Positions 1 through 36,160 of a DNA stretch of 36,160 nt are shown here, piece after piece. Numbering within the stretch: position 1 is the stretch's first letter; every line of letters begins with the position of its first letter. The position numbers and the translations under genes were made by a program. The DNA is from Minisyncoccota bacterium. GTDB taxonomy: Bacteria > Patescibacteriota > Minisyncoccia > Phycocordibacterales > Phycocordibacteraceae. The notes beneath the pieces are model-generated. The model searched no databases. It saw only the letters and a program-made list of their open reading frames with translations, and was not told the DNA's origin. The stretch lies in contig DATKTL010000011.1 in assembly GCA_035531095.1 (NCBI GenBank), forward strand, positions 1-36,160, given 5' to 3'.

Positions 1-276
1 CTTTCGGCGCTTCTGGTGCCGTTCTCCCTTGCGTATTCCTACACGCTCTATCGAAGCTTCACGTCCCTGAAACCGGCTCTCAATGCGCTCTCGTCTAAGA
101 CCGAACGCGGGTTCTTCATCGCGAGCGGCATTCTCGGTTTCTTGGCTCCCGTCATCCTCGTGCTCGGGGTCGTCGCTCTGTTCCTGCTCGGGAAAGCTGC
201 GGCAAGTCCGGCAGCGGCAGCGCCATTGGGAACCGCGACTTCGTCTGGCCTCATGATTCCCGCGCCGCTCCCGTAG
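1..276 (+). CDS. 3' end of a membrane-protein gene (5' end lies outside the window)
   Basis: Frame 1 is open from base 1 to TAG 274-276. It has a hydrophobic helix FFIASGILGFLAPVILVLGVVALFLL followed by an Ala/Pro-rich tail, with G/C-rich third positions. No family recognised. Confidence 0.45.
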   Translation, partial: LSALLVPFSLAYSYTLYRSFTSLKPALNALSSKTERGFFIASGILGFLAPVILVLGVVALFLLGKAAASPAAAAPLGTATSSGLMIPAPLP

Positions 277-344
277 CCTCTCCTCGAAGGGCCGTTATCA
301 ACAGCCTCCTCGAGGGAGGTGGGGTATACTGGCCATCTTATGGA

Positions 345-422
345 CCCCGTTAGAAACTTAATCCCTAAACGTTAGGAACTCTTTTATGATACACAACTCT
401 TCGAAGCGGGTTTCTAACGGGG
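345..422. repeat. 13-bp perfect inverted repeat CCCCGTTAGAAAC (345-357) / GTTTCTAACGGGG (410-422) bracketing the malic-enzyme start codon
   Basis: Read directly. The arms are exact reverse complements and A344-T423 extends the pairing. A near-copy CGTTAGGAACT lies at 369-379 in the loop. Confidence 0.6.
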
Positions 423-1552
423 TGGACACCAAGAAAATACTGGCAGCGTTCAAGAAGCAGGGGGCGCGCATCGAGACGAAAGCGAAGGTGAAGCTCACGA
501 AGAAAACCGATTTCTCGCTCTGGTACACGCCCGGCGTGGGCGTCGCCTCGCTGCATCTGGCCAAGCACCCGGAGGACGCGCGCAAGATGTCGATCAAGGC
601 GAATAGCGTCGCCATCGTCTCGGACGGCTCGGCGGTGCTCGGCCTCGGCAATATCGGCCCGTACGGCGCGCTGCCGGTGATGGAAGGGAAGGCGCTTATC
701 TTCAAAGCGAAGGCGGACGTTGATGCATGGCCTCTGGTCCTCGATACGCAGGATCCCGATGAGATCGTGCGCATCGTGAAGGCGGTTGCGCCGAACTTCG
801 GCGGTATCAATCTCGAAGACATCGCGGCCCCCGCTTGCTTCGAGATCGAGAAGCGCCTCATCGAAGAGCTCGACATCCCTGTGATGCATGACGACCAGCA
901 CGGCACCGCTATCGTCGTGCTCGCCGGCCTCATCAATGCCGCGAAAGTCGTGAAGAAGGATCTCAAGAAGCTGCGCGTCGTGGTGAGCGGCGCGGGTGCC
1001 GCCGGTACCGCCGTCGCGAAGCTCCTCGCCGCCACGGGCGTGAAGGACATCATCCTCCTCGATCGCGCGGGCGCCATCTATGCGGGACGCGAGGGACTGA
1101 ATGCGCACAAGGCCGAGCTCGCCACGCTCACGAATCCGCGCAAGGCAGAGGGCGGCCTCGCTGAGGTCATGCAGGACGCGGACGTCTTTATCGGTGTCTC
1201 GGGCAAGGGCGTGCTCAAGGCCGAGCATGTCGCCCTCATGGCGCCGCGCGGCATCATATTCGCTCTCGCCAATCCGGAGCCGGAGATCCTGCCGGAGGAG
1301 GCCTGGCAAGCAGGCGCCGAAGTCATCGCGACGGGCCGCAGCGACTTCCCGAACCAGATCAATAATTCTCTCGTCTTCCCGGGCATCTTCCGCGGCGCGC
1401 TCGACAAGGGCGTGAAGCAGATCACCGAGGCGACCAAGCTCCGCGCCGCCCGCGCGCTCGCGGCGCTCGTGGCGAAGCCCTCGGCAGAGAAGATCATCCC
1501 CGACATGCTCGACAAGCGCGTCGTCGGCGCGGTCGCCAAGGCGGTCCGCTAG
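386..1552 (+). CDS. NAD(P)-dependent malic enzyme (short ~390-aa type)
   Basis: 388 aa with LWYTPGV, AIVSDGSAVLGLGNIGP, LPVMEGKALIFK, GGINLEDI and a VVSGAGAAGTA Rossmann motif, all typical of prokaryotic short malic enzymes. Confidence 0.9.
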   Translation: MIHNSSKRVSNGVDTKKILAAFKKQGARIETKAKVKLTKKTDFSLWYTPGVGVASLHLAKHPEDARKMSIKANSVAIVSDGSAVLGLGNIGPYGALPVMEGKALIFKAKADVDAWPLVLDTQDPDEIVRIVKAVAPNFGGINLEDIAAPACFEIEKRLIEELDIPVMHDDQHGTAIVVLAGLINAAKVVKKDLKKLRVVVSGAGAAGTAVAKLLAATGVKDIILLDRAGAIYAGREGLNAHKAELATLTNPRKAEGGLAEVMQDADVFIGVSGKGVLKAEHVALMAPRGIIFALANPEPEILPEEAWQAGAEVIATGRSDFPNQINNSLVFPGIFRGALDKGVKQITEATKLRAARALAALVAKPSAEKIIPDMLDKRVVGAVAKAVR

Positions 1553-1574
1553 CTTCTTGTCTTGCGCTTGATTT

Positions 1575-1583
1575 TGGTATACT
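1575..1583 (+). promoter_or_regulatory. Extended -10 TGgTATACT, 6 nt before the lemA ATG
   Basis: TATACT at 1578-1583 and ATG at 1590. No SD fits in the 6-nt gap. Confidence 0.5.
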
Positions 1584-1589
1584 AGGGGT

Positions 1590-2150
1590 ATGACTACCAC
1601 CACCATCGTGCTCATCGTTGCCGCTGTCGTCGTGCTCTGGGCGATCATGGCTTATAACGGCCTCATTACGCTTACCAATCGCGCCAAGGAGGCCTGGGCC
1701 GACATAAGCGTGCAGCTCAAGCGCCGCTACGACCTCATCCCGAATCTCGTCGAGAGCGTGAAGGGCTATGCCGCGCACGAGTCGAGCGTATTCGAGAATG
1801 TCACCACAGCACGCGCCGCCGCTATGGGCGCGGGCTCTGCGACGCCGGCCGCGCAGGCCGCCGCAGAGAATCAGCTCACCGGCGCGCTGAAGACGCTCTT
1901 CGCCGTTTCCGAGGCGTATCCCGACCTGAAGGCAAATCAGAACTTCCTTCAGCTCCAGCAGGAGCTCGGCGATACCGAAGACAAGATCCAGGCCGCCCGC
2001 CGCTTCTACAATACGACCGTCATGGCGCTCAATACCGCGGAACAGCGGTTCCCGGGCAATATCATCGCCTCATCCTTCAGCTTCAAGCCAATGGACCTCT
2101 TCGAATTGACCGAGGCCGCAGCGGCCGAGCCGGTGAAGGTGCAGTTCTAA
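1590..2150 (+). CDS. lemA: LemA family membrane protein
   Basis: N-terminal TM helix followed by AYNGLITL..AWADISVQLKRRYDLIPNLVESVKGYAAHE, the LemA signature. It is followed by htpX, as in the common lemA-htpX pairing. Confidence 0.9.
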   Translation: MTTTTIVLIVAAVVVLWAIMAYNGLITLTNRAKEAWADISVQLKRRYDLIPNLVESVKGYAAHESSVFENVTTARAAAMGAGSATPAAQAAAENQLTGALKTLFAVSEAYPDLKANQNFLQLQQELGDTEDKIQAARRFYNTTVMALNTAEQRFPGNIIASSFSFKPMDLFELTEAAAAEPVKVQF

Positions 2151-2190
2151 CAGGGGCAGTTTTCTGTTTATCAGGCTAATTTCTAACGGG

Positions 2191-3093
2191 ATGAATCTCT
2201 ACGAGCAGCGTAGCTCGAATATCCGCCGGACCTGGGCCCTCGTGCTCGGCTTCCTCATCGTCGTCATCGCGGTGGGGTACGCCATCTCGTGGTACTACGG
2301 CAATCCCGGCATCCTCTATATCGCGATCGTGCTCGCGGTCGCGACGAATTTCTACGCGTACTGGGAGAGCGACAAGCTCGTGCTCTCGCTCAACCACGCG
2401 CGGCCGGCCTCGCGCGAGGAATTCTTCGATTTCTATACCGTCACCGAGAATCTCGCCATCACGGCCGGGCTGCCGGGGCCGAAGCTCTACGTGATCGACG
2501 ACCCGGCCCCGAACGCTTTCGCGACCGGCCGCGATGAGAAGCATGCGGTCGTCTGCGCGACGACCGGCCTCCTCGCCATGATGACGCGCCCCGAGCTCGA
2601 GGGCGTCATCGCGCACGAGCTCTCGCACGTGAAGAACCGCGACATCCTGCTCATGACGATAGCCGTGGTGCTCGCCGGATTCGTCGCCCTCATCGCGAAT
2701 ATCTTCCTGCGTATGTCGTTCTGGGGCGGCGGTCGTAGCAACGACCGGGAAGGCGGCAATGCGCTCATGATGATACTCGCGGTAGTCGGCATCGTGCTCG
2801 CGCCCTTGGCCGCGAAGCTCATCGAGCTCTCCATCTCGCGCCGCCGCGAGTATCTCGCCGACGCATCAGGCGCGCTGCTCACGCGCTACCCGGAGGGTCT
2901 CGCTTCGGCACTTACGAAGATCGGCAGCTATGCGGCGCCCATGCGCGACGCGAACCTCGCGACCGCGCATCTCTTCATCGGCGACCCCTTCGGCGCGAAG
3001 GCGCAAGGGAGCAGCGGCTGGATCGAGCGTATGTTCTCGACGCACCCGCCCATAAGCGACCGCATCAAGGCCCTCCTTGGCCCGCAGGCGTGA
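2191..3093 (+). CDS. htpX: M48-family zinc metalloprotease HtpX
   Basis: 300 aa, multi-TM, HELSHV zinc motif, a downstream E(Y)LAD region and a C-terminal STHPPISDRI. Confidence 0.9.
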   Translation: MNLYEQRSSNIRRTWALVLGFLIVVIAVGYAISWYYGNPGILYIAIVLAVATNFYAYWESDKLVLSLNHARPASREEFFDFYTVTENLAITAGLPGPKLYVIDDPAPNAFATGRDEKHAVVCATTGLLAMMTRPELEGVIAHELSHVKNRDILLMTIAVVLAGFVALIANIFLRMSFWGGGRSNDREGGNALMMILAVVGIVLAPLAAKLIELSISRRREYLADASGALLTRYPEGLASALTKIGSYAAPMRDANLATAHLFIGDPFGAKAQGSSGWIERMFSTHPPISDRIKALLGPQA

Positions 3094-3109
3094 TATTGGA
3101 AGGGTTTTC

Positions 3110-3118
3110 TGCTATAAA
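3110..3118 (+). promoter_or_regulatory. Extended -10 TGcTATAAA, 10 nt before the tRNA-Ser(GGA) 5' end
   Basis: TATAAA at 3113-3118. The tRNA starts at 3129. Confidence 0.45.
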
Positions 3119-3128
3119 GGAATCACAC

Positions 3129-3215
3129 GGAGGCGTCGCATAGTGGTCTAGTGCACCGCCTTGGAAAGGCGGCAGGCTCGAAAGGGTCTCGGGAGTTCGA
3201 ATCCCCCCGCCTCCG
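3129..3215 (+). tRNA. tRNA-Ser (anticodon GGA), no encoded CCA
   Basis: Hand-folded. Acceptor GGAGGCG/CGCCTCC, anticodon stem CCGCC/GGCGG with loop TTGGAAA, long variable arm, T-loop TTCGAAT, discriminator G. Confidence 0.9.
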
Positions 3216-3218
3216 CAC

Positions 3219-3839
3219 ATGGATAATAAGACAATCGCGACGTATAACCGCCTCGCGCAGGGGTACGACGATGAGACCGCCGATTTCTGGGAGAAATTCC
3301 CCCGTACATTCCTCGACCAGTTCGTCTCCCTAAGCGGCACGACCATTCTCGACGTCGGGAGCGGTCCGGGTCGGGATGGTCTGCTTCTTCAAGAAGCGGG
3401 GAAAGAAGTCATGTGTCTCGATGCTTCAGAGGAAATGGTGAAGCTCTCCTCCGAACGAGGGCTGCCGTCGGTCGTCGGGGACTTCATGGGACTCCCGTTT
3501 CCCGATGCCGCATTCGATGGCGTCTGGGCGTACACGTCGTTGCTCCATGTGCCGAAGGCAGTCGTCGGCAGCGCTTTTGAAGAAGTCGTAAGAGTCCTGA
3601 AGGATGGCGGCATGCTTGGCCTCGGTTTCATCGGGGGAGGACAAGAATTGTATCGGGAGAATTTAGGAGAAGGGAATCCTCGATGGTTCAGTTACTATAT
3701 GAAAGAAGAGGTCGAACGATTGGTCGAAAGACAGGGGTGCGAGCCGGTCTATTTCGAGTCGTTTCCGGCCGGGAAATCCGGATCAAAGGATTATCTTAAT
3801 TTCATTTTCCGCAAAGTTATGAAATCGGATCAATCTTAG
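3219..3839 (+). CDS. Class I SAM-dependent methyltransferase
   Basis: 206 aa with motif I ILDVGSGPGRDG, an acidic post-I residue (LDAS) and motif-II-like FDGVWAY. The ATG lies 3 nt after the tRNA-Ser end. Confidence 0.85.
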   Translation: MDNKTIATYNRLAQGYDDETADFWEKFPRTFLDQFVSLSGTTILDVGSGPGRDGLLLQEAGKEVMCLDASEEMVKLSSERGLPSVVGDFMGLPFPDAAFDGVWAYTSLLHVPKAVVGSAFEEVVRVLKDGGMLGLGFIGGGQELYRENLGEGNPRWFSYYMKEEVERLVERQGCEPVYFESFPAGKSGSKDYLNFIFRKVMKSDQS

Positions 3840-3882
3840 CTCCGGTGCCACTTGGCAGCGAAGCTTCCAAGTTTCAGTTACG

Positions 3883-4116
3883 TTACGCGTAATACGCGCG
3901 CAGGTAGGCGACGATATCGTCCGACTCGTACATCTCGATAGTGCGGTCGGTGTCCACGAGGTAGGGCACTTGGCGCTTGCCGCCGCGCGCTATGAGCTCC
4001 GCCGCGATCGCGTCGTCGGCGATGTTCTTCTCGTCGAAGGTGACGCCGAGCGCGTCGGCCACGTCGAGCACTTTGTGGCAGAACGGGCAGCCGGTCTTTA
4101 CATACAGGGTCAGCAT
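3883..4116 (-). CDS. Glutaredoxin-fold protein (Grx / GST N-terminal-like), CPFC active site
   Basis: 77 aa with LYVKTGCPFCHKV and QVPYLVD, the thioredoxin-fold signature. Confidence 0.8.
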   Translation of the reverse strand: MLTLYVKTGCPFCHKVLDVADALGVTFDEKNIADDAIAAELIARGGKRQVPYLVDTDRTIEMYESDDIVAYLRAYYA

Positions 4117-4124
4117 AGGTAATT

Positions 4125-4133
4125 ACGATAGCA
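4125..4133 (-). promoter_or_regulatory. Extended -10 TGcTATCGT (minus strand), 8 nt before the Grx ATG
   Basis: Reverse complement of 4125-4133. Start codon at 4116-4114. Confidence 0.4.
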
Positions 4134-5279
4134 TTATTTCTTCGTGCCCTGGGGGAGAACGCCCCAGAGCGCCGGGTCTTCGCCGCCGTCGAGCTTGAAT
4201 ATCGCCACGCCGCGCACGCCGAGAGAGCGTGCGAGCGCTATCTTGTCGGCAATGGCCTGCGCATCGCTCCACCACACGATATGGAGCGGCGGAGTTGCTG
4301 CCGCTGCGGCGCCGGCGACCTGCGGCGTGGTCGTGGGCGTATAGACGAAGCTCATCTCGCCGGCTGAATTGCGCGCGGGCGTGATGCCGAGCTCGCCGGC
4401 GAGCGTCAGCGCATAGCTCGGGTTGAGCGCCCAATTGAGGTCGTAGCGATAGCCGGATTGGGAGAGCTTCGTGAAGTCGTACTCGTACCCGTAGGTGGCC
4501 ACGCCGATGACGAGCTTTTTCTTGGAGATGGTCTGTGCGGCGTAGGTCATCACCTTCTTCACCCATGCGGTATCGGCGACGGGGATGTAGGGCTGGCCAT
4601 CGGCGGCGGCGTTGAGTCGCAGGTCGACCGCGCCCTGGTCGTAGGCCATGATCTGCACGCGGTCGCAGTAGCGGTTGATGGCCGTATAGTCGTTCGCGTA
4701 GTCGAGCGTCTTCGGGATGACGTCGAATGCCGAGGCGGGCGGCGTGCGCGGCTCGATGCTGCAGTAGACCCACTTCTGACCCATGCGTGCATAGAGCCCC
4801 TTCAGGAAGAGCGAGAAGTACGGCCGGCTCTCGGCGGACTTGTTCTCGAAGTCGATATTGATGCCGCTGAAGCCCTGCTTTTTCGCCAGATCGGCGATGC
4901 GCACTTCGAGCGCGCGGCGGCGGGGGCCGGATTTCAGGATCGCATCGATAGCTGCGCCGTTGCTCCACATGACGGTCGGGATCATCTTCACTTTTTCGGC
5001 CTTCGTCGTGACGCGGAGCAGACTGGCAGTCGAGGTGGACGAGGTCGCATCGAAACCGAAGGCGTCGTAGAGGGAGCCGTCGTTCTGAACGACATAACCG
5101 AAGGGCATGACGGCAGTGAAGTCTTGCAGGTGGGGGATGACGTCGATGGTGCCGGTGGCTTCCCGCCAGTAGGGAATCCAGCCCGAAATCTCGAGAGGTG
5201 CTATTACCGACTTCGCCGCAGCATGGCTGCTGCCGGGGAGAAGCAGAAGGAGGAAACTGAAGAGCAGGATGCGGCGCAT
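4134..5279 (-). CDS. Secreted glycoside hydrolase family 18-like protein (YaaH/YdhD-type, possible peptidoglycan/chitin hydrolase)
   Basis: Signal peptide MRRILLFSFLLLLLPGSSHAAA, a GH18 catalytic-type motif FSGINIDFEN and a later MAYDQ motif. Confidence 0.75.
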   Translation of the reverse strand: MRRILLFSFLLLLLPGSSHAAAKSVIAPLEISGWIPYWREATGTIDVIPHLQDFTAVMPFGYVVQNDGSLYDAFGFDATSSTSTASLLRVTTKAEKVKMIPTVMWSNGAAIDAILKSGPRRRALEVRIADLAKKQGFSGINIDFENKSAESRPYFSLFLKGLYARMGQKWVYCSIEPRTPPASAFDVIPKTLDYANDYTAINRYCDRVQIMAYDQGAVDLRLNAAADGQPYIPVADTAWVKKVMTYAAQTISKKKLVIGVATYGYEYDFTKLSQSGYRYDLNWALNPSYALTLAGELGITPARNSAGEMSFVYTPTTTPQVAGAAAAATPPLHIVWWSDAQAIADKIALARSLGVRGVAIFKLDGGEDPALWGVLPQGTKK

Positions 5280-5414
5280 CCTGCCATCGTACCATCCGGG
5301 GCTCGGCGAGGGAGGTGCTTTGTTATAAAAGCTCTCGGCAGGTGTATTACTCTATGCAGGCGCACGATGACGTGCGGCTCGCGTTATCAAAATGTAATGG
5401 TCAACCTTACTAAC

Positions 5415-6089
5415 ATGACAAAGAGAATGACAGCGGCGCTCGGCATCCTCGGGACGCTCGCTTTCGCAGGGGTGGCATTCGCACAGACGACAGCGACGCC
5501 GGTCGCAACGGCGCCGGTCGCTTCGCAGCCGCAGGTGCTCACGGTGGGCGCTGCCGGGAAAGTGCTCCTCCGGGGCACGGTGAGCGCGGTTTCTGCAGGA
5601 TCGGTGACGGTCAAGAGCTGGGGCGGCGACTGGACGGTGAACGTCCCTGCGACGGCCGAGGTGCTCCCGCAGGGCTCGACGGTGTCCGGCTTCCAGACAG
5701 GCGACTTCGTCGGCGTGCAGGGCACGATCGACCAGAGCACGAGCTGGACGGTGACAGCGTCTCTCATCCGCGACTGGACGGCGCGTCAGGCGCTGAACCA
5801 GGAAGTGAAAGCGAACGTGCAGGCGGTCCGCCAGACGGAAGCAGCCGGGCCGAAGACCATCCAGGGCGTGCTCTCTAACCTGGATGCGACGGCGCAGACC
5901 TTCACGCTCACGAGCGCGAACGGCACGGCATACACCGTCTCGCTCTCCTCGGGCGTGAAGATGCTCGCGAAGAACTGGACCACGCTCGACTTCACCAAGG
6001 TGAAGGATGGCGACACGGTCCGCGTGTACGGCACGGTCGCGAGCTCCTCGATTACCGCATCGATCTTCCGAGACGTCTCGGTGCGGTAG
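5415..6089 (+). CDS. Secreted protein with two DUF5666-like beta domains
   Basis: Signal peptide MTKRMTAALGILGTLAFAGVAFAQ. Repeated G.V..V....VTV... / DGDTVRVYG modules. The upstream 300+ codons of the 543-aa track ORF are antisense to the GH18 gene. In-frame alternative starts at 5397 and 5427. Confidence 0.65.
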   Translation: MTKRMTAALGILGTLAFAGVAFAQTTATPVATAPVASQPQVLTVGAAGKVLLRGTVSAVSAGSVTVKSWGGDWTVNVPATAEVLPQGSTVSGFQTGDFVGVQGTIDQSTSWTVTASLIRDWTARQALNQEVKANVQAVRQTEAAGPKTIQGVLSNLDATAQTFTLTSANGTAYTVSLSSGVKMLAKNWTTLDFTKVKDGDTVRVYGTVASSSITASIFRDVSVR

Positions 6090-6105
6090 GATATCCTCTC
6101 TCATA

Positions 6106-6139
6106 AAACACCCGTCGGCCGAATGGCCGGTGGGTGTTT
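6106..6139 (+). terminator. Rho-independent terminator after the DUF5666-like gene
   Basis: AAACACCCGTCGGCC / GAAT loop / GGCCGGTGGGTGTTT gives a 15-bp stem (two G-U pairs) ending in TTT. Confidence 0.7.
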
Positions 6140-6147
6140 GCTATAGT
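6139..6147 (+). promoter_or_regulatory. Extended -10 TGcTATAGT, 7 nt before the DUF192 ATG
   Basis: TATAGT at 6142-6147 and ATG at 6155. Confidence 0.5.
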
Positions 6148-6154
6148 GGCCTGC

Positions 6155-6634
6155 ATGAAGCGGTATCGCTATAGGGCGTTCGGCGTGGTCCTGCTTGCGG
6201 TCGCGGTGCTCCTTCTTATCTATCGGACAAACGCGCCGTCGACTCCGGCGGTGCCAGCGCAACCGGCCGCAGAGTTCGGCGGTGTGTCCTTGAATATCGA
6301 ATACGCCACGACGACCGCCGCTCGGGAGCGCGGCCTCGGCGGCCGGACGAGCATACCGAGCGACTACGGCATGCTCTTCGTCTTCCCGAAAGACGGCCTG
6401 TACGGCTTCTGGATGAAGGATACGCTCGTCCCGCTCGACATGTTCTGGCTCAATGCTCAAGGACAGGTCGTCTTCATCGCCGAGGACGTGCTCCCGTCAT
6501 CCTTCCCGCATGTCTTTTATCCGTCTGCGCCGGCTCGGTATGTCCTTGAGACTGCCGCCGGCTTCGCGGCTGCGCATAGCATCATCACCGGCACCCCGCT
6601 GTTATTGAAAGATTTTCCGAGCGTTTCGCAATAA
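6155..6634 (+). CDS. DUF192 (COG1430) domain protein with N-terminal TM/signal anchor
   Basis: GMLFVFPKDGLYGFWMKDTLVPLDMFWL and YVLETAAG are typical DUF192 blocks. ATG 6155 is preferred over the GTG 6134 used in the track. Confidence 0.8.
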   Translation: MKRYRYRAFGVVLLAVAVLLLIYRTNAPSTPAVPAQPAAEFGGVSLNIEYATTTAARERGLGGRTSIPSDYGMLFVFPKDGLYGFWMKDTLVPLDMFWLNAQGQVVFIAEDVLPSSFPHVFYPSAPARYVLETAAGFAAAHSIITGTPLLLKDFPSVSQ

Positions 6635-6725
6635 CGCTGTCCACATGGCGTTCCGTCGGAGGAGGAGTAACATTACGGATAACGAAATGAGCATTATTAC
6701 GTGCTGTCATTAATTCTTCCCGTCC

Positions 6726-9110
6726 ATGCCTAAAGCCGCAAAAGTTTCTGTTCGAACCAAGACCGTCACGAGTGCGCCGAAGGTGACGACAACGGAGGTC
6801 TCGAAAGAAACGAAGCGCTATCGGGAGATGATCCCGCAGATCGAGAAGCGCGACGGGCGTCTCGTCTCGTTCGATTTCGATAAGATCGTCACGGCGGTGT
6901 GGAAGGCGATGATGGCGGCGGAGGAAGGCAGCCAGGAAGATGCAGTGCTCGTGGCGCACCAGGTCGCCGGCGAGCTCGGGCGCTTCGCGAAGAAGTATAA
7001 GAGCTTCCTCCCGACAGTCGAGGGCATGCAGGACTCGGTCGAGAAATACCTCATCGTCAACGACTACGTGAAGGCGGCGAAGGCGTACATCCTCTATCGC
7101 GACAAGCGCGCCCAGCTGCGCGCCGCGCACGTCGAGGTTCCCGAGCATGTGCGGAAGCTCGCTCTTGAGAGCAAGAAGTATTTCGAAGGGAACGTGCTCG
7201 GCGAGTTCGTCTACCTGCGCACGTATGCGAAGTGGATCCCTGAAGAGGGTCGTCGCGAGACGTGGGTCGAGACGGTCGATCGCTACGTCGATTTCATGCG
7301 CGAGAATCTCGGGAACAAGCTCACGGAGAAAGAGTATGCCGAAGTGCGCACGGGCATCCTCAAACAGGAGGTGATGCCGTCGATGCGCCTCATGCAGTTC
7401 GCCGGGGAGCCCGCGCGCCGCTGCAATACGTGCGCCTATAACTGTACCTTCACCGCGCCGACGAAGCTCACCGACTTCGCCGAGATCATGTACCTCTCGA
7501 TGCAGGGCTGCGGCGTCGGCTTCGCGGTGGAGAGCCAGAATGTCGAGCAGTTCCCGCAGATCATGAAGCAGATCGGCAAGAAGGTCGAGACGCACACCAT
7601 CGCCGACTCGAAGGAGGGCTGGTGCGATGCGCTTACGCTCGGCGTTACGACGTGGTATGCGGGCAAGGATATCGATTTCGACCTCTCCCAGATCCGCCCC
7701 GCCGGCGCGCGGCTGAAGACCATGGGAGGCAAAGCGTCCGGCCCGGAGCCGCTCCGCTCGCTCCTCGCCTTTGCGCGCGAGCGTATCCTCGCTCGCCAGG
7801 GCCGCCGCCTGCGCGCTATCGACGTGCATGACGTTATCTGCAAGATCGGTGAGTGCGTGGTCGCCGGCGGCGTGCGCCGCACCGCGATGATCTCGCTCTC
7901 CGACCTCGATGACGCCGACATGCGCGATGCCAAGAAGGGCCAGTTCTACATGACCGATCCGCACCGCTCGGTGGCGAACAACTCTGCCGTCTATGAGGCG
8001 CAGCCGACCAATACCGAGCTTATGGACGAGTGGGTCGCGCTCATGAAGAGCGGCAGCGGCGAGCGCGGCATCTTCAACCGCGGAGCGCTCGCGGAGACCA
8101 TGCCGAAGCGCCGCGTCGACTATTTCAAGGAAGTCGGTTTCATCGGCGAGGACGGCGTCGTGCGCGGCTCGATCGGCACCAATCCGTGCGCCGAGATCAT
8201 CCTGCAGTCGAAGCAGTTCTGTAATCTCTCCGAGGTCATCGCGCGCGCGAATGACACCGAAGCGTCGCTCTTGCGCAAGGCGCGCCTCGCCTCCATCATC
8301 GGCACCTACCAGTCGTCCTTGACGAAGTTCGGCTACATCTCGAAGGACTGGACCGACCATAATAAGGCAGAGCGTCTCCTCGGCGTCTCGATCACGGGGC
8401 AGTGGGATTCTCCGGTCGTGCGCAATCCGGAAGTGATGCAGAAAGTCCGCGACATGGCGGTGAAGACCAACGTCACGTATGCGAAGCGTCTCGGCATCGA
8501 GCGCTCGATGTCGGTCACGGCCGTGAAGCCCTCCGGCACCGTCTCGCAGACCTTCAACTGCGCCTCGGGCATCCACCCGCGCCATGCGCCGTACTACATC
8601 CGCCGCGTGCGCATCAGCGCGACCGACTCGCTCTTCAAGCTCATGCGCGATCAGGGCGTGCCGTACTACCCGGAAGTGGGACAGTCGATGGAAGAGGCGA
8701 ATACCTACGTGCTCGAGTTCCCGGTGAAATCACCCGATCACTCCAAGGAAGCGCGTTTCAAGGACGACCTCACGGCGCTCGACCAGCTCGAATACTGGAA
8801 GAAGGTCAAGCTCAATTACACCGAGCACAATCCCTCCGCGACCATCTCGGTGGGTGAGGATGAATGGATTGCCGTGGTCGATTGGGTGCAGAAGAACTGG
8901 AGCATCATCGGCGGCCTCTCCTTCCTCCCGCGCTCTAACCACGTGTACCGTCTCGCTCCGTACGAGACCATCACCAAGGAAGAATACGACGCGCGCATGT
9001 CCCGATTCCCGACTGTGGACTACAGCAAGCTCACGGCCTATGAACGGCAGGATGAGTCGGACATGAAGAGGGAACTCGCCTGTGCCGGCGGCACCTGCGA
9101 AATAGTTTAA
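6726..9110 (+). CDS. nrdJ: Class II (adenosylcobalamin-dependent) ribonucleotide reductase with N-terminal ATP-cone
   Basis: 794 aa with ATP-cone IEKRDGRLVSFDFDKI, NrdJ blocks MQGCGVGF, NPCAEI.L....CNLSE and TVSQ, and a C-terminal Cys pair CAGGTCEIV. The start could instead be M35 (6828). Confidence 0.9.
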   Translation: MPKAAKVSVRTKTVTSAPKVTTTEVSKETKRYREMIPQIEKRDGRLVSFDFDKIVTAVWKAMMAAEEGSQEDAVLVAHQVAGELGRFAKKYKSFLPTVEGMQDSVEKYLIVNDYVKAAKAYILYRDKRAQLRAAHVEVPEHVRKLALESKKYFEGNVLGEFVYLRTYAKWIPEEGRRETWVETVDRYVDFMRENLGNKLTEKEYAEVRTGILKQEVMPSMRLMQFAGEPARRCNTCAYNCTFTAPTKLTDFAEIMYLSMQGCGVGFAVESQNVEQFPQIMKQIGKKVETHTIADSKEGWCDALTLGVTTWYAGKDIDFDLSQIRPAGARLKTMGGKASGPEPLRSLLAFARERILARQGRRLRAIDVHDVICKIGECVVAGGVRRTAMISLSDLDDADMRDAKKGQFYMTDPHRSVANNSAVYEAQPTNTELMDEWVALMKSGSGERGIFNRGALAETMPKRRVDYFKEVGFIGEDGVVRGSIGTNPCAEIILQSKQFCNLSEVIARANDTEASLLRKARLASIIGTYQSSLTKFGYISKDWTDHNKAERLLGVSITGQWDSPVVRNPEVMQKVRDMAVKTNVTYAKRLGIERSMSVTAVKPSGTVSQTFNCASGIHPRHAPYYIRRVRISATDSLFKLMRDQGVPYYPEVGQSMEEANTYVLEFPVKSPDHSKEARFKDDLTALDQLEYWKKVKLNYTEHNPSATISVGEDEWIAVVDWVQKNWSIIGGLSFLPRSNHVYRLAPYETITKEEYDARMSRFPTVDYSKLTAYERQDESDMKRELACAGGTCEIV

Positions 9111-9123
9111 GGAAGTCTGTAAA

Positions 9124-9160
9124 ATGAGAAAACCCACAGCAGGAGCGTGGGTTTTCTCAT
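9124..9160. terminator. Bidirectional terminator between convergent nrdJ and rnpB
   Basis: ATGAGAAAACCCAC / 9-nt loop / GTGGGTTTTCTCAT gives a perfect 14-bp stem, with an A-run and T-run on either side. Confidence 0.75.
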
Positions 9161-9166
9161 TTATAT

Positions 9167-9518
9167 GGACCGGGCCGATAAGCCGAATTCTGTCTGGCCC
9201 CACTTCGCGTGAAGCTACGCGGGGCGAGACGATCATTTATCTGGGCCCGTGATTGCTCACGAGCTCGAGCGGCACTCCCGACCGAAGTCGGGCACGGCCT
9301 TGCACGGGGGTAAGGATTTGGTCGTTGCACCCTCGTCTCTCGACGAGATTCTCCCCGAAGGGAGTCTCCGGCTTTCGCCTTTGACGTCACTGTGGTCACC
9401 TCTCATCTCGCGATGTATGGGAGTTACCCATTACCTGTTTGCGCGTCCTTTCGGACGGCCCGTGTTCGGACTTTCCTCTCCGTGGGAAATCTCGCAGAGC
9501 GATCGTCTAGCCTGGTCC
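9167..9518 (-). ncRNA. rnpB: RNase P RNA (bacterial type A-like, ~352 nt)
   Basis: The minus strand contains GAGAGGAAAGUCCGAACAC (reverse complement of 9467-9478 and flanks) and ACAGAAUUCGGCUUAUCGGCCC (reverse complement of 9178-9193), the universally conserved P4-forming regions. The P1 ends GGACCAGGC / GCCCGGUCC pair. It has its own TGcTATAAT promoter. Confidence 0.85.
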
Positions 9519-9524
9519 GAGAAC

Positions 9525-9533
9525 ATTATAGCA
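9525..9533 (-). promoter_or_regulatory. Extended -10 TGcTATAAT for rnpB
   Basis: Reverse complement of 9525-9533. It ends 6 nt before the P1 5' G at 9518. Confidence 0.55.
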
Positions 9534-9626
9534 CACATTTTGAGTGTGGATGAATGCCGTTCTCGGAGCGGCTGCAAGGTATACTGGAGGGTATTATCAC
9601 TATCAGAATCACCACTTTTACCTATC

Positions 9627-11990
9627 ATGCCTCCGCAACCGTCAGCTCCGCGTCGCCGCTCGTTCGATACTGCCAGCATCTGGGCGCTCTTCATCACGAT
9701 CGTCGCTGTGCTCGTCGTCATCCCGTCTGCCGCGACGCCGTTCGCGACGACGAAGGTTTTCCTGCTTGCCGCCGGAACGCTCGTCACGCTCGCGCTCTAC
9801 ATCCTCGCGCGTCTCACGCGCGGTAATGTCATCTTCCCGTCTTCAGTGCTCGTGGGCGCGCTCTGGCTGCCGGTCGTCGCGTACGCGCTCTCTGCGGCAT
9901 TCTCCGGCGCGCCGTTCGCAGGCTCGCTCTGGGGGGCAGCGCTCGAGCCTGACACGCTCGGCTTCATGCTCGCGGTGGCCGTGCTCGGGACGCTCGCAGC
10001 GCTCATCCTGCGCCGTCCTGAGCACTACCGGTCGTTCCTGAATGTCGGCGCCTACACGTTCGGCGCTATGGCTCTCGTCGGGACGATCATCGTCATCATC
10101 GGCCAATTCCTCCCGAATGTCGTTTCTCCGGCGTTCTCGATCGTCGGGTCCATGAGCGATCTCGCCATCTTCCTCGGCCTCGGCGTCGTCCTCCTCCTCA
10201 TCACGTTCCGCTTCCTCGAACCGTCCCTGCGCGCTCGCCGCGCGCTTCTTGCAAGCGGCGTCCTGGCGCTCTTTCTGATTGCTGTCGCCAACTCGTCCCT
10301 GGTATGGACACTCCTCGCGCTCGCCTCGCTCGGCCTCTTCGTCGAAGCGGTCATGCGGCACGGCTCGAATGCTGCGGACGCTGATCTCGAGGGTGCCGTC
10401 GTCGTCGCCGAAGCCCCGCTTGAAGAAGGCGAGGGGAATCGTCCGCTCGCGCTCCCGCTCGCCGTGCTCGCGGTATCACTCTTCTTCCTCATCGGCGGCA
10501 CGCTGGGCAGCGCTCTCGGCAGTGCGCTCCATGTGAACATGCTCAGCGTCCGTCCCTCGTGGCAGTCGACGCTCTCGGTCGCGGAGAAGACTTACGCGGT
10601 CTCGCCGGTCTTCGGGAGCGGCCCGAGCACATTCGGCGCACAGTGGCTCAAGTATCGCGATGCGTCGCTCAATTCGACCGTTTTCTGGAACGTCGATTTC
10701 TCCTCCGGTATCGGATTCATCCCGACATCTCTCGTGACGACCGGCATCGTCGGCGCGCTCGCCTGGCTCGCCTTCCTCGGTCTCTTCATCGTGCTCGGGC
10801 TCCGCATGCTCCTCGTGCGCACGCCGCAAGACGCCTTCACGCGGTATGTCGCCATCGTCTCGTTCGTCGGCTCGCTCTACCTCTTCGCCGTCGCGCTGTT
10901 CGATCTGCCCGGCACGATCATCATCGCGCTCGCCTTCGTCTTCGCGGGGCTCTTCATATCGACGACGCGATTCGCGAAGGACGGTCGCCAGTGGGGCATC
11001 CTGTTCTCACGCAGTCCGCGCCTCGGTTTCGTCATCGTATTCTCGCTGACTATCCTCCTCCTTTCCTCAGTCGTGGTCGCCTACGCGCTCGTCGAGCGCT
11101 ACATCGCGACGACCGAGGTGGCGAGCGCGGCAGCCGCGCTCTCTGCGGGGAACCTCGACGCAGCCGATGCGGCAGCGCAGAGCGCGCTCTCGTTCGCGCC
11201 GACCGTGTCGGCCTATCAAGTCCAGGCCAGTGTCGCGAAAGCGCAGCTCGGCATCATCGCCGCTTCGACGACTATAGAGAAGAGCGCCGCGCAGCAGGCG
11301 TATCAGAGTGCGCTCTCCTCCGGCATCAACGCCGCGCTGACCGCGACGAATCTCGACCCATCTGATTACCAGAACTGGATCGCGCTCGGCAACCTCTATG
11401 CGCAGGCGGTACCGCTCGGCGTCTCAAGCGCCTACGAGAGCGCGAAGACCGCGTACCAGAAAGCGCAGGCTCTCAACCCGACGAACCCGCAGATCCCCTA
11501 TATCCTCGCGCAGCTCGATATCGCGAATAAGGACACGAAGACGGCGCAGGATGACCTGAAAGCGGCCATCTCGCTGAAGCAGGACTACACCGCAGCGATC
11601 TTCCTCCTCTCGCAGCTCGAGGTGCAGGACGGCAACGTGAAAGACGCGCTCACGTCGGCGCTCGCGGCGGCATACTTTGCGCCGAATGATCCGAACATCC
11701 TCTTCCAGGTCGGCGTGCTCTATGCGGCACAGAACGATTTCCCGAATGCCGCCTCGGCGCTCTCTGCCGCGGTCGCAGCGAATCCGCAATTCGCGAACGC
11801 GCGCTACCTGCTCGCGGCGGTCTATGCCAAGCAGGGCGATATGACGAACGCGCTCGCGCAGATGCAGGCGATCGCGGCGATGTCGGGCGACAACGCGACC
11901 GCCGTCGCCTCGCAGCTCTCGGCGCTTGCGGCAGGCAAGAATCCGTTCCCGGCGAATCTCCTCTCGGCTTCTTCGACGCCCGTGAAATAA
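9627..11990 (+). CDS. Large polytopic membrane protein, O-antigen-ligase/Wzy-like core with C-terminal TPR repeats
   Basis: About 788 aa with more than 10 predicted TM helices. The C-terminal ~250 aa have repeated TPR-like A..Y..A....P.. units (YQNWIALGNLY, AQALNPTNPQ, AVAANPQFANARYLLAAVYAKQGD). The track ORF start at 9249 is rejected because it overlaps rnpB. Confidence 0.7.
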   Translation: MPPQPSAPRRRSFDTASIWALFITIVAVLVVIPSAATPFATTKVFLLAAGTLVTLALYILARLTRGNVIFPSSVLVGALWLPVVAYALSAAFSGAPFAGSLWGAALEPDTLGFMLAVAVLGTLAALILRRPEHYRSFLNVGAYTFGAMALVGTIIVIIGQFLPNVVSPAFSIVGSMSDLAIFLGLGVVLLLITFRFLEPSLRARRALLASGVLALFLIAVANSSLVWTLLALASLGLFVEAVMRHGSNAADADLEGAVVVAEAPLEEGEGNRPLALPLAVLAVSLFFLIGGTLGSALGSALHVNMLSVRPSWQSTLSVAEKTYAVSPVFGSGPSTFGAQWLKYRDASLNSTVFWNVDFSSGIGFIPTSLVTTGIVGALAWLAFLGLFIVLGLRMLLVRTPQDAFTRYVAIVSFVGSLYLFAVALFDLPGTIIIALAFVFAGLFISTTRFAKDGRQWGILFSRSPRLGFVIVFSLTILLLSSVVVAYALVERYIATTEVASAAAALSAGNLDAADAAAQSALSFAPTVSAYQVQASVAKAQLGIIAASTTIEKSAAQQAYQSALSSGINAALTATNLDPSDYQNWIALGNLYAQAVPLGVSSAYESAKTAYQKAQALNPTNPQIPYILAQLDIANKDTKTAQDDLKAAISLKQDYTAAIFLLSQLEVQDGNVKDALTSALAAAYFAPNDPNILFQVGVLYAAQNDFPNAASALSAAVAANPQFANARYLLAAVYAKQGDMTNALAQMQAIAAMSGDNATAVASQLSALAAGKNPFPANLLSASSTPVK

Positions 11991-11995
11991 GGGGT

Positions 11996-12001
11996 TAGAA
12001 T
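11996..12001 (+). promoter_or_regulatory. -10 TAGAAT, 8 nt before the murJ ATG
   Basis: TAGAAT at 11996-12001 and ATG at 12010, with no SD. Confidence 0.45.
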
Positions 12002-12009
12002 AGGGCCAT

Positions 12010-13692
12010 ATGGTCAAGCGGCTCTTCGAGCGCATCGCAGCACCGGTACGCGGCCTTCACCAGGCCGCGTACTTGCTCGCGGCGCTGACGCTCGCCTCGC
12101 AAGCCCTCGCTCTCCTTCGCGATCGCACCTTCGCACACACCTTCGGCGCGGGGCAAGTGCTCGATCTCTATTATGCTGCGTTCCGCGTGCCGGACCTGGT
12201 CTTCGCTCTCGTCTCGTCGCTCGTGAGCGCCTACGTGATCATTCCGCGCATCACGGGGATGGATAGGGAGAAGACGCGCGAGCTTCTCTCGGAGTCGGCG
12301 ACGTTCCTCTTCGCTATCGGCGGCATCATCTGCATCGTGATCGGCATCTTCATGCCGCAGTTCCTCGCTCTCCTCTACCCGAGCTTCGTCGCGTCGCCCG
12401 CGCAGGCGCAATTCGTGCTCCTCGCCCGCATCCTGCTCATCCAGCCCATCCTCCTCGGGCTCTCCGGCATCATCTCGAGCGTGACGCAGGTGCACCGCCG
12501 CTTCACGCTCTTCGCCCTCTCGCCGGTCCTCTATAATCTCGGCATCATCCTCGGCACCGTCATCCTCTACCCGCGCTGGGGCTTGCCGGGCATCGGCATC
12601 GGCGTCGTCATCGGTGCCGTCGGCTACCTCGCCGTGAACATCCCGGTCGTCATCGAGGCCGGCGTCGTACCGCGCTTCCGCCTCCCGAAATTCGCGACCA
12701 TGGCGCCGATCGTGCATAATTCCGTACCGCGCTCGCTCGCGCTCGGCGTGAATTCGTTCACGATGCTCTTCCTCACGGCGATGGCTTCGCGAGTCGGCAC
12801 CGGATCGGTCTCCGTCTTCACGTTCGCCGGCAATCTCGAGGCGGTCCCGCTCGCTCTCATCGGTTCCTCGTACGCGGTGGCGGCATTCCCAGCGCTCTCC
12901 GAAGCGCTCGCGCTCAAGGACCACGATGAGTTCATGAAGATACTCTCGGCGGGCGCGCGGCATATCATCCTCTGGTCGGTCGTCGCGCTCGGCCTTATTG
13001 CGGTGCTGCGCGCGCATCTCGTGCGCGTCATCCTCGGAAGCGGCGCCTTCGATTGGAATGCGACGCGCCTTACCGCGGCGCTCCTCGTCATCCTGGCGAT
13101 CGGTCTCGTGGTCGACGCGCTCGAGCTCCTCTTCTCCCGAGCGCTCTACGCGGCGCGGCAATCGTGGCGCCCGCTCCTCTATCAGCTGGCCGGCGGCGCG
13201 CTTACGGTCGTCCTCGCGCTCGCTTTCGTCGCTATGCCAGCCCGCACGCTCTTGACCCCGCTCGCTGATTTCCTTAAGGTCGGCGATATCCCCGGCACCG
13301 CCGTCCTCCTCCTCGCGCTTGCTAACATCATCGGGCAATTCTTCCTCGTTTTCCTCTCTCTCGTCGCGCTGCGGAGCGTCGCTCCCGGGCTCTCCCGCAC
13401 GCTTCTGCGGCCGCTTATCGACGGCAGTATCGCGGCGGTCGCGGGCGGTGCGGCTACGTACGCGGTCCTCTCGCTTGAGGGCGGCATCGCCCCCCTCACG
13501 ACCCTTATGTCCGTCTTTACCCAAGGGCTCGTTGCTGGTATCGTTGGCCTTGCTGCCTCGGCGCTCGCGCTCTACCTCACTGAGAATGAAGAATTCCGCA
13601 TCGTCGTGAATGCGCTCGGCCGGCTCTTGCGGTCGCCGGCGAAAGCGTCTGCCGCACTCGAGCCGTCCGCCGAAGAACCGGTACAACCGTAA
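12010..13692 (+). CDS. murJ: Lipid II flippase MurJ (MviN)
   Basis: 560 aa with ~14 TM helices. N-terminal block LLALLRDRTFAHTFGAGQVLDLYYAAFRVPDLVF is typical of MurJ. Confidence 0.9.
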   Translation: MVKRLFERIAAPVRGLHQAAYLLAALTLASQALALLRDRTFAHTFGAGQVLDLYYAAFRVPDLVFALVSSLVSAYVIIPRITGMDREKTRELLSESATFLFAIGGIICIVIGIFMPQFLALLYPSFVASPAQAQFVLLARILLIQPILLGLSGIISSVTQVHRRFTLFALSPVLYNLGIILGTVILYPRWGLPGIGIGVVIGAVGYLAVNIPVVIEAGVVPRFRLPKFATMAPIVHNSVPRSLALGVNSFTMLFLTAMASRVGTGSVSVFTFAGNLEAVPLALIGSSYAVAAFPALSEALALKDHDEFMKILSAGARHIILWSVVALGLIAVLRAHLVRVILGSGAFDWNATRLTAALLVILAIGLVVDALELLFSRALYAARQSWRPLLYQLAGGALTVVLALAFVAMPARTLLTPLADFLKVGDIPGTAVLLLALANIIGQFFLVFLSLVALRSVAPGLSRTLLRPLIDGSIAAVAGGAATYAVLSLEGGIAPLTTLMSVFTQGLVAGIVGLAASALALYLTENEEFRIVVNALGRLLRSPAKASAALEPSAEEPVQP

Positions 13693-15509
13693 TGAACCAA
13701 AACCACCTTCGTAACTTTTCGATAATCGCGCACGTCGACCATGGTAAGTCGACGTTGGCTGATCGCCTGCTCGAGCGCACGGGCGCCATCCCGGAGCGCC
13801 TGATGCGCGACCAGGTGCTCGACCGCATGGACCTCGAGCGCGAACGCGGTATTACCATCAAGATGCAACCCGTTAGAATGAAATACCAATATTCTGACGG
13901 GTCGGGGCCGGCGCAGGAGTATGTGTTGAACCTGATCGATACGCCTGGTCACATCGACTTCTCCTATGAAGTGTCGCGAGCGCTGAAAGCGGTCGAGGGC
14001 GTGCTCCTCCTGGTCGATTCGACCCAGGGCGTGCAGGCACAGACGCTGACCACGCTCGCGATGGCGCAGGCGCAGGGCTGCACCGTGATCCCTGTCATCT
14101 CGAAGATCGACGCCCCTGCCGCGCGCGTGGACGAAGTCTCGGGCGAGCTCGCGAAGCTTTTGCATATCAATAAGGAGGAGGTCATTGCGGTCTCGGGGAA
14201 GACCGGGGCGGGTGTTGCTGAGCTGCTTGAGGCTATCGTCGAGCGCGTGCCTCCTCCTCACGCCTCCGCCGCCGGCAGCGAGCCTCGCGGCCTGGTGTTC
14301 GATTTTTCATACTCGAAGCATCGCGGCGTCGCGGTGTACCTGCGCGTATTCGATGGTACGTTTAGGAAAGGGCAGCCGCTCCGCTTCGCGGCCGCCAGGA
14401 AAGAATTCATCGCGCTCGAGACCGGCATCTTCACGCCCGGGGAGACGCCCGCCGACTCTCTTTCGGCAGGAGAGATCGGCTACATCGTGACGGGTATCAA
14501 AGAAGCGGGCGTCGTCGCCGTCGGCGACACGATCGGTGCAGTGAAAGGCACGCTCCCGGCGCTCGAAGGCTACGGCCGGCCGCGGCCGGTGGTGTGGGCA
14601 TCGGTGTACCCGGAGAGCCAGGATGACCTCCCGCTTCTGCGCCAGTCGCTCGAGCGGTTGCGGCTCTCGGACTCATCGCTCTCGTTCGAGGAAGAGTCGT
14701 CCGGCGTGCTCGGGCGGGGATTCCGCTGCGGCTTCCTCGGCCTCCTGCACTTGGAGATCATCACCGAGCGCTTGCGTCGCGAGTTCGGCCTCGCGCTCGT
14801 CGTCACGATCCCGACCATCTCCTACGTCGTCACGAGCACTAGCGGCGTGCGCGAGGTCATCTATACGCCGGCGAAATTCCCCGAGCACGGCGACATCGCC
14901 CTTATCGAGGAGCCGTGGGCGAAAGTCATCATCATCATCCCGCCGGACTCGCTCTCGTCGCTCATCCAGCTCCTCTACGAGCACGAGGCGCAGACGATCG
15001 GTACTGAGACCTACCAGGACGGCCGCGTCGAGATGACAGTCGAGATGCCGCTCCGAGAACTCATGCGCGGATTCTTCGATACGCTCAAGAATATCTCCTC
15101 TGGGTATGCGTCGCTCTCCTACGAACTGCTCCCCGAGCGGGCGGCAGACGTCGTGAAGCTCGACATCCTCGTCGCCGAGGAGCCGGTACCGGCCTTCGCG
15201 CGCGTGGTCGCGCGGCGACGCGTCCAGGAAGAGGCGGATAAGATGGTGGAGAAGCTCCACAGTTCGCTGCCCAAACAGCTCTTCGTCACCAAGATACAGG
15301 CAAAAGCGCTCGGCCGCATCATCGCGAGCAAGACGCTCTCGGCGATGCGCAAAGATGTCACCGGCTACCTCTACGGCGGCGACGTCTCGCGCAAGAACAA
15401 GCTCCTCGACAAGCAGAAACGCGGCAAGAAGAAGATGCTCGAGCGGGGAACCGGCAAAGTGAACATCCCCGAGGAGGTCTTCATGAAGATGGTGCAGAGC
15501 GAGAGCTAG
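13692..15509 (+). CDS. lepA: Translation elongation factor 4 (LepA)
   Basis: RNFSIIAHVDHGKSTLADRLL, DTPGH, the characteristic LepA C-terminal domain and GKKKM near the C-terminus. The ATG overlaps the murJ TAA by 1 nt (TAATG). Confidence 0.95.
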   Translation: MNQNHLRNFSIIAHVDHGKSTLADRLLERTGAIPERLMRDQVLDRMDLERERGITIKMQPVRMKYQYSDGSGPAQEYVLNLIDTPGHIDFSYEVSRALKAVEGVLLLVDSTQGVQAQTLTTLAMAQAQGCTVIPVISKIDAPAARVDEVSGELAKLLHINKEEVIAVSGKTGAGVAELLEAIVERVPPPHASAAGSEPRGLVFDFSYSKHRGVAVYLRVFDGTFRKGQPLRFAAARKEFIALETGIFTPGETPADSLSAGEIGYIVTGIKEAGVVAVGDTIGAVKGTLPALEGYGRPRPVVWASVYPESQDDLPLLRQSLERLRLSDSSLSFEEESSGVLGRGFRCGFLGLLHLEIITERLRREFGLALVVTIPTISYVVTSTSGVREVIYTPAKFPEHGDIALIEEPWAKVIIIIPPDSLSSLIQLLYEHEAQTIGTETYQDGRVEMTVEMPLRELMRGFFDTLKNISSGYASLSYELLPERAADVVKLDILVAEEPVPAFARVVARRRVQEEADKMVEKLHSSLPKQLFVTKIQAKALGRIIASKTLSAMRKDVTGYLYGGDVSRKNKLLDKQKRGKKKMLERGTGKVNIPEEVFMKMVQSES

Positions 15510-15520
15510 CCCGCCGGGTA

Positions 15521-15526
15521 TATACT
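15521..15526 (+). promoter_or_regulatory. -10 TATACT, 6 nt before the ATG at 15533
   Basis: The same TATACTAGGG..ATG context occurs at lemA. Confidence 0.5.
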
Positions 15527-15532
15527 AGGGAT

Positions 15533-15874
15533 ATGCGCGCGAACCAGTGGCAACGGGGAGGTCTCATCGGCATCCTTCTGCTGGCGATATTCTGGCTCGT
15601 ATCGCTCATCTGGGGACTCGCAGGGAAGGCCCAGATAGCCGTCTCGCAGGCGGGCGATGCGCATCGGCAGTATCAGGCGCTTGAAGCCCGTAAGTCAGCG
15701 CTCGGCGCGAGCCTCGCGGCGCTCGCGACGAGCCGCGGCCGGGACGCCGCCATCCGGACGGCCTTCGGGGTTGCGCGGCCCGGGGAAGAGGTTATCGTAG
15801 TGGTACCGCCGGCGACGGCGACTCCCGCCGTGACGCCGGCTCCGTGGTGGCAGAAGGTGCTGAATTGGTTCTAG
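15533..15874 (+). CDS. Septum-formation-initiator-like (FtsB/DivIC-type) bitopic membrane protein
   Basis: 113 aa with an N-terminal TM helix, a short coiled-coil segment (QYQALEARKSALGASL) and the tail IRTAFGVARPGEEVIVV, typical of the family. Confidence 0.55.
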   Translation: MRANQWQRGGLIGILLLAIFWLVSLIWGLAGKAQIAVSQAGDAHRQYQALEARKSALGASLAALATSRGRDAAIRTAFGVARPGEEVIVVVPPATATPAVTPAPWWQKVLNWF

Positions 15875-15901
15875 ATCGAAGTTCGACTTCAATACGAAAA
15901 A

Positions 15902-15975
15902 GCGGGTATGGTTCAGTGGTAGAACGATTGCTTCCCAAGCAATAAACGCGAGTCCGATTCTCGCTACCCGCACCA
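15902..15975 (+). tRNA. tRNA-Gly (anticodon CCC), CCA encoded
   Basis: Acceptor GCGGGTA/TACCCGC, anticodon stem ATTGC/GCAAT with loop TTCCCAA, T-arm GCGAG-TCCGATT-CTCGC, 3' ACCA. Confidence 0.9.
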
Positions 15976-15995
15976 GTGGCATAATATTATTTCTA

Positions 15996-16004
15996 TGGTA
16001 TAGT
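15996..16004 (+). promoter_or_regulatory. Extended -10 TGgTATAGT for the orphan gene at 16037
   Basis: It lies in an AT-rich patch just after tRNA-Gly and is followed by a ~25-nt leader carrying SD GGGAGG (16026-16031). Confidence 0.45.
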
Positions 16005-16036
16005 CTTCATCAGATTGTCACCAAAGGGAGGTTGTC

Positions 16037-16531
16037 GTGAATACTATAGTGCTGAGACACAAGCTCGAGGAAGTGCCGATCAAGCGGCACGGTACGATCG
16101 CTGACGCATTCGCGATCGGCCTCGAGAAACGTCGGAAGGGTATCATCGCGAGTCTGGCGATATTCCGGGAACCGCTCGCGATGGAGTACGAAGGGGAGAT
16201 GAAGTATACGAAGACGCTCTCCCTCGCCACGCCCGGACGGAAGATGGACGTGCGCGAGTTCTACCTCGCGCTTCACGAGAGGCAGTGCCATCCGGCGAGC
16301 ATGAACGAGGATGTGGCATATCTCTTCATGCTCATGCATCACCACGTCGAGGCCGGCCCCATCCTCCACCTCGGGACCATTCTCCGCAGTGAGAGCTGCG
16401 AAGCCCAGAAGGAGCAGCGGCTTCTCACGAGAGAGGACGGGGGTGGCAGACTCGTCGATTTCTATTATCCTCAGACGTCGATCGAACCGAATTGCAGCGT
16501 CATCGTGAGGGAGGATGGCAGGCGCCACTGA
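16037..16531 (+). CDS. Hypothetical cytoplasmic protein, no family recognised (GTG start with strong SD)
   Basis: 164 aa. The plus frame has G/C-rich third positions, while the mirror minus ORF 16010-16528 does not read like a protein. AAGGGAGG lies 5 nt upstream of the GTG. It contains His/Cys-rich LHERQCH and MLMHHHVE. Confidence 0.6.
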   Translation: MNTIVLRHKLEEVPIKRHGTIADAFAIGLEKRRKGIIASLAIFREPLAMEYEGEMKYTKTLSLATPGRKMDVREFYLALHERQCHPASMNEDVAYLFMLMHHHVEAGPILHLGTILRSESCEAQKEQRLLTREDGGGRLVDFYYPQTSIEPNCSVIVREDGRRH

Positions 16532-16550
16532 CTGGTGGTGCGAAGCATCA

Positions 16551-16584
16551 AGGGCCCATGGTCGTCAAGACGACCATGGGCCCT
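16551..16584 (+). terminator. Strong hairpin after the orphan gene (terminator-like, weak T-tract)
   Basis: AGGGCCCATGGTCG / TCAAGA / CGACCATGGGCCCT gives a perfect 14-bp stem. Confidence 0.5.
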
Positions 16585-16643
16585 CACTGTGCTCTTTGTG
16601 TGGATAACTCTGAGTGGTATACTTGGCCTATAACCAAACAATC

Positions 16644-16886
16644 ATGGATAAAACCGTCACTATCTACAGCACGCCGACCTGCCACTTCTGCCAGATGACC
16701 AAGGATTTCCTCAAGGACAAAGGCATCGCCTACACCGATTACAATGTCGCGAGCGACCTCGAGAAGCGCCAGGAGATGATCCAGAAGTCAGGCCAGATGG
16801 GCGTGCCGGTCATCTTCGTGGGCGACGAGATGATTATCGGTTTCGATCAGGAGAGGCTCACCTCGACGCTCGGCATCGCGGCGTAG
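16644..16886 (+). CDS. Glutaredoxin-like protein (NrdH/YruB-type), CHFC active site
   Basis: 80 aa with VTIYSTPTCHFCQMTKDFL and GVPVIFVGDEMIIGFD. ATG 16644 is preferred to the GTG 16614 of the track. Confidence 0.8.
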   Translation: MDKTVTIYSTPTCHFCQMTKDFLKDKGIAYTDYNVASDLEKRQEMIQKSGQMGVPVIFVGDEMIIGFDQERLTSTLGIAA

Positions 16887-16897
16887 GGCTTCCAGGC

Positions 16898-16928
16898 AAA
16901 ACGCGCGCGGCTCTGCCGCGCGCGTTTT
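16898..16928 (+). terminator. Rho-independent terminator
   Basis: AAAACGCGCGCGG / CTCTG / CCGCGCGCGTTTT. Confidence 0.75.
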
Positions 16929-16949
16929 GTGCTATCTTTGCCGTATCCC

Positions 16950-17024
16950 GCCCCTTTAGTTCAATGGATAGAACGGCTCACTCCTAACGAGCTGATGTAG
17001 GTTCGATTCCTGCAAGGGGCACCA
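16950..17024 (+). tRNA. tRNA-Arg (anticodon CCT), CCA encoded
   Basis: Acceptor GCCCCTT/AAGGGGC, anticodon loop CTCCTAA, T-arm GTAGG-TTCGATT-CCTGC, 3' ACCA. Confidence 0.88.
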
Positions 17025-17040
17025 ATCGCGTTTCTCGGGA

Positions 17041-17049
17041 TGGTAGAAT
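17041..17049 (+). promoter_or_regulatory. Extended -10 TGgTAGAAT, 9 nt before ATG 17059
   Basis: Read directly. No SD. Confidence 0.5.
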
Positions 17050-17058
17050 ATCCAGCAT

Positions 17059-17340
17059 ATGGACCCCGAACTCAAGAAGGCACTCGACGAGATACATGCG
17101 CTCACGAAAGACAATCACGACATGCTCCGCGCCATACGGCGCGACCAATGGCTCGGCTTCATCGGCCGCGTCATCGTCTGGCTCATCGTGCTCGCTCTCC
17201 CGCTCTACCTCTACCAGCAGTATCTCCAGCCGCTCGTTTCGAAGTTCTCTACGACGCAAGGCGTCTCCACCTCCGGTCTGTTCGGCTTCCCGACGGCCGC
17301 CGAAGTGCAGAAGATACTGAATTCGTTCCAGGGGAAATAA
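17059..17340 (+). CDS. Small membrane protein, hypothetical
   Basis: 93 aa with one central TM helix (LGFIGRVIVWLIVLALPLYLY) and GC3-rich codons. Confidence 0.55.
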   Translation: MDPELKKALDEIHALTKDNHDMLRAIRRDQWLGFIGRVIVWLIVLALPLYLYQQYLQPLVSKFSTTQGVSTSGLFGFPTAAEVQKILNSFQGK

Positions 17341-17351
17341 TCCAGGCGCTT

Positions 17352-17493
17352 GCCCGTACACCAATGTTGCCATCATTGCGTGGGTCTTTTTGATACGATA
17401 TATTGTATTCAAGTACAAACAGTTGTCATATGACGCATCGTGGCATGTGCCCGACGCAATAGGAAAAGACGATGGCAAAATTGGTGTACGGGC
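17352..17493. repeat. Long inverted repeat (23 bp, 1 mismatch) closing a ~142-nt AT-rich structured element
   Basis: GCCCGTACACCAATGTTGCCATC (17352-17374) pairs with GATGGCAAAATTGGTGTACGGGC (17471-17493). An inner extension ATTGCGTGGG / CCCGACGCAAT continues the stem. The 3' arm overlaps the first 2 nt of tRNA-Phe. Confidence 0.6.
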
Positions 17494-17567
17494 TTGGATA
17501 GCTCAGTTGGTAGAGCATTCCCCTGAAGAGGGAAGGGTCCCCAGTTCGAATCTGGGTCCAAGCACCA
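17492..17567 (+). tRNA. tRNA-Phe (anticodon GAA), CCA encoded
   Basis: Acceptor GCTTGGA/TCCAAGC, D-arm GCTC-AGTTGGTA-GAGC, anticodon stem TTCCC/GGGAA with loop CTGAAGA, T-arm CCCAG-TTCGAAT-CTGGG, 3' ACCA. Confidence 0.9.
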
Positions 17568-17570
17568 GAT

Positions 17571-18656
17571 ATGCTGCGAAAGACATTCCTCTGGATGCAG
17601 ACATACGAGCGGCATCTCTCCGCGCTCGCGATGATCGCCGGTTTCATCTCCGACAATCTGCTTTTCAAGCGCGTCGATCTCATCCAGACGCAAGTGCTGT
17701 TCGCGGTCTATACGGCGGCGTGCTTCATCGCGATCCCGCTCCTGCACGCTCTTCAGACCCGCGCGTCGCGCGGCGCTCCTGCGCCGCGCTGGCGCGTCGT
17801 GCTCCCGTTCGTGGCGCAGTTCGCGCTCGGCGGGTTCTGGAGCGGCTTCGTCATCTTCTATGGGCGCTCCGCAGACCTCGGCGCGTCCTGGCCGTTCATC
17901 CTCTTCCTGTTCGCCATACTCGTCGCGAACGAATATTTCCATCACTATCACGATCGGCTCGTCTTCACGAGCGTACTCTTCTTCTTCGCACTCTATTCCT
18001 ATGCGATCTTCGAGGTCCCTCTTTTCACCGGCACGATCGGCACGGGGACATTCCTCCTCTCCGGGCTCGTAGCCGTCGGGGTCTTCGCGCTCTTCACCGT
18101 GCTCCTGCGCGTCGTGGCACGCGAGCGGTTCCTGATGGACGTCTGGCGCATCCGCGCTGGCGCGCTCGTCGTGCTCGCTCTCATGAATCTCTTCTATTTC
18201 ACGAATGTCCTACCGCCCCTGCCGCTTTCAGCGCCCGCCGCCGGCATCTACCACGCCGTCTGGCGCGTACCGGGCGCCTATCTCGCTTTGAGCGAATCAG
18301 AGCCGTGGCCGGTGCGCTATTTCGGCTTATCGCCGACGCTCCACGTCGCCCTCGGTGAATCGCTTTCCGCCTACAGCTCGGTATTCGCGCCGACAGCGCT
18401 CACGACCACGATCGTACATCGGTGGGAATGGTATGATCCGGCTGCGAAACAGTGGGTCGAGAAGGCGGTGATCGCCTACCCGATCGCCGGAGGGCGCGAC
18501 GGCGGCTACCGCGGCTACTCGACGGTCCTTATGAGCGCGGCGGGGCAGTGGCGCGTCGATATCGAGACGATCGACGGTCGTCTCATCTCGCGGTTGCCGT
18601 TTACGGTCGAACAGGTCGCCGTTGCACCGGCGGAAACGACGGTAACACTCCCTTAG
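17571..18656 (+). CDS. Polytopic membrane protein with C-terminal DUF2914-like beta domain
   Basis: 361 aa with ~8 TM helices, then HRWEWYDPAAKQWVEK...GGYRGYS...GQWRVDIET.DGRLI, which resembles DUF2914. The ATG lies 3 nt after the tRNA-Phe CCA. Confidence 0.7.
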   Translation: MLRKTFLWMQTYERHLSALAMIAGFISDNLLFKRVDLIQTQVLFAVYTAACFIAIPLLHALQTRASRGAPAPRWRVVLPFVAQFALGGFWSGFVIFYGRSADLGASWPFILFLFAILVANEYFHHYHDRLVFTSVLFFFALYSYAIFEVPLFTGTIGTGTFLLSGLVAVGVFALFTVLLRVVARERFLMDVWRIRAGALVVLALMNLFYFTNVLPPLPLSAPAAGIYHAVWRVPGAYLALSESEPWPVRYFGLSPTLHVALGESLSAYSSVFAPTALTTTIVHRWEWYDPAAKQWVEKAVIAYPIAGGRDGGYRGYSTVLMSAAGQWRVDIETIDGRLISRLPFTVEQVAVAPAETTVTLP

Positions 18657-19159
18657 CCGGCCTTCACGCGGAGCTTCGTCTGCTTCGCCTTGTCGAGTTT
18701 CGGTAAGATGACGGTGAGGAGACCGTCCTTGGCGTTCGCCGTGGACGCCTCGACGTCGACTTCTTGCGGGAGGAGGATCGTACGCGAGAACGAGCCCCAG
18801 AAGAGCTCGCGTGAGAAATAGTCGGGCCCGGAGACTTGTTCGCGCTCAGAACGGGTGCCCTCGATCTCGACCATGTCGCGGCTTATAGAAATGTTGAGCT
18901 CGTCAGGGCGCACGCCCGCGACGAAGGCGCGGATGATGATCTCGCTCGGGGTCTGGTGCACGTCGACGGGGAGCTGGCCTTCGCCCTTCGAAAGAGAGTC
19001 GTCCTCGAGGAGTGACGGGCGGGCGGCTTCGCTCGAGCGATCACGCGGCTCGGTACGGCCGGGCATCGTCGCCATCGGCAGGTCGTCATCGAAATCGAAC
19101 GAATCTTCAGTCGGGGCGGTGCCGGAAAGGCGTTCAAAGAACGAGCGCTTCATAGTCAT
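18653..19159 (-). CDS. Hsp20/alpha-crystallin family small heat-shock protein
   Basis: 168 aa with an alpha-crystallin domain (PVDVHQT...IIIRAFVAGV..DELNISI....VEIEG, F.R.ILLP..VD......A..KDGLLTVILPK). Confidence 0.9.
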   Translation of the reverse strand: MTMKRSFFERLSGTAPTEDSFDFDDDLPMATMPGRTEPRDRSSEAARPSLLEDDSLSKGEGQLPVDVHQTPSEIIIRAFVAGVRPDELNISISRDMVEIEGTRSEREQVSGPDYFSRELFWGSFSRTILLPQEVDVEASTANAKDGLLTVILPKLDKAKQTKLRVKAG

Positions 19160-19170
19160 GTCAGTAAGGA

Positions 19171-19866
19171 TTAAGAGAGGAGGTTACGAGATTGGAAATA
19201 TTTCAGCACTTCGAAAGCCGCGAAGAACACCACGGCGGCGGTCCATATCAGGAAGACCGCAGCGAGCGTGGTCGAAGTGCCTTGGCTAATGATAAGCGCG
19301 TTGAAGGTAGTGTGCAATGCTATGGCGAGGATAAGTCCCCCGGACGCGGCCGCTACGCGTATGGCCGGGCGGCTTTCGTGTGAGAAGGCGAGCGCGAATC
19401 CGATCGCGGAGGAAGCGAAGACATGGAGGAGCGTGGAGCCGATGAAGCGCACGTCGCCGGTGAAGATGCTGGAAGCGACGTGGCCGTCGGCGATAGGCGC
19501 GATGAGGAAGAGCATGTTCTCGGCAGCGGCGAAACCGAGCGCCACGGTAATCATGTAGATGACATAATCAGGCGCTTCATCGACGACCGGCCGCCAAAGG
19601 ATGAATACGGCGGCCATAAGGTATTTGAGGGTTTCCTCGATGAGCGCCCATGAAGCAAGGACTGGCATATCGCCCTGGAGGGCCGCTTTCGCGTACTGCT
19701 CGAGCGGGATGGCGAGCGGCACGGCCGCGATGCCGGCAACGAAGGCGAGCGCGATCATCGTCTTCGGCTCCGGGTGCTTCGCGTCTTCCTGCAATAGGAA
19801 GTAGAGCCAGATGAAGGCCGGCAGGAGACCGCCGATAAACGCGTAGCCGAGCGTGGTGAGAGTCAC
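19171..19866 (-). CDS. prsW: PrsW-family intramembrane glutamic/metalloprotease
   Basis: 231 aa with ~7 TM helices and motifs EETLKY, FAAAENMLF and LHTTFNAL, characteristic of PrsW. GTG start. Confidence 0.8.
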   Translation of the reverse strand: MTLTTLGYAFIGGLLPAFIWLYFLLQEDAKHPEPKTMIALAFVAGIAAVPLAIPLEQYAKAALQGDMPVLASWALIEETLKYLMAAVFILWRPVVDEAPDYVIYMITVALGFAAAENMLFLIAPIADGHVASSIFTGDVRFIGSTLLHVFASSAIGFALAFSHESRPAIRVAAASGGLILAIALHTTFNALIISQGTSTTLAAVFLIWTAAVVFFAAFEVLKYFQSRNLLS

Positions 19867-19873
19867 GTGAATA

Positions 19874-19882
19874 AGTATAACA
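19874..19882 (-). promoter_or_regulatory. Extended -10 TGtTATACT, 7 nt before the prsW GTG
   Basis: Reverse complement of 19874-19882. Confidence 0.45.
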
Positions 19883-19904
19883 GCCTTCTTTCCGTCCTAA
19901 CGGT

Positions 19905-22082
19905 TCAGCTCGGCCATCTCGCGACCATGAGGAACTTTGCGTCCCGAGTCGGCATGGATTGCCAGATCTCTTCGGTGACGAACGGCATGAAGGGGTGGAG
20001 GAGGCGGAGCGTGCGGTCGAGGATATCCATGAGAAGCGCTCGGCGCGATGCTTTCGCTTCGGCGTCGCTCCCGGCGAAAATAGGCTTCGACTCCTCGAGA
20101 ATCTTGTCGGCGAGCTCATGCCATGCGTAGTGGTAGAGCTTCTCAGCGGCGAGGTAGATGCGGTATTCTTCGATATCGGTCGTGACTTCTTTTGTGAGTT
20201 TTTCGAATTCCTCCAAGAGTTCACGCTCCCGAGGGAGAAAAAGGGTGCGCTCCGGGCCGCTAGGCCAAGTCTTACCCCCTTCTTCTCCCTCAGAAGCGTT
20301 CTCCAGTATGAAACGCGCGATGTTCCAGAGCTTGTTCGCGAAGTGCTTATAGCCTTTCACTTTGTCCTCGCTGATGCGCATGTCGGTGCCCGGCGTGTTG
20401 CCGACGATGAGCGCCATGCGGGCCGCGTCCGCGCCGAATTTCGCCGCGACGTCGAGCGGGTCCATGTTGTTGCCGAGCGACTTGCTCATCTTGCGGCCCT
20501 GCGCATCGCGCACGAGGCCGTGGAGATAGATGGTCTTGAAAGGGATGGTGCCGAGCGTGAATTCGGTCATGAGAATCATGCGGGCGATCCAGAAGAAGAG
20601 GATGTCGTAGCCGGTCTCGATGAGATCGGTCGGGTGGTAGGTCTTGAAGTCTGCCGTCTGCTCCGGCCAGCCGAGCGTCGAGAAGGTCCAGAGTCCCGAA
20701 GAGAACCAGGTGTCGAGCGTGTCCTCGTCCTGCGTCCAGCCTTCATCCGTCGGCGCTTCGCCGACCGTGATCTCTTCGCCCTTGTACCAGACCGGCACGC
20801 GGTGCCCGTACCAGATCTGCCGACTGATGCACCAGTCGTGCAGGTTCTCGATCCAGTGGAAGTACGCCTTCTCGAAATAGTCCGGGATGATGGCGATCTC
20901 TCCGCCGCGTACCGCCTCGAGCATGAGCTCCTTGAGCGTCTTGCCGCGGCCGGGGACTTCCTTGTTCACCTCGATCCACCACTGCAGCTTCGGCAGAGGC
21001 TCGATGATGCCGCCGGTGCGCTCGGCGGTGGAGACGTTCTGCGTGATGTCCTCCACCTTCTCCAGAAGTCCTTCGCTCGTGAGCCATTCGACGACGATAT
21101 CGCGCGCTTCGGTCGTCTTCTTCCCCTCGAGGCGGCCGGGGACGGCCATCTTGGCGTATTCATTGATGACGATGACCTCGTGCGAGAGCTCGTGGCGGTC
21201 GGCGATCTCCCAGTCGATCTGGCTGTGCGCCGGCGTGAGGCCGACGGCGCCCGTGCCGAAGGCGGGGTCGACTTCTTTGTCGGCGACTATCTTGATGTGG
21301 ATGGGCACGTCACAGAAGACCGCGTCGTACTCCTTGCCGATGAATGCTTTATAGCGAGCATCGTCCGGGTGGACCGCGACGCCCACGTCGCCGACTTTCG
21401 TCTCGGGGCGCGTCGTAGCGATCGGGATGGGGAAGTCTTTGCTATAGCGGAAGGTGTAGAGCTTCGCCGGGCGCTCCTCATAGACGATCTCGTCGTCGGA
21501 GATGGTCGTCTGACCCTTCGGGTCCCAGTTCACGATGCGATTGCCGCGGTAGATGAGGCCGGCGTCGTACATCATCTTGAAAACGGTGCGGACCGCGCGG
21601 CTGCGCGTCTCGTCGAGCGTGAACGCCTCGCGCGACCAGTCGAGCGACGCGCCCATCGTCTTCAGTTGGCCGATGATAGTATCGTGGCTCTCTGCAGCGA
21701 ACGCTTCGACGCGCTTCATGAGCTCGTCGCGACCGAGGTCGTGGCGTCCCTTGCCTTCGTCTTTCTTGATCTGCTTCTCGACGACCGACTGTGTCGCGAT
21801 GGCAGCGTGGTCGGTGCCGGGCACCCAGAGCGTGCGGAAGCCGCGCATGCGCTTGTAGCGCACGAGGGAATCCTCGATGGCGAGCATGAGCGCGTGGCCC
21901 ATGTGGAGCCGGCCGGTGACGTTCGGCGGCGGGAGGACGATGGAATAGGCCGGTGCATCTGCTCTCGTCGCGCCCTGTGCGATGCACTCGTCCGGATTAA
22001 AAAGGCCGCTCTTCTCCCAGTCGGCGTAGATGCGGCTCTCGGTCTCTTGAGCGTTATAGGGCTTCAGGAATTTAGGATCCAT
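19905..22082 (-). CDS. valS: Valine--tRNA ligase (short form, 725 aa)
   Basis: PPPNVTGRLHMGHAL (HIGH), TTRPETKVGDVGVAVHPDD (CP1 editing), KMSKSLGN. It ends right after the anticodon-binding-domain block LHPFMPFVTEEIWQ. Confidence 0.95.
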   Translation of the reverse strand: MDPKFLKPYNAQETESRIYADWEKSGLFNPDECIAQGATRADAPAYSIVLPPPNVTGRLHMGHALMLAIEDSLVRYKRMRGFRTLWVPGTDHAAIATQSVVEKQIKKDEGKGRHDLGRDELMKRVEAFAAESHDTIIGQLKTMGASLDWSREAFTLDETRSRAVRTVFKMMYDAGLIYRGNRIVNWDPKGQTTISDDEIVYEERPAKLYTFRYSKDFPIPIATTRPETKVGDVGVAVHPDDARYKAFIGKEYDAVFCDVPIHIKIVADKEVDPAFGTGAVGLTPAHSQIDWEIADRHELSHEVIVINEYAKMAVPGRLEGKKTTEARDIVVEWLTSEGLLEKVEDITQNVSTAERTGGIIEPLPKLQWWIEVNKEVPGRGKTLKELMLEAVRGGEIAIIPDYFEKAYFHWIENLHDWCISRQIWYGHRVPVWYKGEEITVGEAPTDEGWTQDEDTLDTWFSSGLWTFSTLGWPEQTADFKTYHPTDLIETGYDILFFWIARMILMTEFTLGTIPFKTIYLHGLVRDAQGRKMSKSLGNNMDPLDVAAKFGADAARMALIVGNTPGTDMRISEDKVKGYKHFANKLWNIARFILENASEGEEGGKTWPSGPERTLFLPRERELLEEFEKLTKEVTTDIEEYRIYLAAEKLYHYAWHELADKILEESKPIFAGSDAEAKASRRALLMDILDRTLRLLHPFMPFVTEEIWQSMPTRDAKFLMVARWPS

Positions 22083-22091
22083 TGCCTCTGA

Positions 22092-22100
22092 AATATAGCA
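22092..22100 (-). promoter_or_regulatory. Extended -10 TGcTATATT, 9 nt before the valS ATG
   Basis: Reverse complement of 22092-22100, in the 29-nt tsaD-valS gap. Confidence 0.45.
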
Positions 22101-22111
22101 AATACAGGGGA

Positions 22112-23302
22112 TTACGCGAGCGAACGGTTACCGGAAGCGGCGAGATCGGCGGGGGCGACCTCGTCGCGGAGCGCGCGATAGAAGCCGGCGAGAGCGATCA
22201 TGATGGCGTTGTCGGTCGTAAGGGCTGCCGACGGGATGCGAAGCGCGACGTTCGGATACTCTTCCTTCATCTTCACGGCGAAGGTGCGGCGGATATGCGT
22301 ATTGGCCGAGACGCCGCCGCCGAGCACGAGGGTCTGCGCACCGGTCTGCTCGAGCGCCCGGGCGGTCTTCTTAGAGAGTACGTCGGTCACGGCGTTCTCG
22401 AATTCGTGCGCGAGGTGCTGTTTCTCGCGTTCGCTCATGTCAGGATTCTTCTTCAGAAGATACAGCACGGCAGTCTTGAGCCCCGAGAAGGAGAAGTCGC
22501 AGGTCGCGTCGTTCAGCATCGGCCGCGGCAGCTCGAACTTTGAAACCGGACTTCCGAGTTCGGAAGAATTTCTGACAAGCTCGGCGAGGCGCGAGATCTC
22601 CGGGCCGCCGGGGTACGGGAGGCCGAGCATGCGGGCGACCTTGTCGAAAGCTTCGCCGACCGCGTCGTCCTTCGTCTGCCCGATGAGCTCATACTCGAGC
22701 CACTCCTTCATCAGTACGAGTTCGGTGTGGCCGCCGGAGATGAGGAGGGCGAGTACCGGCAGCTTTACGTCCTTAATATGCAGAAGGACACCTTCTGCAT
22801 CATTCGTCGCAAGCGCCGCCATGATATGGCCCTCCATGTGATTCACCGCAACGAGCGGTTTGCTCCAGAGAAGAGCGAGCGCTTTGGCGAAGTTGATGCC
22901 GACCCAGAGCGCCGGCTCGAGGCCGGGGCCGGCTGTGACGGCGATGGCATCGATAGCGGGCGGCTCGCACTCGGAGACGAAGTCGAAGAAGGCTTCGGCG
23001 AGACCGGGTTCGCGCGACAAGATCGCAGCGATTTTGTCGCGCGTCTCTTCCGGTATCGCCTGAGTATCTTCGTGGAGGAGTTCAGCTTCTTCGAGTGCGG
23101 CCTCGAGGAGCGGGACGAGATTCTTCGCATGCTCGCGCTTGGCGAGGGCAGGGAAGACGCCGCCGTATTCCCGGTGAATATCGATCTGCGAGAGGAGGGC
23201 GTTCCCGAGCACGGTGAACGACGCGCTCTGTTCATCGCCGTGCGCCTCGACGATCGCGATCGCGGTCTCATCACACGACGTTTCTATGGCCAATACTTTC
23301 AT
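22112..23302 (-). CDS. tsaD: tRNA N6-adenosine threonylcarbamoyltransferase TsaD
   Basis: MKVLAIETSCDETAIAIV, GGVFPALAKREH, AVTAGPGLEPALWVG, LISGGHTEL, GGGVSAN. It is ~55 aa longer than typical TsaD. Confidence 0.95.
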   Translation of the reverse strand: MKVLAIETSCDETAIAIVEAHGDEQSASFTVLGNALLSQIDIHREYGGVFPALAKREHAKNLVPLLEAALEEAELLHEDTQAIPEETRDKIAAILSREPGLAEAFFDFVSECEPPAIDAIAVTAGPGLEPALWVGINFAKALALLWSKPLVAVNHMEGHIMAALATNDAEGVLLHIKDVKLPVLALLISGGHTELVLMKEWLEYELIGQTKDDAVGEAFDKVARMLGLPYPGGPEISRLAELVRNSSELGSPVSKFELPRPMLNDATCDFSFSGLKTAVLYLLKKNPDMSEREKQHLAHEFENAVTDVLSKKTARALEQTGAQTLVLGGGVSANTHIRRTFAVKMKEEYPNVALRIPSAALTTDNAIMIALAGFYRALRDEVAPADLAASGNRSLA

Positions 23303-23379
23303 AAGAAGGAGGTCCTTGCCCCGTAGCCAACCGAGTGGAACGAGGTTGTGGTACCGGGGTCGATCGCGAGGATTTTCAT
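23299..23379 (-). CDS. Candidate 26-codon leaderless upstream ORF (MKILAIDPGTTTSFHSVGYGARTSFL), coupled to tsaD by an ATGA overlap
   Basis: The ATG lies 9 nt after a TATACT -10. About 19 of 25 third positions are G/C. Its TGA stop overlaps the tsaD ATG. It may be real or a relic. Confidence 0.35.
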   Translation of the reverse strand: MKILAIDPGTTTSFHSVGYGARTSFL

Positions 23380-23384
23380 AATGA

Positions 23385-23394
23385 TGGTAGTATA
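23385..23394. promoter_or_regulatory. Symmetric bidirectional -10: TGgTAGTAT (plus, orn) overlapping TATACT (minus, uORF/tsaD)
   Basis: The two hexamers occupy 23388-23393 (+) and 23394-23389 (-). Predicted TSSs are about 18 bp apart and diverge. Confidence 0.5.
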
Positions 23395-23400
23395 CCCCGT

Positions 23401-23955
23401 ATGCAACGCGACGACCTCATGGTCTGGATGGACCTCGAGATGACCTCGATCGAGGACGCTTTGGTGGATCAGATTATCGAAATAGCCGTCATCCTCACCG
23501 ACAAGAACCTGACCATCGTGGCAGAAGGGCCGGACATCATCATCCATGCCGACCCGAAGCAGTTCGAGGGTATCCCCGAGTCGGCCCGTGCTCTCCATGA
23601 GAAGAACGGCCTCATCCCGCTCGTCACTGCGAGCACGGTCTCGCTCAAAGAGGCGGAGGATCGCGTACTCGCTTTCCTTATGGAGCATGTCACGCCGAAT
23701 TCAGCGCCGCTCTGCGGTAATTCCATTCACATGGATCGGCATTTCCTGCGTCTCCAGATGCCGCGCGTCGAGAAATATCTCTTCTATCGCTGCATCGACG
23801 TCTCCACGGTGAAAGAGCTCGCACGACGCTGGGCACCGACGCTCTTCGAAGAATCGCAGAACAGGAAAGGCGAGAGCGCTCACCGCGCCAAAGACGACAT
23901 TCTCGCGTCTATTTCTGAACTCGCGTTCAATCGTGGTGCGCTCTTTTCTCGCTAA
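23401..23955 (+). CDS. orn: Oligoribonuclease (DEDDh 3'-5' exonuclease)
   Basis: LMVWMDLEMTSI (ExoI DxE), GNSIHMDRHFL (ExoII), HRAKDDILASI (ExoIII, H-x4-D). ATG 23401 is preferred over the track start 23335. Confidence 0.9.
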   Translation: MQRDDLMVWMDLEMTSIEDALVDQIIEIAVILTDKNLTIVAEGPDIIIHADPKQFEGIPESARALHEKNGLIPLVTASTVSLKEAEDRVLAFLMEHVTPNSAPLCGNSIHMDRHFLRLQMPRVEKYLFYRCIDVSTVKELARRWAPTLFEESQNRKGESAHRAKDDILASISELAFNRGALFSR

Positions 23956-24803
23956 TCCTCGATCTCCGTCCACGGCACTTCCGCGCCGTTCGGTATGAAA
24001 AAGCCTGCTGAGTTTGGGTGGCCGCCGCCGCCGTATCTCATCGCGATCTTTGAGACGTCTACCGTCCCGTCCCCGCGTATGGAAACGCCGAATCCGTCCG
24101 GATGCGCCGCGACGACGAGCGCGAAAGGCGGAAGCTTCTCATAGAGCAGATGGCCGACATAGGAACGCATGGTGATGGAAGGCATGGCGGTAGTGAAATA
24201 GCATTCATAGCCTTCGAAACTGATTTTCTTCGCCGCTTCGACAGAAATTTGTGCGAGCAGTTCGAAGTATTCCGTATACGCCGCCGCTTTGATGAGGAAT
24301 GTCGCTCGTGCGGCATCATCTTCGAGCGTCTGCGCGAGCGTGTCCCAGACGGCGAAGTCATCCGGCTGCACGACAAGGTAGGAGAAGACGTCGCGCGTCT
24401 CGGGAAGCGCGTAGCGGTAGAGGTCGCCGTCTTCGATGTACTGCATGAGGCGCGGCATCGGTATGTCGGGATGGAAGAAGGACCAAGCGATAGTCGCGCC
24501 GGAGCGTTTCTCGTCGAAGATGTGCTCCGGTGCGGTCTCCGTGAGCGCCTTGGAGCTCTGGTGGTGATCAAGCGCGACGAAGCGCGATGCGATCTTCGCG
24601 AGTCGCTCCATTTCGCCGGGCAGCTCGTAGCTGAAGTCGAGCAGATAGATCTCTTTCCCTTCGAGACCTTCGAGCGGAGCGTCGCCGTAGCCGGCGGGGA
24701 TATACTCAGCTGTGTCGCCGAATTTCTTCCACGCGGCATACGCTGCGCCGAAGCCGTCCGGGCAGCGCTTGTGATAGATGACGACGACATGCTTATCGCT
24801 CAT
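23952..24803 (-). CDS. DHH/DHHA1-family phosphoesterase (NrnB / COG2404-like)
   Basis: VVIYHKRCPDGFGAA, VALDHHQS (DHH motif) and C-terminal GGGHPNSAGF (DHHA1 GGGH). Confidence 0.8.
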   Translation of the reverse strand: MSDKHVVVIYHKRCPDGFGAAYAAWKKFGDTAEYIPAGYGDAPLEGLEGKEIYLLDFSYELPGEMERLAKIASRFVALDHHQSSKALTETAPEHIFDEKRSGATIAWSFFHPDIPMPRLMQYIEDGDLYRYALPETRDVFSYLVVQPDDFAVWDTLAQTLEDDAARATFLIKAAAYTEYFELLAQISVEAAKKISFEGYECYFTTAMPSITMRSYVGHLLYEKLPPFALVVAAHPDGFGVSIRGDGTVDVSKIAMRYGGGGHPNSAGFFIPNGAEVPWTEIED

Positions 24804-24811
24804 ATGCCGGC

Positions 24812-24817
24812 ATTATC
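24812..24817 (-). promoter_or_regulatory. -10 GATAAT, 8 nt before the DHH ATG, overlapping the upstream gene's TAA
   Basis: Reverse complement of 24812-24817. Start codon at 24803-24801. Confidence 0.4.
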
Positions 24818-25715
24818 GCACGAAGCGCACATAGATGCCGGCAGGGATGACGCGTTCTGATTTCGATTCCCGTATGAAAAGCTCGCCGCACTCGCCGTCG
24901 GTCTCGCCGAAGACGCTCTCGATAGCCTGCGCGAAGGAGCGTGGCGCATAGCCGGCGGCATAGCCGTTTATGAGGAAGAAGGAGCCGGGCTTGTCCGAGA
25001 ATATCGCTTTGAGCGTCTCGAGGAGCTCGGGGAGCGCTTCTTCGATCTTCCACACCTCACCCTTGGCGCCGCGGCCGAAGGCCGGCGGGTCGAGGATGAT
25101 GCCGTCGTATTTCGCACCGCGCCGCGCTTCGCGCTTCGCGAAAGCGAGCGCGTCGTCGAGGAGCCAGCGGATCTTGTCTTCGCCGACGCCCGAGCGGCGT
25201 GCATTGTCGTGTGCCCAGTCGAGCGACTGCTTGCTCGCATCGACGTGCGTGACGTGCGCACCGGCAAGCGCGGCGACGACGGAGGCGATGCCGGTGTAAC
25301 CGAAGAGATTCAGCACCTTCGGCAACATGTCGGACATATCATGTCCGACATTAGATGTCGGACATGATATGTCCGACACTCGAGCGTGGAGCCATTTCCA
25401 GTTCGGCGCCTGCTCGGGGAAGACGCCGGTATGCTTGAAGCTCGTGAGCGTTGCGGTGAAGCGGGTATCGCCCCACGCGAGCTCCCATGGCTCGGGTATC
25501 GGCTTCTGTACGTCCCAGCCGCCGCGCTTGTCGCGGAAGGCGAAGACGGCGCTCGCGTTTTTCCAGAGCTCCGGCTCCTGCTTCGCCCAGAGTGCTTGTG
25601 TCTCGGGCCGTGCGACGGTCACCGCGCCGAAGCGCTCGAGCTTCATGTTGTCGCCCGAGTCGAGGAGCTCATAATCGCTCCAAGGAAGCGTCGTGAGATG
25701 TCGATCGTATTTCAT
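24813..25715 (-). CDS. Class I SAM-dependent RNA methyltransferase (COG1092 / RlmI-like, PUA-less)
   Basis: WSDYELLDSGDNMKLERFG, FKHTGVFPEQ, VLNLFGYTGIASV (motif I), HVDASK, IILDPPAFGRG (motif IV). Start M11 (25715) is preferred because its ATG overlaps the rlmB TGA (ATGA). Confidence 0.8.
   Translation of the reverse strand: MKYDRHLTTLPWSDYELLDSGDNMKLERFGAVTVARPETQALWAKQEPELWKNASAVFAFRDKRGGWDVQKPIPEPWELAWGDTRFTATLTSFKHTGVFPEQAPNWKWLHARVSDISCPTSNVGHDMSDMLPKVLNLFGYTGIASVVAALAGAHVTHVDASKQSLDWAHDNARRSGVGEDKIRWLLDDALAFAKREARRGAKYDGIILDPPAFGRGAKGEVWKIEEALPELLETLKAIFSDKPGSFFLINGYAAGYAPRSFAQAIESVFGETDGECGELFIRESKSERVIPAGIYVRFVR
25328..25378. repeat. 51-bp nested palindrome made of four alternating 11-mers, in frame within the methyltransferase CDS
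   Basis: ATGTCGGACAT-atc-ATGTCCGACAT-tag-ATGTCGGACAT-gat-ATGTCCGACAc (25327-25379). Every position except the central 3 nt is self-complementary. Confidence 0.9.
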
Positions 25716-26485
25716 GAAAGAAATTCCGGATGTTTGCGACTCCATTCGTAGAAGACGACCGCCGCCGAGACAGCGGCATTGAGCGACTCGGTTCGCGGAT
25801 GCATCGGAATCGAGAGTGCGACGTCGCAGGCTTCGAGTGTTTTCTCGCGGATACCGGCGCCTTCGTTGCCGATGATGAATGCCGCCGGGACGTCGAATTT
25901 CTCGTCAGTGAGCGCCGTAGAGCCTTCCATCGCGAGGCCGTAGGTCCAGAAGCCTTTCTCCTTGAGGATCTTGATGGTGTTGTTCACGTTGCCGATGGAG
26001 ACGAGCGGGACGCGGAATGCCATGCCGGCGGAGGTCTTCACGACGACGCCGGTGACGCCGGCCTGGTGGCGTTCCGGGATGAGCACAGCCGAGAGGCCGA
26101 AAGCTGCAGCGGAGCGGATGATAGCGCCGACGTTGTGCGGGTCGTGTATCTCCCCGAGGATGGCGACCGCGGGATTTCGGGCGGGGTTGAGGGTTTTCAG
26201 GAAATCATCGAAAGGGATGAGCAGGGCAGAGGGGTCCATGATGGCGATGATGCCCTGGTGAGTGGCATCGCGCCCCACGAGCTCCTTGCCTTTACTCACG
26301 GCCAAGGGGACGGTCGGGATATTGTGCATCTGGAGGAGCGCGCGCAGCTCTTTATCGCCCGCATCGTGCGCGAGGAATACTTTTCGTATGACCTGCGGCT
26401 TGCTTTCGAGCGCTTCCATGAGCGCATGCTTGCCGTAGATATAGACTTTTTCTTTCGATGGGGAGGAGGTTCGTTTCTGTCGCAT
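25712..26485 (-). CDS. rlmB: SpoU/TrmH-family RNA 2'-O-methyltransferase (RlmB-like)
   Basis: N-terminal substrate-binding domain (IYGKHALMEAL) and SPOUT motifs LGEIHDPHNVGAIIRSAAAFG, IIGNEGAGI, IPM....SLNAAVSAAV. Confidence 0.85.
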   Translation of the reverse strand: MRQKRTSSPSKEKVYIYGKHALMEALESKPQVIRKVFLAHDAGDKELRALLQMHNIPTVPLAVSKGKELVGRDATHQGIIAIMDPSALLIPFDDFLKTLNPARNPAVAILGEIHDPHNVGAIIRSAAAFGLSAVLIPERHQAGVTGVVVKTSAGMAFRVPLVSIGNVNNTIKILKEKGFWTYGLAMEGSTALTDEKFDVPAAFIIGNEGAGIREKTLEACDVALSIPMHPRTESLNAAVSAAVVFYEWSRKHPEFLS

Positions 26486-26492
26486 GAGCGAA

Positions 26493-26501
26493 ATTATAGC
26501 A
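26493..26501 (-). promoter_or_regulatory. Extended -10 TGcTATAAT, 7 nt before the rlmB ATG
   Basis: Reverse complement of 26493-26501, within the 37-nt tRNA-Val/rlmB gap. Confidence 0.55.
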
Positions 26502-26522
26502 CGAAATCAAGCATTTTGTTAG

Positions 26523-26595
26523 TGCGCCGTGAGGAACTCGAATCCCCGACCCTCTCAACGTCAATGAGATGCTCTACCAACTGAGCTAACGGCGC
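26523..26595 (-). tRNA. tRNA-Val (anticodon GAC), no encoded CCA
   Basis: The minus strand reads GCGCCGT-TA-GCTC-AGTTGGTA-GAGC-A-TCTCA-TTGACGT-TGAGA-GGGTC-GGGGA-TTCGAGT-TCCTC-ACGGCGC-A. Confidence 0.9.
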
Positions 26596-26603
26596 ATGGG
26601 GAG

Positions 26604-26612
26604 ACTATATCA
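26604..26612 (-). promoter_or_regulatory. Extended -10 TGaTATAGT, 8 nt before the tRNA-Val 5' end
   Basis: Reverse complement of 26604-26612. Confidence 0.45.
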
Positions 26613-26650
26613 CAGCATGATTCTCCGCGGAATGTGCTCGTGATAGGCAA

Positions 26651-26688
26651 GGGAAAAGATACGGGCGCGGCTTGCGCCGCGCCCGTAT
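26651..26688 (-). terminator. Rho-independent terminator after the PG-binding protein gene
   Basis: 12-bp stem ATACGGGCGCGG / CCGCGCCCGTAT, followed on the minus strand by CTTTTCCC. Confidence 0.65.
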
Positions 26689-26703
26689 GCTCCGCCGGGA
26701 TAC

Positions 26704-27366
26704 TTAGTTGTCCGAGTGCGGGGTAGAGGTCGACGTCGAGGAGCTGTCGCTTGCGGTCGATGAAGCGGTCGCCTCGCTCGAGCTCTGTGATTCGGTCGAT
26801 GAAGCGGTCGCGTCGCTTGAGCTGCCGCTGCACTCGCTTTCCATCTCCATTTCCTTCGCGATTTCGCCGCGGGTCTGCGGGCCGACGATGCCGACGGTGC
26901 TGATACCGTGGCTCTCCTGCCACTTCGCTACGGCCGCGCGTGTCGCGTCGCCGTAGTAGCCGGTGACGAGGCCCTCGGGATAGATTGACTTGTCCTTGCT
27001 GAGGAACGCCTGTAAGCGGGACACCTCGCCTTCCGACGAGCCGTCGGTCGAGCCGACGCTGAGGTTCTGCGAGAGAGCCGCGCACGCGTTGGCGCTCACT
27101 GGCTGGTTCGTCGTATCGGTCGGTACGGTCGTGCTCGCCGTCGATGATGATGTCACGGTCGAGACCGGCATGCCTTCGAGCGCGGCCTGCACGTTTGCGA
27201 TCGTCGTGGCATCTGCGCCGAACGCCTGCAGGAGGTTCGTGATGGAATCTATCTGGACGGGTGTGAGGGCTGCCGCTTGAGCGAGCGGCGCGCCGGCTAC
27301 GAGCGAGACGGCGAATGCGACACCGGCTGCTGCAGAGAGGACACGGGGATTCATAAGACGATTCAT
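26704..27366 (-). CDS. Secreted protein with peptidoglycan-binding (PG_binding_1-like) domain and Ser/Thr-rich tail
   Basis: Signal peptide (LSAAAGVAFAVSLVAGAPLAQAAA), then VSRLQAFLSKD...GLVTGYYGDATRAAVAKWQESHGI..TGIVGPQTRGEI, and a C-terminal S/T/A low-complexity region. Confidence 0.7.
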   Translation of the reverse strand: MNRLMNPRVLSAAAGVAFAVSLVAGAPLAQAAALTPVQIDSITNLLQAFGADATTIANVQAALEGMPVSTVTSSSTASTTVPTDTTNQPVSANACAALSQNLSVGSTDGSSEGEVSRLQAFLSKDKSIYPEGLVTGYYGDATRAAVAKWQESHGISTVGIVGPQTRGEIAKEMEMESECSGSSSDATASSTESQSSSEATASSTASDSSSTSTSTPHSDN

Positions 27367-27494
27367 AGTGCGGAATTGGTTAATTGATCACTTATTTAAG
27401 TAAAGGCGTTGAACCCTTCAAGCATAGCGCACCTGAGCCGTTTGTGGCGCCTTGTGCACAACGTTTCGGGGGAATTCTCCCGGTATTCTCGGTA

Positions 27495-28739
27495 TTATCG
27501 CGTGACTCGTGGGGCCCTTTCCCGGCGCCGGTCGCGAGTGTACCGGAAGTCTGCTGCGCCAAGGACAGCGGTCGCGAAGAGTGCGGATACGGACGCATAG
27601 ACATACGGGGCAGAACGGCTGAGTGAGAAGAGGACGCCCATGATGAGGTTCGAGAGGAATTGACCGATGCTCCGCGATACCGAAAGGAAGCCCATACCCC
27701 TCGATAGAGACGTCGATGCGATGAGCGAGGAGACGAGCGTCGGCTCGAACGTCTCGACCGTGCCCATGCCGAGGCCGAGGATCGCGACGGAAAGGTAGAA
27801 CGCGAGCTCATGCAGGTTGAAGACGACGCTGAGCGCGATGAGCCCGGACCCGAGCGCCGAAGGCAGGTAGCCGATAAGCCAGAGCGAGCGCAGCGGTGAG
27901 AATTTCCCGGCGCCGAGCGCGTACCCGCTAACGGCCGAGACACCGAGATACACGGCGTAAGCTAGCACGCCGAGCTCAAAGCCGCCGGTCGTGGCGCTGC
28001 CGCCGGTCGCCGTCAGGATCGGGAAGCCGAGGTTGTAGAAGCTGAAGCCGTAGAGCGTCGCAGCGATGAGGAGAGACACGAACAGCGACCGATCGGCCTC
28101 TCGGGACGGAGGCGTCGCTTCGCCGGGCTCTTCTAACGGGGATTCTTCCCGGTAGAGTGTGGTGCGCCGGACGAAGAAAAGGAGGATTGTCGAGATGAGG
28201 AGCGGCACGGCGGCATACAAGATGATGGTGCCGATTGGGACGTGAAGCGCGATGAAGAGCAATGCGAGAAGCGCGGAGAGCGTGCCGCCGCCGATGTCGA
28301 GCGCATGCAGGACGCCGAATGCGAGGCCCCGGCTCTCCTCCGGGGTCACCTGCACGAGAAGTGCGCGACGGGCGGGAGTGCGGAAGTACCGCGCCCACCA
28401 GCCGAGGATGAAAAGCAGTGCCGAGAGCCAGAGCACATGCGTGAGGCCGGAACAGGCCATGAGCGGGATGAACGCGTTGCCTACGATGGCGACGTACTTC
28501 TTGTCGAACCGATCGCCCGCAAGCCCGCCGATATACGCGAAGAACGATCCGGCCCCGAAGGCGACGGCCGTGATGATGCCGTACCAGTACACCGGCTCGT
28601 GGAGCGCGAAGATGAGGTAGAGCGGGAATAGGGCCGCGACCCCTTGGTAGCCGAGATCCGCGAAGAATGCGGAAAAGGAGAGCAGAAGCCCGTCGCGGGT
28701 CATACGCCGGAGCGGCGAGAAAACGCCGAGTATGTTCAT
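27495..28739 (-). CDS. MFS transporter
   Basis: 414 aa with ~12 TM helices, the loop motif GGLAGDRFDKK between TM2 and TM3, and a central hydrophilic loop. Confidence 0.85.
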   Translation of the reverse strand: MNILGVFSPLRRMTRDGLLLSFSAFFADLGYQGVAALFPLYLIFALHEPVYWYGIITAVAFGAGSFFAYIGGLAGDRFDKKYVAIVGNAFIPLMACSGLTHVLWLSALLFILGWWARYFRTPARRALLVQVTPEESRGLAFGVLHALDIGGGTLSALLALLFIALHVPIGTIILYAAVPLLISTILLFFVRRTTLYREESPLEEPGEATPPSREADRSLFVSLLIAATLYGFSFYNLGFPILTATGGSATTGGFELGVLAYAVYLGVSAVSGYALGAGKFSPLRSLWLIGYLPSALGSGLIALSVVFNLHELAFYLSVAILGLGMGTVETFEPTLVSSLIASTSLSRGMGFLSVSRSIGQFLSNLIMGVLFSLSRSAPYVYASVSALFATAVLGAADFRYTRDRRRERAPRVTR

Positions 28740-28745
28740 GCGCCT

Positions 28746-28751
28746 ATTGTA
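28746..28751 (-). promoter_or_regulatory. -10 TACAAT, 6 nt before the MFS ATG
   Basis: Reverse complement of 28746-28751. Confidence 0.45.
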
Positions 28752-28772
28752 CGTTACGAAAACAGCAAACAG

Positions 28773-29231
28773 TTATGCGTGTCGTGCGTACTTCAGGACC
28801 GCATACCACCCCGAGACGCCTATGAGAGCGAACGCCATACCCCCGAGCACGTCTATCGGGTGATGGAGACCGGTGTATACGCGCGCGGCGCCGACGAGGA
28901 TGGCGATCGCCCAGAGCGTGATACCCAATCGCTTGCTCCAGAACATCCCGACAGTCGCGAAGGCAGAGACGAAGAGCGTATGGTCGGAGGGAAAGCCGTT
29001 ATCGGGCGCGTGCGGGATGAGCGGCGTGAAGTGCAGGACGACGAACGGACGCGGATTGAAATAGAAGTGTCCGCCAAGGACGCCGAGCGCGTAGGCGAGG
29101 AGTCCCGCCGGGATGGCGAAGAGCGTCATGCGCTTCCATTCTGAGCGCGGCCGCATGATGAAATAGATGCCGAGCACGATGATCGGCAGGACGAAGAGGT
29201 AACGAGCGGTGAAAATGAAAAACGCGTCCAT
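28773..29231 (-). CDS. PAP2-family lipid phosphatase (BcrC/undecaprenyl-diphosphatase-like)
   Basis: 152 aa with PAP2 motifs (FPSDHT, ARVYTGLHHPIDV). Start M64 of the track ORF is preferred because the upstream 63 codons are basic and non-protein-like and a TGgTATAAA box lies 7 nt before this ATG. Confidence 0.8.
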   Translation of the reverse strand: MDAFFIFTARYLFVLPIIVLGIYFIMRPRSEWKRMTLFAIPAGLLAYALGVLGGHFYFNPRPFVVLHFTPLIPHAPDNGFPSDHTLFVSAFATVGMFWSKRLGITLWAIAILVGAARVYTGLHHPIDVLGGMAFALIGVSGWYAVLKYARHA

Positions 29232-29238
29232 GCATAGC

Positions 29239-29247
29239 TTTATACCA
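29239..29247 (-). promoter_or_regulatory. Extended -10 TGgTATAAA, 7 nt before the PAP2 ATG
   Basis: Reverse complement of 29239-29247. Confidence 0.5.
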
Positions 29248-29425
29248 CGTGGCGGGCAGATTCGGGGCATCACGGGGATGAAAGTATGCGTATCGACCCT
29301 TAGAGATGCTTTTGTGTTACGAATTGCTAACCGGATTGCTCCGCGTATTCGCAATCCGCTAAGCATTCTCGACCACCGCTCGTCGTTTTTCTCGGAAGAA
29401 AAACATCGCTCCGCGATCACAAAAA

Positions 29426-29447
29426 GACACCACGGGGAACCCTGATT
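29426..29447 (-). repeat. Degenerate same-orientation copy of the tRNA-Glu 3' portion
   Basis: GACACCACGGGGAA------CCCTGATT compared with the gene's GACCCCACGGGGAATCGAACCCCGATT (29612-29638). Confidence 0.5.
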
Positions 29448-29541
29448 ACAGTTTCGGCCACGAATAATTCGTTCGCCGTCGCTTACGAATTTTCTCGGCC
29501 CTGGCCCACTGCCTCGCCTGCTGGCTCGGCTTGTTCCGCCT

Positions 29542-29560
29542 TTCGATTCCCCGTGGGGTC
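29542..29560 (+). repeat. Perfect 19-nt inverted copy of the tRNA-Glu T-loop/acceptor 3' end
   Basis: TTCGATTCCCCGTGGGGTC (29542-29560) is the exact reverse complement of 29612-29630 inside the tRNA-Glu gene. Confidence 0.85.
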
Positions 29561-29573
29561 TACAAACGGCAAC

Positions 29574-29600
29574 AGCGCCAACACATTCGTGTGTGGCGCT
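29574..29600 (-). terminator. Hairpin downstream of tRNA-Glu (terminator-like)
   Basis: AGCGCCA(A)CACA / TTCG / TGTGTGGCGCT gives ~11 bp with one bulge. On the minus strand it is followed by GTTGCCGTTTGT. Confidence 0.4.
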
Positions 29601-29610
29601 GGCCGATTTG

Positions 29611-29682
29611 TGACCCCACGGGGAATCGAACCCCGATTTACGCCGTGAAAGGGCGCTGTCCTAACCGTTAGACGATAGGGCC
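29611..29682 (-). tRNA. tRNA-Glu (anticodon TTC), no encoded CCA
   Basis: The minus strand reads GGCCCTA-TC-GTCT-AACGGTTA-GGAC-A-GCGCC-CTTTCAC-GGCGT-AAAT-CGGGG-TTCGATT-CCCCG-TGGGGTC-A. Confidence 0.85.
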
Positions 29683-29793
29683 TGCTTCGCAGACCCTACA
29701 TCCTTCGCCTCGTCCGGAACAAATGGGATCTTGCCCGTCCGCTCGGCTCGGCTGTAGGGCCGTTACCGAAACCTTATCATTTTTGCTTCGAAA

Positions 29794-29802
29794 TGCTAGG
29801 AT
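29794..29802 (+). promoter_or_regulatory. Extended -10 TGcTAGGAT, 10 nt before tRNA-Ser(CGA)
   Basis: Read directly. Confidence 0.4.
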
Positions 29803-29812
29803 GGGTTGTACT

Positions 29813-29899
29813 GGAGAGGTGGCTGAGTGGTCGAAAGCACCGGTTTCGAAAACCGGCAGGGGCGTAAGCTCCTCGAGAGTTCGAATCTCTCCCTCTCCG
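29813..29899 (+). tRNA. tRNA-Ser (anticodon CGA), no encoded CCA
   Basis: Acceptor GGAGAGG/CCTCTCC, anticodon stem CCGGT/ACCGG with loop TTCGAAA, long variable arm, T-arm GAGAG-TTCGAAT-CTCTC, discriminator G. Confidence 0.9.
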
Positions 29900-29986
29900 C
29901 CGAGATTTTTAAGGAGCGAAGCGACTATAAAAATCCAAGTGGGGTTGCGTAATCGCAAGCCCCCGCACCAGTCCGCAAAAGCGGAG

Positions 29987-29992
29987 TATACT
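29987..29992 (+). promoter_or_regulatory. -10 TATACT, 10 nt before the dedA-like ATG
   Basis: Read directly. No SD. Confidence 0.45.
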
Positions 29993-30002
29993 TACACGAA
30001 CG

Positions 30003-30629
30003 ATGTCGGTTGATTTCATCACGCAGCTCATACTCCAGTACCGGTATTGGATACTCATCCCCCTCTCGCTCTTAGAGGGCCCAGTCGTCGCATTCGTTGC
30101 CGGTACGCTCGCCGCCGCCGGCTTTTTCGATATGTATTTCCTCGCCGCGCTTTTCTTCGTGCGCGATGTCGGGCTCGACGGCGCGTATTACGCCATAGGC
30201 TATTTCGGCGGGCACACGGAGTTCTCCAGGCGCATGCTCGCGAAGATCGGCGTCACGGACGACCACTTGCAGCGGGTGCGGATACTGTGGGAGCGGCGGC
30301 CCGGCATGACGATGCTGGTCGGCAAGCTTTCCTATGGCATCGCCTCGGCCTTCATCGTGGTCGCCGGCATGGTGAAGATGCCGCTCCGTATATTCTTTAA
30401 GTACGGGATACTCGTCGCCGTGCTCGAATACGGCTCGCTGCTTTTCGCCGGGTATTACCTCGGCACGTCGCTCGGGGGGAATATCGTGCGGATGATCGAT
30501 AATGCGCAATACGTCATCGCATTCGCCGCGATCGTCATTTCGGCGTACTATATCCTGAGTTGGCGTATGCGCGGCAAGCTCCTCAAATCCGATGAGGAGG
30601 TCGAAGAGGCGCCGGCCGGACCACAATAG
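30003..30629 (+). CDS. DedA/VTT-domain family membrane protein
   Basis: 208 aa with YWILIPLSLLEGPVVAFVAG, typical of the DedA N-terminal re-entrant motif, and 4-5 TM helices. Confidence 0.8.
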   Translation: MSVDFITQLILQYRYWILIPLSLLEGPVVAFVAGTLAAAGFFDMYFLAALFFVRDVGLDGAYYAIGYFGGHTEFSRRMLAKIGVTDDHLQRVRILWERRPGMTMLVGKLSYGIASAFIVVAGMVKMPLRIFFKYGILVAVLEYGSLLFAGYYLGTSLGGNIVRMIDNAQYVIAFAAIVISAYYILSWRMRGKLLKSDEEVEEAPAGPQ

Positions 30630-30668
30630 AGGATTCCCCGCGCAACGAAATGATCACGCAGTACTGAT

Positions 30669-31715
30669 ATGTCTACGAGCACGCACGATGAATCGAAGGA
30701 TCTCTCCGGCGGGGTGAAAAGGATCCTGCTCGTGACGGACGCGTGGGCGCCGCAGGTGAACGGCGTGGTGCGCGTGCTCCAAGCCGTTATCCCGCTCGTG
30801 GAGGCGCGCGGCTACGATGTCCGGCTTGTCGAGCCGGGACAGTTCACGACGGTACCGATGCCGTTCTATCCTGAGATCCGTCTCGCGCTCTTCCCGCGCC
30901 GCCGCATCCGGAAGATGCTCGACGAGCTTAAACCGGACGCCGTCTGCATCGTGACCGAAGGGTCGCTCGGCTGGGCGGCCCGCGCGGTGTGCCGGGAGCG
31001 GGGGGTACCGTTCACGACGTGGTACCACAGCCATTTCCAGCTCTACGTCGACGTGCGCCTCCACGGGCTCCTACACCCCATCTTCGCCCTCATACGGCAC
31101 TTCCACTCCGCGGCCGCGCGTACGATGGTATCGACCGAGAGTCTGAAGAGGGAACTCGAGCTGACCGGTTTCAGGAATCTGATCGTCATGCCGCTCGGCG
31201 TCGACACCGAGCTCTTCGTCAGGAATCCGAACCCGCCGCTCCCGCCGCTCCCGAAGCCGGTCTTCGTCTATTTCAGCCGCCTCGCGCCTGAGAAGAGCCC
31301 GGAGGAATTCCTGAAGCTCGACCTGCCCGGTACGAAACTCGTCATCGGACCCGGGCCGTTGCGAAAAAGACTCGAGAAAGAGTACGGGGACCGGAACAGG
31401 TTCGTCGGACCGAAGAGGGGGCAGGAGCTCGTCGATTGGCTTTCACTCGCCGACGTGTTCGTCTTCCCGTCGCGCACGGAGACCTTCGGTCTCGTCGCGC
31501 TCGAGGCGCTCGCCTGCGGCCTCCCGATCGCGGCGCATGACGTCATGGGCCCGCGCGACATAGTCACGGAAGGGAGGGACGGCTACCTCGGCGGCGACTT
31601 GCGGGAAGCCGCGCTCAAATGCCTCGATCTTTCGAGGGAGGACTGCCGCGCGAAAGCGCTCCGGTACTCGTGGGAACGCTCGGCCGATACCTTCATCAAG
31701 AATCTTTTTGCATAA
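30669..31715 (+). CDS. GT4-family (GT-B, retaining) glycosyltransferase
   Basis: RILLVTDAWAPQVNGVV at the N-terminus and FVFPSRTETFGLVALEALACGLPI (E-x7-E region). A GTG at 30714 is an alternative start. Confidence 0.85.
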   Translation: MSTSTHDESKDLSGGVKRILLVTDAWAPQVNGVVRVLQAVIPLVEARGYDVRLVEPGQFTTVPMPFYPEIRLALFPRRRIRKMLDELKPDAVCIVTEGSLGWAARAVCRERGVPFTTWYHSHFQLYVDVRLHGLLHPIFALIRHFHSAAARTMVSTESLKRELELTGFRNLIVMPLGVDTELFVRNPNPPLPPLPKPVFVYFSRLAPEKSPEEFLKLDLPGTKLVIGPGPLRKRLEKEYGDRNRFVGPKRGQELVDWLSLADVFVFPSRTETFGLVALEALACGLPIAAHDVMGPRDIVTEGRDGYLGGDLREAALKCLDLSREDCRAKALRYSWERSADTFIKNLFA

Positions 31716-31751
31716 AAACAAGCGGCCGCCGCTTTCGCGACGGCCGGTGAA

Positions 31752-32381
31752 TCACAACCACGGTTTCGGGAACGCCAGTTTCAGCGCCGTGACCAGCGTT
31801 ATGAAGAGCTCCCCTATAGCGAACATGAGCATCGGGCGCGCCTCTTCTGCGAATATCCGCGGGCACCAGACGAATCCGTACCGTTCGTTCAGAGCATCGA
31901 ACACGAGATGATTCGCGAGCGGGAAGTACAGAGCGAGCAAGTACCAGATAGTCCATATGTCCGTCCGCTTCGCGTCGCTATAGACGTAGAAGACGATAAA
32001 CGCCGCGATCAACATCGCTGAGTAGACCATCGCGACTATTCCGGCGGGGTGGATTTCCCCCTTCCCGGCCCACGCGTCATCCTGCAGGCCGTTTCTATAG
32101 ACGAAGAGGAAGGCGTATAAGCTCAGCACTGTTCCGAGAATGATCGCGGATCTCGCGACGTCGGGGTTACCGTGGTCCCAGTAGGGCCCGATGATATAGA
32201 AGACGAACGGCATGAGCATCAGATTCCCCCACAGAGCGCCATTGGCGATTCCCGGGAAACCTTTTGCCGCGTGATGCATCATCATCTGGCCCGGGAAGAG
32301 CCGGTTGTCGAAGTATGCCAGGGACAGCGACAAGAGCATCATGCCGACGCTTGAGAGCGCCATGAGAAGTCCGGATTCCAT
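31752..32381 (-). CDS. Hypothetical polytopic membrane protein (~6 TM), no family recognised
   Basis: 209 aa, hydrophobic throughout, with SD-like AAAGGAAA 7 nt upstream of the ATG. It looks less GC-rich than its neighbours by eye. Confidence 0.6.
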   Translation of the reverse strand: MESGLLMALSSVGMMLLSLSLAYFDNRLFPGQMMMHHAAKGFPGIANGALWGNLMLMPFVFYIIGPYWDHGNPDVARSAIILGTVLSLYAFLFVYRNGLQDDAWAGKGEIHPAGIVAMVYSAMLIAAFIVFYVYSDAKRTDIWTIWYLLALYFPLANHLVFDALNERYGFVWCPRIFAEEARPMLMFAIGELFITLVTALKLAFPKPWL

Positions 32382-32459
32382 TATCGTTTCCTTTCGCGAA
32401 AGTGCCGCGGTGCGGCGGGATGCTTCTTTCCAGTGCCACTATACCCAATCCGGCACGCT

Positions 32460-32489
32460 TTGACAATCCCCATACTGTTGGTATAGAAT
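32460..32489 (+). promoter_or_regulatory. Near-consensus promoter TTGACA-16-TGgTATAGA(AT) for the gene at 32556
   Basis: TTGACA at 32460-32465 and TATAGA/TAGAAT at 32482-32489. The ~60-nt leader carries SD GGGAGG (32544-32549). Confidence 0.55.
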
Positions 32490-32555
32490 TAACCTGGGTA
32501 ATTCAACAGAGCTCTTTGGCAGGTGTCAGAGGGCGTCACTCTTGGGAGGAAAGAC

Positions 32556-32966
32556 ATGCGGCACACGATAGTTTCAAGGACGTTCTGGGCTGTATTCTTT
32601 GCAGCATTCTTATTTCTTGATTTCTCGCTGCTGCCGGGCATGATCGGTGCGATTATCCGTTACGCGCCGCATAGCGCGTCGTGGGTACTCATCTTCGCGT
32701 GCGTGTGGACGGCAGTATCGGCGGTCCCGGCGCTTTTCGCGGCGGTATTCATCACCTCGATCGCGAGCGCTTCAGAGAGGCGCTGCCCGTCGCCCTTGGT
32801 GAGCACGCTGCGGGCGGCACACTTCGTCCAGCGGTATCTGAATATCCTCGGACTGGCTGCTATGGCCGTCTTCCTGTACTGGAAGGTTGTGCTTGAGCCG
32901 CTCTTCGGAGCGCTTGCCGTCGCATGGACGAACACCGGGAGTCTCCCGAACGACTCAAAGACATAA
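32556..32966 (+). CDS. Hypothetical membrane protein (~4 TM), no family recognised
   Basis: 136 aa. The ATG is preceded by GGGAGGA at 6-nt spacing. The GTG 32523 of the track is rejected. Confidence 0.55.
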   Translation: MRHTIVSRTFWAVFFAAFLFLDFSLLPGMIGAIIRYAPHSASWVLIFACVWTAVSAVPALFAAVFITSIASASERRCPSPLVSTLRAAHFVQRYLNILGLAAMAVFLYWKVVLEPLFGALAVAWTNTGSLPNDSKT

Positions 32967-33007
32967 ACCGCCACGAGAACCGCTACGCGCGCTTCTCGTG
33001 GCGGTTT
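32965..33007. terminator. Bidirectional terminator between convergent genes
   Basis: AAACCGCCACGAGAA / 13-nt loop / TTCTCGTGGCGGTTT gives a perfect 15-bp stem followed by TCCCTTTTT. Confidence 0.75.
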
Positions 33008-33028
33008 TCCCTTTTTATACGAATGCAG

Positions 33029-33763
33029 CTAGCGCACGACCGCCCACTCCTTATAGGCAGCTTTGCCGCGGATCATCACGGAGAGCCCGTTCTTTATCCA
33101 CGAAGCATACACGCGCAGCCAGCCGAGCTTATGGGGGCGGCGGAGCGAGTGCTGCACGGACAGCTTCCAGTATGAGAGCGTCCTCCCATGGTTCGCGAGT
33201 TCGCGGAACAGCTCATTGTCTTCTCCCGCGGCGAGCGCCTCTTTGAACCCGCCTTCTTTGCGGAAAGCGTCGGTGCGCACCATCTGGAATTCGCCGGAGG
33301 AATTACCGGAGCCGAACACGTTGTTCGCGATGATGTATGCCCAATTGAGCGGCTTGCAGAAGAGCGCGTCCACGAGCGAACGGTTCTCGGGCCAAGGCGT
33401 GAGCGGCACGGTCATGGCGACCAATCTCGGGTCCCGCCCGAATGCCGCCAGCATCTCCTCGAAGAAGGCGTTCGGCTCCGGAATGAGCACGTCGGCGTCG
33501 ATGAAGACGAGGTAGTCGCCCTGCGCTTGCCGTGCCCCGGCGTTCTTCGCTTCGCCGAAGGTCTGGCGGCGCGGCTCTCCCCACACGACGATCTTTTCGG
33601 TGTAGCGGCGCGCGATAGGAAGCGTCTCGTCGGTGCTCCCGCCGTCGGTGATGATGATCTCGTGAGGCAGGGAAAGGGTGTCGAATTGCTTCAGCGTGCG
33701 CTCCAGGAACGCGCCCTCTTTGAGGGTCGGGATGATGATCGAAACGACAGGAGAAGAGCGCAT
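33029..33763 (-). CDS. GT2-family (GT-A) glycosyltransferase
   Basis: VSIIIPTLKEG, IIITDGGSTDET, YLVFIDADVLIP (DxD) and AGEDNELFREL. Confidence 0.85.
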   Translation of the reverse strand: MRSSPVVSIIIPTLKEGAFLERTLKQFDTLSLPHEIIITDGGSTDETLPIARRYTEKIVVWGEPRRQTFGEAKNAGARQAQGDYLVFIDADVLIPEPNAFFEEMLAAFGRDPRLVAMTVPLTPWPENRSLVDALFCKPLNWAYIIANNVFGSGNSSGEFQMVRTDAFRKEGGFKEALAAGEDNELFRELANHGRTLSYWKLSVQHSLRRPHKLGWLRVYASWIKNGLSVMIRGKAAYKEWAVVR

Positions 33764-33771
33764 CCGGACGG

Positions 33772-34695
33772 TTACTGCTTCTTCACCCAGAGGTAGAGGT
33801 CCTCCATCGCCTTCACGCCGTCGCCGGCGGCGATGTTGTTCTGGTGGTAGAGCTCGTCGGTACAGTCGCCGGCCGCCCAGATGCCAAGGGTGCTCGCGCG
33901 CTGGCTGCGCGGGTCAGCGATGATGCGGCCCACCGCATCGAAATCGAGCAGGCCTTTCACGAAATCGGTATTAGGGATGACGCCCGCCTCGACGAAGATG
34001 CCGGAGACCGGGAGCTCGTGCGACTCGCCAGTGTCTTTGTCGAGGTAGACGAGACCGGTTACGAATTGCTCGCCTTTCACTTCGGTCGGCTCGGCGTGCG
34101 CGAGGATGCGCATGTTCGGATGCGCTTTTGCCTTCGCGATGGTGACCGGGTCGGCTTTGAAGTCCTTGTGCCTGTGGAAGAGCGTGACGGACTTGGCATA
34201 GGCGAGGAGCTGGAGCGCAGTCTCGAAGCCGGCGTTCCCGCCGCCGATGACAGCCACATCCATACCCGAGAAGAGCGGGCCGTCGCACGAGGCGCAATAG
34301 GTGACCCCCTTGTTTTCGAAGGTGTCAGCGCCGGGGACATCGAGTTTGCGGCGTCCGGCTCCCGAAGCGATGAGGACGGACTTGGCGGTGAACTCTTTGC
34401 CACTCTTGGTCGTCGCAATGAAGCTGCCGTCGGCCTTTGCGAGCGAGACGACGCGTTCGCCGAGGACGACTGCGACAGCATCGCCCTTCACCGCGTCGAG
34501 GTGCGCCTTGAAGGACTTCGCGAGGTCCGCGCCGCTTATCTTCGGTGTCCCGATCCAGTTCTCGATGCCTTCCGAGACGGTGGATTGTCCGCCGATCCCT
34601 TCTGCGATGAGGACTGACTTCAGCTGCTTGCGGGCCGCGTAGACGCCGGCCGCAACGCCAGCGGGCCCGCCGCCGATGATGATGGTGTCGTTCAT
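33772..34695 (-). CDS. trxB: Thioredoxin-disulfide reductase family flavoprotein
   Basis: IIIGGGPAGVAAGVYAAR (FAD), redox CASCDG, VIGGGNAGFETAL (NADPH), GIWAAGDC. Start M27 of the track ORF (34695) is preferred because TGgTATACT lies 8 nt upstream. Confidence 0.8.
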   Translation of the reverse strand: MNDTIIIGGGPAGVAAGVYAARKQLKSVLIAEGIGGQSTVSEGIENWIGTPKISGADLAKSFKAHLDAVKGDAVAVVLGERVVSLAKADGSFIATTKSGKEFTAKSVLIASGAGRRKLDVPGADTFENKGVTYCASCDGPLFSGMDVAVIGGGNAGFETALQLLAYAKSVTLFHRHKDFKADPVTIAKAKAHPNMRILAHAEPTEVKGEQFVTGLVYLDKDTGESHELPVSGIFVEAGVIPNTDFVKGLLDFDAVGRIIADPRSQRASTLGIWAAGDCTDELYHQNNIAAGDGVKAMEDLYLWVKKQ

Positions 34696-34703
34696 ATGCG
34701 GGC

Positions 34704-34712
34704 AGTATACCA
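34704..34712 (-). promoter_or_regulatory. Extended -10 TGgTATACT, 8 nt before the trxB ATG
   Basis: Reverse complement of 34704-34712. Confidence 0.5.
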
Positions 34713-34737
34713 GAAGCGCGGCACGGGAGGTCGTGTG

Positions 34738-34766
34738 TTTGACGAATATATTAAACAAAGGTATAC
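34738..34766 (+). promoter_or_regulatory. Near-consensus promoter TTGACG-17 nt-TATACT with no CDS downstream
   Basis: TTGACG at 34738-34743, an exact 17-nt spacer and TATACT at 34761-34766. It points into the AT-rich trxB/ftsZ spacer. Confidence 0.5.
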
Positions 34767-34772
34767 TCATCA

Positions 34773-34908
34773 CAACATAAGAATCTATGAGGCGAGCTTT
34801 TTACGGCTAACGCCAACAGGTAACTGTCGGAATATTTTACAATTGGCCGTAAAAAGCTCATCTTATCGTTCTTAAAATGAAAAGGCCTCCGCTTGCGGAG
34901 GCCTTTTT
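34773..34908 (+). ncRNA. Candidate small non-coding RNA (~135 nt), unknown family
   Basis: It is bounded by the promoter above and the GGCCTCCG/CGGAGGCC+TTTTT terminator. An internal 14-bp perfect stem GAGCTTTTTACGGC (34794-34807) / GCCGTAAAAAGCTC (34846-34859) extends to ~21 bp. The only ORF is 7 codons. Confidence 0.35.
34880..34908. terminator. Bidirectional rho-independent terminator (ftsZ on minus, candidate sRNA on plus)
   Basis: AAAA-GGCCTCCG-CTTG-CGGAGGCC-TTTTT. Confidence 0.8.
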
Positions 34909-34924
34909 CTATACAAACTTCAAG

Positions 34925-36160
34925 CTACTTTTTGTGCCTGCGGAGGAAGGACGGGATCGCGCCCCAGGCCTCGTCGTCCTCGGGGGCCGGTGTGACCTCG
35001 TCGCGCTTGTGCGGGACGGCGGTTACGATCGGCTCTTCTTTTTCGATGATCACGACGGGTTCTTCCTCCTTCTTCTCTTCGCGCTTCTCCTTCGCTTTCG
35101 GCTCCTCTTCTTTCTTCTCTTCGCGCTTCAGGATCTCGTGATAGATGCGGCCGCGTTCTTCTTCGCGGCGCTCGGGCGCCATCGCGAAGAGGGAACGCTC
35201 GGGGCCGGCATGCGAGGCATGTGCGGCGCTCTCGGGGAAGCCGGTCGCGATGACGATGATGCGGACCTGGCCCTTCTTGAGCTTCTCGTCCTTCATCATG
35301 CCGAAGATGATCTTCGCATTCTTGTCGACGGATTCGTTGATGACCTTCGCCGCCTCCTGCACCTCCATGATGCCGAGATCGTCGTTGCTTGCCACGACGA
35401 AGAGGATGCCCTTCGCGCCGCCGATGGAGACATCGAGGAGCGGGGAATTGACCGCCTGCTTCGCGGCGATAGCGGCGCGATCGTCGCCCTCCGCGATACC
35501 GATACCCATGAGAGCCGGACCGGCGCCTTCCATGATAGCCTTGATGTCGTTGAAGTCGGTATTGATATCGCCCGGCGTGGTGATGATGTCGGAGACGCCC
35601 TCGACTGCTTGGCGCAGGATCTCGTCGCACATGGCGAAGGCGCTCTTCGCGGTGGTGTTGAGATCGACGACCGCGAGGAGCTTGTCGTTCGGGATGACGA
35701 TGAAGGCGTCGACTTCCTTCTTGAGCTCGGCGAGGCCGCGCTCGGCGATGTCCTTGCGCTGAGCACCCTCGAAGCTGAACGGCTTGGTCACGATCGCGAT
35801 GACGAGCGCGCCGACTTCCTTCGCGATCTTCGCGACCACTGCTGAGGCGCCGGTGCCAGTGCCGCCGCCCATGCCGCAGGTGATGAAGACCATGTCGCTG
35901 CCCGAGAGCGCCTCCTGGATCTCCTGGCGCGTCTCTTCAGCCGCGCGCTTGCCGAGCTCCGGATTCATGCCGGTGCCGAGTCCGCGCGTGAGGTTCTTGC
36001 CGATGTGGATCTTGCGCTTCGCGAGGGAGCGGTGCAGGTCCTGCGCGTCGGAATTGATGGCGACGAATTCCACGCCGCGCACCTTCGATTCGATCATGTG
36101 GTTGATCGCGTTCTTGCCCGAGCCGCCGACGCCGACGACGCGGATCCGGGCGAAAGTCTC
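34925..36160 (-). CDS. ftsZ: Cell-division GTPase FtsZ (5' end outside the window)
   Basis: The frame stays open past the track's M at 36097. The reverse complement of 36098-36160 reads ..IRVVGVGGSGKNAINHM. It has GGGTGTGA (T4 loop), NTDAQ-like NSDAQDL, a charged EEKKEEEP linker and the C-terminal peptide IPSFLRR. Confidence 0.95.
   Translation of the reverse strand, partial: ETFARIRVVGVGGSGKNAINHMIESKVRGVEFVAINSDAQDLHRSLAKRKIHIGKNLTRGLGTGMNPELGKRAAEETRQEIQEALSGSDMVFITCGMGGGTGTGASAVVAKIAKEVGALVIAIVTKPFSFEGAQRKDIAERGLAELKKEVDAFIVIPNDKLLAVVDLNTTAKSAFAMCDEILRQAVEGVSDIITTPGDINTDFNDIKAIMEGAGPALMGIGIAEGDDRAAIAAKQAVNSPLLDVSIGGAKGILFVVASNDDLGIMEVQEAAKVINESVDKNAKIIFGMMKDEKLKKGQVRIIVIATGFPESAAHASHAGPERSLFAMAPERREEERGRIYHEILKREEKKEEEPKAKEKREEKKEEEPVVIIEKEEPIVTAVPHKRDEVTPAPEDDEAWGAIPSFLRRHKK

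Follow-up and report, generated by a model that had tools for sequence, protein, structure and literature searches.

The palindrome that interrupts an RNA methyltransferase gene in the 36,160-nucleotide stretch of DNA considered here (the window) is very probably an in-frame REPIN-like doublet which has a RAYT-like Y1/HUH partner and which, in the Paceibacteria (CPR/Patescibacteria), is intragenic. The doublet consists of two inverted 25-nt REP-like hairpin units (ATGTy'-GGACxT-nnn-Ax'GTCC-yACAT) and a 3-nt spacer, and the closest known system is that of REP/REPIN repeats with a RAYT-like HUH transposase, not elements of the RPE-1 type. An earlier note on the window had seen in the palindrome an in-frame coloniser like the Rickettsia palindromic elements (RPEs); that reading is supported by what follows and is sharpened to a REPIN/RAYT-like one, which the note had not named.

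Anatomy of the element

On the plus strand positions 25327-25379 read ATGTCGGACAT atc ATGTCCGACAT tag ATGTCGGACAT gat ATGTCCGACAc, as the earlier note had it. An inverted-repeat search found there two arms of 24 nt (25328-25351 and 25355-25378), 100% complementary and 3 nt apart, together with two nested hairpins of 11 nt and 10 nt within the array, and TRF gave the array a period of 14 with 3.8 copies. The nested palindrome is thus confirmed, but not the extent of 51 bp (17 codons) first ascribed to it, for comparison with other copies makes the element 53 nt, or 18 codons, long: two 25-nt units and the spacer (Table 1). The palindromes of the window copy form a hierarchy, from 5 to 11 to 25 to 53 nt. 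The 11-mer ATGTCSGACAT, with one mismatch allowed, occurs five times in the window versus 0.45 expected, a count reached in none of 100 shuffles, and four of the five matches are the array itself. It was rightly noted that the window has no second copy; it has only a decayed hairpin of another family, in tsaD.

Three differences separate the window copy from the consensus 53-mer: the outermost base, one centre-adjacent base and the freely varying centre base. The final base of unit 2, c and not t, is the single outer mismatch. The spacer of other copies has the consensus c-n-g; in the window copy G is replaced by A next to the centre, which turns GAT into AAT and so gives Asn (N) instead of Asp (D). 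Pairing is relaxed at +-1 of the spacer, which is what one would expect of a hairpin loop. In unit 1 a 6-bp stem (GGACAT/ATGTCC) closes a 3-nt loop and is flanked by the outer arms ATGTy'/yACAT. The window copy carries ATGTCGGAC, without GTAG, and its subtype is GGACATATCATGTCC (subtype sequence ATGTCGGACATnnnATGTCCGACAT). The predicted stability of the hairpin region is about -48 kcal/mol. In an Rfam scan of the window the palindrome matched no family, with only RNase P RNA and tRNAs being found.

Table 1. Coordinates of the features discussed, in window numbering
Feature	Position	Strand or detail	Basis
Host gene: class I SAM-dependent RNA methyltransferase, RlmI/RlmK-like, PF10672	24813..25745	-	310 aa ORF; homologue 2igt_A, E 6e-60
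REPIN-like doublet, 53 nt, 18 codons	25327..25379	translated from minus strand as VSDISCPTSNVGHDMSDM	inverted-repeat search, TRF, other copies
Unit 1 (REP-like), ATGTC-GGACAT-atc-ATGTCC-GACAT	25327..25351	itself palindromic	inverted-repeat search
3-nt spacer, loop of the long hairpin	25352..25354	tag on plus strand, cta on coding strand	sequence
Unit 2, inverted copy of unit 1	25355..25379	loop gat, complement of atc	sequence, inverted-repeat search
Decayed hairpin, second in-frame palindromic family (ELGGxxSKF type; here SELGSPVSKFE)	22535..22561	-	tsaD insertion hot spot

Host gene and insertion site

Within the host ORF, on the minus strand, the array reads VSDISCPTSNVGHDMSD(M) with no stop and directly precedes VLNLFGYTG, and the mirror frame on the plus strand reads MSDISCPTLDVGHDMSD; the translations agree in these respects with what had been noted. 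In the numbering of the 300-aa form, the element falls between helix 100-117 and strand beta1 (133-137). That the segment might be a lineage-specific insert in a tolerant surface linker had been suggested, and both parts have been upheld. Among the 120 closest methyltransferase orthologues, 61 are without insert at this site, 33 have the present element family and 26 have other or decayed inserts, and in 2igt, the best solved homologue, 12 residues are missing at that point. In an AlphaFold2 model of the host the insert takes up the last part of a helix and, immediately ahead of beta1, a loop modelled with low confidence, and the inserted segment is predicted to be disordered. The best explanation is that the 18 inserted residues are a passenger in the linker before the SAM-binding beta1 of an rRNA methyltransferase and not a functional module.

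Filled alleles are short of about 5 native codons relative to empty alleles, and so are not clean insertions. The offset of the element from the W-x-W motif varies among methyltransferases (D at position 7, 9, 10 or 12), a hint of more than one insertion event. A neighbour-joining tree of the 120 orthologues, built for counting gains and losses, gave 25 parsimony changes; its topology is star-like and unreliable, and independent insertions are not claimed from it.

Dispersal across genes and genomes

A pattern scan of metagenome contigs for the architecture GGAC-xT-nnn-Ax'-GTCC y ACATC-n-GATGT y' GGAC...GTCC yielded 122 copies in 117 metagenome stretches and at least 29 host-gene clusters. The search for further copies that had been proposed finds them in a large number of other genes, with few exceptions in frame. 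The source contigs number more than 100 and come from independent projects (NCBI MAGs, JGI, ENA). The hosts, which include holB, dnaE, tsaD, tgt, gltX, uvrB, uvrC, transketolase and murC, are by Pfam unrelated housekeeping genes, with domains matching the host ORF for most clusters tested. Several contigs carry more than one copy (L092, L139, L146 with L149, and L165), strict copies reaching three on one contig of 213 kb, and over 1.12 Mb the arm unit was counted 35 times, the expected number being 0.8. The window's own genome is represented by the 36 kb at hand, with one copy. Its subtype recurs elsewhere, being 51/53 identical in dnaE (L090) and 50/53 in holB (L100) and in a murC-like Mur ligase (L148), with a further 50-51/53 match in the holB of L126. 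Sequences of 43-53 nt are identical between unrelated genes and genomes, and the GGAC/GTCC/ACATC core is invariant across the 29 host clusters. A scan of viral contigs with the element pattern gave no match and hence no sign of a phage vector.

Single 25-nt units are also found alone, at the holB site, and flanking RAYT-like genes. One and the same codon site in holB, the methyltransferase or tsaD may carry a doublet, a single unit or unrelated sequence, an alternation like that of REPIN doublets and REP singlets, and in holB the single units take up the same length as non-palindromic native sequence. The same codon sites in very divergent genomes hold different subtypes, for which simple random transposition is insufficient; one must assume that existing hairpins are targeted or that sequences are converted in place.

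Reading phase and the level of constraint

Each of the 122 doublets lies in a stop-free ORF and none is clearly intergenic; intergenic units are single units only, beside the RAYT-like gene plus a few others. As many as 116 of the 122 copies are in a single phase, reading D-x-x-x-PTSDVG-x-x-x-S, and rare copies in other phases do occur in real genes (rpiB in L092). Both orientations are present: DVVR..RTTS and DVRR..RRTS are one DNA sequence in its two orientations, and at the centre 52 copies have A and 40 have T. Where y' is A, the left outer arm ATGTA would give an in-frame TAG, and that arm is the decayed one; perfect 53-55-mers are found only where y' is C or G. ATGTAGGAC includes GTAG only if y' is A, which is so in 51 of 97 copies. 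Translational bypass or splicing of the insert was considered and rejected, as every copy is in frame and stop-free, something needless for a segment that is skipped.

What, then, is being maintained? At the variable arm positions 94-100% of the pairs are Watson-Crick, each position showing four pair types, compared with 39% for shuffled partners, and the mismatches on the sense strand (33 GT versus 66 AC) show no preference for G.U. Complementary arms with four pair types and no G.U bias show that it is on DNA, rather than on RNA or peptide, that the constraint acts; an RNA-structure reading was rejected because the mismatches are without G.U bias. The arms are perfect over 21 bp in 47 of the 97 distinct family copies, that is in half of them, though the host genes are only 60-85% identical. 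In one locus (L034) the palindrome is kept by a change of PTSDVG to PASDAG. Target-site duplication did not rise above the shuffled control at boundaries +-21, 22, 26 or 27. A 4-nt TTCT repeat was noticed by eye at one locus (L004) and is not general.

A probable transposase-like partner

The putative partner protein family, of 220-230 aa and with 1421 members at E<=1e-5, has the invariant motifs H75-x-H77 and Y134-x-H-x-N138. The first lead to it came from tblastn of all loci with IS608 TnpA and E. coli YafM sequences, which gave one weak hit (E 0.075) that was then verified with curated models and a fold search. With the NCBIfam model ‘REP-associated tyrosine transposase’ (NF047646) the partner scores 37 bits (E 2e-9), below the cut-off of 80, and with Pfam Y1_Tnp (PF01797) 20 bits (E 7e-4), below the cut-off of 23. 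Searching the PDB by sequence, with either the protein or its profile as query, returned no meaningful match. For its AlphaFold2 model (mean pLDDT 72.5) the top 20 PDB matches by Foldseek are all IS200/IS605 transposases, at E of about 1e-3, and the best TM-score is with E. coli TnpA-REP (4er8, 0.45/0.59). The modelled fold and the motifs fit a Y1/HUH transposase, whether of the RAYT clade or of the IS200 kind.

In all 14 loci that hold the partner gene there are single units on both sides of it, within about 0-40 nt where scored, and most partner genes are also interrupted once, at codon 47-56, by an in-frame unit. Eleven of the 14 loci could be scored. The arm subtype of dispersed copies equals that of the flanks in the same locus in 17 of 24 cases, where 2.5 would be expected and none of 1000 permutations reached 17, and in three of the 11 loci the dispersed copies are of a different subtype from the flanks. 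Adjacency and co-variation together show, at the sequence level, an association of the transposase-like gene with its cognate units. In most loci the synteny is rplY - gene - fba - pfkB - tkt, as expected of a vertically inherited RAYT and not of a multicopy IS, and among the loci examined there are no identical copies of the gene. Neither the 36-kb window nor 80 methyltransferase-centred genome loci have a RAYT-like gene, and a Pfam scan that included 28 further window ORFs found no transposase in the window.

Origin of the element and alternatives

The most likely mobiliser would be a RAYT-like tyrosine transposase of the Y1/HUH kind, encoded on the chromosome and mostly in conserved synteny, whose gene has single units of the same subfamily on either side. 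It would bind the unit as a folded hairpin of single-stranded DNA, cut beside it and rejoin it elsewhere without target duplication. This single-strand mechanism we infer from the way in which IS200/IS605 TnpA and E. coli TnpA-REP work; the repeats are probably moved by the transposase-like enzyme, and the window's own genome presumably encodes one. In streamlined genomes with very little intergenic DNA, the copies that persist would be those which landed in, or were trimmed to, the stop-free phase, with its hydrophilic turn D-x-x-x-P-T-S-D-V-G-x-x-x-S accommodated in a tolerant surface loop.

Could the palindromes instead have been made and perfected where they now are, a small native palindrome having been copied during replication by template switching or by fold-back synthesis, without transposition or any dedicated enzyme? 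The hierarchy of 5 to 11 to 25 to 53 nt would be in keeping with such growth, as would the sharing of loops in the methyltransferase, tsaD and holB by unrelated palindromic families, the equal length of holB single units and non-palindromic native sequence, the replacement of some 5 native codons by filled alleles in place of pure addition, and the perfection of arms in half of the copies in host genes of 60-85% identity. However, it leaves unexplained the identical 43-53-nt sequences in unrelated genes and genomes, the core common to 29 host clusters and the subtype-matched units that bracket the transposase-like gene; as the whole explanation we think it improbable, and an in-place process may nevertheless contribute to the perfection of the arms. 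Least credible of all is an artefact of assembly or amplification, such as an inverted chimera, which the earlier note had raised. Chimeric reads can yield palindromes and the window has a single copy, yet the same architecture stands at orthologous sites and in other genes on more than 100 contigs of independent projects, always with the frame kept, and this number of independent assemblies excludes it.

Selection for a function has been weighed at two levels, and we consider either very unlikely. As a cis-element the palindrome might be an mRNA hairpin that controls translation or stability (for instance one through which the methyltransferase regulates itself, the hairpin mimicking its substrate) or a dyad site for a regulator or recombinase, the latter having been an alternative in the earlier note. 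The great predicted stability of the hairpin, the conserved codon sites in several genes and the compensatory changes could be so understood, but the element is absent from half of the closest orthologues, is dispersed in both orientations over at least 29 clusters of unrelated housekeeping genes, which misfits a regulator or recombinase site, has sense-strand mismatches without tolerance of G.U and belongs to no Rfam family, and a perfect 24-bp duplex in an ORF is more likely a hindrance than a regulator. Alternatively the peptide itself might be selected as a tag, modification site or interaction loop, the palindrome being secondary. The strong phase bias, surface placement and conserved PTSDVG core speak for this; against it, the palindrome is kept at the peptide's cost in the PASDAG case, many arm subtypes give different residues, other-phase copies occur in real genes, units also lie outside ORFs beside the transposase-like gene, and the segment is predicted to be disordered.

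Relation to known systems

Several features ally the REPIN-like doublet with REP/REPIN-RAYT systems (Nunvar 2010; Bertels & Rainey 2011, PMC3116915, PMC3337134; Messing 2012, PMC3479197; Bertels 2017, PMC5581495). The unit is a palindromic stem-loop whose 25 nt compare with a REP criterion of about 20-40 nt, inverted doublets can fold as one long hairpin or two small ones, singlets occur beside doublets, and there are many subtypes with compensatory stem changes. In addition a Y1/HUH transposase-like gene, mostly syntenic, is bracketed by cognate units in 14 related loci, and target duplication is lacking, as with RAYTs and IS200/IS605. There are also differences. Classical REP/REPINs are extragenic, whereas the CPR doublets are almost wholly intragenic and in one reading phase; REPIN spacers are typically 20-100 nt, as against 3 nt in a CPR element of 53 nt; the CPR enzyme is below the curated RAYT and Y1_Tnp thresholds and has an in-frame unit inside its own gene. 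RAYTs are recognized by HUH with the catalytic Tyr in Y-x-x-x-N-P; the CPR family has H75-x-H77 and Y134-x-H-x-N138, which fit. The GTAG (or CGTC) tag of REPs is confined in the CPR family to y'=A subtypes and is not in the window copy.

A nearer precedent for intragenic location is given by the GTAG/CGTC REPs of Opitutus terrae, Thauera and Rickettsia conorii (Di Nocera et al. 2013, PMC3733652). There too singlets and dimers are inside known genes, many of them for replication or repair (uvrA, uvrB and others), encoding 20-30 extra residues; some dimer partners are only 1-2 bp apart, and RAYT genes are flanked by GTAG repeats (PMC3733652). Those intragenic copies are, however, a minority of a mainly intergenic family (PMC3733652), while in the CPR intragenic location is the rule and the phase bias is documented. 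Unit sequence, host lineage and enzyme clade differ as well.

The element behaves like an RPE without being a member of that group, and to our knowledge no sequence relationship between them is to be expected. In-frame palindromic repeats in unrelated housekeeping genes, at positions compatible with the fold and with several families per genome, are common to both. Classic RPEs (RPE-1 and relatives; Ogata et al. 2000, reviewed in PMC10969869) are about 100-150 bp, imperfect and restricted to Rickettsia, in contrast to the 53-nt element of the Paceibacteria, and they have no known associated transposase.

With IS200/IS605 (IS608, ISDra2) the likeness is in the fold of the associated protein, and hairpin recognition at the ends with no target duplication is expected, by analogy, to be shared. 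Unlike those elements the CPR repeats carry no gene, and their two ends are identical perfect palindromes, where in those elements the left end differs from the right; the transposase-like gene, being mostly syntenic, is also unlike a multicopy IS. A DDE-derived MITE has terminal inverted repeats and a target-site duplication, the latter missing here. Literature searches on CPR, Patescibacteria or Parcubacteria in-frame palindromes, REPIN/RAYT or the PTSDVG peptide found no relevant paper, and nothing in the literature searched describes for the Candidate Phyla Radiation repeats of the REP/REPIN type that have a RAYT-like partner.

Implications and a second family

CPR genomes, of about 1 Mb, leave hardly any room between genes, and with the repeats nearly all translated they offer a natural experiment on the survival of selfish DNA and on what proteins tolerate. 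The repeats explain a class of odd insertions, of 10-20 residues, in core CPR proteins (methyltransferases, TsaD, Pol III subunits, aminoacyl-tRNA synthetases, UvrB/C), which inflate alignments and could pass for lineage-specific functional loops. Perfect hairpins of 24-27 bp in essential genes are also of relevance to assembly, PCR and gene calling. The match of enzyme-flanking units with dispersed copies over many subtypes provides a series for the co-evolution of HUH enzyme and hairpin, and the 25-nt units are simple substrates for biochemistry. One may go further and imagine, tentatively and as something we think rather unlikely in its entirety, that a RAYT/REPIN replicator in Paceibacteria turned essentially intragenic, persisting as long-lived translated in-frame loops in essential genes at a limited number of permissive codon sites, repeatedly overwritten to match the current specificity of the transposase, with one unit in the enzyme's own gene. 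If true, this would be a vertically inherited DNA replicator shielded from deletion by host essentiality, with recurrent loop variation in core proteins.

The 53-nt element is not alone in its mode of life. Many unrelated palindromic families occupy these loops too, in the methyltransferase as in tsaD and holB, and the decayed tsaD hairpin of the window (Table 1) is the same phenomenon, separate from the 53-nt element; intact members of its ELGGxxSKF-type family flank a second Y1_Tnp gene in another locus (L202).

The palindrome and its host gene

The earlier note had described a perfect nested palindrome of 51 nt lying in frame, and sequence, arm and tandem-repeat analysis bear this out save for the length, which, going by other copies, is 53 nt (18 codons). 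Its arms, of 24 nt each and 3 nt apart (25328-25351 and 25355-25378), are 100% complementary in an inverted-repeat search, each arm is in turn a nested 11+3+11 palindrome, and TRF scores the same stretch as a period-14 array. The 11-mer is present five times in the window, with 0.45 expected, and no shuffle attains five. Within its minus-strand ORF the array is translated as VSDISCPTSNVGHDMSD(M), with VLNLFGYTG directly after. The palindrome is probably an in-frame REPIN-like doublet of a 25-nt REP-like unit, one for which such genomes encode a cognate transposase, RAYT-like and of the HUH class, at another locus.

The best solved relative of the host protein, 2igt (E 6e-60), lacks 12 residues exactly at the insert. 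Among the closest 120 proteins (72-100% identity, those named by source being Minisyncoccota, Paceibacterota, Kaiserbacteria or other CPR) the site is without insert in 61, the modal length being 287 aa; an insert with a P-T-S-D-V-G core and variable flanks is present in 33, and other or decayed inserts in 26. AlphaFold2 (mean pLDDT 83.8) models the insert as the end of helix 100-117 plus a loop of low confidence, 118-132, ahead of beta1 at 133-137. The insert is thus a surface loop that varies between lineages, in line with the tolerant linker guessed in the earlier note. At the DNA level, about 20 of the 80 genome loci fetched around orthologues have perfect in-frame hairpins at the identical codon site, different in sequence and common in architecture: [GGAC xT nnn Ax' GTCC] y ACATC n GATGT y' [GGAC xT n'n'n' Ax' GTCC], each bracketed 15-mer being palindromic on its own.

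Coordinates of features in the window and in loci (L numbers) fetched from related CPR genomes
Feature	Location	Strand	Remarks
53-nt element	window 25327-25379		ATGTCGGACAT atc ATGTCCGACAT tag ATGTCGGACAT gat ATGTCCGACAc
Class I SAM-dependent RNA methyltransferase, RlmI/RlmK type (host gene)	window 24813-25745	minus	PF10672 match
Decayed in-frame hairpin GAACTCGGAAGTCCGGTTTCAAAGTTC	window 22535-22561		tsaD, second hot spot; ELGSPVSKF; ELGGxxSKF family
Near-perfect 33-nt palindrome cgcgcgacaagatcgc-A-gcgattttgtcgcgcg	window 23011-23043		in tsaD (22112-23302, minus); encodes RDKIAAILSR
~78-nt insert, methyltransferase site	L014 (about 10340-10440), L024, L028, L032, L041, L043, L051
~78-nt insert, tsaD site	L032 6875
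RAYT-like ORF, tblastn lead	L145 3337-4014
In-gene units of RAYT-like genes	L106 3796-3830; L198 10167-10197; L203 7366-7396
ELGGxxSKF-family hairpins	L202 11380-11402 and 12105-12125		beside second Y1_Tnp gene
ORF without Pfam match	window 365-1648	minus	427 aa
ORF without Pfam match	window 4458-6089	plus	543 aa
ORF without Pfam match	window 11995-13686	minus	563 aa
RNase P RNA	window 9163-9518	minus	Rfam 110 bits
TPR-protein ORF	window 9249-11990	plus	longest reading 913 aa
34-nt palindrome	window 16551-16584		AGGGCCCATGGTCGTC aa GACGACCATGGGCCCT
29-nt inverted repeat	window 29542-29570 and 29602-29630		86% complementary

Dispersal and reading frame

Scanning metagenomes with the pattern GGAC-N7-GTCC-N-ACAT-NNN-ATGT-N-GGAC yielded 122 copies in 117 stretches, all 122 within a stop-free ORF of at least 147 aa, with host proteins forming 29 clusters. 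Their Pfam identities are DNA polymerase III delta' and alpha, UvrB, UvrC, DprA, TGT, GluRS, TsaD, PheT, MnmA, AlaRS, ArgRS, Fmt, transketolase, RpiB, a Mur ligase, an epimerase, an aminotransferase, a glycosyltransferase, a ZIP transporter, TatD, a VirD4-like ATPase and the methyltransferase itself. The window's 53-mer recurs with 51/53 identity in dnaE (L090) and 50/53 in holB (L100) and a Mur ligase gene (L148), and several single contigs have two or three copies. A scan of viral contigs gave no match to the element pattern, and at the palindrome site an Rfam scan matched no family. The dnaE of another locus (L114, 470-5038) has both an element copy and an intein with a LAGLIDADG domain (Pfam Intein_splicing, LAGLIDADG_3), one essential gene holding two kinds of in-frame selfish insert.

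A single phase, reading D-x-x-x-P-T-S-D-V-G-x-x-x-S, is used by 116 of the 122 copies; the rare copies in other phases occur in real genes, such as rpiB in L092. In coding orientation the right outer arm (yACAT) is well kept and the left (ATGTy') is decayed, because with y'=A a perfect arm would be ATG TAG GAC, an in-frame stop. Where y' is C or G the arm reads M-S-D or M-W-D, and only there are perfect 53-55-mers found; the window's subtype (the identity of its variable arm bases) is of this kind. The copies are thus translated, and reading-frame selection has shaped their sequence.

The palindrome itself, judged by its pattern of substitution, is a property of the DNA. At the five or six arm positions that vary, 94-100% of pairs are Watson-Crick and each position shows four pair types; a control pairing arms between copies gives 39%. 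Pairing is relaxed only at ±1 (loop) and ±6 (junction). Sense-strand mismatches show no G.U preference (33 against 66). In L034 a double change preserves the palindrome while converting PTSDVG to PASDAG; the DVVR..RTTS and DVRR..RRTS subtypes are one DNA in two orientations. Across copies, A is the central base in 52 and T in 40. No target-site duplication was found at the boundaries of copies.

Units, doublets and permissive sites

At one codon site in holB, orthologues have the full doublet, its right half only, or an unrelated sequence equal in length to a single unit. The right half, exemplified by S-H-V-G-P-R-R-S-Y-I (ATGTA-GGACCTCGGAGGTCC-TACAT), is a single 25-nt unit; single units are found elsewhere too, and 1.12 Mb contain 35 occurrences of the arm motif, with 0.8 expected. 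REPINs and REPs share this organisation of two inverted palindromic units that exist also as singlets.

A hairpin census of 1.15 Mb pointed to a second hot spot, tsaD, 1.5-2.5 kb away, where a 43-nt sequence in L040 is that of the methyltransferase site of L017 except for the central base. The tsaD site hosts at least eight different palindromic in-frame families and, since several are also at the methyltransferase site, the element is one family of a broader set. Intact relatives of the window's decayed tsaD hairpin (GAACTTGGAGG...CCTCCAAGTTC) occupy this hot spot in other genomes. An imperfect-hairpin in-frame insert of about 78 nt, encoding ...ARKQSGRPEGGDPRTFSQQ... and with compensatory outer-stem changes, is in both genes, and RRLGTVSEGAEE, TAGFGSGNTP and SNLNSDSQGSTLEF are further families with like behaviour. 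The window's 33-nt tsaD palindrome lies within a CPR-specific TsaD insertion; about 25 orthologous loci have a palindrome there with compensatory changes (e.g. cgcgcgccaaaatttc-A-gaaattttggcgcgcg), and, unlike the 53-nt element, it was seen at one tsaD site only.

A proposed RAYT-like partner gene

Searching all the loci by tblastn with an E. coli RAYT sequence turned up a single weak lead, an ORF in L145 that matches NCBIfam 'REP-associated tyrosine transposase' (E 2e-9) and Pfam Y1_Tnp (E 7e-4), both below curated cut-offs, and has homologues in seven other loci, all fetched solely for containing the repeat. Its family numbers 1421 proteins at E<=1e-5, in which the H-x-H and Y-x-H-x-N motifs are invariant. 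The top 20 PDB matches of its AlphaFold2 model (pLDDT 72.5) are only IS200/IS605 transposases, the best TM-score being with E. coli TnpA-REP (4er8), 0.45/0.59.

In all 14 loci examined, eight from the repeat scan and six fetched independently through the protein, single 25-nt units lie on both sides of the gene (about 0-40 nt away where scored), and in most a third unit is in frame at codon 47-56, in a low-confidence AlphaFold2 loop, with the consensus N-V-G-R-T-T-S-Y-I and a peptide that varies with the flanking subtype. Each orthologue has its particular arm subtype, and of 24 other copies, each compared with the orthologue of its own locus, 17 have that subtype (2.5 expected; 17 reached in 0/1000 permutations). 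The gene's usual place is between rplY and fba, within a sugar-metabolism cluster that is conserved; a RAYT passed on by vertical descent would be expected to show this, a multicopy IS would not. L202 has a second Y1_Tnp gene, with hairpins of another family, ACTTGGAGGCC-G-GGCCTCCAAGT, on its flanks; this is the ELGGxxSKF family that is also in frame at the tsaD hot spot.

If the RAYT-like enzyme works as IS608, ISDra2 and TnpA-REP do (PMC3479197, PMC6006769), it would recognise the unit as folded in single-stranded DNA, then cut and rejoin it without target duplication; such a partner is presumably present in the window's own genome. Simple transposition leaves unexplained both the occupation of the same codon sites by different subtypes in very divergent genomes and the absence of about five native codons from filled alleles, which suggest that copies either inserted into hairpins already there or arose by conversion in place. 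Repair by template switching may also help keep the arms perfect.

Relation to known systems

There is a substantial literature on REPs, REPINs and RAYTs (PMC3116915, PMC3337134, PMC5581495), and RPEs inserted in frame are a classic case (PMC10969869). Intragenic GTAG and CGTC REPs were described earlier by Di Nocera et al. (PMC3733652), among them dimers 1-2 bp apart and copies in genes for replication and repair in Opitutus terrae and Rickettsia conorii (RPE-4 and RPE-6); the same authors described RAYT genes with GTAG repeats on their flanks. The kind of element is thus known, and the RPE-like reading of the earlier note is supported and sharpened to a REPIN/RAYT-like one. What differs here is the host lineage, CPR, for which literature searches found no report of such repeats; the near-exclusively intragenic, single-phase copies; the very compact 53-nt doublet; the divergent clade of the enzyme, whose own gene contains a unit; and the way several families have recurrently used the same few permissive loops. 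No new principle is at work here, but the system is clean, seems not to have been described before, lends itself to experiment and belongs to a group of bacteria that is important and little understood.

Other features of the window

No Pfam match at E<=1e-4 was obtained for three long ORFs, of which two have third-position GC below that of their neighbours, so some may be wrong-frame calls. The RNase P RNA overlaps the 5' part of the TPR-protein ORF, whose true start is probably further downstream. The 34-nt palindrome, imperfect only at its two central bases and 23 nt from the start of a minus-strand ORF (16010-16528) without Pfam match, looks operator-like and is unrelated to the 53-nt element family. 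One arm of the 29-nt inverted repeat overlaps the 3' part of tRNA-Glu (29610-29682, minus), the other being an inverted partial copy about 40 nt off; this could be an integration scar or att-like remnant.
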